From Podarcis pityusensis (Eukaryota), in the NCBI GenBank assembly GCA_964106645.2, contig OZ067050.1: a DNA stretch of 64,000 nucleotides. The stretch is one strand, 5' to 3'. The notes beneath the pieces were generated by a model. That model saw only the letters and a program-made list of their open reading frames with translations, searched no databases and was not told the origin of the DNA. How positions within the stretch are numbered: position 1 is the stretch's first letter; each line of letters starts with the position of its first letter. Below, in pieces: positions 1 through 64,000 of this stretch. The position numbers and the translations under genes are program-made.

Positions 1-154
1 TATTGCGTTCTTTGTCTACATCCTTAGCCCACTGAGGCACCTGCTACGCTAATCTCTCAGTCACTACACAAATTTCAGTGAAATGCAGTTTTGCAAAAAC
101 ATTAAATTTGATGGATGGGATTTTTAAAACCCAATTTCGAAAGGGTGGTCTTTA

Positions 155-157
<3 letters not shown>

Positions 158-189
<32 letters not shown>
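158..189. repeat. (AC)n microsatellite; others at ~7733-7770 (TG/CG), ~35980-36043, ~44093-44134 (TA), ~50283-50315 (TG), ~62267-62298 (CA), ~63397-63441 (AAT)
   Basis: Directly visible. Confidence 0.95.
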
Positions 190-192
<3 letters not shown>

Positions 193-1969
193 GCTCCGTA
201 TAGATATTTCTTGATATATATTTGGAGACAGTCATGTAAACTATCGCATTGCCAGAATTCAGTCTTTTGGTTGTATCTAATCTTAGTCATAGAGTAGACC
301 CATTGAAGTCAATCAGTTTGATGTCAATGTGTCTACTTTGAGTACAACTTATCTGGCTACAACCCTTTGTATGCCCCCCCCCCCCAAGTCCAAAAGCATC
401 TCAATATAATAATACTGTATTCTGCTAACTATATTCCAAATAGCAGAATTCAGACTTGAAGTTTTGCAGGCCAATCAGATTTAGGAGAATGGACTGGAGA
501 CTCTTTCCTACCCAATCCCCAATTTGTTCTAGCTCTTCAAAGCCTCGTCCCACACCCCACAATCTTAGCATTTTTCTTCCTCATTAATGACCCCACCTGG
601 AAAGTTCAGCCATGTTGCCTCCTGCCCAGTAGGGGTTTCTCCCTTGCTCTTTTTGTCTTGTGGCAATAACCTTGGCTCCACCTGCCCCTTTCCCCAACAC
701 GCAGCATGAACGTTGCTCTAGAATGGCATGAGGGAGGATGTTTGGAGAGAGAGAAATTGTGTGGGATCTCGTGCAGCCTCACAGCAAGAAGGTGTCCAGA
801 CATGTCCAGGCCAGAAAAGGAGAGAGGAAAAGAATATATAACAACAATTGCTTGGGAAACGCTTGTTAAAAACATAACTCTGCCCGAAGGAAGAATCCTT
901 TTTACACACACACACACACAAACACTAAGGGGAAGGGAATAACTAATGGCTCTGCTCTCTTAATGTGCTCTCCCTGCCCCCTAGCAGAGCAACAAAGGCC
1001 CTTCCAGTGATTATGTCTTTTTACAAGCTTGGATTGGCTTCAGTTTTAAACTAAATCTGGGCATGGTATGGACTAGGCTATGGATCCTGATTTTTTGTTT
1101 TTATTTTTGGCATTGGGTTCTTCTTCTGAAAACCCTTATTCTTCTCATTAGTTAGGCCTGGGTTTCCCAAACTTGGGTCTTCAGCTGCTTTAGACTGCAA
1201 CTCCCATCATCCCTAGGTAGCAGGACCAGCGGTCAGGGATGATGGGAATTGTAGTAAAAAAAACTGCTGGCATCTCAAGTTTGGGAAACTCAGAGGTGGC
1301 AACAGATCCCCAAATTCAGGGTGCTGGGTGCAGGGGCTGGGCTGTAGTTAAGTACAGTGTTTCTGTACTTATTCAAAGCTTTATTTTCATTCTAAAAACA
1401 GGGTGAACAACTAGGGGTTAAAATCTATCTGGAACCTATCATGCTTTCACCTGGAAATCCTTCCCTCGGATCATGTATATTTGCAGAGGTTGTCTAGTGA
1501 GGGAAAGGCTCATGTTCAGAGGCATCCCTCAGCTAGCATAGAAGAATGCATGATTTGAGAATCAGTGAGTTGGCTGAAAACAAGTTTGAGGACTTTACAG
1601 TCCCTGCTGCTCCCTGTTCTAAATGCTGGTAACCAGACTGTGGTAACTCAGTGGTGATAAAAATGTTTTTAGGCAGGTTATGCTTAGTCATGGTGAGAGG
1701 AGGGAAAAACACCATGAGTGTTGTTATCTTTCCTATCACCTTTTACATTCTGAGGCATTTGAAGAAAGCGAAGCCCTGGTGAGCTGAGCCATGACTTCAG
1801 TTCGCAGCATGATTTCCAGGACAATTTACCCAGATATTATTAAGTCCCGTTCTTGGTGCTTTCCTGCCCGTGAGGGTGGCCGAATGTCCTGTTTTATAGG
1901 GGAAAGTCCTCTTTTTGAAGGGCTGTCCATCCCAAGTACAGTTTAAAGATAAAGAACCCTAAGAAAAGA

Positions 1970-2093
1970 GGAATAGCTCAGTCAGTAGAGCATGAGACTC
2001 TTAATCTCAGGGTTGTGGGTTTGAGCCCCATGTTGGGCAAAATAGTCCCGCACTGCAGGGTGTGGGACTAGATTATCCTTGTGGTCCCTTCCA
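1970..2093 (+). mobile_element. tRNA-Lys(CTT)-derived SINE with CR1-type tail
   Basis: tagctcagtcagtagagcatgagactcttaatctcagggttgtgggtttgagccccatgttgggc followed by a CR1-like 3' end. Confidence 0.85.
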
Positions 2094-2160
2094 GGCACAC
2101 ACACAAGGCATGTAATCACAGGATCCTCCACTATGGTGAGAAGTATTGTATTTCTATTCA

Positions 2161-2647
2161 CCGTATTTTTCGCTCTATAAGACGCACCTTTTCCCTCCTA
2201 AAAAGTAAAATGTGTGTGCGTCTTATGTGGCAAATGCAGGCTGCGCAGCTATCCCAGAAACCAGAACAGCGAGAGGGATCGCTGTGCAGTGCTCCCTCTT
2301 GCTGTTCTAGCTTCTGGCTTAGCCGCGCTCTGTCCCTTCCCCCACCTCTCACAAAAGCCAGCAAGAGCCGCATTCCCTTTAAAGAGCCGCGTGGAGCATG
2401 TGTGCAGCTCTTGGGGGCTTTTCCCCGAGGAGGGAGAAGGGCAACCCCTCAGTGATGGGCTGCCCTTCTCCTTCCTTGGGGAAAAGCCTGCAAGCGCCGC
2501 ACACACGCTCCACGCAGCTCGTGAAAGGGAGCACTGAGCAGAGCCTGGGATGCATACAGGCTCTGCTCAACGCTCCCTTTAAAGAATTTTTTCCCCTTGC
2601 GTTCCCCCTCTAAAAACTAGGTGCGTCTTATGGAGCGAAAAATACGG
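2161..2647. mobile_element. Tc2/mariner-like MITE with internal hairpin
   Basis: TIRs CCGTATTTTTCGCTCTATAAGACGCAC / GTGCGTCTTATGGAGCGAAAAATACGG; flanks CA / TA. Confidence 0.85.
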
Positions 2648-3710
2648 TAAATTATAGTTGTCATTTCTAAATTTGTGTGTATACACATAAAGGAGCATGA
2701 GTCATTTTAATGCAAATCTGCGCCCTTTCTTGTCCTCTTTTTTGTTTTTTTGGCGATGCTCATGCAGTCACTCTCCTGCCCATGGGTTTTCAGCATGCCT
2801 TCGAAACTGAACTAGTGCACTGGACACTCGCAATCCACATGGAAACAGCAGCATCCAGAGTCACCGCTAGCTAACAACAGTAGCCAGTCCCCATGTGCAG
2901 ACTCCCTTTCTCTCCTTTTCCTATTACCTGTGACCTTTGCTGAGGAACTGCTTTCGCTGTAGGAGAACAGCACAAGGCCAAAAGTGCGGTGTCAAAATAG
3001 CCTCGGGCCCCAGAAAACAGCCCTGACCCAAATTGTCCAAGACGAGGTACGTGTGTGTGTGTGCAAGTAAATCTCGACAAACTTAGCGATGTGGATAAGC
3101 TCAGTAGCCCAAACCTTCCGGAAAAGCTGAGGATTAAATGTGAACGCGGGTGGCGTCGGCGTACCCGAGCAGGAGAAGGCAACTTAGCCAGCCCCAAATT
3201 AGTAGGCCGACATTTCCCTTCTGGGCGCGAAGGAGGAGATCCCACAAAGCAGCTGGCTCGTGGCTGGATCTGCCGTGTGCGTTTCGTGCAACACGCTGTC
3301 CATTGAGCGATTGCCAAATGCCGAAGACACCTGCTGCTTTCCCACACCCACTTCTCTCTCTCTCGCCCGCCACTCTCTTCGCCTCGGGGGAAAGCTCAGG
3401 CAGGGGGAGGCGGGAGCAGTTCCCAGAAGCCAGAGAAGCAGGCCGAGCCAGGATTCCAAAGAGATGGCCCAATTGTGTGGGGCAGAGAAGAGGGTGTGTT
3501 GTACACCTGTCTCCTTTGCTACCCGGGCCTTATACATTTCGATTTGATTGGATTTACACTTCTCTCACGAGTCTGTGTTGTGCATTCCGGCTGCTGTTGC
3601 CTGTGATTTTAAGTGAAATCTTAACATTTTTTTAAAAATACAGAACTGTCATCGCTTGTCAGGAAAATCCCCTCTCAATTTCTCCCCACAGTATTTTTAG
3701 GGTGTTAATC

Positions 3711-3826
3711 AGAGCTGGAAGGGAACATAACCTAGTCTAATCCCCTGCAATGCAGGAATCTTTTGCCCAACATGGGGCTCAAACTCACAACCCTGAGATT
3801 AAGCGTCTCATTCCCTACCTACTGAA
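3711..3826 (-). mobile_element. tRNA-Lys-derived SINE with CR1-type tail (degraded)
   Basis: Reverse-complement match to the 1970-2093 copy. Confidence 0.8.
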
Positions 3827-6800
3827 ATTTCCCAGCTGTCTCTCCTCTGGTGGAGGAGGCAGATCTGAATGTATGGAGCTGAGTGTTTGGTGGCCGAGGA
3901 AGCAGGTTGTTTTCTTGCTGTCTCCACCCTCCCCCATCCGAAAACCCTATTTTAAAAATGAAACGGCTTGTGTTTTGTATTAAGGATTATTGCAATTACT
4001 TTCCTACCCCACCCTAGCCCGAGATCGGTGAAGCCCTTGAGCAAATAATAACAAGAACTGGATTTCCCCGCTAGCTGAAGTGTAATGAAATTAAAAGGAA
4101 GGGATTTTTAGGGAGGGAAGTAAATACGAAACAAGCAGGGTGAAAGGGTTATAGATCTCAGCCTGGAGTCTTGAAACCTCAAAACTCAGGTTTCTGTTCA
4201 TAGCTGGAGGTACTGGTGGTCCTGTTGCCAACTTTTGCTGACTTTTGCTGACTGCTCGAGACCCTCAGTCGCTTCTGGGGTCCCTCCGGGATTAGGGACC
4301 CTGAAGTGTAAACTTCATTAGTTTCATAGCAGATCCGCCCCTGCTTCTAGCCCAGATTACTGAGCTGCTGCTATTACCTTGGCATAGTATGTGGTTACAG
4401 CCAAGGGCATTCAAGGTGCCCTCCCTGGCTTTATTGGACACAAACAGACAGCTGGGTTAAATTTCCTCACATCCTTCAGTTCCTTAAGCTAGGACTTTGT
4501 TGTTTTTTTAAAAGGCAAATCCATCCTGTCTGCCTCACAAATCCTGTTTCTTAATCCTAAATGTGTGAGGTCAGTATGTGGTTACTTGGTGGTGAAAGGA
4601 AAAGCATTTTGTGCATGCTCAGAGGCGTTTTTCTTGTAACTGGCATTCCTCATTTTGGGCCCTGGTGCTGAAAGTAGATTCCAGGGCTCAGCCTTGGCAC
4701 AAGTGAAGCCCTTTCTATCCCCCAAGAAGAACTCCACACCGGCCAACCCATCACCCATATTAGGGTTTTCTGTCTTTCACCACCTCCTGCTTTTTTATTC
4801 TGGATTTGGCCAGTGAGAAGAGAGACAAAGAAGCTGCCAGCTGCTTTTGCTTGCTGGACTGAGAGATTCGAAGCCTGACACTTTAAAATTTACACAGTTC
4901 TGTTTCCTTTGCTTTTTCCATTTGACAACAAACAAAAATCAGCCAAGCCATCTGTAAATCTTGTGACTCTGGGAAGCTTACCCTCTCACGTCATTTCCCA
5001 CAGTTTGTGGGAAGAGCAGAGGTCTGGAAATTCTACAATAAAAGATTTTTCAGGAGCCGGCCTAGTACCCTTTCCCCGAACCCCCTGCCAGTAGAGGTAC
5101 TAAAGATCTGCAAAAGGAAGCAATAAATCTCACTCTGCTTTTTTGCTGGTCAATTTCCTTTTGGAGAAACATTCCCATGAAGTTTTCACATTTTTCTTCA
5201 CAGCCATGAGGACTGGAAACTTGTTTCAATTTAAAAAGTTGGGGAAAACAGAAAGATTAACAAATTCAGACGGCAATCCCTGCTAGGAAGTCATTCCCAG
5301 TGAAATAAATAACAGTTGTTACAATGATACAGTGCTTACAATGATTGAGCTATCTGTCTCAAATTTGCCCATCAGTTAGAAGTTTACATGACAATTTGAG
5401 ACTCCTTGGTGGCTTCTTATCCTTATGATCCCAGAAGGCAACATATAGAATGGCTCATTTCCAAAGGCTATTGAGTAACTGGTTTTGTAGGTAGCCACAG
5501 CACCCATCACTCAAGTTACTAGAGGGCTGGTCAGCTTAGAAGCACCCATATGACCTGCTATGTTATGGGATCAGTAGTGGAGCAAACTGTTTTGTAGGAC
5601 CTCGTTCTCTTCCCCCCATCCCCAAGTGTGCTAAAGTAGAGCAGCTATAGGGATGCAGAAAAAGGCTATGGCACTATTATGACAAAACCAGAATATTCTG
5701 TTTTTACGTCTGGAAATATTATTGAGGGTTAGTTATTGTTCCAAATGAAAATAAAGGCTGGGCACACACCGAATATTGAAAACGCATGACTGCGCCCTGC
5801 CTCACCCCGCAAAGAACATTGGGAAATGCAGTTTGTTAAGGGTGCTAGGGGGGCATTGCAGCTTTTTGAGGGATAAGCTAAAGTTCCCAGGATTCTTTGG
5901 GGTGGAGAGTCGTGTGCTTTAAGTAAACGGTGTGTACATGGCCTAAAAGTCTCCAGGTTAGCAGAACTACAGCCGTTGCTTTGGTAACAACGATCCCCTC
6001 CCTGACCTGTTCCAACCCAGCTTTTGTTTCTTTCTTGACTTGGCCAGGAGGCAGAAGGCATGTGTTTGTGGGGAGGCAGAGGAGAGAGAGGTATGTAACA
6101 GCAGGTAATCCAGCTGTGCCATTAAGTCATAATTAGAGGATGTCTTTTTAACGAGGGCTAGCGATTGCCTTTAAAAAAATATATCAAAAGCTGTAAAATC
6201 TCAGGATGTACAGCTCTGGGACGGTTGCTATAGCAACCACCAAATCCTCCCTCACCTGTCCCAGGCATCCCAGGCCTCTTGTATGTCTTGACTTGACTGA
6301 ACCAGGAAGAGGAGTGCAGTAGAAAAATGTAATATTAATAAATCTTCCTTGGCAAATGTGTGTGTGGATGCGTGTTAGAACTGCATAGAACTGCTTCTTT
6401 GCCCGTTAATGGGATATCCCCAGTAAATCAGGAGCCTTTTGGCTGGTTTCTGTGAGTTTAATAATGGACTTGGAATTCATGGTGGGGGTACTTTGAAAAA
6501 TGGGACTTACCACTTTCTAGGAGTTCGTAGCTCCTCCCTAGGGAGTGGGGTGGGATGTGCTGCTTAAAGACCGAGAGGAAAAGTTGGAAGTGAATTACAT
6601 TTTATTTTAGGAATAAGTTTGGAGTGCTGGAGACCATCCATGAAATATTCCATACTTTTAAAGGCCTTTTTAGACACCTAGTCCCTCCCAAACATCTCTG
6701 TAGCTTGTAACTCAGGTGAAGAGTAGAGGGGCAGTGGACATCTCCCCCCTCCATTAATCCTTCCTTAGCTTAACAACCTTAATTATTTTCACATTATGTA

Positions 6801-7732
6801 GGCTGATAGAGTATTAATTTAAACAGGGCAAAAAGAATATTCTGTTGCAGACTGCGTGGGAGTGTGTTGTAGTTGTGCATCTTAGAGCAAGGAGCTGAAA
6901 ACCAGAGTGAGAGGTGTTCCTGTCATGAAGCTAGCGCAGTTGGTAGATTCTGGATGCCATTAAGGCTAGCAGAGAGAAAATACAGACAGAACTGACCTTT
7001 GGTAGCGTATCTCATTCATTTCAATTAGGTTTGTGCAGGAGAACTTTCTGGTAGATTGTGCTTCCTATTCATTAATGGGTATAGAATGCTGGGATGTGGT
7101 GACTTTGTCTCAGGCACCAATATGACAGTTGATCTTCCTCCTCCAGTAGCAAATACATTAAATAGAATTTAAATGGAGTTTCACACCAGTTCAATACTTC
7201 GCATATATTTCTAAATGCAGGTTCCTGTTTGGGTGATGGAAGTTTCTGTATACAGCAAATTCAAAATCTGAGTATTGGAATGGAAATTTTGGCCCCGTCG
7301 TATGCAAATATTGGAATACATTACTAGTGTTGCTTAACAAATCACTCACACTCCCCCCCCCCCTGCAATCTTCAGCATATCTGTATTTTCCATGAAGGGA
7401 AAACTAGCAAAGCTTGTCCTTATAATACTTTGCTATTTGGGAAACCAAATGTTATATCTGAGTTTCAAAAAACGTATCTTTCTCAGGTTTTGGCCACAAG
7501 TTCAAATCACCAAAAAGTGGGCCTTGGCTCTTTCAACTAGACACTTTGAAAATACAGATACGGTAATTTCCCAAGAGATAACTTACCACGGTAAGCATGC
7601 AGCTAATTGGGGGAGAAATCAGAAATTTAGGAACCAGAGTGAGAAGGGAGTTTGCTAACTTGCTTCGTGCACAATGGGGTAACGTGCTTGCTTTTGGAAA
7701 GCTAAAAGCAGAAAAGGCATTCCTGGTAGGCA

Positions 7733-7768
<36 letters not shown>

Positions 7769-8781
7769 CGCACAGTGACACACAATAAGTCCCACTATGC
7801 TCACTGAGGCTTATTTTTGGGTAGGTGCCTAGAATTGCAGCCTTGAAATTCAAATATCCCATTTTTAAAACTTTGGACTTGCAATATCCTTACTGTGTGT
7901 GTGCATGTGTGTTTTGCTATGAATACTGCGACATACAGAGATGGATTTATTTGGGAGAATTACCCCCAAATAACTACAGGAAGCCAGGACCTCTCTGTCT
8001 TGATGGAGTTCGTTGGTTTGTTATCTGGTGCAGCAAAAGTAAAGTTCCGCAGCCTTAATAAGAATAAGAATAATGAAAAATGACTGATTTCAGTATGGAT
8101 GGTTGCCTGATGCTGGGATTGAAAGCTGTGAAATGTTGGCTTACTTTCACCTGGGTGTACTATTGTTCCTGGTAATGGTAAAATGCAACACATGATCTGC
8201 CCTTCTGTTTGATTTCTCTCTTCTCCTTCAGCACCCTGCTCCCATTCCCTTCATTCCTCTTCCAGTACGGTTTCTTACACACTGGGGAATATGCACTAGG
8301 ATTTGTCTAGCTGTGAAGTAAATTGGGGTGAAGACGTGGGGTTCTGTATTTTGTACCCTAATAAAAGAGTGTGTTTTCTACCCTACTTCTGTCTGTCTGC
8401 TTCAGCAGAAGGGCAGCAAACTGAGAGTATGTGGGCAAAGGGGGAACAGGCAGCGGTGAGTTTAGCCTTTTCCAAGGCAAATGTTTCATGCCTAAAAAGA
8501 GGTACTGGGAGGCAAGCAAGCTAAGCTCAATATCACGCCCTCTGAATTGGTAGTGTTACTTTCCTAATACCCAGTGTGAATGGTCTGTCTAGGGTTACTC
8601 TGTGGAAAAGTGTACCTAACACACCTGCCTTTTTATCAGTCCTTTAGATGGAAATCACAGGGCTCAAACAACGATGGATAACAGCTCACCAAGTCCCTAA
8701 AGCTTTGATACCTAAAACCATCACCACTTATTGCTACCCTGAAGCCATCTCCAAAGTAATATATCTCTAAAATATAACATA

Positions 8782-9137
8782 GGGACACAGGTGGCGCTGT
8801 GGGTTAAACCACAGAGCCTAGGGCTTGCCGATCAGAAGGTCAGTGGTTCGAATCCCTGTGATGGGGTGAGCTCCGGTTGCTCGGTCCCTGCTCCTGCCAA
8901 CCTAGCAGTTCAAAAGCACATCAAAGTTCAAGTAGATAAATAGGTACCGCTCCGGCGGGAAGGTAAACGGCGTTTCCGTGCGCTGCTCTTGTTTGCCAGA
9001 AGCGGCTTAGTCATGCTGGCCACATGACCTGGAAGCTGTACGCCGGCTCCCTCGGCCAATAAAGCGAGATGAGCGCTGCAACCCCAGAGTCGGCCATGAC
9101 TGGACCTAATGGTCGGGGGTCCCTTTACCTTTACCTT
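8782..9137 (+). mobile_element. Full-length Sauria SINE with 14-bp TSD
   Basis: gggacacaggtggcgctgtgggttaaacc head, B-box ggttcgaatccc, (ACCTTT)n tail; TSD TAAAATATAACATA at 8768-8781 and 9138-9151. Confidence 0.92.
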
Positions 9138-9808
9138 TAAAATATAACATATAAAACCAAAAAGGTGTAGAAACCTTGAAACTCAGTGCATGCATTGTAA
9201 ACTGCTGAAACCATTGCTGCTTGCTGACATTATTAACAAACATAAGTTAATTTACTTGCACAAGAGTAGAGTACATGCAAGGAGCTCTGCTTGGAAACTT
9301 TGGTTCTTACAAAACCTTGCTTGATTTTTATCCTAATTTGCTAATGACGTTGTTAAAGAAACCACAATGAAGACATACAGTGCTTTTACAACACGCTGTA
9401 TTAAAAGGCAACCCACAAGGTATTAGGCACTTGAGAGAAGGGAAGCAGTGCTTGGTGAATTAAAAAGGGAAGCCAGGATTAGGGAGCGGGGTGGGGGGAG
9501 GAATAAAATTTAGTTCAGATTTGTCGACAAATCTATCAAATTTTCAATTTACAAACAATACACAATCTGAAACACAGCCATCCTTTGTATTTGCACTACT
9601 ACGAATTTTGCTGTGCTATTCTTCAGCTGAGCAATGTGTACAAAAATGTACACTATAGGATAAAGTGTGCAGGGAAATGCATATATTCATAAAAATAGCA
9701 TACAAAATACATTATATCTGGGAAATGTGCATACAAAAATGTGTGCCTTAGGAGAAATTTGCGCTAAAATGCTGGCAGTTTTCCCCCCCATGTCCACTTT
9801 TTTGTATA

Positions 9809-10006
9809 CAGTGGTACCTCAGGTTACAGACGCTTCAGGTTACAGACTCCGCTAACCCAGAAATAGTACCTCGGGTTAAGAACTTTGCTTCAGGATGAGA
9901 ACAGAAATCGCGTGGTGGCAATGGGAGGCCCCATTAGCTAAAGAACAGTTTCAGGTTAAGAACGGACCTCCAGAACGAATTAAGTTCTTAACCTGAGGCA
10001 CCACTG
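9809..10006. mobile_element. Tigger/pogo-like MITE, family A (other copies 17308-17531, 24037-24260, 43734-43959, 57103-57318)
   Basis: TIR CAGTGGTACCTC(G/A)GGTTA, mostly TA flanks, five near-identical ~200-225-bp copies. Confidence 0.88.
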
Positions 10007-10660
10007 TATATAAAAAAGAAAAGCAAATTGATGTGAATAAAATATTGGAAAAATCAGAAACGGGGGGGGGGGGGCAGAGAAACAGGTTCGCCCATCCCTA
10101 ATAAGGATGCAGAAGACATATGCCAGGAACTGATTGTCGCCCAGATATTGTTGGGTGACAATTCCCATCATCCCTCAATCATCTGTCATGCTGGCTGGGG
10201 CTGTTGGGAGTTGGAGTCCAACCACATTGGAAGGGCCACAGATTCTTCGGCCCTAACGCATGTCCCATGACACTAAGTCTCAGGTGTCTAGTGACCAGTA
10301 CCAGTTTACTCCTAATATAGTGCATAACTAATTTATGGAAGTGCTGCCACAAATGGCGATAGCGGCCTCTAGCTTATACGGCTTTAAAGTGGGGTTTGGT
10401 CAAATTTATAGCAGCCTCCTCCAACCTGGTGCCTTCCATATGTTCTTTGACTCCAACTCCCATGAGCCCCAGCCATCCTGGCCAATGGTCAAAGGATGAT
10501 GGGAGTTGTAGTCAGGAAGGCATCAGGCCGGGGAAGGCTGTCATAGAGAATATTATATCCATCTCCTGGTTTTAGAGGCTCCATGCATTGGAATATCAGT
10601 TACTAGGAGACAATGGCGGCTGTTGTTTATTGCTGTCATTGTGGGCCATCTGGTTGACCA

Positions 10661-10788
10661 TCATAGAATTGTAGAGTCGGAAGGGACCATGAGGGTCATC
10701 TAGTCCAACCCCCTGCAATTCAGGAATATTTTGCCCAACGTGGGGTTCGAACCCACAACCGTGAGATTAAGAGTCTCATGCTCTACCA
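10661..10788 (-). mobile_element. tRNA-Lys(CTT)-derived SINE with CR1-type tail, 5' end cut by the gap
   Basis: Reverse complement tggtagagcatgagactcttaatctcacggttgtgggttcgaaccccacgttgggc followed by a CR1 tail ending ATTCTATGA. Confidence 0.85.
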
Positions 10789-10988
10789 NNNNNNNNNNNN
10801 NNNNNNNNNNNNNNNNNNNNNNNNNNNNNNNNNNNNNNNNNNNNNNNNNNNNNNNNNNNNNNNNNNNNNNNNNNNNNNNNNNNNNNNNNNNNNNNNNNNN
10901 NNNNNNNNNNNNNNNNNNNNNNNNNNNNNNNNNNNNNNNNNNNNNNNNNNNNNNNNNNNNNNNNNNNNNNNNNNNNNNNNNNNNNNNN
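10789..10988. other. Assembly gap (200 N)
   Basis: Run of exactly 200 N that cuts a SINE on its left side. Confidence 1.
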
Positions 10989-11379
10989 TTGCGAACCGCC
11001 CTGGGCTCTTCCAATGAGGAGTGGTAGACACATTGAACAAAAACAGCAACAATGGGGGTTCGTTGGGAGAATTTCCTGCCTCGTGAGAAGGCCTTTTTTC
11101 TTTTGTGCCCTAACCTTCTAGACTGTAATCCTGAGGGAAGAGTTGGTGTTGTTTTTATTTATCTCTGCGAGCGAAGAATTTTTTTTGGGGGGGGATATTT
11201 AAATAAAATAAAAATTATAGTAAAGCCGACTTCTTGTATTTGGACTTTCCAAACGAGCTATTTGGACTTTCCACCTCGGGGCCCCCAAACACCTTAAGTT
11301 GGGCCAGGTTTGCGTCTGCAGACACTTGAGTAACTTTTTTTTTTTTTTACTACTTCGCTTTGTCCACTCTTAAGAGAAA

Positions 11380-11740
11380 CCTGCGTTTCACGTCCTGGGC
11401 TCGGTACGTGATCGAAGGGCGCCCTCTAGTGTCCCTCTGGGGCAACGACAGCATCACGCACCCACCCCAAGCCCCACACACGCTTTCTTAATAAATCATC
11501 CAGGCAGCTCCAAACATAAGCTGGCCCTAGCGCCGCCGGTTCTCCGATGCCGTCTTCAGCTTTGCAAAGTTTGACCCCGGTTCGCTGCAGACGGCGGACA
11601 CGTCTCCTCCCTGAACGCGACAGATCCGGAAGACGCGGTGGGGGAAGGCTAGTCGGGGCTCCTGCATCGGAAGCCTGTAAGAGCCGTGGGGGATTGGGGG
11701 CTGGTGGGAGGGAGTGCACGCGCGAGAAAGGGATTTTATC
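11380..11740 (+). promoter_or_regulatory. Probable SCRN2 CpG-rich promoter / non-coding exon 1
   Basis: Local CpG enrichment and an ETS-like CCGGAAG ~1.2 kb upstream of the ATG exon, which begins at an acceptor (tgtag|, 12812). Confidence 0.45.
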
Positions 11741-12702
11741 AAGGGATATAATATTTTATCAAGGGCTAGAATATAACTCAGCAGGCCCTGGGCAAAGCAG
11801 AAGGGGGAACAGCTGCAAGCGTAATAGCAAATAGTAAACGGACCAGCATGGTGAATCGGCTCGATTGTAGCTGGAGAAAGAGGAGGAGGAGGAGCGAATG
11901 AGCCGTTTCAAAAAGGGATATATTGCGAAGGGCCTGCGAGAGTTAGGAAAAAGTGCAATAGTCACCGCCAAGCCCTGGCTGCTGCAGGGGTTGGGGGAGG
12001 TAGGGTGATCTTTGTAAAGTATCATTGAGCAGGGACCCCACCCCGCAAGGCCTGCTAGGATAGACGTGGGTGAGTCGGTGGGTGCATAATAATAGTAATT
12101 AATTTTATTATTTGCACCCCACCCATCTGGCTGGGTTGCCCCAGCCACTCTGGGAGGCTTCCAACATAGATAGAAGCATAATAAAACATCAAACATTAGA
12201 AACTGCACCGTGGCACATGCCCTCTTATTGTGCATGCCATGAAAAGGTTACAGGGTACAAGGTTCTCTGCCATGCATAGCACACACTGGAGAGGGAGCTG
12301 GGCTTTAAATGTTGCCAAAAAAAAAGGCTTGTGAAAAGTTTGGGCCCTGCAAAGGGGTTGGGGGAGGGAGAACATTAGGAAGCAGGGGCATCCAGGGCTT
12401 TTTTCAGCTGGAACTCGCTGGAACTGAGTTCCGGTGCATTTCAGATGGGTGCCTTGCCATTATTGGTGAGTTCCAGCACCTCTTTTTCCAGCACCTCTTT
12501 TCATACAGGTGTTTGTAGGAGTGGCATATAAGCATTTTAAGGAGCCTGCTGTCCCTGTTTGTGACGGCTATCTTTGCATACCTTGAGCTGATAAAGCTAC
12601 AATCCTAACCTCACTTGTTAGGGAGTAGGTCACACTGAATTCAACAGGGTTTCGTTTTGAGTAGGCATGCTTAGCACTGCATTGCACAGTAGCTTCAAAT
12701 AA

Positions 12703-21765
<9,063 letters not shown>

Positions 21766-23101
21766 GATCCCTATCAGGGCAGAGAGATTGAGGCTTGTTC
21801 CCGAGACCACTGAGAGTTCCATGTGTGAAACAAAACCCAACTTGAATGATATGATATGATAATGCTGCACCTTCTTTCAAAAACGAAACCTTAAAATTGT
21901 GGAGTTGGCATAGGCAGCCTTCAGAATTCATTGCTGCTGCAAGAGTGAAGACCACGGGCATGGTTGTGGCTTTGAAAAGTTCGTGAAGGCTGGTGGTTCT
22001 GAAAGGTGGAGCAGCCTCTGCGTCTTAAGAGCTACAGACAAACAAGGGAAGGGGTAGCACTTTAGTGCACTTCAGAAACCTCCAACTGGCTACTGTCAGA
22101 AGCAATGAAGTAGAGTAAGATAAGACATTTGGAATTGTTTGGCCTGAGCTGTTGGGGACACATTAGGTAGATCTCAGTCTGCAAGATAGATGGGTCTCCA
22201 TTTTAGTTTTGTCACTGCATTTTTAGTTTGGAGGGACCGAGAAAAATAATCTGGGAGAAGGGCTGTTTTTTTTCCTTCTAAAAACAGAGAAACCGTCCTC
22301 CGAATTTTAACATCTGTCTGAGATATCCCAAACATTTTTTCTTAAAACGACCCGCGATTCCAGCAAATGCTGCCATTGTATTATTGTAGACATAGCACTA
22401 CAGAATAACCTGTGAGATGTATATTCTCTTCTATTACGGATGCTGCAATCCTGATTTTTTTATTTTTATTTTTTGAGCTCTGTATCCTCAGCCTTACCAC
22501 TGTTCTCAGTTGCTGAGATGATTTGGGATGGAGCTGCCTTCTAAACAAATAACCCATCCCAAGCATTTCAGAGGTTTGATGGTGCAATTCTATGATTAAT
22601 CTGAACCTGCATATAGCACAAATACACTGGGGAGATGACGCAAATTGCCTTTAAAAGGCATATGCAAGGTTTCAGACCTGCATCGTTATTTTGTTTCCTC
22701 GCCAAGTTTTGGGCAGCTCCAAACTCCTAACAAGGAATTCTGAGCGGCCTCATAACTCTATACTTCCCAGGAATAGTTTTCACAGGTAAGCCGGTTTTCA
22801 TCAAGCAGGTCAGAATTTCAACAGGCACAAAAAAGCCTTCCTGCATGTCCTTAGGAAGGAGCAAGCCCCATTGGCCTGAGTAAACCTGCAACTGGCCTCG
22901 CCGATTGCAGCCTTCACTTAGAGGAAGTACTGCCTACAGGTTTCAGCAGAGGGCCTTTGTCAGTTTTCTGCCTCCTTGTCATGCCCCTCCACACTTAAAA
23001 GATGGATAACAACCCATCTGCTGATTAGATTCAAGGAAGTATTGTATTTGTTTGACAGAAAAAAGCAAAAATTAAAAACGAAAAGCAAAAGGATGCACTA
23101 A

Positions 23102-26100
23102 TCATTTCTTTACACCTTTGCTTGTGGTTTTCATTACACCAGACCCCTCTCCCTTTGAAGCTTTCAGCTGTGTTGGACTTGAGCCGCCAGCCTTCCCCTT
23201 TGGGGCTCTTGGCCCCTTTTTGGGTGTTGGGTTTGCCGTTTTTGAAAGGTTGGAAGGAGGGTGGTGGGGATATTCACTTTGGAGCACGCTCCCCTCTGGG
23301 GCTGCGGATATTATTTCCGGTACACCGAATGGCCAGGGCGGCCTTTCACTTGTGTTGAACACCAGCTCTCTCAGATTCTGCATCTGCCTCAGCTCCTCCA
23401 AACGGTCTTCATATTCCCTCGCTTCCTCCTCCCTCCGCTGGGCTGAGTGGGCGCCTAACTCCTCACGGAGGTCAGCAAAGAAGTCTGCCAAATGAAGAGG
23501 ATATAAGTAAAAAAGCAGGCCCGCTGTGTCTGGCACTAGAGAAACGCCTCCCCGCCAATTCCTTTTCCTACTGTCCATTCTCAGCAAATGTGCAACGAGA
23601 ATCTATGACTTCCCAGGGGGTTTTAATTTTTTTAAGGGCAACAGTGTGTGCACTCTTGGCCAAAATAATATGAATTATTTGCAATTACATGGAGTCTGCA
23701 TCATCCGGAAGACACTTGCTCGAGAGGCGTGGGAAGCTCTGCGTCAGCAGCTGCTGCCTCTAGAATGGGCACAGAGTGTTCCTTTATGTGGAGATGACTA
23801 GTGGAACCCCACAAGTTTTTGACTAGTGTGCGTCACTGGAACGACTGCCCTTTTGGCCTCGGAACCAGATCAGGCAGGAAGTTGGAGTGTCACTCAAATT
23901 TCCTGCACTTAATTATCCCAGGGATATGAGGCAGCTGCTCTGCTGAAGCTATGGAGTGCTTGGTCAGGTCAGTCTATAAATGGGAAGACCCTCTGGGAAT
24001 GCTACATATAGTTCCATAACAGAGAGAAGTGACATTCAGTGGTACCTCGGGTTAAGTACTTAATTCGTTCTGGAGGTCTGTTCTTAACCTGAAACTGTTC
24101 TTAACCTGAAGCACCACTTTAGCTAATGGGGCCTCCTGCTGCTGCTGCTGCTGCTGCACGATTTCTGTTCTCATCCTGAAGCAACGTTCTTAACCTGAAG
24201 CACTATTTCTGGGTTAGCGGAGTCTGTAACCTGAAGCGTATGTAACCCGAGGTACCACTGTAGTTATCTGCAAGTTATTTCCAACTAAGAAAAGGCCCGT
24301 TCTTCTGTTGCTACCCTCCAGACCTCGCGTGGAAGAGGCACCACGCAAAGCAGGTCCTTGGTCCCTGATGTTCCTAACACCTAAAACCTGGCCTGGAAAC
24401 TTTGGGGGTACCTTTTTCTACGCTCAGAGGTATAGCGAGATCAGACCAATCCTCGTCGCTGTCTTCTGAACTGTCCGTCTCCTCTTCTTCAGTTTGGACG
24501 GTGTCTTTCCAAACACCCTGCGTATCCAGTTCTTTCAGATGGGGCAGAGCTGCCAACACGCGCTCCCTTGGGATGGCAGAAGGAAGCAAGAGTTCTCAAG
24601 CTGGGCATCAAACAAAACATCTTCAAAGCCCATGGCAGCCCCCTAGTGAGGTGGGAACAGTTGCTAAAGGAGAGGCAAACTTCCTAGATGCACCCATTTC
24701 TTTGGCACTTGAATGAAGAATCAGACACAGAGGCCTCCCCGCCCCCCCCCCAATAGCTGCTAGAAGCCATGCTGTTGTTGCTTCAAAAGCCCTGCCACCA
24801 CTTCCCACATCTCCCATCTATTCTGATCCTTCCCTTGAGTTTTTCCTATGGTACTGTGCATAGAAACCTCCCTTCCTGCAGGATGCCCAGGCAACAGGCA
24901 GGCAGGTCCCAGAGATGGGGCAGGTATGCCAACACAGGGAACCGGATGGGAGCGTTGCACTCTTCATCCCTCACCTGTAGGTTCTACATGGGCATGATGC
25001 ACATGCCTAAAGCTATTGGGTGGGATATTATGCAGAAGCGTGGATCGATTCTTGGCGTTACCTGTAGTTGTTCTGCTTAGTGCATTCGTTTCCTGTCAGG
25101 TCAAGGATCACAAGGCTCCGGGGCAGCTCATCTGTGCAGAAAGTTAGGCAGAATCGGGGAAGCTGATGGGAATAAATGCAAACTGGATACAGGATTATTC
25201 AAGTTTAGCACATGAAGCAAAAAATGGGGGATGAGCTCCTTTTTTTACATGGGGCAGCTGCCTTTCTGGTACAGTCAAACCTTGGTTCTCGAATGGCTTA
25301 GTTGATGAACAAATCAGCTCCTGACCACCAAAATCCCAGAAGTAAGTATGTTTTGAACATTTTTTCGGAAGCCAAACATCCAATGTGGCTTCCACTTGAG
25401 TTCAGGAAGCACCTGCAGCCAATTGGAAGCCGTGCCTTGATTTCTGAACGTTCTGAGAGTCGAGTGGACTTCTCAAATGGATTAAGTTTGAGAACCAAAG
25501 TACCACTGTACTAGCTTCTGAGGCCAAAATAAGGGTGGCAAACAGATCTGATTTGTCAACCCAGTGGGAAATTCACCTGCACAAGAGAAATTGAGTTGGC
25601 GGGTACTGGATTTCAAGAGGGGTTTTGTTTTGTTTTGTTTTGTTTTGTTACTTATGCACAGAGTACTCCTAGCCCAGTGTTTTATTAGTCAAATTGGCTG
25701 GATAAGCAGCTGGCCAGTTTGATTTAGTCTTAATACCCACCAGAGTAGGCGGATGGGTGAGTTGTTTTCCACAATGGATCCCAGGGGACTTGATAGTCCA
25801 CAAGAGAGTATTGCAGGTGGTGAAGCTGAGTGTAGGAAAAGCTGTACCTGTGTCCAGTGTTTCAATGCGGTTCTGTGAGAGATCCAGAAACTGCAGCTTT
25901 GGGAGAGTATGGAGGTTCTCCACTTGGCTAATGCGGTTCCCGGCTAGTGTCAGAAAACTGCAGTTGCGTGAGAACACAATAGGAGGAGGTGGTGAGATCC
26001 AGGAGACCAAAGATAACTCTGCCTTCTAGAGAAGGGGAACTGCACACTGAAGTCGTGATTTACTTCTCACTGGGCAGCAGGAAAGAGTTGTGATGCAACT

Positions 26101-29100
26101 CTCAGAGCCAGATGCAGCCAGCCTCTTTTCCCTTCACTATCCTTTATCCCCTGCATTGGTTTAAAATTAGCAATGCACTTCTGCTCCTCACAATTAAAAC
26201 TCCCTGTACCTTTGCTCCTGATGATGGAAGCATAAAAATATCCCCTCCACAATGAAAACCAGCACACCAGAGAGAAGGCCTTTAGCCTATATTCTCTACA
26301 TGGTGGGAATAATACCTCTTACCTCTCTGGGCAGGTCCACGCCATACATTTAAAGAACATTTAATGCACATTTTGGAGAAGCCAAGTGTTTTAAATGTGC
26401 ATTGAATGTTATTTAAATAGGAAGGGGAACTGTACTTCCCATGATCCTTTGGTGGAAGTCATGTGCTTTAAATGAGATTTGGGTGTACTTTACATGTATG
26501 GTGTGGATCCTCTAACTCATCTTTGGTTGGCTGCCTTGTCCCCTCCGACTCTGCTCCTGGTTGTCTTCTGCCATGATCCTCCTATGCATCACAGCCTTCC
26601 CTGCTCTGTTCATCGAACTACTTCCTATTCCTCCTTCAGGACTCACTACTTGAACAAAATATTGACTCCCCAGTTGGCTTGATTTAGAAGCAGTTGAAAT
26701 TCTCTAACTTCCACACAAAATGTCCTTTTAGAGGTAGGGAGGGAGGTAGGTTGGTAGGTAGATAGATACTGTAGATACAGACATACCTTGGAAGTTGAAC
26801 GGAATCCGTTCCAGAAGTCTGTTCGACTTCCAAAATGTTTGACTTCCAAGGCACAACTTCTGATTGGCTGCAGTAGCTTCCTGAAGCCAATCGGAAGCCA
26901 TGGAAGCTGCGCCAGATGTTCAGCTTCTGAAAATCATTCAAAAACCGGAACAATCACTGTATAATGTTGGGGAAACAAGTAATATCACTTACGTCAAGTT
27001 TGGAAAGCAGCTCAAGTTCTCAATTTTCTCTATTTGGTTCTAAAATGAAATTAACATTAATCAGCTTCAGAGCCTCTGAATAATGGAGCCCACACACAAA
27101 CACTTTTTTTCTGCCTGTGTTCCTGGTTCAATACTCCTTCAACACACAACCAAAGTTTTTCACAAAGTCCTTGAACTTGGGCCGATACCTTTCTCCTGGG
27201 ATGCTTCTACACTAACTGACCAGGCTTTGACAGAGCCCCATCTTTTCAAGAGAATGTTGTTGTATCATGGCATTTAATGGTGTGGTGACATATTTTACCT
27301 GTTGCAGGTAGAGGCTGTGGACCTGCTCTAATCCTTGCAGATTTGCGATGCAGCTAATTCTCTCTCTGTCTAGCCGGAGGGTATGAAGAGAAGTCAAGGC
27401 TTGGGATCTAAAAGGAAGAGAAGTTTATCAGAAATCAGCCCCACAGCTCCTCTCCTTCCAGCCCTGAATATTATTACCATCAGAATGAAAGCTTAATGCC
27501 AGCTTAAACATCCATAAGATACTCACATACTCTCTGGGGACTCTTTTTCCACTGGAATGTTCAGGTTCCTCTGAGCAATGAGGGATTTCGTCATACTCAC
27601 TCCTCCTATGGGGAGACAACTTCTGTGAGTTATCTGAAAGCAAAACCACTGGAATTCCCTTTAGATTGCAAAGCCAGGTGATGTTTAGCTAACAATTCAC
27701 TTGAAGTGGCATATTAGACCAAGGGTAGTAATAAAAAAATAAGCATGTCTTCTAAAGGCTCAAATCGCCTCCTATTCATTGACTTCATGATGCTCTAGGG
27801 TTGCCTTATTTTGAAGAGCAAAAAAGAGGACGCATCTGCCGACTTCTACATTTAACTGTGGCTCGCTATGACGACTCTACCCATGAAAAAGAGGACGTGT
27901 CCTGGAAAACAAGGACACATGGCAATGCTATGCAGGGATGACCAGAACATAATTTGTAGTTCAGTGTTGGGACTAGTCATAGAATCATAGAATCATAGAG
28001 TTGGAAGAGACCACAAGGGCCATCGAGTCCAACCCCCTGCCAAGCAGGAAACACCATCAGAGCACTCCTGACATATGGTTGTCAAGCCTCTGCTTAAAGA
28101 CCTCCAAAGAAGGAGACTCCACCACACTCCTTGGCAGCAAATTCCACTGTCGAACAGCTCTTACTGTCAGGAAGTTCTTCCTAATGTTTAGGTGGAATCT
28201 TTTTTCTTGTAGTTTGGATCCATTGCTCCGTGTCCGCTTCTCTGGAGCAGCAGAAAACAACCTTTCTCCCTCCTCTATGTGACATCCTTTTATATATTTG
28301 AACATGGCTATCATATCACCCCTTAACCTCCTCTTCTCCAGGCTAAACATGCCCAGCTCCCTTAGCCATTCCTCATAAGGCATCGTTTCCAGGCCTTTGA
28401 CCATTTTGGTTGCCCTCCTCTGGACACGTTCCAGTTTGTCAGTGTCCTTCTTGAACTGTGGTGCCCAGAACTGGACACAGTACTCCAGGTGAGGTCTGAC
28501 CAGAGCAGAATACAGTGGCACTATTACTTCCCTTGATCTAGATGCTATACTCCTATTGAAGAGGCCCAGAATTGCATTGGCTTTTTTAGCTGCCACGTCA
28601 CACTGTTGGCTCATGTCAAGTTTGTGGTCAACCAAGACTCCTAGATCCTTTTCACATGTACTGCTCTCAAGCCAGGTGTCCCCCATCTTGTATTTGTGCC
28701 TCTCATTTTTTTTGCCCAAGTGCAATACTTTACATTTCTCCCTGTTAAAATTCATCTTGTTTGTTTTGGCCCAGTTCTCTAATCTGTCAAGGTCGTTTTG
28801 AAGTGTGATCCTGTCCTCTGGGGTGTTAGCCACCCCTCCCAGTTTGGTGTCATCTGCAAATTTGATCAGGATGCCCTTGAGTCCATCATCCAAGTCGTTG
28901 ATAAAGATGTTGAATAAGACCGGGCCCAAGACAGAACCCTGTGGCACCCCACTAGTCACTCTTCTCCAGGATGAAGAGGAACCATTGATGAGCACCCTTT
29001 GGGTTCAGTCAGTCAGCCAGTTACAAATCCACTGAGTGGTAGCATAGTCAAGACCGCATTTTACCAGCTTCTTTACAAGAATATCATGGGGCACCTTGTC

Positions 29101-31345
29101 AAATGCCTTGCTGAAATCAAGGTAGGCTACATCCACTGCGTTCCCTTCATCTACCAGGCTTGTAATTCTGTCAAAAAACGAGATCAGGTTAGTCTGACAT
29201 GACTTATTTTTCAGAAATCCATGCTGACTATTGGTGATCACAGCATTCCTTTCTAGGTGCTCACAGACTGTTTGCTTAATGATCTGCTCCAGTCCTTTTT
29301 TAGTGGATCACCTGGCACCTGCTGGTTGCTGGGATTCTGCTAAGGAAGCTTACGTGGACTTTGATGTCATCCATCAAGGCTCTGACTACATTCATATGGT
29401 TTTAAGGAAGAGACTGAGTGCATATTTGTATATTTAGACACTTAACATTGATTAGTTATGCCTGCATATTCTCATTAAAAAAAGAACCAGAAAAACTGAC
29501 ATCAGCCCTCCGTTGGTTGGCAAGACTGAACAACCATCTTCCTTTCTCCTCTGAACAGAGGAACATTGCAAGACCTGTTCTCTGAGCAAATGCAGCAGTG
29601 GTTGGTGTAGGTTGACATGTCTCCACCATTTTGTAGTCCTGTCTCAGCCATTTTGTGCTATCTGATGCTCCCATGGCAGCCATATTGTGACTGGCGCCCA
29701 TGACACTTTCTTAAAATTCCACAGCTGCTGCCCATCATGAACCATGATTTGCAAGATCAGCAGCAACAGCAGCAGATACGTTCTATGCCTGAGATATTCT
29801 TAGTCTCTTGTTAATTATGCCATTTTAAATGTGCATTTTATATTTTACTTTCTTTAGTAATGTTTTCTTTTGAAATGTTATTATTAATTTTGTTTGTTAA
29901 CTTTGCTGTGTTAAATGTGCATTTTGCACTTGATCTCCTTTGTAATGTTTTCTTTGGAAATCTTCAAAACAACATTTTTGTTTCCCATTAATTGCATTGC
30001 TTCAAATGTATGCTTTATATTTGACTTTCTTCTGTACTGTGGATTGTTTTATTTGACATTTTAATGTAGGTTGTAAACCGCTTTGAGGTTTTTTTCCTTA
30101 AAAATATAAAGTGGGATAGAAATTAATAATAATAATAGCCCTATAATACAATGCACAGTCAATCAAAAGGATTTTAATTTTCAAGTTCAGCTAATTTTGG
30201 GCATTAGCTCTTACATGCAAACTTGTTTAATATTTATAATGGAAAGCAAATAAGATCTAACAAATTATTAAGAGCAATTGGCACAGGAGAGTACCTGGAG
30301 TGCCCATAATGATGATAAAGGAAGTTTTCCACCTGCTGAATTTCTCCTCCTCCCCAAAAGCCAGTCCTACACAGATATAGTTGTGGGTATCTATATAGAA
30401 TTCATCATGTGAAAGGCTGGACTGGATGAATCCCAAGCCGGAATGAAGATTGCTGGAAGAAATATCAACAACCTCAGATATGCAGATGACACAACTTTGA
30501 TGGTAGAAAGTAAGGAGGAATTAAAAAACCTCTTAATGAGGGTGAAAGAGGAGAGAGCAAAATATGGTCTGAAGCTCAACATCAAAAAAACCAAGATCAT
30601 GGCCACTGGTCCCATCACTTCCTGGCAAATAGAAGGGGAAGAAATGGAGGCAGTGAGAGATTTTACTTTCTTGGGCTCCATGATCACTGCAGATGGTGAC
30701 AGCAGTCACGAAATTAAAATACGTCTGCTTCTTCAGAGAAAAGCGATGACAAACCCAGACAACATCTTAAAAAGCAGAGACATCACCTTGCCGACAAAGG
30801 TCTGTATAGTTAAAGCCATGGTTTTCCCAGTAGTGATGTATGGAAGTGAGAGATGGACAATAAAGAAGGCTGATCGCCGAAGAATTGATGCTTTTGAATT
30901 ATGGTGCTGGAGGGGACTCTTGAGAGTCCCATGGACTGCAAGAAGATCAAACCTATCCATTCTTAAGGAAATCAGCCCTGAGTGCTCACTGGAAGGACAG
31001 ATCGTGAAGCTGAGGCTCCAATACTTTGGCCACCTCATGAGAAGAGAAGACTCCCTGGAAAAGACCCTGATGTTGGGGAAGATGGAGGGCACAAGGCAAA
31101 GGGGACGACAGAGGACGAGATGGTTGGACAGTGTTCTCGAAGCTGCCAACATGAGTTTGACCAAACTGCGGGAGGCAGTGGAAGACAGGAGGGCCTGGCG
31201 TGCTCTGGTCCATGGGGTCACGAAGAGTCGGACACGGCTTAATGACTAAACAACAACAAAATGTACCTGTACATATAACACACAGAGAACCAGCCCCACT
31301 TAGGGGTTAAGACACCTTCAGACACGATTACTCACCTCCTGACAT
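23102..31345 (-). CDS. LRRC46: Leucine-rich repeat-containing protein 46, 8 coding exons (~320-330 aa); exon 2 frame/acceptor ambiguous
   Basis: Minus-strand exons: 31336-31345 (ATGTCAGGAG|gtgagt; a second ATG at 31348), 27527-27633 (or 27527-27605), 27299-27407, 26993-27039, 25848-25957, 25062-25131, 24412-24566, 23102-23484. LRR peptides [79 protein letters not shown]; LRR cap [29 protein letters not shown]; acidic tract; basic C-terminus. Expected position between SCRN2 and MRPL10. Confidence 0.9.
27977..29292 (-). mobile_element. 5'-truncated CR1 LINE (RT domain + 3' end) in LRRC46 intron 1
   Basis: RT motifs [30 protein letters not shown] in ORFs 29005-29241 and 28057-28995, which are in frame and separated by one TGA; (ATTCTATG)n tail. 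Confidence 0.95.
30395..31260 (+). mobile_element. 5'-truncated RTE-BovB LINE in LRRC46 intron 1
   Basis: Open 268-codon ORF with [11 protein letters not shown] and the end ...[12 protein letters not shown], then a (CAA)n tail. Confidence 0.95.
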
Positions 31346-32351
31346 CATTGATGGAAAGGGTCACCAGCCGGGATACCTTGCCCACACCACTCCCAGCAGT
31401 GCAACAGGCCTATCTATGCTGAGTGTGAGGCACCCTGGGAATTTGTGGTGCTGTGAGGCGGGGAGGAAGGGAACCTGAAGCAGCTACAGTTTGGAAATCT
31501 CCATAGCAACCGTTCGGAACTAGTGTCAAGGTCGTCCTGGCAACAAGCCCTGGGAGCGGGGAGGGGAGAAACGGCCTTAGCAGCAGCAGCAGCTTGGAGG
31601 TTGCCTAGCAACGGGTGGGAAGTCGCGGGATCTCCTTAGCAACAGGCAGAGAGGGTGATGTGGGATTCCCCGTAGGAAGGCGTGGAAGGCTTCCCTTGAA
31701 AGTGGCCGTGCGGCAACTGCGGGAGGGGAGAGAGAAGGGTGATTTGTGGGGGTGGGGCAGTGCCCTTTCGGGCAAGAGCTTGCAGCAGGATTCAGCCTAG
31801 CAAGGAGAGTGCATGCATTGGGGTATGTTTCTCCTGAGGGAGGTTAGGCGGCTTGCGGGGCATCCTTTGCAAAGCCTCAAAGGCTTGAGAAAGGGGTCTT
31901 CCGAGTTGCACCTTGAGGAGAGGGGGAGCCCCAGTCCGAAGGAGGCCTTAAGCACACCTGGAGTGGGGGGTCTTGAGGAAGGGTCTCAGCTGTAGCGAGA
32001 GACGGGGCGGGGTGGGTCTCGATGAGATTTTATTTTTTTAAGAAGCAACAGCTTGGCGCATTTAGGGGAGTGGATGGAGGAGGTCGTGAAGTCTTCCCTT
32101 AGCAACAACAAGCGAGGGCTGCTGGGAAACAAAAACCTCCGCCTTTCCCTTCTGTGAAAGAATTGTGTAGCAGAAAAGCGCGCGCAACCCGTTGCTAATA
32201 GCCAGGAGGTTTCTTTTTATTTGTCAGGCTTCATAAGGGGAAAAAATGGGTTCCTTCTCCTTTAAACCTCCCCACCGCCCACCCAAGGAGGAGCTATGCT
32301 TCCCATCCCATAATGCTCGGCTTCTGTTCCCCGCACACCCCTCAAGATGGC
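31346..32351. promoter_or_regulatory. Bidirectional LRRC46/MRPL10 promoter with RFX X-box cluster and YY1-like motif
   Basis: Divergent ATGs ~1 kb apart; GC-rich. GTTGCCTAGCAAC at 31600-31612, GTCGTCCTGGCAAC at 31531-31544, further TAGCAAC half-sites at ~31504, ~31637, ~32100. AAGATGGC overlaps the MRPL10 ATG. Confidence 0.75.
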
Positions 32352-35300
32352 TGCCGTTACTCGCTGGTGCAAAAGGTTTTGCAAAACCGGTAAGGGCAAG
32401 ATCGCTGTTGGGGAAGTTTTGTTCTCCTGCAGATACTGGTTGCTAAGAACTGCCCCTTTCACGCCTTGCATTTTCTCCCCTTCCTCTAGTCTCGTGGGGA
32501 TCCAGTGCCCTACGTCTCGCCCTGTTGAAATCCAGAATCTTAATACTGTAATTTTCTTCCCACTCCACCATCCGAGATCCAGCATGTGGCATTTCTGGGG
32601 TGGTCTTTTTTTTTTTTAATTGGACAGACTCTGTGGCGTGTCCAGTCATTCATTTCAAGGCTAATAAGGTGTTGCAGAACTAAAGGCAGCTGCATCTGTT
32701 ATTTAAACCCGTGCAGCGCTGGAAGGACTCTTGTGGGGAGCGCTAGGCTCAAAGTTCTCAGAAATTCGGATTTTGACCGCAACCCAAACTTGCCTTTACT
32801 CAGATGTGTGATCGAATTTGTTGTGGCAAGGAAAATTACCCAGTCTGGCACTGAAGTGGAAGTGAAGTTGGTGGGCATGCAGATTGCGCTGTCGTAGAAT
32901 TATAGAACTGGAAGGGACCACCAGGGTCATCTAGTCCAACCCCCTGCAATGCAGGAATCTTTGGTAGAAAATAGATTTAGTTAGGTCTCTTAAAATACAT
33001 ACTCTATCATTTGTCATTCTTGTGAAATGTATTATAGGCCATTGGAATGTTTGTTGAATATGGTAACAATCTGGAGAAAATCTTCCCATAATGGGTTTCC
33101 TACCTGAGGCACCCAAAATGCAGACTGTCTCTAAAAAATATGAATGGGAGGCAGTCCTAAGTTCTTTGTGCCTCTGATACCATAACAGCAAAAATAACGT
33201 TCCTTACCACTTTGTCCCTTGCTATTAATTACCATATTTTTCGCCCTATAGGACGCACCGGCCCATAGGACGCACCTAGTTTTTTGGGGGGGAAATCAAG
33301 GGAAAAAAATTTATTCCCCCCCCCCCCTCAGGTTTGCACAGCCATCCCCAAGCTAGAAAAGGGAGACGGAGCGCTCCGTCTCCCTCTTCTGCCTTCAGGG
33401 ACAGCCTCTCTAGCCTCTGTGGGGCAGCGGCTTGCCCCGCTGTCCCCCGAGTTTGTGGGGCTGGCGGGGGGAGAAGCAAGCTTGCTTCTCCCCCCCCCCC
33501 CGCCAGCCTCCAGATCAGGTCAGGGAATAGCGGGGTGGGGCGCTCCGCCTCCCCGCTATCCCCCGAGCTTGTGGGGCTGGCGGGGGGGAGAAGCAAGCTT
33601 GCTTCTCCCCCCGCCAGCCTCCAGATCAGGTCGGGGAATAGCGGGGTGGCGTGCTCCGCCTCCCCGCTATCCCCCGAGCTTGTGGGCTGCAGGGTGCTGC
33701 CCACAAGCCTTGCGAGCCCGCGGGACCTCCCGCCGGGCTTGCAAGACTTGCGGATAGCTTCCTGAAGCCTGGAGAGTGAGAGGGGTCGGTGCGCACCGAC
33801 CCCTCTCGCTCTCCAGGCTTCAGCGAAAGCCTGCATTCGCCCCATAGGACGCACAAACATTTCCCCTTCATTTTTGGAGGGGAAAAAGTGCATCCTATAG
33901 GGCGAAAAATACGGTATATACTCAGAATTTACATTTACTGTATTTTTCCATGTATAAGACGAGCTTTTTTGACCCAAAAATGAGGTTCAGAATTTAGGGT
34001 CGTCTTATACACAGGTGGGGGTGGGGTGGGGTGGGGACGACGGGTCAATCGCCACTTAAAATCTCGGGCTCGTGCTTCATCCCAGCGGATGAGTGATTTT
34101 CAGCATTGGCCACTTGATTGTTGCGGGGGGGGGGGGGAATGCCGAAAATTGCTCACCCGCCGGAATGCAGCACACAACCGCTCGCGTTTCAGAAACCACC
34201 TATCAGCTGCCTGATTGCCGCCAGCGGCCACCAATCACACTCCCGCTTGCTGCGACAAGGGCAGCTGTCTGTTGGCTGCTGCAGCGACAATCGGGAGGGC
34301 TAATGGCAGCGATTGGGCAGCTGATAGGTGGTTTCTGAAACGCTAGCAGTTGTGTGCTGCATTCTGGCTGGTGAGCGATTTTCAGCATTCCTCCCCAAAT
34401 AACCCCCCAAAAAGCTCAGTCCTCCCCTGTTTTCTAATATAAGGTAAAGGGACCCCTGGCTATTAGGTCCAGTCGTGACCGACTCTGGGGTTGCGGCGCT
34501 CATCTCGCTTTATTGGCCGAGGGAGCCAGCTTCCAGCTTCCGGGTCATGTGGCCAGCATGACTAAGCCGCTTCTGGCGAACCAGAGCAGCGCACGGAAAC
34601 ACCATTTACCTTCCCACCTATTTATCTACTTGCACTTTGACGTGCTTTCGAACTGCTAGGTTGACAGGAGCAGGGACCAAGCAACGGGAGCTCACCCTGT
34701 CGCCGGGATTCGAACCTCCGTCTTTCTGATCGGCAAGTCCTAGGCTCTGTGGTTTTAACCCGCAGCGCCACCTGCTTCCCTCATTTTCTAATATAGGGGT
34801 CATCTTATACATGGGGGCGTCTTATAGACAGAAAAATATGGTACTTCCCTAGTACCATTAGGAATAGGCCATACTGTTGTCCCTCCAGGCCATTAACATT
34901 TGGTAAACCCCCCACTCAAGCTGTGTTAAGAATTCCTGTGTGCATACACATTCAAAATTGCGCTTTCGAACCTGTTTCAGCTCGTCTCTGACGCTGAGTT
35001 ACCAGAGCTGCATGCAATACTTTACCTATAGGCACACTATAAATATGTAGAACAGCATTCGGATGCTTCTTTGTGCCTTTAATTTTTCCACCTTCTGCTG
35101 TAATCTGTAATTTAGCTGGCTTGCATGAGTCACAAAGCTTTCTACTCTGTAAGTGTCTGTTAATGTCGCTGCATGTTTCTGGAGCACTAGTTTGGAATGT
35201 GTGGATTAGTATGTGGAGTGGCAACACCTGAGTGGGTGGCTATTTCATCCTTTGGAACACTAGGATTCTATGCTTCCCCTTAGCTCAGTTTTTTATGGTT

Positions 35301-36009
35301 GGAAAGGATGGGATTACACAGTATGAGAGCCCACAGAATGTCCTACATTTGGGGGTTGTGTCTTGGGGGGCCTAGCCATTCTGATTGTTCTGCTTTTTCC
35401 ATTGCTCCAGACTGGCTGCCCACCCTTCAGCTTATTCGCCATGGCTCCAAAGCCGTCACTCGCCATTGGAGACCTATGCATTTTGTGCGTCAGAAGCTGA
35501 TGGAGGTGACAAAATACATCCCACCAAAGCCTTTGATCCCGGAGAGGTGCATCAAACCCCAAGTGAAACAAGTTGAAGAGGTAACAACACCACACACCCT
35601 TCTGCGCTGATTGTTACTGTCTAAACTCTATGGTGCAGAGCCCGCAAAATCATAGAGTAGGCTCTCTGCCCTTCTTTATCCGTGTTTTTGCCAATTGCAG
35701 CAGGGCTGTTATGAACTCTGAATGCAAATGATGTTTGATGTTCTGCTCTTTTCCTGAATCTTCCCTGTATTCCTTTCAGTGCCTGCTGAAGACATTATTA
35801 TATAGACAAGACTACCCCACCTACTCTGATGTTTAGAAAGTTTTAGGCAGTTTTATTTGTTTTAGTCTACTTTGCCGTGGTTTTAATGTTCTGTATGTTT
35901 TAAATTACGGTTGTAAACTTTTGGTGATAATTTTATTGCTTTATCTGTAAACTGCTTTGAGGTTTTTCTACAATATAGCTGTGTGTGTGTGTGTGTGTGC
36001 GCACGCGCG

Positions 36010-36043
<34 letters not shown>

Positions 36044-39000
36044 CAGCGGTACCTAAGAAGTCCATTCGACTTCCAAAACGTTCAGAAACCAAGGTGCGGC
36101 TTCCGATTGGCTGCAGGAAGTTCCTGCAAACAATTAGAAGCTGTGGAAGTCGTGTTGAACATTTGGGTTCCAAAGAACGTTCGCAAACTGAATGCTCACT
36201 TCCAGGTTTGTGGAGTTTGGGAGCCAAAACATTCGACTTGCAAGGCGTTTGGGATCCAAGGTACGAGTGTGTGTGTGTGTGTATAAACACACACACACAT
36301 ACATACCTTTTGAGGCACAATCATTGGCAAGCCTTGTCACTTTGGCTCTTAACTGTTTGCCCCAAGTGAAGGATTGGAGGTACACAAAACAGGTCACTGA
36401 ATTTTTGTTCTGGAAAATGAAGTCCTTGAAAAAGGACTCATTTGCAGAGAATCCTCTTTAAGGGCTTGAATTGAAGGAACTACTTAGGGTAATGCAAAGG
36501 TGTCTTATTACCTAATGGAATTCACTCTCCTATGACAAACAATTACTGAAACTTTCCTCATTGCTATGTGATACAGGGAAGGCTGCTCATCACTCTAAAG
36601 TTGGTTTCCGTAACTCACAAATATATATTTTACAAGAGTTTGTAGTATAGAAGTAAATAAATAATAATGAGTGATAATCACTATAGTAGGTTTTGCACAT
36701 GTTGCCTGTTTAGCCTGGATATAGCTCAGTTGGTTAAGAGTGTGGTGCTGATAGCGCCAAGGTTGCAGGTTCGATCCCCATCTGGGGCAGCTTCATATGC
36801 CTGCATTGCAGGGGGTTGGACTAGATGATCCTCAGGGTCCCTTCCAACTCTGTGATTCTTTGAAGTCACAGGGATAAAGCTTCATAGCACGAAAACTTTC
36901 TAACAGAGTTCAGGCTTGAATGAAAACATTTCATTTGGTTTTAATGCTTCACTAGGTATGCACAGAGCATGGAAATGCCCTGTTCCCTGGGCAGGGTAAG
37001 TAGATCTAAATCAGTTGCTTAAATCATCGGGAACACCATGTCAATTTAAACCACTGATTTAAATCAAGTTTAATCTAATTCATTTGTTTTCTGAACAGGC
37101 ATGCATACTACTTGCCATTGCTGTTCAATTTGCAACTGAACAGAACCTTTATGTTACCTACAGAGTTAACTCAAAACCTCTGCACTCTGCCTGCCTTTTG
37201 CAGCACAGGATTTACATCTGTGTAGCTTTCAGCAGCTTTGTGGGTTTTCACTCTTTTCAAGTCTAATGGCAGCAAACAAAATTTCTCGCCTTCCCCAGGA
37301 AAATGGCTACGTGAAGCTGTTGCGTCGAGATGTCGAACAAGCTTTCCACGAGAGTAAAATGATTGCTATCTGCCAGTACAACGAAGTTCCTGCAAATGAC
37401 ATGGTACTCATGGGGTATCGACTGCGGAAGTACAACATCCATGTCAAATACTTCCCCAGTGAGGTACAGTTACATGCAAACAGTTCTTTTAGGAATAGAG
37501 AGGGCAACGTGCCTTAGAGCATGTTGCCTCATTTTCCCCCAAGCAATTTTCCGTATCCTGTGAAAGCAAACCTTAATCAGAGCTAAGCTTTGACATTCAA
37601 ATCTGCTGTATTGGATATATGAAATGCTGCATGAGGTGCCAGTATTCATTGATATCTTGACAGACTTTGTATCTGGGCAGCAGATAAACAGAAACTGCTG
37701 TTGCTTAGGCATTTCATTTGTTGTTTAGTCGTTTAGTCGTGTCTGACTCTTCGTGACCCCATGGACCAGAGCACGCCAGGCACTCCTGTCTTCCACTGCC
37801 TCCCGCAGTTTGGTCAGGCTCATGTTTGTAGCTTCAAGAACACTTTCCAGCCACCTCGTCCTCTGTCGTCCCCTTCTCCTTGTGCCCTCCATCTTTCCCA
37901 CCATCAGGGTCTTTTCCAGGGAGTCTTCTCTTCTCATGAGGTGGCCAAAGTATTGGAGCCTCAGCTTCAGGATCTGTCCTTCCAGTGAGCACTCAGGGCT
38001 GATTTCCTTCAGAATGGATTTCATTAGAAAGCACCAATTTCCAGCAAGTTTGGCATGCGAAATTTTGAGACCCTTTTGGAGACGTCTGCTCAGAAACAAC
38101 AACATCCAAGGAATTTTGAGTGAAGCGGAAATTTTGATTTGGCTGGCAAAATTCCCTAGAGGGCCTTCTCGTCCCTTGCCCAATGTATAGCAGGAAAATA
38201 TCAAATAGCAATTAGAGTCTGACCAGTCCAATGGCTCAGTCCAATTCTACAGCATACTAATCCAACTACTTCTCCCAGTCCCCTGTATTTTCTTCCCCAT
38301 ATCCCCCTAACTAGATTCAGCCTTTCCTTCAACTAAAGGTTGCCTTATAGCTAGTGGTGCCAGACCGCAACCCGGAGACCCTTCATGGTCCTTTAAAAGT
38401 TCCAACGCAATAAGAGAGGTTGTAGTTACAGCATCACTTAACTCTCTCTTTTTTTTTTTTAGAAAATGTTTATTTTCACATAGACAAATATACATGAAAT
38501 ACATAACATACATAAGATAACATATAATACAGAAAACAATACAAATGAATGAAAACAATGAAATAAGAAAAGATAGAAATAACGAACATAAACAAATACA
38601 ATATATTACACTTACATGACAAATTAAAATATATAACTTCCAATAATTTTATACTACTTATATTATCTGTATTCACTTAACTCACTTGTAAATCAAAACT
38701 GGAGTCCTGCCCTGGTTCAGCAGGTATTTCCCCCATGTTTAATTGGTTCTTTACTTCCACCTTTCCAGGTCATGATACCCTTTCTTTCGGAATCCAAATA
38801 TAAGAATCTCCTCCCTCTCTTTGTGGGGCGCAACCTCCTACTGATGAGTCCGGAAACGAGGGCACAGGAAATGCTGCGAGTCCTGAGGGGTGTGCCACAG
38901 ATCAGTCTCCTAGGTAAATGTTGAAAGATGGATGGCTAAATTCTGTGTTATCAAATGGATTCAGAAATGAGGACCAGGTCATGAGTTGAGGTATTCTGGA

Positions 39001-41678
39001 ATGCAGATTTCCATCTGGATATTGAGGCAGTGATTCACAACTCTTGTTGATTTAGCAAGCATGGAAGCATCCCGATGGAATTTTATTACCAATTAAAACA
39101 GACTTCACAGGCTGGTAAATAGAGAGGCAAATGCAGCCTAATGCTCATCTCTGTACTATAGCTTCCTAAAAGATTACATCACATGCTGACTGTTGTAATA
39201 TTATTAAATAGTTTGAAGCATCAAAGTGAATACAAAAGGCAGTTGTGGTGCAGTCCCTATTCAAAAGGCTTATCTTTGGTGATCGCTCGTAGCCGAGTAA
39301 AATTGTCTTCCATGAACACGGTTTTAACACTGAGTGTGTAAGTGACTGTGGAGGCCAATTCTGGATCCACACATCCTTCCACAGTGGGGACATAGGTTTC
39401 CGGGTGGGACTTGATCACGGTGAGGATTTGCCAAGCGTGCCTTAGCACATTTCTCCCTTTTGTCCTGAGTTCAAGCACCTTCAAAGTCCATGACACCTTT
39501 GGTAAAGGCTGTTCTCCAGTTGGAGTGCTCGCAGGCCAGTGTTTCCCAGTTGTCTGGGTTTATACTACATTTTTTTTTAGATTTGCCTTGAGAGAGTCTT
39601 TAAACCTCTTCTGTTGACCGCCAGCATTACGCTTTCCATTTTTAAGTTCGGAATAGAGTATATCAACTTATTCAGCTAATAAGATAGGAGTTGGGGAAAA
39701 CAAGTGGGGGATGCCAGCAACAACAAGTGTGGATGGCAGAGGGGTGAGTCAGGCAGCAATGAAGGAAAGGCTCTTAATAACAGAGAGGAAACCAGTGAAC
39801 ATCGAGCTACAGGGAGAGGCCATAGAATGGTCTGAAGACAGACGATGCAGATTCCTTACCAAAGCTAAGGGAATCTGACCCTGGAAATAGCCTGGATGTG
39901 AGACCACTTGGGAAACATGCAAAGTTCTTTGGAAAGAAGAGGTGGGTAAAAACTGAGACTCGGGTGCATGAACTTGAATTCCCCGTGCTAACCCAGCTTT
40001 GTCTGCCTGGGTACCAAGACTCAGCACACCATTATTCCAGGTTAGTCCATTAATTTCAGTGCACCTCCTTTGAGTAGGACGTTGTTGGATACAACCCTAT
40101 GTCTCCTTTAAAAAATGATTGTCCTTTAAAAAAAATTATTCAATCTACGACCAGTACTATAATGTTTTGATTTGGCAACCCTCTTCCAAATCACTTTTTT
40201 TTTAGTTTTTTATTTATACTTTTCAAATTTATACATTTGATTAGATTTACAATCAATTGAACATTTCAAAATTTGAGTTCCTTCTCCCGCTTTCTGTGGT
40301 TCCTTAAATTTGTTTTTTAATACCTTCTGCATATCCAAGTTCATTTAACTTGCTCATTTAATTATCTACTGTAAATATATACACTTATAAAACTGCAAGT
40401 TATTACAATAATCCTGCTATTGTTTTTATCTGTTTACAATTTATCTGTAAATATTCAATAAACCATTTCCATTCTTTTACAAAAAGTTTGTTATTTTGAT
40501 TTCTTATTCTTCCGGTAAGTTTCTCCATTTCTGCATATCCCATAAGTTTTTGTATCCATCCTTCCTTTACTGGGACTTCTGCTTCTTTCCACTTTTGGAC
40601 AAGTAACATTCTTGCTGCTGTAGAAGCATAGGTAAATAAATTTCTATACAATTTAGGTAGTTCTGTCCCCATAATTCCCAAAAGAAAAGCTTCTGGGGTT
40701 TTTTAAAATAAAAGTTATTTTGAACATCCTTTTCAATTCATTATATATCATTTCCCAGTAATCTTTAACCTTACTACAAGACCACCACATATGATGAAAA
40801 GACCCTCTTTCTCTTTACATTTCCAACATTTGTTTGATTTAGATTTATACATTTTTGCCCGTTTACTTGGTGTTAGATACAAACAATATATCATTTTCAT
40901 ATACCGTACTTTTCCGTCTATATTTTGGGGGGCTCAAATTTAAGAAAATGGGGGGAGATGGCAGAGTTGTTGAGCTTTTTTTAGGGGAAATTGCTGAAAA
41001 TCATTCACCTGCCGGCATTACAAAATCCGACTCTCTTCTGTCCCCTCACTGGCAGAAGCTGACAATCGCCCGCCCTATTGCTGCAGCATCAAGCCAATCA
41101 CCACCACCCATTGACGCAGCAACCAATAACACTCACAATAGCTGCTGATGGCCACGGCAGCAACCAATCAAACATCCACCCCATGGCACTATCCATGTAT
41201 AAGACCACCCCCTTTTTCTATCATGATTTTCACAAAAAAATACCGAGTCCTATGCATGGAAAAGTACGGTAATTTTCCCTTAAACTATAACATGCTGTAA
41301 ATTTTATATCCATGTTCCACAATCATTCCCAAGCTTCCATATCTATATTATGACTGGTATCTGTCATCACTTTTTTTACTTTTAGTACTTCTGGATGTTC
41401 CTGATGGTGCCTATTTTCTCATCCTTCCAGGAGCTTGTGTTGACAACACCATCCTAAGCAAACAAGGTTTCACAAACTATGCCAAACTGCCGTCCATGGT
41501 GACTGCCCAAGGGGAGGTCGTGGGTGCCCTCTCTCTCATGACATCCCAGACTAGCACACTTCTACAACGCGGCCCTGTTCACTTGACTTCCTTGCTGGAC
41601 CAGTATGTCAAACAGCAGAACTGTGAATCAGTTGAAGCAAAGGAGACAGGGACTCTGGACAAGTCGGAAGCCCTTTGA
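32347..41678 (+). CDS. MRPL10: Mitochondrial ribosomal protein L10 (uL10m), 5 exons, 256 aa
   Basis: Exons 32347-32389, 35411-35580, 37299-37463, 38769-38913, 41431-41678; GT-AG, phases consistent, 771 nt. Motifs [72 protein letters not shown]. Basic N-terminal presequence-like segment. Confidence 0.95.
33232..33914. mobile_element. Tc2/mariner-like MITE with tandem GC-rich hairpin units
   Basis: TA-CCATATTTTTCGCCCTATAGGACGCAC ... GTGCATCCTATAGGGCGAAAAATACGG-TA. Confidence 0.88.
33938..34841. mobile_element. Tc2/mariner-like MITE (second subfamily) containing an inverted repeat and a Sauria SINE
   Basis: TA-CTGTATTTTTCCATGTATAAGACG ... CGTCTTATAGACAGAAAAATATGG-TA. Confidence 0.8.
34442..34783 (-). 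mobile_element. Sauria SINE nested in a Tc2-like MITE
   Basis: Reverse-complement match; TSD TTTTCTAATATA at 34430-34441 and 34784-34795. Confidence 0.9.
36713..36862 (+). mobile_element. tRNA-Ile-derived SINE with the same CR1-type tail
   Basis: tagctcagttggtt(a)agagtgtggtgctGATagcgccaaggttgcaggttcgatcccc (anticodon position GAT at 36750-36752) followed by cctgcattgcagggggttggactagatg..cccttccaactct. Confidence 0.85.
37719..38017 (-). mobile_element. BovB 3' fragment with 8-bp TSD
   Basis: BovB C-terminus and (CAA)n tail; TSD ATTTCATT at 37711-37718 and 38018-38025. Confidence 0.92.
38925..39222 (+). repeat. Diverged copy of the distal MRPL10 3'UTR inside MRPL10 intron 4
   Basis: Co-linear match to 41760-42069, with shared blocks such as ctggaatgcagatttccatctggatattgaggcagt, gttgatttagcaagcatg, aattaaaacagacttc and ctgttgtaatattattaaata. 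Confidence 0.93.
39250..39660 (-). mobile_element. RTE-clade (non-BovB) LINE 3' fragment
   Basis: Minus-strand translation [28 protein letters not shown]...WETLA...[18 protein letters not shown], typical of an RTE ORF C-terminus. Confidence 0.8.
40195..41390 (-). mobile_element. Degraded L1-clade LINE 3' region, interrupted by a Tc2-like MITE
   Basis: Frameshifted remnants resembling [15 protein letters not shown] and [31 protein letters not shown]; A-rich tail. Confidence 0.75.
40904..41269. mobile_element. Tc2/mariner-like MITE inserted in an L1 remnant
   Basis: TA-CCGTACTTTTCC ... GGAAAAGTACGG-TA. Confidence 0.8.
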
Positions 41679-42049
41679 TGAACTTTCTTCCCATTTCTGC
41701 TCATTGCTTCAGGCACAACTTGTATTCTGTTTGTTGCATGTTTGTATCCTGGGTGGGGCAAAGTTGGATGGCTAAATTCTGTATATCAAGTGGATTTGGA
41801 AATGAGGATCAGATCATGAACGAGGTATATGCTGGAATGCAGATTTCCATCTGGATATTGAGGCAGTACTGGATTCACAACTCTCGTTGATTTAGCAAGC
41901 ATGAAAGCATCCCGATGGAAGTTTATTATCAATTAAAACAGACTTCGCAGGCTGATAAATAGAGAGGCAAAATGTTAAATGCGGCCTAATGTTCATCTCT
42001 TGTACAGCTTCCTAAAAAAATTATGTCACATGCTCACTGTTGTAATATT

Positions 42050-42100
42050 ATTAAATATTTTTAAGCATCCTGCTGTGTGTGTCTTACTGTGTTGGGATGA
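42050..42100 (+). terminator. MRPL10 polyadenylation site
   Basis: TGTA upstream, ATTAAA at 42050-42055, GT-rich downstream element (tgctgtgtgtgtcttactgtgttggg) after 42070. Confidence 0.6.
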
Positions 42101-42123
42101 AGGTAAGCAGTGCACTGAATATA

Positions 42124-43140
42124 CCGTATTTTTCGCTCTATAGGACGCACTTTTTTCCCTTCAAAAATGAAGGGAAAATGTGTGTTCGTCCTATGGAGCG
42201 AAGACGCCATAGCCCCGCGACCCTCTCCCGGCTGGAGAGGTGACGGGCGGCTATGGCAAGAGCCTCAATAGCCGCCCGTCACCTCTCCAGCCGGGAGATG
42301 GTCGTGGGGGGCTGCTTTAGCCCCGCGCGCGCTCTCCCGGCTGGAGAGGTGACGGGCGGCTATGGCAAGAGCCTCAATAGCCGCCCGTCACCTCTCCAGC
42401 CGGGAGAGGGTCGCGGGGGGCTGCTTTAGCCCTGCGCGCGCTCTCCCGGCTGGAGAGGTGACGGGCGGCTATGGCAGGAGCTTCTATAGCCGCCCGTCAC
42501 CTCTCCAGCCGGGAGAGCGCGCGCGGGCACCCCGCGACCCTCTCCCGGCTGGAGAGGTGACGGGCGGCTATTGAGGCTCTTGCCATAGCCGCCCGTCACC
42601 TCTCCAGCCGGGAGAGCGCGCGCGGGGCTGCTGGAGAGGTGACCGGCGGCTATAGAAGCTCCTGCCATAGCCGCCCGTCACCTCTCCAGCCGGGAGAGGG
42701 TCGCAGGGGGCTGCTTTAGCCCCGCGCGCGCTCTCCCGGCTGGAGAGGTGACGGGCGGCTATGGCAGGAGCCTCTCTGCTGCGCCTTTCCGCTGCTCCCT
42801 GACCTGCTCTTTGGGGCTGGTGGTGGGCTTCCCCCCGCCAGCCCCAAAGAGCAGGTCGAAATGAACCTGAAGCCTGGAGAGCGAGAGGGGTCAGTGCACA
42901 CCGCCCCCTCTCGCTCTCCAGGCTTCCAAGGTAGCCGCCTGAACGCACCTTAAACGGCACCTTGTTTTAGAGCGGGAAAACAAGAGGGGGAAAGTTCTCC
43001 CCCTCTCTGCGCAGCGCCTCCTGCCACTTCGCTGAAGGGGCGCTGGGCAGAGAGGGGGAGAAATTTTTTTCCTTGTTCTCCCCCCTCTAAAACAAAGTGC
43101 GTCCTATTGTCCGGTGCGTCCTATGGTGCGAAAAATACGG
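42124..43140. mobile_element. Tc2/mariner-like MITE with a long hairpin array
   Basis: TA-CCGTATTTTTCGCTCTATAGGACGCAC ... GTGCGTCCTATGGTGCGAAAAATACGG-TA. Confidence 0.9.
42212..42772. repeat. Array of five hairpins plus one half-unit (32-bp arms, 13-nt loops, ~109-bp period)
   Basis: Arm ctctcccggctggagaggtgacgggcggctat alternates with its exact reverse complement; the fifth unit has a shortened left arm. Confidence 0.95.
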
Positions 43141-44085
43141 TACTCTGTGAAACCAAATAGGAGTTCTGTGAACTCAATGCATGCACATTTTATTAATAGG
43201 GTGTAACTCTAGTAAGTTGCTTTTGAGGCACTCCAGAGCGGATGAAAATGTCCACTTGCTCTTCCAGCAAGAATACCCCTTAATGTTTAATATAAATGTT
43301 TGCTTACATGATGTACTTGTTCTGTTGTTTTGGGAGGGGGAATGGGTGATAATGAAATGTTATTTATGTAATGTATTGTGTAATACTGGCCTTTCCGGGA
43401 TAGAATCCAGGGCAGTTTACAAAAACTGAAACAGCAAAAACAAGATAAAAAAATGAAATATGACTAAATAGATAGCAGACACATGATATAACAATATTTT
43501 AAAGTGCTAGAAGGGGGAAAAAATGGATTTTTGCCTGGCTGGCACCAGTATCCAGCAAGCCTCCCACAACTGGATCCTATCTCTAGAACAGTGATGGCTA
43601 ACCTGTGTCCTGAAGGCAGTATTTCACCTCCAGTGTGTGTTTTGTGGACTCTCACGAGCCCCACAAAATTTGCCTTTAAAAAAACCACAAAAATTTTTTT
43701 TAAAAATACTGACCGCTCCCATAGGATATGATACAGTGGTACCTCGGGTTATATACGCTTCAGGTTACAGACTCTGCTAACCCAAAAATAGTACCTCAGG
43801 TTAAGAACTTTGCTTCAGGATGAGAACAGAAATTGTTCTCCGGTGGCGCGGCAGCAGCAGGAGGCCCCATTAGCTAAAGTGGTGCTTCAGGTTAAGAACA
43901 GTTTCAGGTTAAGAACAGACCTCCGGAATGAATTAAGTACTTAACCTGAGGTACCACTGTACTATGATATGATACTGTGATGCCAAAAGGTTTTTGTAGC
44001 CTCCAAACGTATTCCCTTAAAAGAAAAAATATTTTTTGCTTATTTCTCCCACTGTGATGCCAAACGTTTTTGGTGCCCTCCCCAA

Positions 44086-44137
<52 letters not shown>

Positions 44138-44449
44138 AACTAACATCTGCTTTGGCACTTAGGCCATGCCCATTTGGTCACGTGGCTCCCAGATGGTTGG
44201 TCATGGGTCACACTGGCCCTCAATCCCCAAAAGCTTATGCACCCCCATTCTTGAGAACAAGTCATATTTCAGATGAAACAGGGAATTGGAGGTTGGGGTT
44301 GGCAGGTGACTTTAGTCATCTAGTTAAGTCTATAGGCAGGATGTTGTGGAAAGAGTTGCTCTGTCAGGTGCTTGAATCTCAAGTGGTTTGGGGCTTTGAA
44401 AGCAGGCACCAACACTTTGGATTGGGCTCTTTGACTGCCAGACTGCTAT

Positions 44450-44782
44450 ATTATTAATTTTCTACCCCACCCATCTGGCTGGGTTTCCCCAGCCACTCTG
44501 GGCGGCTTCCGACAAAAGATTAAAAATACATTAAAACTTCAGTCATTAAAAACTTCCCTAAAGAGGGCTGCCTTCAGATGTCTTCTAAAAGTCAGAGAGT
44601 TGTTTATTTCCTTCACATCTGGTGGGAGGGCAATCCACAGGGCAGGCGCCACTACCAAGAAGGCCCTCTGCCTGGTTCCCTGTAACTTTGCTTCTCGCAG
44701 TGAGGGAACCGCCAGAAGGCCCTCAGTGCTGGACCTTAGTGTCCAGGTTGAACGATGGGGTGGAGATGCTCCTTCAGGTATA
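44450..44782 (-). mobile_element. L2-like LINE 3' end
   Basis: ORF 44539-44790 RAFLVVAPALWIALP..FRRHLKAALF; same 3'UTR as the 16.4-kb copy. Confidence 0.75.
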
Positions 44783-44814
44783 CTGCTCAACGCCTCATGA
44801 TTTCATAGAATCAT

Positions 44815-45195
44815 GTTGTTGTTTAGTCGTTTAGTCATGTCTGACTCTTCATCTCTTCATGATCCCATGGACCAGAGCACACCAGGCACTCCTGTCTTCC
44901 ACTGCCTCCCGCAGTTTGGTCAAACTCATGCTGGTAGCTTCGAGAACACTATCCAACCATCTCGTCCTCTGTCGTCCCCTTCTCCTTGTGCCCTCCATCT
45001 TTCCCAACATCAGGGTCTTTTCCAGGGAGTCTTCTCTTCTCATGAGGTGGCCAAAGTATTGGAGCCTCAGCTTCAGGATCTGTCCTTCCAGTGAGCACTC
45101 AGGGCTGATTTCCTTAAGAATGGATAGGTTTGATCTTCTTGCAGTCCATGGGACTCTCAAGAGTCTCCTCCAGCACCATAATTCAAAAGCATCAA
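44815..45195 (-). mobile_element. BovB 3' fragment with 13-bp TSD
   Basis: BovB C-terminus; TSD TTCATAGAATCAT at 44802-44814 and 45196-45208. Confidence 0.92.
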
Positions 45196-48100
45196 TTCAT
45201 AGAATCATAGAATTGTATAAATTTAACAAAAGCATGGCATGCACACTTTCAAGCCTATTATAGCAGTAAAGGGTAGGAACTTGCTTTTAAAAAAATAACG
45301 CGCTGAGTGAAAACAGAATTGGAGGCTGTTGAATGGGATGTGGACCTATTGCCATGACTTTGACGTTTCTGGCCTTTGTGCCTCTTTGCTGTTGTTTCCG
45401 TTTGAGCCTTTTGTGCCCTTCCAGGAATGTACGGTTAAACAAGTCCAACCCTCTTTTTCCTATTGCATTCCTCCAACTTACCACTGAATGACCTGACAAA
45501 ACACGCAGCCGTTTCTAGAATATCTGTGGTCCCAGCATGAGTCATAAATGCATTCTGTGTGATAACAACCAGCTGTTCCTGAAAAGACAAAAATTGCTTT
45601 CCCCGCTGGTGGTCTGCCAAGTGACCAGTGAAAAGGCAATAGGCACGACAGAGCAAGTAGCAGTTCATTGCCCTAGGAACTCTTAATTTGTGAGGAAGGG
45701 TATGAGACTTCTGTAGTTGCCAGGCTCCTTTAATGGGGAGCCTTGACAGCTAAAGCAGGTTTGAAACAGGTTAAGATTTGTGGCATAATTAGGCATTGGG
45801 GAGTGATTCATGTATGTTGTGGCTGGTTGTATCTGCTAAGCTTGTTTAGGAAAGGCATTCAGTGACATTACCGCCCGCCAATTGAGCACCTGTAGAGAGA
45901 GAGAGACAGAGATTTGAAGAGAAAGGCTTTTTGAATACCATTTCTCCATAATCCAAAATACGCTTGGGCAGGTTGAGATTACTCAGTGGAGAATGTACCA
46001 ACAGCTTCCTATTTTTCAAAGCCTCAAGCAGGATAACAATTGTAACTCTCTTGAACACCATAAAAATGCTATAGAAATAGATGGTGTTATTTCATCTCAG
46101 ATTAAGCACTGACAATTAATCCTTCAGAATTAGGCACTGGGAGGCAGATGTGCTTGTTACACCAAATGAATCGTAAGTCTTCATGAGAGTCAGCTACATC
46201 ATCGGCTGTAGAGGTTTTCCAAATACTAACCTCCGAAACATAACTTTCATTCCAAAGACTACGCATCAGAGTGCACATAATTATGCTGTAATGGGATATA
46301 AAACTGCAAGAGGGGTTCAGAATTTCAAACCTCGGTGTATGGTAGAAAAGTGGTGACGTCTAATCTTGGGACAGAAACTATTAGCCTAGCCAAAATAGGT
46401 GAGTCAATTTTAGCTAATCTGGACCACGAAAGTCAGGAAATGTAAATAAAGGTAAAATGGACAGATCCTGCATACATAACTTATGTAGGCAAAAGCAGGC
46501 AGTTCCTGGGTGCTCTTGCACTCAAGTACAGGAATGGTGGGCCTCTGAAGGGCCTAAAACATCTGGAGGACCACATAACTATTGGCCATACTGCCTGGGA
46601 TTGAAGCAAGTTGAGTCCAGCATCAACTGGAAGCCCAGTGGTTCCACATCCATGTTCTAGTATATAACAAAGAAAAGGAATTCCAGTGGTAAGCTGTTCA
46701 GGCTGGCTTTGCTTTCAAGGATTACCTTTGGAGGAACATCCAAGGCTTCATAAACCATGGTTTATGGTGACATGGATAAGCAACTCCCTCCCACTGCACG
46801 CTGGAATGCACTAGACCAGAGTTCCCCATAATGTCTGAACCTGCCAGCTCTGGCTTAATGTTGATCAACAAATCAGGAAAATAAGCCAGGAGGACATCCT
46901 TAAACGGGATTGAATTTTGAGACACAGTTGTAGGGCTAGGGACAAAACCTGCCCCTGGTCTCAGACTCTAGCAGATTTAGTCCGCACCTTGGGAAATCCA
47001 GCTGCTGTGTATACAGCTGATATGGTACATTGCTTTTAGGCACACAAACCATGATTGATGTTGCTAGGAGAGCCGAGGATGGTTTGGAAAGGCAGCTGAT
47101 AAGCACTCAAAAAGTAAATACGGTATAATATAAAATCAGTGGACACACTCCTGTAAACAATTGTCTTGCACAAACCTTACTTACATGAGTGGGAGAAATG
47201 CACTGATGCCCATCACGTTGATAGGGCCTGCTCAGGAGAACTCGCCGGATGATGTGAACAATTAGCACAGCCTAGGAAGCTGCCTTATAGGAAGTCAGAG
47301 GATTGGTTCATCTAGTCCAGGCTTCCTCAAACTCAGCCCTCCGGGTGTTTTGAAACTACATCCCCCATCATCCCTGACCACTGGTCATGCTAGCTAGGTA
47401 TCATGGGAGCTGTAGGCCAAAAACATCTGGAGGGCCGAGGTTGAGGAAGCCTGATGTATTTGATTGTTTCAATGGTGGTGGATGTGGTTATCGTTTAGAG
47501 ACGCTTCGTAGGAAGTGACTCATAGATGGAATAAAATAAACAAATGACTACTAGCCTCCTCTTTCTCTTTAACAGCTTGTTTTTGTTGAAACTGACAGTC
47601 CTTTTGTGGTACTTTAAAGGCGGACAGATATATTACATGGCACAAGCTATTGTGACCCAACCCATTTTGTCGCACACAAACACGACTAAATATTTAAAAA
47701 ACTCTGAGTAAATGCAAGAGGCATAAGCCTTTTATATATTTCAGGGCCATTTGGTCTCACTGTTAATCCCCCACACCCCAGAGATGTATATCTCTGTGAA
47801 CTGAAGATCATCATTCCATGCACCTGACGATGGGGCTCACAATTACAAAAGCATACATTACAACAAATCCATTCTTTAAGGGGCCGTTTGCAGCTTCTCT
47901 GTACTTGCACTGTTTGCTCCAGATAGGATCTGATCCCCCTAGCCTCTTTCAGAAGCATCGGTAATTATTTAAGTAGGGATTTTCAGATTATATATATGGC
48001 TAGGGTTGAAAATGAAAGCAGTTTGCAGAGTATTTAACAGGAATAATTGCACACACGCAATCCAGGCGAAACTGAGGACTTCTGGCGGCGGCGGGAGAAT

Positions 48101-48269
48101 TTTTGCATAAATACAAATATAGAGATTTTTAAAACAACTCGGGGGGGGGGGCACCCCATCCTTGGCAGCTCAGTAGGTACTGAGCATGCTTAGTGAAAGA
48201 AGAACATTTAAGGAAGGGAGTGGAACAATCAATGGAGGATCCTGGAAAAAGGATAATTGGTTCTGACCA

Positions 48270-48445
48270 GTAAGCTGTTCCGCAGTGGAATGGACTCCCT
48301 TGGGATGTTGGGGACTTCATTGGAAGTTTTTAAGTAGAGTTTGGATGGCCATCTGTCATGGATGCTTTGGTTGAGATTCCTGCATTGCGGAGGGTTGGAC
48401 TGGATGTCCTCCAGGGTCCCTTCCAATTCTACAGTTCTGATTCTG
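48270..48445 (+). mobile_element. CR1 3'-end fragment sharing its terminus with the tRNA-SINEs
   Basis: Degraded CR1 ORF end followed by gattcctgcattgc..ggttggactggatg..cccttccaattct. Confidence 0.75.
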
Positions 48446-48500
48446 TGGTTGCCCCCGTGTTACAAGAGCACTCCCGTTAGGACCTGAGGATAGGCTACTG

Positions 48501-48654
48501 CATAGCTGTCAACTTTCAGATTTGAAAATAAGGGATCAGCAGCCTCACCTGTCCCGGGGACAGTCTACGGGATATCCAAGAATCCGGGATAGCAGCGGGA
48601 AACGGCGCTGGAATTAGGGAATTTCCCGAAAAAAAGGGAAGGTTGACAGCTATG
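48501..48654. mobile_element. hAT MITE with perfect TIRs and 8-bp TSD
   Basis: TIRs CATAGCTGTCAAC / GTTGACAGCTATG; TSD GGCTACTG at 48493-48500 and 48655-48662. Confidence 0.88.
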
Positions 48655-48689
48655 GGCTACTGCAACATTTTGTTGCAGCCGACAGAACT

Positions 48690-49300
48690 CCATCACATCA
48701 CTCACTCCGCTTGGCGCGGCTCCGCCCTGATGCAGCTGCAAACAGACCCCCAGTCCTAGTCGGGCAGATTTCCAAAGGAGAACTTCTCCCGTCGAGGGGC
48801 AACCACCCTGCACGGAGGCAGAAGACCACCCGGCTTCCACCCGGTCCTCCAAGAGGCAGGGCGGCAGAGGCGAGCCAAAGCGCAGCCAAGCTGCAAGAGG
48901 TGGATTAACTCAAGAGCACCACCAGCGAGAGGGCTGGCTGCTTGCGACTTAGCTTGGCAGCTGCTTCCTGATTCCGGTTTGCAGCAGCAGCAGCAGCAAC
49001 AAACAGCCGTTGCTGCAGGAATTGGAAAACGGAGAGTCCAGGGAGACGGGAGGCGAAAGCAAGCATCGCCTCTGCGCGCAGGTAGGCGGCTGATCAATAA
49101 AACCATCACTCTCTGCCCACCTCCTGCATCCCACTCTTGCCATGGGGCGGGGAGGGGGGCACCTCTTTTGCACTGTGTGTAGTTGGGAGGGCAGGAAGGA
49201 GGAGGAAGCAGGGCGGGTTGCTCGGGACTTTGCCCTGTGGACTGGACAGATGGGGAGTGGAAGGAGTGCCTGCTCTTTCTATTTTTGGTAAGGCAAATGT
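48690..49300 (+). promoter_or_regulatory. Probable OSBPL7 promoter / non-coding first exon
   Basis: CpG/GC-rich stretch with GC boxes (GGGGCGGGG at ~49144) and candidate donors cag|gtaggc (~49081) and g|gtaagg (~49287). The ATG-bearing exon has its own acceptor at 57641, so an upstream exon is required. Confidence 0.5.
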
Positions 49301-50279
49301 TGCAGCCTGGCGAAGCGGGATTTCCTGGGACTGAGTGGGGCTGGAGGGTAAAGAGGGGTGGAAGAGTCAGGGAAACAGAGACGCCGAGGAATTTTGTTCC
49401 CCCACCTTCAGAGGGGTGGACTGTGGACCTACGGCCGAGAAAGAGGTCAGGAAATTTCCTAGTGGGGAGGGAAATAGGAGTGTTTTTGTTGTTGTTCTGT
49501 TTTAATGGACAGAAATAGCCTGATGGGAATGTGGTCCAGGGAACGCATTGGGAAGGGAGGGCTGTTTTTTTTGTTTTTATTATGTATTTTGCGTGGTTTT
49601 ATCTTGTATTTTTATGCTGTGAACCGCCCTGGGAGCTGCGGAGGAAGGGCGGTATGCAGATTTAATAAATAATATTAGTAATAGGTCTGGGAACTGTGGG
49701 ATTTGGAGGGGATGTGATGGTTGCCTGGGTGGGGGGAAAGGTAAAGGTACCGGTATTTTGGGAAGTGGGGCTTAAGGGACAGATGACAGATTGGCCCACA
49801 GAGAAAGTTTGTCCCCATTTCAAAGACTTGTGGGGAGGAGAAAGGGGGATTTTGGTTTCAGGGAGAGATAAATAGGAGGGATTAGATGGATTTTGACATC
49901 TATGATGCCTCCATAAAGAATCCAAAGGCTGGGGGTTGTTGGTCTCTGGCCGAGAGAGTCATGGGCATGATTTTTCTCCATGGCAAAGGTATAGGAGTGC
50001 TTGAAGTTTTGACTTGGGGAAGGGCCCCTGGGGGAACTGAGAGACTGTCGGGGGGAAAGTTGGGAGGGTCAGGTGAACTGTGCTCCACAGCATCAATAGA
50101 TAGTGGATTATTCCACAGCACAGAGAAAAATGTGAAGGGGAAGTGGGAGGGAAGAATTAATTGGAAAACTAACAGCTTGGTACAAAAGCAAGGGTGGCGA
50201 AAAAGAAAAAGAAAAAGCCTAGAAATGCAGTCCTGGAAATAGGTTCCAGAGGTTACTGAAGGGTTGGTTTGCATGTGTC

Positions 50280-50319
<40 letters not shown>

Positions 50320-50409
50320 ATGTTGATTACTGTACACATTGATATTCTCACTTAATGATTGCAACATCCTGCAATGGCTTGGGTCCACATTCACACCATA
50401 GGTCTAGTG

Positions 50410-50734
50410 CAGGGGTCAGCAAACTTTTTCAGCAGGGGGCCGGTCCACTGTCCCTCAGACCTTGTGGGGGGGCCGGACTATATTTTGAAAGGAAAAAAAA
50501 AAGAACGAATTCCTATGCCCCACAAATAACCCAGAGATGCATTTTAAATAAAAGCTCACATTCTACTCATGTAAAAACACCAGGCAGGTCCCACAAATAA
50601 CCCAGAGATGCATTTTAAATAAAAGGACACATTCTGCTCATGTAAAAACAGGCTGATTCCTGGACTGTGCGTGGGCCGGATTGAGAAGGCGATTGGGCCG
50701 GATCCAACCCTGGGCCTGAGTTTGCCTACCCATG
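50410..50734. mobile_element. hAT MITE with 8-bp TSD and an internal ~71-bp tandem duplication
   Basis: CAGGGGTCAGCAAACT ... AGTTTGCCTACCCATG; TSD GTCTAGTG on both sides; nested in an older palindromic element (~50381-51006). Confidence 0.85.
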
Positions 50735-52143
50735 GTCTAGTGTACTATGATACGACTTTAGGCAGCCATGGCCTTCCCACAAAGAATTCTGGGAGCTGTA
50801 GTCCGTTAAGGGTGCTGAGACTCACAGAGCTACAATTCTCAGAGTGGCTTAACAATCAAATCGCTTTCCCCAGGAAACTCTTAGAATTGTAGCTATGGGA
50901 CAATAGGGGTCTCCCGACAACTTTCAGCACCCATAATTATTTGGGGGAAGCCATGACTGTTTAAAGCAGCATCATAGTGCTTTAAATATCTGGTGTGCGT
51001 GTGGCACAGCATGGGCATTCGCAGACCGAATTTTTGTATTGCCTCTGACACAACTATTTGTGCTGGAGTGGCTCATTCAACATCAGCAATGAATTACAGA
51101 GCAATCAAACGTCGTGCGAGCCTGCTTTCAAGGACCCGATCCTGAATTTATGAATTATTTCCGTGGAAAAGCATTGCATTTGGGCAGTCGTTGGATGATC
51201 TGAAATTTCTGTCTGTGGGGTGAGATCTGTGGTGATGCATTCACACATCCGCACACCAGTCATCACTTGATGTTGCAGTCATCAGGTGATGCACATGTGT
51301 GAACCAGCTTTTATTTCCTTGCTGCACTAGTTAGAGTATTCAGATATTCCAGGATGCCTCTCCAACCTTTGGAAGGAGATTCATTGGGTCCTTCTTCTAT
51401 TGCTGGAGTTTACAGTTTGATAATTCTTCCAAAGGGATGCGACTTACAACAAAATGTCACTGTGTATTCCCGCCCCCGCTCTCCAGCCAACAATTCCTTC
51501 TAAACAAGACATTCCACTATATCCGCTCCCCTCCCTATTCTGTCCCCCCTCTCCTATCTGCACATGTGTGTACACACACACAAACCATCCCTTCTTAATG
51601 AACTCTAAGCTTGGTACGCCCAGTTCCTTCAGCCTTTCTTCATTTAGGCCCCTTCTCTTCTTCATAGCTCTTTCTCTTTTCTTGACTCCTTTCCAACGTT
51701 GCCAATGTCACTCCTGAGCAGCGGTACTCAGAACTGAATGTGCTATTATTCTAAATGGAGCCTTGCCAGTTACCAAGTCCAGCAATTCTATTAACTTCCC
51801 AAGAACTGAGAACTATGCTTTTGTTGCTACAGCCTAAAAACGTCATTGGGCATTGTTTACAGTGTACCATCAGAAATCGGGGGCGGGTAACAACCAAACT
51901 TCCGGTTCCCGTTTACAGCTCCAGTGTGGTGTTTTAGGGTCAAAGGGGGTGTCAGCCTTGGTGTCTAGAGAAGGAAACTAAGCTGATGAAGAGCTGAGGC
52001 CTTGAAAACAAAAAGTAACCCTGCTGTGTTTCCTCCATCTCCACCTCTGGCACTGATTGACAGCATAATCTTACTCAGAAGTAAGTTCTATTGAATTCAG
52101 TGAGGCTTACTCACAGGTAAGTGGGGTTAGGCTTCCAGCCTTA

Positions 52144-52549
52144 GGCTGTGTACGCAGTATACCAGGGGTGGCCAACTCCCAAGAGACTGCGATCTACTCA
52201 CAGAGTTAAAAACTGGCAGTGATCTACCCCCTTTTTTGGGTTCAGGTCAAAGTTGTTGAGCTTTTGAGCTTTTTTTAGGAAGCAAGGCCCTGGTTTTTTG
52301 GGTTAAGGGCTTTTGGGGTTGAGCCAAAGTTGTTCAGCTTCTTTGGGGGGAGCCAGTGATCTACCTGTTGGACGTGCCTGCACTATACCCTTAAAGCACA
52401 TTCAAAGCGCATTTCCCCCCTCAAAGAATTCTGGGTACTGTAGTTTGTAGGGTTGCTGGGACTTGTAACCCTGTGAGGGGTAAACTACAGTGCCCAGAAT
52501 TCTTTGAGGGAAAGAGCATGCTTTAAAGGTGTAGTGTGTTTACGCAGCC
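52144..52549. mobile_element. Palindromic MITE with TTA flanks (PIF/Harbinger-like) containing a nested hAT-like element at ~52163-52380
   Basis: TTA-GGCTGTGTA ... TACGCAGCC-TTA; the inner element is flanked by CAGTATAC / CACTATAC. Confidence 0.6.
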
Positions 52550-55500
52550 TTACTTTGGAACCTCGGGAAACCACTTATGTAGTTATGGAAAAAGTTCATG
52601 TTTGTTTTAGTTAAGTCATGTGCAAATCAGCATTTAAGAAATGTAAAATATTACCCATGGAATTTTAATTGTAGCTATTGTTGCAGCTGCTGCAAATGCC
52701 CTCAGTATAAGAGGTGTTGCCACCCCATTATCCTTTATTAATATCCTGGCTTTTTCAGTTCCTCCCTTGGTTTCATTTTGGTGTCACCTGCTTGCTAAAA
52801 GCTCTGTAATGTTGTCTAACTGGGCCACTTAAGTGCTGCTCATGACTGACACAGGTGCCCTGCTCTAAAGAACCAGACCTATTGCTGGGAGTTAGATCCG
52901 TCAGTGGCTGCTGGCTGTACCTATTTATAATACTTTTATGCCTCCTTTCTGGAAACCACCAAGGCAACGTCCAGAAAATCAGAAGATGAGAACAACATAG
53001 TAAGAAACATGAGACTACAATACTATTTAAAGATGTGCAACTCAAGCCTAACCATGGCTGCTCTACATCTGTGTCCAATGGGGCTTACTCCCAGGAAAGT
53101 AGGGTTAGGATTACAGCCTTGAAAGGCCAAATGTATCACCCTAGAGCCTAAACTAACAAAATAAACAAAAGCCCCAGAGCCAGGAAGCAGGGTTCATTGG
53201 TTTATATGAACAAACAGGGCATAGCTACTTTACCCTAACCCTACATCACGGGGAGGTTGTGTAGATAAAATGTAGGGAGGTAATCCACTTTGAGCTTTTG
53301 GGAAGAAACAAATAAATAAATGGTCTTTGCGTGGGTCTTATAAGACCTTCCTTACGTTCTCCCCGTCCGCGGCATGTCACCCTGCTATATCCAGTTGCAA
53401 CTCCACACACCTTTTTTTATATGCCGGCCTGTAACAAGAAGCTGCTGTTTATTAAGCCGAAACCTATTTTTAACACCCAAGGCAGGTGATGCGATGTGAG
53501 TGGTTGGAACTGACAGATGGCAGGCCGCTTGGAAGCCTTTAAAAGCGGCTGTCCCCTGAATAGGGCTTCCCCAATGCAGGTCCCTGGCACTCTTTATGTA
53601 GCCGTTCTGGTTGTTGTTCATGCAGGTTCCAAAAACCTGAGTCATGTCATATATATAATATATATATGAGAATGAAAACATGGGCTCAATCCATTGGGGA
53701 GGTCTCCTGTTCCAGCCTGAAATGAGCAAGTCGAAATGAGTGGGAAGAGCCACTACTGTTCTCCTGAGTTGTTCCCGTTCACTTCAACAGGGTGAGCTTC
53801 GGCTAGAAACCAGTGGAGAAGGAAACAAAATCCATAATGTGGAGGCCTGTGTCAGGGCTTTCTAAGCTACGAATTCACTTTCCTGGGTGAATTTGCTGCA
53901 CTCTTTCTGGCTCCATCATAGCTACGCTGTAGTAAAAGGGGCCAGGGGTCCTGCTTTCCCTCAGCATCGGCTAGTGGTCCAACTGTGTCTCTTATCTGAA
54001 CAGGGATAGCCTAACCTCTGTCGTCTATGCTCTGGTGACCTCTAGGTTAGATTACTGCAATGTGTTTTACGTGGGTCTGCCTCTGAAGACTGTTTGGAAA
54101 CTTCGGCTGGTGCAGAATTCAGCAGCCAAGTTTCTCACCGGGGCAAGACGCTTTGAGCATATAACACCAATCCTAGCCTGACTGCATGGGCTGCCAATTT
54201 GTTTCTGCTGGTTTTGACCTATAAAAACCTTAAATAGCTCAGGATCGCAATGCCTCAAGGAGCGCCTCAGACTCTGCGATCATCATCTGAGGCCCTTCTT
54301 CATTTCCGACCCACCCCCCGTGCGAGATTTCTGGAGGGTGGCAACACGAGACTGGGCCTTTTCTTTCTTTTTTCTTTTTTAAACTTTATTCTAAAACCAA
54401 AAAAGAGTTACAAACATGAAAGAATTACAAACATTTGAGACTGGGGCTTTTCTTGGGTGGCTCCCCGATTCTGGAATGCTCTTCCTGAAGAGACTTTCCT
54501 GGCACCATCGTTATATATCTTTAGGTGCTGGGCAAAAACTTGCCTTTCTAACCAGACCTTTTGGCCTTCACTATCTGTGGCCTTTCAGAAGTAGGTGGGA
54601 CGTTTTTAATGTATCTTCCCTTGCCGCTTGGTTTTCATGTATCTGTGTGGGTTTTTCTGATTTTTATTTGATTGGTTATCATTCGCTTTGGGCTGCATTG
54701 AGCAAGATAAAGCGATTAACAAATATAATAAACAATAATAATAATTCAGAGGTCTGTCAGGTATACAGAGAGAGAATGTAAGGATTCAGAGCCCAGGGTC
54801 CTTTCCATCAGGGGTGGGAAACCCCAGGCTCTGTGTGTTTGTGTGTGTGTAATGTGGCCCTTCAGGCCTCTTCACCTGGCCCTTGGGATTCTGCCCAGGC
54901 CACACCACCTTTCCCCAGGCACGCCCCTCCCCAGACTTCCATTCTCCTTTAGCCTGGCTGGAATGCGTTCATGAATTGTGAAGGTGCCTCTGGCTTGTTT
55001 GAATGGAGGATGGAGAGATTGGATGGAGGTGCGTAGCAACCTCTGACTTTTGCATGTCTGGAATGTATCCAGTTCCCAGAAAGGTAGAAATTAAATCCCT
55101 TGTTCCGTTTACATTTGCTCTCCTGTCCTCACCCAACCGCAGGCATGTGCCTTTAGGAGATTGCCCATGAGGGGTGTGGCTCTCAGACCAAAGAACATTT
55201 TCCATCCCTGGGTTAGAACCTGGACAGCACACAGAACACCTTGTCAGCTTTCTCCACTACCTTGGGATAGATTTAATTCTATACCTGTGCCAGTGCACGC
55301 AATTAGCATATGCAAATATTATGTAAATCAGGGGGGCCCTTTAGTCCTCTTCAGGTAGTGTTGTAAGGAGCCGCTCTCAGGAAACCTCAGATTTTGTGCT
55401 AAGCGAGAGACTCTCTTTTCTTCATGCAAACACAATTACGCAAATCAATTCAACATGTTTGCAAACGGGCTTCGTTTTGCATTGACTCTGCTCAGCGTGT

Positions 55501-55906
55501 TCAGATCCAGATTGTTGCTGAGAGTGGGGCGTTTTGGGGTTTTTTCAGTAATTGCTAAATTTGGAGGTTTGGGGCGAGGCACAGTTTATATAGTGACAGA
55601 AGGAGAATGAGAAATGGGTGAGTGGCAACTCTGTTTATGTGGCTGCAGACTGGGGGGGTGGGGCTGGGGGGGAGAGGAATATGACCGGCTACAAGGGAGG
55701 ATAACTTTTGGTGGGGGGTTGGAAGGGGAGGGAACTTCTTCCCTAACACCTTGTTTTATTTGGTTATTTATTTGCTTATTAAATTTCTATCCTGACCTTC
55801 CTCCCCAAGGAGCTCAGTCTGGCAAATTATAAAACAGCAAAATGCAATGAATATATGCAGGTCAGGATTGGTTAAACAAGGTGGGATGTGGAGGGGAGAT
55901 TGAGAC

Positions 55907-55943
<37 letters not shown>

Positions 55944-56100
55944 TTATTATTTATACCCTGCCCATCTGGCTGGGTTTCCCCAGCCACTCTGGGCGGCTCC
56001 CAACAGAATATTAAAAACACGATAAAACACCAAACATTAAAAGCTTCCCTAAACAGGACTGCCTTCAGAAGTCTTCTAAAAGTCAGATAGTTGTTTATTA
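55907..56100 (-). mobile_element. Short L2-like 3' fragment with (TAA)n tail (a similar one at ~12085-12205)
   Basis: Same cccatctggctgggtttccccagccactctggg 3'UTR. Confidence 0.7.
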
Positions 56101-57758
56101 AGCCCATTGAATGAGTCAAGTTCACAGTTTTGAACTGTGAGTTTCCTGGCACTTTCCCCTTGCAGGTCATCTCAGTCCAGCAAACACAATCGGTGTATAA
56201 AATCTGGTTTTTGTAGGCACAGATTTGCTGTTCAGAGTGTAACCCAGATATACACATTTAGGCTCCCCATAGAGATCCCCATTGGCCGGCCCAGGTCACA
56301 GCCACACCACATATGGCTTCCCGCAAATAATCCTGGGAGCTTTAGTTTTTTAAGGTTGCTCCCAGGATTCTTTGAGGGAAGCCTGTGCTTTAAGTATGCT
56401 CTAAACCAAGGCGGGTCCAACGTCTCAGAACAAGTGGGCCGCAAGAGTACTTTGACACAGAACCCGGTCCGAGCGAGTGAAGTAAGGCACACATTTCTTT
56501 TTCTTGCAAGTATTTCCCGTTGAATTTGGTGGGGCTTGCATCTAGTTAGACTTGCCTAGGAGCAGGCTGCAAAGAGAGAACCTGTTTGCCAAGGGAGGGG
56601 AGATGGGAAATAGGTGTAGGTGAGCAGGTTATCCAAAGCAGCAGCTGCAGCTGCTCTAAGAGTCTTGTGGAACAAGCAGGTGAGATTGATAAAAGGGTTA
56701 GCTGCAGAGATGACGTTCTGGAAGCCAGGCTCATCATGGACCGGAGGTGTCATCCAGGCATCCAGCTAATGGGAGGACTGTAGGAAATCAGTCACGGCAA
56801 TGGATTATAACCTCTCTCCTTTAAAATATATTTCTCACCTCTGTCCTTCTCCTTTCCTGAGTGTGTCTTGGTCTAGGGTTTGTTTGCTAAATCCTGCAAC
56901 TGGGGGAGGAAGACGGAATTTCTGTTTAGTTATTGTTTGCTGATAAGAGTTAATTTTATTGTGTCCTATTCTAATAGATTATTGAATATTACTTTATTTT
57001 ATATAAGTCGTTTCATTTTAAAGCTATGCTTTATTATGACTTTTTGTATTACAAGGTTCTTGGTTGTATATTTTGTTGCTGCAAACCACCGTGTGTATAG
57101 TACAGTGGTACCTCGGGTTACAGATGCTTCAGGTTATAGACTCCGCTAACGCAGAAATAGTACCTTGGGTTAAGAACTTTGCTTCAGGATGAGAACAGAA
57201 ATCGTGCGGCGGCAGCACAGCTGCCCCATTAGCTAAAGTGGTACCTCAGGTTAAGAACAGTTTCAGGTTACGAACAGACCTCCAGAACGAATTATGTTCT
57301 TAACCTGAGGTACCACTGTAATAGAGAAAGGCAGTATACAAAATAAAAGTGAAATGAAATGAAGGGAAGAAAGTTCACATTTTGCAACCAATCAAACATA
57401 GAAATGCAAAAATGAAAGAACATCCATACTCACATTTTATTTCCCAAGACGAAAGAACGAGCAGTTGTTTGGAAATGTAATCATTCGTTGTCTTCCTTTC
57501 ATCCAAGATAATGGTTGTTTTGTTGGTCTTCCTCGTTTTTTTAAAGCGTTCCTCTGTGGAAATCCCTGGTTCTCTCTGCTTTTCCTTGTGCTGAACTGTA
57601 ATAAGGACGTTGAGTCTTGTTTTTTGGTCTCTCTTCTCAGCTGCCCTTCTGAATGTGATGCTCAGGAAAGGAGGGCAAGGTTCTGATCGACAGCGGCATC
57701 TCTGACCCTTCCTTGGCATCCAGAGAGGGCATTGTCCAAAGAGACGGACTGCACAGGA

Positions 57759-60700
57759 ATGGGTAGCCATGAGAAGGACCCATCTTCTCCTAAGAGGGCT
57801 CCGCCCCCCTCTCGCTCCAACAGCACTGTGTCTTCCAAGCACAGCATTGCTCGGCAGGTGAGATGTCTCCCCTCTGCCCAAGCGTGGGTAGCCTGAGACC
57901 CTCCAGATGTTGTTGATCTCCCAACACCCATCATCCCTGTCCATTGGCCATACTGGCTGGGCTGGTGGGAGCTGCCAGCCACTCCTGGAGGAACCACATA
58001 AACAATCTACACGCATCCCAGAGGTTGGTGGGAGGGGCTTTCAGGTCAGAGGGTGTGGCCTAAAGGTTAACCAATGGGTATGTCATTGAATCGAGCCTTT
58101 GGACTGCAGTGCAAAACTTCAACCAGTTTTCCCACTGGGAGAACACCCCTACCTTTCTTTCTAATGTTGTTGCTTAAAAAAATTCTAGGGTTCCGAAAGC
58201 TGGGAGGTGGTGGATGAGCTGCGGATCCAGAGCGGGGTCATTCAGGAGCCAGAGAGGCAGGAAGGCTACCTGTTGAAGAAGCGGAAATGGCCCCTGAAGG
58301 GCTGGCACAAGGTGAGAGATTTGAGAGCCCCGTGTGTGTATTGGGAATTGCCAGACTTCCTGTGGTTCTAAACTGTGGTCCCTTCCAAGCCTTTGGAATG
58401 TAGGTTCAATCAACCCAGGACCAGAGTGGATCCCTCGCAGCTTCCAGTGCTGTAGGAAAACCAGTGTGTCAAACTAACTCATCCCACATTCACAATAAAT
58501 CATGCGAACCCCGTAAGATTCATTCCTATGTAGGCCACTTATTCTGCTCAATCTCCTGTTACTACTGTGGTTCTCTGGACTGGGGCAAAGGGTGGATATT
58601 TTAGTTGTGCCTCTGGTATTTTTTAACCACATGGTTATTTGTGACTTCTTCCTTTTCTTTCTCCCCTTCTCTCTTTCTCAAAGCGCTATTTTGTTTTGGA
58701 AGATGGGATTTTGAAATATGCCACCACACGCCAAGATGTGAGTACAGGGTAGGGAGCCTGGGATGCCTGAATTTCAATGAGGTGGGGACTCACGGGAATC
58801 TAAGAGCAAAAGTGGCCATAGGGGGATGTCAGAGATCAATGAGATTCGTAGGGCAGAGCTCAAAGGTCTGGGTCAGTATTCATTTCACCATTTCACCCTC
58901 CCTCCCAGGTCTTGAAGGGGAAGCTTCACGGGTCTGTTGATGTCCGCCTGTCTGTCATGTCGGTCAACAAGAAGGCGCAGCGTGTAGATCTGGACACAGA
59001 AGAGAACATATATCATCTCAAGGTAAGGCGTGCAAAAGAGGAACCTCATGCAGGTTGTGGGGTTGTGGTAACAGGTCAGGATGGGACAGAAAAGCATAAG
59101 GAACTGAAATGGGAAAAAGGCGAAAGATTTATACGGTCTGAAGAGAAACCAGATGGAAAACTGGAAAAGGAAGACTGGGTGAGTGAATGGGAAAGGTCAA
59201 ATGCCAACCCATCATTTAGCCTTGAGGAGGTTGTTGGCCCTCGATTTCCCCAGTCTGGAAAATGGGAGTGTTAGCCTGAGGATGGGAAAGCTGAAAATCC
59301 TGATCTGGCAAATGACACCTGAAAGGAAGTTTCAGTTTGCTTGCCTCCTGTTCTGGATGAACAAAGGTTTACTGGGAAACAAGATAACAGTACGCGGCAC
59401 AGTAATGTGTACAGTGGTACCTTGGAAGTCGAACAGAATCAGTTCCGGAAGTCCGTTCGACTTCCAAAACGTTCAGAAACCAAGGTGCGGCTTCCGATTG
59501 GCTGCAGGAAGCTCCTGCAGCCAATCGGAAGCCACGGAAGCCGCATCAGACGTTCGGGTTCCAAAGAAGGTTCGCAAACCGGAACACTCTCTTCTGGGTT
59601 TGCAGCATTTGGGAGCCAAAATGTTTGACTCGCAAGGCATTCGATAGGCACTGTGTATCAGTTAGGGTTGGAAAGCTCTGCATGAATGTAACTGCCTTTG
59701 TAGTTCTCTGTGTTAGGGTATCATGTAAAAAAGAGATGGTTTGTCCTGTTTGTTTGGCTTGCGTTGTTGCTCTGGGTTCAAATCCAAGCTAATGCATGAG
59801 CACCGGGGCCCATAACCAGGAGGATTCTGTGGGCATGTAGAGTGTGGGGAAAGGTTTCTCCCCAGCTATGGCAAACCAGGCTAGGTGGGCATCCTTTGCC
59901 ATTCACTGCAATTAGCTTTCAGCGCACGTTTTCCTGGCAGTTCCTAAAACATGCAGGAAGCTGAACATGGTATATATCAATGGCGTCATCAGATCGTTTT
60001 GCTACAAGCTTGGAGCCCTCGCGTGCAGACTTTCACGATGCTTTAACTGTGAACCGGATTGTTTTGAGGATTCTGTGGTCTGGGTGGGACAATGCCGACA
60101 AGGTCTTTATCTGCATTTGCCTTTAAAAAGAAAAAGGGGAGGGAAAGCTTTGTTGTATTGAAAAATTGTTATGTATTTAAAAGCCTAATGAAAAGATCTG
60201 AAAAGAAAGCGAAGCAACTTTAATCTGCAGGAGAACTAGCATCTTGCTCTCTCTTCTCTGAGATCTTTTGAATCTGATGGCTGCGAAATAAATTAATCTC
60301 CACAGTTTAGGTTGAAGATCAGCTGTGCTCAGGACCCTATTGGCTCTTGGGTTCAGATTCCAGACATCAGTGTAAATCTCTACTTGGACAGGTATCTTGA
60401 TTCCCATCGCCCACCTTTGTGCTCCTAACGGTTCATTCCTTCTAGATTAAATCCCAGGAACTCTTCAATAACTGGGTGGCCAAGCTCTGCTCACACCGCC
60501 AAGTGCAGAAGTTGGATGCCTCCCAAAGGCAGTACCTGACAAGTAGCCATGGTGGAAGAGCCTCGCATCCTACACAGGTGAGTTGGCGGGAGGGGTGGGG
60601 GGAAAGAACTTTTTGTGTTGCGCAAGATGGATGGGCAGGGACATGCGCATGGAATGATGGCGGGGTGAATGGACAGAGGACTCCAGTGTCCCTCCTTGGT

Positions 60701-62265
60701 TCTTTCCCCCTAGTCACATGCAGGAAGAAGAGGCTTGGGGCCCGGACTCCAGATGCCTTCTTAATTGCACATTCATGACGGTTTGTGCACACGATGGTAT
60801 CAGCGGGGTTACACGTCGATCCTGCTTTTAGTGCTGTTTGTACCTGCAACAGTTTTGGGGCAGACGCACCACTTCATTTCCAATCGGTGCACATCTCGTA
60901 ACCTCCTGCTGAAATCCTGTCGTTTTCCAAATGAAAGGAATGTTACAGCAGTCTTTTTTTGTGCCACTTTGGTTGTGCTACAGCGCAAGAGCTGCCCACT
61001 GGAGGGCAATAACGCTGTATCATTCTGGAAGGATGCACTATTTTTGCATCAGTGGCATATTGCTGAATAGACCTGCCAAAAAAACCCCACAAGCCAGTCT
61101 GGAGGGGCCCTCACATAGCTCTGGCAGGAAAGAGTTGCTTTATAGGCCAAAGTTAAGCTTTGGTGGTTCCCGTGGAAATGTTAAGTACATCTAGCAAATA
61201 CATTTGTAACGTTCAGCTGCTAAGTTGCGTCGGCTGCGTGTATAACTGAATTTGTACATCTCCAGATGTTATTGTACATCTCCAGCTTCTAATCCTAGCT
61301 AGCCATGCTGGTTGAGTCCAATAACATCTCAAAGGTTATAGGTTCCCTACCCCTAGGATGACCAGTATACTAAAGAGCTGCGAGTTCTCCAACACCACTT
61401 TATGTGGCTTTGTAAAAGAGTTTAAAATATTGGCACTTAGCTGGTTTCACCTAGTGATTTATAGAGAAAAGGGGTGTTGAAATCCTAAAATGACTTTGCC
61501 TCTGCTGTTCAGCTTTGTGCCCGGGTCCCAGGGAGAGCTTCCTGGTGAACAAGAGGCTAAAAGCTCACAGCTGTGGCCTGCAAAATGGACACGCCTCCCA
61601 CAATCCTTTGCTCTTAGCTTCCGTTTGGCCCCCATCTTCTTGCCTCCTTCCTGCAGGCCTGCAGCTCACGGCACCGCATTCTGATGTCTGAGAGTGCTCC
61701 TGCCTTGTCTTCCCTGGCCGGCCCCCGAGACAAGGTGAATTCTTGGCTGAGCGACAGCAAAGGCCTGGACAGGTGCTCAGCAGGTGAGATGGGATCTTCT
61801 TACCGCTTTCCCAGAACAAATGCCCTTCCGCCTTCCACCATTCCCAGCTCCCTCTCCTCTGCTCTTCTAAGCCAGCACTCTTTCTGAAGCACCGTCAAGC
61901 TTCTTGACGTCTGCATTTGCTGCTGCTGGGGAACCCTTTCCTATTCCATTGATCTCGCTCTCCTTCTAGCACCTTTCCAGTATGAAGGCTTTTCCCTGGG
62001 GAGGGTCAGCAGATCAGAAGTGGGCTAAGTAGTTGGAGGGGGACAGGAATCAGTGGCCGTTATAAGCCAGAACGAAGGAGAATGAAGGGGCAGCCTGTGG
62101 GTCCGAGAGTCTGTGCATGCTGTAGTTCTTTGTGGGAATTTGGCTTCCAAACTATGCTCAAAGTGCAAGCCACCCACCCAATGTCTCCACAGCAGGGGTC
62201 AGCAAACTTTTTTGGGAGGGGGCCGGTTCACCGTCCCCCAGACCTTGTGGTGGGCTGGACTGCAT

Positions 62266-62300
<35 letters not shown>

Positions 62301-63394
62301 GCGGAGGGGGCTTCTCTCTTTCCCCCAGCCCCTCCCCTCCCCCTGCCTACCTATGGTGCTGCCGGCGCAAGGGTGGGCTGGCTCCGGAGAGGCGCTGCCC
62401 AAAATGGCGCTCAGCCAGCTCATCCCAGTCCCCTTCCTCCTCTACAAAGGGCGGGGAGAAGCCTGGAGGAGGGAGGGAGGAGGCGCCGCGGTGTGTGAGA
62501 GGGAGAGGGGAAATGGCGCCCCCAAAAATGGCGGTGCAGAAAAAAATGTAATGAACAGAATCCACACGATCCGCGGGCCGGATCCTGAGGGCAATTGGAT
62601 CAGATCCGGCCCACAGACCGTAGTTTGCCGACCCCTGCTCTACAGTGCTGCCATGATATAGTACGCACTTTCTTCCAAATGCTTCCCGATCAAAGAGCCA
62701 ATGTACTCAACAGACAGGAAGTCCCGCCTCCTGACTCCCTGGCCTGTTTCTGCCATGTTAAACCTGCAGACATCGCCCATGCGTGCTCTTTCTGAGTGCA
62801 AAATTTTCACACGCGTAACGTTTGGTTTCTTTTTCCTCAGAACTCTCCGAATGCCAGGGAAAACTTCAAGAGCTCAACCGGATGCTGCAGAGTTTGGAGA
62901 CCTTGCACCGCATTCCATCTGCTCCCCTCATCTCCAATAGTCAGGTATGTAGAGCGGCGAAGGCAACAGATCATCCTCACCTGAGGCCCTTCTTTGTGTG
63001 CCTCCTCCACGAGAGGCCCAGAGGGTGGCAGCATGAGAACGGGCCTTTTCTGCAGTGGCTCCCCACTTGTGGAATGCTCCCCCCAGGGAAGCTCTCCTGG
63101 CGCCTTCATTACATATCTTTAGGCGCCAGGCAAAGCATTCCACTTCTCCCAGGCCTTCGGCTATTTCAACAATCTGTGGCCTTTTAAACTGTGTGCGTTT
63201 TTTAATTGCTTTTGTTTGTTACCATATTATGCATTTTTGTGTTTTTATATTGTAAGCCGTCCTGTGGAATAATAGAATTGTAGATTCTGTTATTTGGGTT
63301 GTTGGGTTGTTGTTTTTGTTTTGATTATTTATTTTGTGGTTTTATATTTTGATTTTCTTCTGTGAACTGCCCTGAGTCCTCCGGGTATAGGGCG

Positions 63395-63441
<47 letters not shown>

Positions 63442-63766
63442 TTTGTAAGGGATCCCAAAGGTCATCTAGCCCAACCCCCTACAGTGCAGTTGCCACTGGC
63501 TCTGGAGTTGCTTTCTTGCCATTTCAGTCATGTACCAACCATGGGCTTTGAACGGATTTGCATGGTTATGTACCCACTCTTACAAATTGAGGAATTCCTG
63601 CTTTGAGTTCTCTGACTCTGAATAAACTTTCGATGGCAGCTGTGGCAGGAGACTCTTTCTTGATTTTTTACAGACCTCAGCGGGCACGGAGAGACCCAGG
63701 AAAGGGAAGAGATCCACTCGCATCTGGTGCACTCAGAGTTTTGCAAAAGACGACACGATAGGCAGG
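57759..63766 (+). CDS. OSBPL7: Oxysterol-binding protein-related protein 7; first 8 coding exons (PH domain), gene continues beyond the window
   Basis: Exons 57759-57857 (exon acceptor at 57641), 58189-58311, 58684-58737, 58909-59022, 60446-60577, 61657-61783, 62841-62944, 63674-63766; phases consistent. Motifs [90 protein letters not shown]. Synteny favours OSBPL7 over OSBPL3/6. Confidence 0.93.
62193..62637. mobile_element. hAT MITE related to the 50.4-kb copy, with a different interior
   Basis: CAGGGGTCAGCAAACT ... AGTTTGCCGACCCCTG; TSD CTCCACAG / CTCTACAG. Confidence 0.85.
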
Positions 63767-63806
63767 GTGAGCTGGCTTGGAACTGGTGGTATCTGTTCTG
63801 ATATGG

Positions 63807-63943
63807 CAGTGATGGCCAAACTTGGTCCTCCAGCTGTTTTGGGACTACAATTCCCATCATCCCTGACCGCTGGCCCTGTTAGCTAGGGATAATGGGACTT
63901 GTAGTCCTAAAAACAGCTGGAGGGCCAAGTTTGGCCATCACTG
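63807..63943. mobile_element. Short palindromic hAT MITE (other copies 17643-17778, ~1158-1290, ~47318-47453, ~10410-10540, ~15832-15970)
   Basis: TSD TGATATGG here and TTTTATAT at the 17.6-kb copy; shared core actacaa(t/c)tcccat...atggga...gtagt. Confidence 0.85.
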
Positions 63944-64000
63944 TGATATGGGTTGTGTGAGAGGGTGTGTGTCTAGCTTAGAAAGTGGAGGGTGGCATTT

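What the first reader, a model, noticed from the sequence alone, without database searches (positions are those of the whole stretch)
38914..39222. MRPL10 carries a copy of its own 3'UTR and poly(A) signals right behind an in-frame stop in intron 4
Seen in sequence: 38925-39222 is a co-linear, moderately diverged copy of the distal MRPL10 3'UTR (41760-42069) in the same orientation, and it retains both ATTAAA hexamers (39092, 39203). It starts only 11 nt after the exon-4 donor. Read-through of that donor gives ...QISLL-G-K-C-stop (TGA 38922-38924), and the UTR copy begins at the next base. Homology ends 14 nt after the distal ATTAAA, where cleavage would be expected. It is followed by AAA rather than the genomic GT-rich downstream element. 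Inference: (a) this looks like a 5'-truncated retrocopy of the MRPL10 mRNA 3' end inserted into its parent gene; (b) it could act as an intronic polyadenylation switch producing a ~177-aa uL10m lacking the whole last exon, under almost the same UTR control. By established L10 biology the C-terminal helix binds the bL12 stalk dimers, so such a product would not assemble a stalk. No clear TSD is visible, so a local DNA duplication is not excluded.
Basis: partly seen in the sequence, partly recalled or inferred. Interest (0 to 1): 0.85.

Follow-up and report, generated by a model that had tools for sequence, protein, structure and literature searches.

The report
Lizard gene copies own tail inward
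In wall and green lizards, a gene for a mitochondrial ribosome protein (MRPL10) carries an old copy of its own mRNA end inside its last intron, which can give a shortened transcript but shows no sign of being kept by selection.

Summary
The copy is real: 38924-39222 matches the distal MRPL10 3'UTR (41760-42069) at 85.7%. It is not a dispersed repeat. The donor is native UTR in Rhineura, Elgaria and a lizard mRNA contig. The copy sits at the same junction in four other lacertids (P. lilfordi, P. muralis, Lacerta agilis, Zootoca) and is absent from Rhineura, Elgaria, Phrynocephalus and a fourth outgroup: one insertion, roughly 55-75 My old. Corrections: the in-frame stop is older than the copy (present in all outgroups); there is no target-site duplication, about 40 nt of intron were lost, with 5' microhomology; only the distal ATTAAA is conserved. 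This fits capture of the gene's own mRNA end (or its DNA) at a break, not ordinary retrotransposition. The predicted 177-aa protein ending GKC is annotated in P. lilfordi (RNA-seq plus Iso-Seq annotation), and lacertids lost the donor's +5 G. But the transcript's 3' end is unseen, four RefSeq lacertids list no such isoform, and the copy evolves at intron rate (14.5% vs 12.6% variable columns, p=0.35). Best reading: a neutral, leaky intronic poly(A) site. No reads could be checked. No earlier scan note describes it.

The parts
32347..32389 (+). MRPL10 coding exon 1 (ATG to donor)
   Evidence: Sequence; matches the N-terminus of lacertid uL10m proteins
35411..35580 (+). MRPL10 exon 2
   Evidence: tblastn 98-100% to lacertid loci
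37299..37463 (+). MRPL10 exon 3 (start of the Ribosomal_L10 domain)
   Evidence: Weak Pfam PF00466 hit, E 0.047; tblastn
38769..38913 (+). MRPL10 exon 4
38914..38924 (+). Intron-4 donor, weakened at +5 in all five lacertids (GTAAAT/GTAATT vs GTAAGT in Rhineura, Elgaria, Phrynocephalus), and in-frame stop TGA 38922-38924, older than the copy
38924..38929 (+). 5' junction: AAAG(C/T)T microhomology shared by host intron (Rhineura) and donor UTR
38928..39222 (+). Inserted copy of the distal 3'UTR; distal ATTAAA 39203-39208 kept in all five lacertids, proximal ATTAAA 39092 lost in Zootoca
39223..39231 (+). 3' junction: 8-9 A-rich nt (poly(A) remnant, filler or eroded host DNA); about 36-45 nt of ancestral intron missing here
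39232..39262 (+). Ancestral intron resumes; holds a GT-rich stretch about 20-30 nt behind the copy that could act as a weak downstream element
   Evidence: the role is inferred
41431..41678 (+). Last coding exon (residues 175-256): last strands of the L10 domain and the long C-terminal helix
41760..42069 (+). Donor: distal native 3'UTR, with TGTA 42041, ATTAAA 42050, T-rich run, predicted cleavage about 42069
   Evidence: Hexamer conserved in Rhineura and Elgaria; core invariant among lacertids
42070..42100 (+). Native GT-rich downstream element, not copied

Best explanation
About 55-75 My ago, in a lacertid ancestor, a break just inside MRPL10 intron 4 was repaired with the 3' end of the gene's own processed mRNA (or its cDNA) as template. 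About 295 nt ending at the cleavage site were pasted in sense orientation, joined at the 5' side by a 4-6 nt microhomology, and about 40 nt of intron were lost. By chance the piece landed right behind an old in-frame stop. It now offers a leaky 'composite' intronic poly(A) site: when the (now weaker) exon-4 donor is not used, the RNA can end at the copied signal and encode a 177-aa uL10m without the bL12-binding helix. This is a minor, probably unstable by-product, and the copy drifts like intron. Shown: copy, age order, deletion, microhomology, ancestral stop, neutral rate, annotated 177-aa isoform. Inferred: RNA template, use of the copied signal, low abundance, no function.
For: Same junctions in five lacertids, empty site in four outgroups. 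Copy and donor differ by 11-14% vs 6-7% between genera, with 15 fixed differences and no conversion tracts. The end lies 14 nt after the conserved hexamer, inside the 10-30 nt cleavage window (PMC10651852), and the GT-rich DNA behind it is excluded. Target deletion, microhomology and short extra bases are the marks of break-repair insertions (PMC1920257); TSDs are found in 79% and target deletions in 4% of ordinary events (PMC12016303). A random landing within 10 kb of the source has a chance near 1e-5 per event, so a local process is needed. Used composite intronic sites tend to have weak donors, lie near the donor and sit in last introns, all met here. P. lilfordi has the 177-aa isoform from a transcript-based annotation step. 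Neutral rate.
Against: No poly(A) tail survives beyond 3 A. Elgaria and L008 suggest the host may have had GCAT(C/T) at the 3' junction, so the end point could be microhomology, not the cleavage site. The 3' end of the 177-aa transcript was not seen; it may be plain intron retention, and the same annotation lists another probably noisy isoform at this intron (266 aa). No reads could be examined.
Confidence: 0.5

Rival explanations
1. Same outcome, but the template was the neighbouring DNA: a break at the intron start was repaired by microhomology-driven template switching to the UTR 1-3 kb downstream. The end near the poly(A) site is then chance or due to a GCATC microhomology.
For: Source and target were about 1.1 kb apart if the intron was as short as in Rhineura (797 nt). 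Microhomology at the 5' end and possibly at the 3' end. No tail, no TSD, no exon junction inside the copy that would prove an RNA step.
Against: The end must fall into a window of about 20 nt by chance. The 8-9 extra A-rich bases are unexplained. Rhineura, the closest outgroup, lacks GCATC at the site.
Confidence: 0.33
2. The copy was co-opted: it is a regulated intronic polyadenylation switch that tunes full-length uL10m or makes a stalk-less form, helped by the weakened donor and the conserved stop.
For: Retained in all five lacertids; distal hexamer intact in all; +5 G lost only in copy carriers; stop at the same codon in all nine squamate sequences while neighbouring bases vary; 40 nt of 3' flank with 1 variable column, lowest 6% of intron windows; annotated isoform.
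Against: Copy varies like intron (40/276 vs 444/3526 columns, p=0.35). Six invariant columns are expected 39% of the time at that rate. The 29-nt core around the signal has no substitutions at the native site but 3 lineage substitutions, 1 fixed change in the T-rich run and 2 small deletions in the copy. RefSeq lists one isoform each for P. muralis, P. raffonei, L. agilis and Zootoca. Truncation cuts the domain's last strands.
Confidence: 0.1
3. A classical LINE-made processed retrocopy, 5'-truncated, that landed in its parent gene by chance; AAAG on both sides is a 4-nt TSD.
For: AAAG flanks both ends; end at the poly(A) site; LINE remains are common in the window.
Against: About 40 nt of target are lost, which excludes a plain TSD; chance of self-insertion about 1e-5 per event.
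Confidence: 0.05
4. Two independent insertions of an unrecognised dispersed repeat.
For: A genome-wide search for further copies could not be run.
Against: The segment is present once, behind the last exon, in Rhineura (72-75%), Elgaria and a distant lizard mRNA contig, and holds the conserved poly(A) signal. No third copy in the window or ten loci.
Confidence: 0.02

Closest known systems
Endonuclease-independent (non-classical) L1 insertions at double-strand breaks (Sen et al. 2007, PMC1920257)
   Same: No TSD, deletion of target DNA, microhomology, short extra bases at a junction.
   Different: The insert is a host mRNA end, not L1, and the target is the source gene itself.
5'-truncated processed pseudogenes (LINE-driven retrocopies)
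   Same: Sense copy of the mRNA 3' end that stops at the predicted cleavage site.
   Different: No poly(A) tail, no TSD, no spliced junction inside; lies within the parent gene.
Composite intronic polyadenylation sites (PMC10651852; CstF-77 intron 3, PMC3708835)
   Same: Read-through of a weak donor in the last intron, nearby signal, short in-frame tail then stop.
   Different: The signal is a copy of the gene's own terminal site; unlike CstF-77 no conservation above intron level; use not shown by reads.
Retrocopies nested in introns of other genes, linked to shorter host isoforms (PMC7290577)
   Same: An intronic retro-like copy sits just behind a shortened isoform.
   Different: Host and parent are the same gene; I found no paper on such a case, which is a limited search.
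Local templated insertions by microhomology-mediated break repair (own knowledge: SDSA, FoSTeS/MMBIR, polymerase theta)
   Same: Nearby template, deletion at target, microhomology.
   Different: At about 295 nt it is long for polymerase theta, and the end coincides with a poly(A) site.

Membership tests
Processed retrocopy by target-primed reverse transcription | 3' end at the mRNA cleavage site | tested here: inconclusive
   14 nt after the conserved ATTAAA, inside the 10-30 nt window; real cleavage site not mapped
Processed retrocopy by target-primed reverse transcription | Poly(A) tail | tested here: inconclusive
   Only 3 A, then 8-9 A-rich nt, same in five species; an old tail could have decayed
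Processed retrocopy by target-primed reverse transcription | Target-site duplication with intact target | tested here: not met
   About 36-45 nt of target missing relative to Rhineura, Elgaria and L008
Processed retrocopy by target-primed reverse transcription | Spliced exon junctions in the copy | tested here: inconclusive
   The copy lies wholly within the last exon, so the feature cannot show
Break-repair (endonuclease-independent or templated) insertion | No TSD and deletion of target DNA | tested here: met
   that the deletion came with the insertion is inferred
Break-repair (endonuclease-independent or templated) insertion | Microhomology at junctions | tested here: met
   5' end 4-6 nt; 3' end uncertain
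Break-repair (endonuclease-independent or templated) insertion | Nature of template (RNA or DNA) | not testable with these tools
   No feature separates them firmly
Composite intronic poly(A) site | Hexamer plus upstream UGUA near a weak donor in the last intron | tested here: met
   ATTAAA 39203, TGTA 39194, donor without +5 G
Composite intronic poly(A) site | GU/U-rich downstream element about 10 nt after cleavage | tested here: inconclusive
   First 15 nt A-rich; a GT-rich stretch at about +20 to +30
Composite intronic poly(A) site | Transcripts that read through the donor | tested here: met
   177-aa isoform CAI5790184.1 in P. lilfordi; one species, one annotation
Composite intronic poly(A) site | Polyadenylated 3' ends at the site | not testable with these tools
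Exapted regulatory element | Conservation above neutral intron rate | tested here: not met
   power is low with five species, since the whole native UTR is also near intron rate
Dispersed repeat | Many unlinked copies and absence from the orthologous UTR of outgroups | tested here: not met
   Native in outgroup UTRs; genome-wide count not run

The most novel reading that the evidence does not exclude
A germline record of a gene repairing a break with its own polyadenylated transcript in cis, which gave it a second terminal site that lacertids use in a regulated way to switch between full uL10m and a form lacking the bL12-binding helix.
Probability: 0.07. Interest if true: 0.8.

Novelty: new variant of a known kind. 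Interest (0 to 1): 0.42.

Why it matters
If the template was RNA, this is a dated natural germline case of transcript-templated repair at the transcript's own locus, a process known mostly from engineered systems (own knowledge), and it suggests a genome-wide screen for 'own 3' end in own intron' events. It also shows a simple route to a new terminal exon: one event supplies a ready poly(A) signal behind an existing stop. The pair of near-identical signals in two contexts is a natural test of how donor strength and downstream elements set poly(A) site use. It is also a usable clade marker for lacertids. If the short form is only noise, the biological weight is small.

Tried and rejected
After that call no letters of that stretch went to a search tool; they were used only in local scripts and one alignment. 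Searches went out in the same batch. The spliced model was searched exon by exon by reference; the joined protein was not built or searched. Full-length work used annotated proteins of other lizards. Human chains appeared in the PDB listings and were not followed; no human contig was fetched. The N run at 10789-10988 was left alone. AAAG as a TSD: rejected because of the target deletion. Gene conversion between copy and UTR: no tracts. A maximum-likelihood tree failed on a thread setting; distances were used instead. Splicing from a cryptic donor into the UTR as source RNA: no GT/GC donor fits the junction. Searches for early-branching lacertids (Eremiadini, Gallotiinae) found only distant lizards. 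The first count near the signal (10/56 vs 3/56, p=0.07) is inflated by a misaligned Zootoca indel; the hand-checked core is. Literature searches found no report on MRPL10 intronic polyadenylation or a self-inserted UTR.

Full report
Observation. The stretch 38924-39222 aligns to 41760-42069 on the same strand at 85.7% over 315 columns, E about 1e-97, and has no third copy in the window. The gene is MRPL10: the last exon matches mammalian uL10m at E 2e-20, and the exons match lacertid MRPL10 at 89-100%. The window is about 0.7% from Podarcis lilfordi and 4-5% from P. muralis in introns, so it is a close relative of P. lilfordi. Read-through of the exon-4 donor gives G-K-C-stop and 177 aa instead of 256.

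Distribution and age. The copy is present with the same two junctions in P. lilfordi, P. muralis, Lacerta agilis and Zootoca vivipara. It is absent from intron 4 of Rhineura (amphisbaenian), Elgaria, Phrynocephalus and an unnamed lizard contig L008. In Rhineura and Elgaria the donor segment stands once, behind the last exon, and it is part of an MRPL10 mRNA contig from another lizard. So it is native UTR and not a mobile repeat. Copies differ from donors by 11-14%, while copies or donors differ between genera by 5-8%; there are 15 fixed differences and no conversion tracts. This is one event about twice as old as the Lacertini radiation: about 56 My if P. lilfordi and P. muralis split 19 My ago, about 75 My if Lacertini are 37.6 My old (PMC6733905). 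These are rough clock figures.

Junctions. Rhineura shares the first 14-16 intron bases with lacertids, including the AAAG(C/T)T that also begins the donor match, so the 5' joint is a 4-6 nt microhomology. The conserved intron resumes 57-61 nt after the donor in Rhineura and L008 but only 23-25 nt after it in lacertids once the insert is removed; the missing part is also present in Elgaria. About 36-45 nt of target were therefore lost, and the AAAG on both sides is not a plain target-site duplication. At the 3' end the match stops 14 nt after the distal ATTAAA, which is conserved in Rhineura and Elgaria and lies within the usual 10-30 nt of cleavage (PMC10651852). The GT-rich DNA behind the native site was not copied; 8-9 A-rich bases follow instead. 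Against a firm RNA reading, Elgaria and L008 hint that the old target read GCAT(C/T) here, like the donor end, so microhomology could also set the end.

Mechanism of origin (inferred). Target deletion, microhomology and extra bases match insertions at double-strand breaks (PMC1920257) and are rare in ordinary retrotransposition (4% deletions, 79% TSDs; PMC12016303). A random landing in the parent gene has a chance near 1e-5 per event, so the process was most likely local. An RNA template made at the locus explains both the place and the end point; a DNA template explains the place and needs chance or microhomology for the end. I put these at about 0.55-0.6 and 0.35.

The stop. It is not part of the event. 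Rhineura reads G-K-S-stop, Elgaria and Phrynocephalus G-K-C-stop, L008 G-R-N-stop. Its constant position across squamates is curious (stop triplets are 4.8% of these introns) but bases near a donor change slowly, and I did not test it further.

Is the site used? P. lilfordi has an annotated 177-aa protein ending LLGKC (CAI5790184.1). In that project alternative forms came from PASA updates on RNA-seq and Iso-Seq (PMC10214862), so transcripts do read through this donor. The context fits used composite sites: weak donor, short distance, last intron. All five lacertids lack the +5 G that three of four outgroups have, though the donor is still no weaker than the gene's other donors by U1 matches. 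Limits: the transcript's 3' end was not seen, it may be intron retention; the same annotation has a 266-aa form from an upstream acceptor in this intron; RefSeq gives one form each for four other lacertids.

Is it selected? No sign of it. Among five lacertids 14.5% of copy columns vary, against 12.6% in introns (p=0.35) and 11.6% in the native UTR. The proximal ATTAAA is lost in the Zootoca copy and in the L. agilis and Rhineura UTRs. Keeping the distal hexamer is expected 39% of the time at the copy's rate. The 29-nt core around the signal has no substitution at the native site (one 3-nt contraction), but in the copy one fixed change in the T-rich run, three lineage substitutions and two small deletions. 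Five species give little power, so weak selection is not excluded.

The short protein. A model of P. muralis uL10m (mean pLDDT 79) has strands at 172-178 and 181-184, a helix at 185-193 and a long helix at 197-246, and matches uL10m and bacterial L10-L12 complexes. The human stalk carries six bL12m N-terminal domains on uL10m (PMC7438116, PMC8209036); that they bind the long C-terminal helix is established L10 biology (own knowledge). A stop at 177 removes that helix and cuts the domain's last strands, so the product would hold no stalk and is probably unstable (inference).

Verdict. A real, single, old self-insertion of the gene's 3' end at a repaired break, shared by Lacertini, giving a plausible but leaky intronic poly(A) site, with one transcript-based annotation of the predicted product and no evidence of selection. 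Each ingredient is a known kind; the self-insertion geometry I did not find described. The spliced model was searched exon by exon by reference and the joined step was left out. The scan's earlier notes hold nothing on this feature; the one nearby note concerns a young transposon behind the gene.

Noticed in passing
window 42124-43140: A 1.0-kb TA-flanked element with about 29-nt terminal inverted repeats sits about 54 nt behind the native cleavage site. It is absent from P. lilfordi, P. muralis, L. agilis and Zootoca, so it is young. Looks like a non-autonomous Tc1/mariner-type element (own knowledge).
   Followed up: partly
window 41384-41430: An upstream acceptor in intron 4 adds 15 residues in frame; annotated as the 266-aa form in P. 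lilfordi and open in the window.
   Followed up: partly
window 38922-38924 and L001, L005, L007, L008: The in-frame stop at intron positions +9 to +11 is kept (TAA or TGA) in all nine squamate sequences while neighbouring bases differ; possibly selection for an early stop on retained introns.
   Followed up: partly
L003:14194-14196: P. lilfordi MRPL10 ends five residues early (251 aa) through a new stop; the window and other lacertids keep 256 aa.
   Followed up: no
window 39232-39262: Short ancestral intron block still alignable in Rhineura, Elgaria and L008 and nearly invariant among lacertids (1 of 40 columns); may be a splicing element.
   Followed up: partly
window 30400-31260, 37714-38130, 44811-45198: BovB/RTE-like LINE 3' fragments with reverse-transcriptase remains and short tandem tails, 93% alike; a CR1/L2-like reverse-transcriptase frame at 28060-29004 on the minus strand.
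   Followed up: no
L010:1250-1381: In this distant lizard mRNA the homologous distal hexamer is lost and the contig ends 10 nt after a further ATTAAA, so the terminal site has moved in that lineage.
   Followed up: no
window 10789-10988: 200-base N run; left untouched.
   Followed up: no

What the first reader, a model, noticed from the sequence alone, without database searches (positions are those of the whole stretch)
42212..42772. Flip-flop hairpin array: identical 32-bp arms with 13-nt loops in both orientations
Seen: five hairpins and a half unit inside a Tc2-like MITE. The loops are GGCAAGAGCCTCA (42255, 42364), GGCAGGAGCTTCT (42473), TGAGGCTCTTGCC (42572; exact reverse complement of loop 1) and AGAAGCTCCTGCC (42654; exact reverse complement of loop 3). 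The outer arm extensions (ccccgcgacc versus ccccgcgcgcg) are also shuffled between units. The arms are almost mutation-free despite a high CpG content. Inference: repeated template switching or inversion between arms, with recent amplification or ongoing homogenisation. This is reminiscent of flip/flop isomers of viral hairpin termini, but here inside a non-autonomous transposon. The element begins ~55 bp after the MRPL10 poly(A) site, so read-through RNA would form long dsRNA stems.
Basis: partly seen in the sequence, partly recalled or inferred. Interest (0 to 1): 0.7.

Follow-up and report, generated by a model that had tools for sequence, protein, structure and literature searches.

The report
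Self-shuffling hairpin array in young transposon
This is one copy of a very young, gene-less jumping element whose interior is a chain of DNA hairpins arranged differently in almost every copy; the back-to-front loops seen here recur in its sister copies and were likely inherited, and the shuffling likely comes from DNA copying slips rather than from a dedicated flipping system or a regulatory role.

Summary
The array sits in a 1017-bp, TA-flanked MITE whose ends match intact DD35D Passer (pogo) transposons in the same genome. I parsed 132 complete copies. The window copy belongs to a young subfamily: 47 copies, 0.24% diverged, with 45 different arrays of 2-31 hairpins. It equals a longer sister copy minus two direct-repeat deletions, so its flipped loops are inherited, not flipped here. 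In the young subfamily, direct-repeat jumps outnumber inversions 141 to 2 (136 to 5 if priced equally). Flips are real but rare: older copies keep the intermediates, and one copy holds an inverted duplicate of its own host flank. The arms are clean because the element is young. They mutate as fast as the unique parts, and no paired-arm correction appears in 590 hairpins. Read-through dsRNA from MRPL10 is untested. This is a new variant of a known kind (MITEs with internal tandem arrays, such as miDNA4 and Xstir). The scan noted a similar hairpin-array element elsewhere in this genome (e1-9553879); a sequence look-up found no shared words with it.

The parts
41431..41678 (+). Last coding exon of MRPL10 (host gene upstream of the element)
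   Evidence: Translation; phmmer against PDB uL10m chains, E 2e-20
42050..42055 (+). Distal ATTAAA, likely poly(A) signal of MRPL10 (a second one lies at 41932)
   Evidence: Sequence; use of the signal is inferred
42122..42123 (.). Left TA target-site duplication
   Evidence: 125 of 132 copies have TA at both ends
42124..42150 (+). Left terminal inverted repeat (27 nt), Passer type
   Evidence: I22; 21-24 of 27 identical to autonomous DD35D elements
42151..42212 (+). Left subterminal region shared with autonomous Passer copies and other MITEs of the window
   Evidence: blastn of element positions 1-80 at 78-85% to autonomous copies
42223..42299 (+). Hairpin 1, loop P forward (42255-42267)
42332..42408 (+). 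Hairpin 2, loop P forward (42364-42376)
42441..42517 (+). Hairpin 3, loop Q forward (42473-42485)
42540..42616 (+). Hairpin 4, loop P reversed (42572-42584); first inferred deletion (about 398 nt against sister copy L002) maps near 42581
42630..42698 (+). Hairpin 5, loop Q reversed (42654-42666), left arm cut to 24 nt; second inferred deletion (about 191 nt) maps near 42693
42731..42775 (+). Half unit: arm plus the ancestral loop sequence R, running into the tail
42776..43113 (+). Constant tail with three more hairpins (42801-42857, 42869-42926, 42957-43100); the 42869 hairpin also occurs in autonomous copy L205 and in the MITE at 33230
   Evidence: (I11, I24, I25)
43114..43140 (-). Right terminal inverted repeat
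   Evidence: I22; 40 of 44 terminal nt identical to the L197 group of autonomous elements
43141..43142 (.). Right TA target-site duplication

Best explanation
The array is the variable interior of a very young, gene-less MITE whose ends match this genome's Passer (pogo, DD35D) transposons, which likely mobilise it; its units are likely reshuffled by replication or repair template jumps between identical arms, and the flipped loops in this copy were likely inherited from the subfamily's parent element. Shown: TA target sites, Passer-type ends, 47 young copies with 45 different arrays, and the window copy equal to sister copy L002 minus two blocks. Inferred steps: (1) a small inverted duplication turned one arm into arm-loop-reversed arm-spacer-arm, so every loop and every spacer lies between inverted arms; (2) rare switches to the opposite strand flipped loops, spacers or blocks, and flipped forms were fixed in successive master elements; (3) one master of about 12 hairpins with both loop orientations burst to about 50 sites; (4) much more frequent jumps between same-direction arms delete and duplicate units, at least partly after insertion. 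No function for the host is needed.
For: Ends match autonomous elements with 425-aa Brk + HTH_Tnp_Tc5 + DDE_1 proteins and 35-residue D-D spacing; some copies have ORFs 99.9-100% identical. The 47 young copies share two diagnostic substitutions found in none of 77 older copies and differ by 50 of 21168 sites, 0.24%. 44 of 47 carry loops in both orientations, in fixed contexts such as Q-d-p and e-q. Window copy: 2 direct jumps, mismatch cost 3, no strand switch against L002. The 46 arrays need 141 direct jumps and 2 inversions. Age series from unique parts: 52 copies at 2.3% with 0-4 hairpins, 25 at 0.85% with 1-6, 47 at 0.21% with 2-31 (medians). Intermediates L051, L113, L181 and L187 carry part of the flipped blocks. 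Change after insertion: 10 of 49 private substitutions in duplicated blocks are shared by the duplicates, and L187 holds an inverted copy of its tail plus about 100 bp of host flank, 464 nt without a mismatch. Loop inversion by template switching is documented (PMC8794818, passages).
Against: The direct-to-inverted ratio depends on the scoring: 3-7 copies show strand switches at equal price and up to 16 of 46 when inversions are made cheaper. Jumps were counted against one real copy, so events shared by sub-lineages are counted more than once. Replication slippage cannot be told from transposase-triggered gap repair. The tree is poorly resolved among older copies and three young copies fall beside the main clade, so the order of events rests on parsimony. 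One arm variant did spread to both orientations on the way to the young master, so inverted copying was not negligible there. L187 could be a fold-back assembly error. No raw reads or second haplotype were seen.
Confidence: 0.75

Rival explanations
1. Transposase-driven scrambling: the jumps happen mainly when Passer transposase excises a copy and the gap is refilled from the sister chromatid, so the array is reshuffled by the element's own cycle rather than by ordinary replication.
For: Copies with no substitution in 451 unique bp still need up to 6 jumps (L061 6; L025 and L076 5). Autonomous copies with identical or near-identical ORFs differ in their own 91-114-bp arrays (4.7 vs 6.7; 3.2, 4.7, 4.3 units). 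Gap filling with template switching is described for TIR elements (PMC8277862, passages).
Against: Substitution counts of 0-3 per copy fit a single burst, so there is no power to show independence from age. Private substitutions shared by duplicates (10 of 49) fit both models. PMC8277862 found most single-copy captures independent of transposition.
Confidence: 0.3
2. Active flip/flop: loops invert repeatedly at each locus by a hairpin-transfer or site-specific mechanism like that of viral hairpin ends, with continuous arm homogenisation.
For: Both orientations of both loops occur (P 174, p 85, Q 145, q 169 in young copies). Single flips exist (L120, L153, L180).
Against: Orientation follows context: d is followed by p or h in 82 of 87 cases, and e or f by q in 167 of 173. 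Spacer S is forward 327 times and reversed once. Mismatched arm variants persist in 39 and 31 of 47 copies. Paired corrections are 0 of 590. The hairpins are internal, not genome ends.
Confidence: 0.05
3. The insertion is kept because MRPL10 read-through makes long dsRNA (small RNAs, editing, control of the gene).
For: The element starts about 70 bp after the distal ATTAAA and folds into long stems (folded as DNA).
Against: The copy is very young and shorter than most (5th shortest of 47). The site looks empty in two related organisms: contigs of 900 and 895 nt run about 610 nt past 42124 without matching the element. None of the 150 listed Rfam matches reaches its gathering score.
Confidence: 0.04
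4. The array or its variation is an assembly artefact of palindromic DNA.
For: Palindromes can trouble sequencing (general knowledge); no raw reads were seen.
Against: The same unit order and unit-specific variants recur at dozens of unlinked loci. Substitutions are enriched 5-6-fold at CpG, as expected of germline decay. Sub-lineages share both array junctions and unique-part variants (L069 and L175).
Confidence: 0.03

Closest known systems
miDNA4 of Xenopus tropicalis and Xstir/Xmix of Xenopus (MITEs with internal tandem arrays); seen through reviews PMC12628747 and PMC9659126 (passages), primary papers not read
   Same: Short non-autonomous TIR element (miDNA4 is a Tc1/mariner MITE) whose interior holds one to many copies of a repeat unit, with copy number changing through repeat-guided deletion and gain.
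   Different: Here each unit is a perfect hairpin, so loops and spacers also invert, and arrays are mosaics of both orientations. No sign of escape into a free satellite: 1118 of 1335 exact arms lie in the 132 parsed copies.
Passer family of pogo transposons (PMC7386202, PMC9976928; passages)
   Same: TA target site, TIRs under 30 bp, partner transposase of 425 aa with Brk and HTH domains and DD35D.
   Different: This element has no transposase sequence. The passages read did not mention internal tandem or hairpin arrays.
Template-switch mutations in hairpins (PMC8794818, passages) and ODIRA inverted triplications (PMC10766186, abstract and introduction)
   Same: Loop inversion between existing arms; direct-inverted-direct arrangement with junctions at close inverted repeats, as in the oldest one-hairpin copies and in L187.
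   Different: Those cases concern single hairpins or large copy-number variants. Here many arms in one mobile array allow repeated events, and stem repair was not detected.
Foldback elements of Drosophila (FB4, Tetris, Galileo); FB4 from passages of PMC2955051 and PMC8277862, the others from search listings only
   Same: Modular, repeat-rich DNA transposons in which most copies differ by internal duplications.
   Different: Their repeats make up long terminal inverted repeats. Here the TIRs are 27 bp and the array is internal and self-complementary unit by unit.
Flip/flop isomers of parvovirus and poxvirus hairpin ends (recalled, no call)
   Same: A loop occurs as itself and as its reverse complement between identical arms.
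   Different: Not terminal, no element-encoded nicking or resolving protein, flips rare and inherited rather than remade at each replication.

Membership tests
MITE derived from Passer (pogo) | TA target-site duplication | tested here: met
   Window copy TA..TA; 125 of 132 copies
MITE derived from Passer (pogo) | Short TIRs (<30 bp) shared with an autonomous element of the same genome | tested here: met
   21-24 of 27 left and up to 40 of 44 right terminal nt identical; first 80 and last 82 nt at 78-85%
MITE derived from Passer (pogo) | No transposase sequence, many copies | tested here: met
   blastn against 14 autonomous loci hits only the ends and short hairpin pieces; 212 exact left-junction matches; 7269 matches to the TIR pattern
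Passer transposase (partner) | DD35D triad, Brk and HTH DNA-binding motifs, 400-500 aa | tested here: met
   35-residue spacing in 11 of 14 ORFs, 8 of them with the first D matched too; 3 not matched by the pattern. BrkDBD in 2 of 3 proteins scanned, the third having been cut shorter at its start; HTH_Tnp_Tc5 and DDE_1 in 3 of 3
Passer transposase (partner) | Mobilises this MITE | not testable with these tools
   Inferred from shared ends and near-identical intact ORFs
MITE with internal tandem array (miDNA4/Xstir kind) | Variable number of internal units between constant ends | tested here: met
   0-31 hairpins between constant 109-nt left and about 380-nt right parts
MITE with internal tandem array (miDNA4/Xstir kind) | Units also amplified as free satellite without TIRs | tested here: inconclusive
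   1118 of 1335 exact arms lie inside the parsed copies; the other 217 were not fetched, and no large satellite is possible in the assembly
Foldback elements | Long modular terminal inverted repeats | tested here: not met
   TIR 27 bp; array internal
Viral flip/flop hairpin termini | Hairpin at the end of the replicating unit, two isomers remade constantly | tested here: not met
   Internal array; orientation fixed by context; 2 inversions against 141 direct jumps
ODIRA-type inverted triplication | Inverted middle copy between direct copies, junctions at close inverted repeats | tested here: inconclusive
   The oldest one-hairpin copies read arm, reversed arm, arm (L099) and L187 has a 1015-nt palindrome centred on a spacer. 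Origin dependence and the hairpin-capped intermediate cannot be tested.
Known structured RNA family (Rfam) | Score at or above the gathering threshold | tested here: not met
   The 150 listed of 188 matches are all below threshold; the 38 unlisted score lower

The most novel reading that the evidence does not exclude
Passer elements in this genome carry self-scrambling interiors as a by-product of their own cut-and-paste cycle. Each lineage, autonomous or not, has its own GC-rich 90-115-bp array near the left end, and repair of excision gaps reshuffles it about three times per copy. In this subfamily the units are palindromes, so the arrays record, copy by copy, the ratio of same-strand to opposite-strand template switches in a vertebrate germline (roughly 20-70 to 1), and they can seed inverted duplications of host DNA.
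Probability: 0.2. Interest if true: 0.55.

Novelty: new variant of a known kind. Interest (0 to 1): 0.33.

Why it matters
For the host gene it probably does not matter. As a natural data set it is useful: 47 near-identical, dated-together copies of a palindromic array with marked units allow direct-repeat jumps, inversions and stem repair to be counted side by side in a vertebrate genome. Older copies preserve how the array grew from one arm to 31 hairpins. It also shows that clean arms and mirror-image loops need no special flipping machinery.

Tried and rejected
Partner search: PF03184 in the genome returned mostly a 575-aa family whose right end, read in one copy, is CAGT-type and unlike the MITE's TIR; rejected. 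PF09607 gave 2 weak hits that I did not examine. PF03221 revealed the true partner. Arm homogenisation: rejected; in older copies 5 paired changes were seen against 4.4 expected after setting aside the ancestral arm variant. Sequencing runs: no RNA holder listed on record. One contig of a run guessed to be RNA, from another organism, covers 41419-42036; contigs cannot show an end, so this was not used as evidence. I first read L116 as two left ends; one search shows a left end, a hairpin and a short inverted copy of the left end joined to the distal tail. Two first translations were in the wrong frame. Rfam gave only sub-threshold hairpin matches. Literature searches listed no description of this family or of a loop-flipping hairpin array in a MITE; one search returned mostly papers on parasitic mites. 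The library lacks most subscription papers, and supplements of the Passer papers were not read and may list this element.

Full report
Observation. Nine of eleven arms are exact 32-mers, one differs at its last base, and one is cut to 24 nt. The array lies inside a 1017-bp element (42124-43140) with TA on both sides and 27-bp inverted ends. Two more elements with the same kind of ends but different interiors lie in the window. The exon upstream is MRPL10.

Family. The left junction has 212 exact matches in the genome and the right junction 65. I fetched part of the 100 listed left-junction places, the right-junction places not already held, and the best hits. From these, 132 complete copies were parsed into arms, loops and spacers; copies lacking a recognisable end were dropped. 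They hold 1118 of the 1335 exact arm cores in the genome. Lengths run from 241 to 3615 bp around constant ends. The sample is enriched for copies like the window's.

Three layers appear when copies are grouped by array type and divergence is measured on the non-array parts (124 of 132 copies had both parts). Fifty-two copies at 2.3% have 0-4 hairpins, nearly all with loop R forward; a few have it reversed. Twenty-five at 0.85% have 1-6 hairpins and derived loops, many reversed. Forty-seven at 0.21% have 2-31 hairpins, median 12. The young group shares two substitutions absent from all 77 others. L051, L113, L181 and L187 carry pieces of the flipped blocks on older tails and look like intermediates.

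The window copy. It reads P S P S Q d p e q S, and 15 of 47 young copies start with the same P S P S Q d p. A jump-aware alignment to the real 1610-bp copy L002 explains it with two direct deletions (about 398 and 191 nt), a mismatch cost of 3 and no strand switch; L074 as reference also needs two jumps. Its reversed loops are therefore inherited.

How the arrays change. Forty-five of 47 young arrays are distinct. Against L002 the other 46 need 141 direct jumps (62 forward, 79 back) and 2 inversions, in L120 and L153. At equal price 3-7 copies show strand switches, and with inversions made cheaper up to 16. The ratio is thus about 20-70 to 1, or 6 to 1 at the extreme. Shared events are counted more than once. 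Ten of 49 private substitutions in duplicated blocks are shared by the duplicates, so some duplications came after a copy had begun to diverge. L187 contains, inside its array, an inverted copy of its tail, right end and about 100 bp of host flank, with 464 nt free of mismatch. If real, this is an opposite-strand switch after insertion; it was the only such case among 132 copies, and an assembly fold-back is not excluded.

Why the arms are clean. Unique parts differ from the subfamily majority at 0.86% of CpG and 0.15% of other sites. Arms differ at 0.85% and 0.27% after setting aside inherited variants at two positions of forward arms, and at 3.4% of CpG sites with them. No hairpin of 590 shows the same change in both arms (1.0 expected), and older copies show 5 against 4.4 once the ancestral arm variant is excluded. 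Against my reading: one arm substitution did spread from reversed to forward arms in the lineage that led to the young master, which needs inverted copying.

Partner. A search for the Tc5 HTH domain found a family with 443-453-aa open frames. Its members have the same ends as the MITE, a 425-aa protein with Brk, HTH and DDE_1 domains and 35 residues between the last two aspartates. These are the marks of Passer given in PMC9976928 (passages) and fit PMC7386202 (passages). Some ORFs are 99.9-100% identical, so activity is recent. The autonomous copies also carry variable 91-114-bp arrays near the left end (10 of 15 in Tandem Repeats Finder), mostly without long hairpins. Variable interiors are thus a trait of the wider family and do not need palindromes.

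Host effect. The element begins about 70 bp after the distal ATTAAA. In two related organisms contigs run about 610 nt past the insertion point without matching the element, which suggests an empty site. No expression data for this species were available, and no listed Rfam match reaches threshold. Read-through dsRNA remains possible and unshown.

Known relatives. MITEs with variable internal arrays are described (miDNA4, Xstir; reviews PMC12628747 and PMC9659126, passages). Loop inversion by template switching is described in PMC8794818 (passages). Inverted triplications are described in PMC10766186 (abstract and introduction). Rearranging foldback repeats appear in PMC2955051 and PMC8277862 (passages). 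Eight searches listed no report of this family or of a mosaic hairpin array in a MITE, within an open-access library. A sequence look-up found no shared words, so it may be a separate lineage; I did not check it further.

Verdict. A real and tidy case of a palindromic minisatellite riding in a young Passer MITE. Flips occur but are rare and mostly inherited, ordinary direct-repeat jumps dominate, and youth explains the clean arms. New variant of a known kind; interest 0.33.

Noticed in passing
L187 (G000:C6:42294204-42297704), 1248-2261: A family copy holds a 1015-nt palindrome made of its own tail, right TIR and about 100 bp of host flank, 464 nt without a mismatch: a recent inverted duplication after insertion, or an assembly fold-back.
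   Followed up: partly
L193-L207, between the left TIR and the ORF: Autonomous Passer copies carry lineage-specific GC-rich tandem arrays of 91-114 bp (some also about 225 bp) whose copy number differs between copies with identical ORFs.
   Followed up: partly
L128 and related loci: A young Tigger-like family (at least 150 DDE_1 hits, many 575-576-aa open frames, CAGT end) also has a tandem array of roughly 125 bp upstream of its ORF, seen by eye.
   Followed up: no
window 33230-33916 and 2159-2649: Two more MITEs with Passer-type ends; the first has a 111-bp tandem unit (33435-33686) and shares the 42869-42926 hairpin with this element.
   Followed up: partly
L085 (G000:C2:77342167-77352000): Two copies of the array family lie back to back about 1.9 kb apart, with related arrays.
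   Followed up: no
L116 (G000:C5, near 40834250): A 337-bp copy in which the hairpin was extended by an inverted copy of about 55 bp of the left end, replacing most of the tail.
   Followed up: partly
window 43735-43960: A short element with CAGTGGTACCTC-type ends and a 17-bp tandem repeat, likely a Tigger-derived MITE.
   Followed up: no
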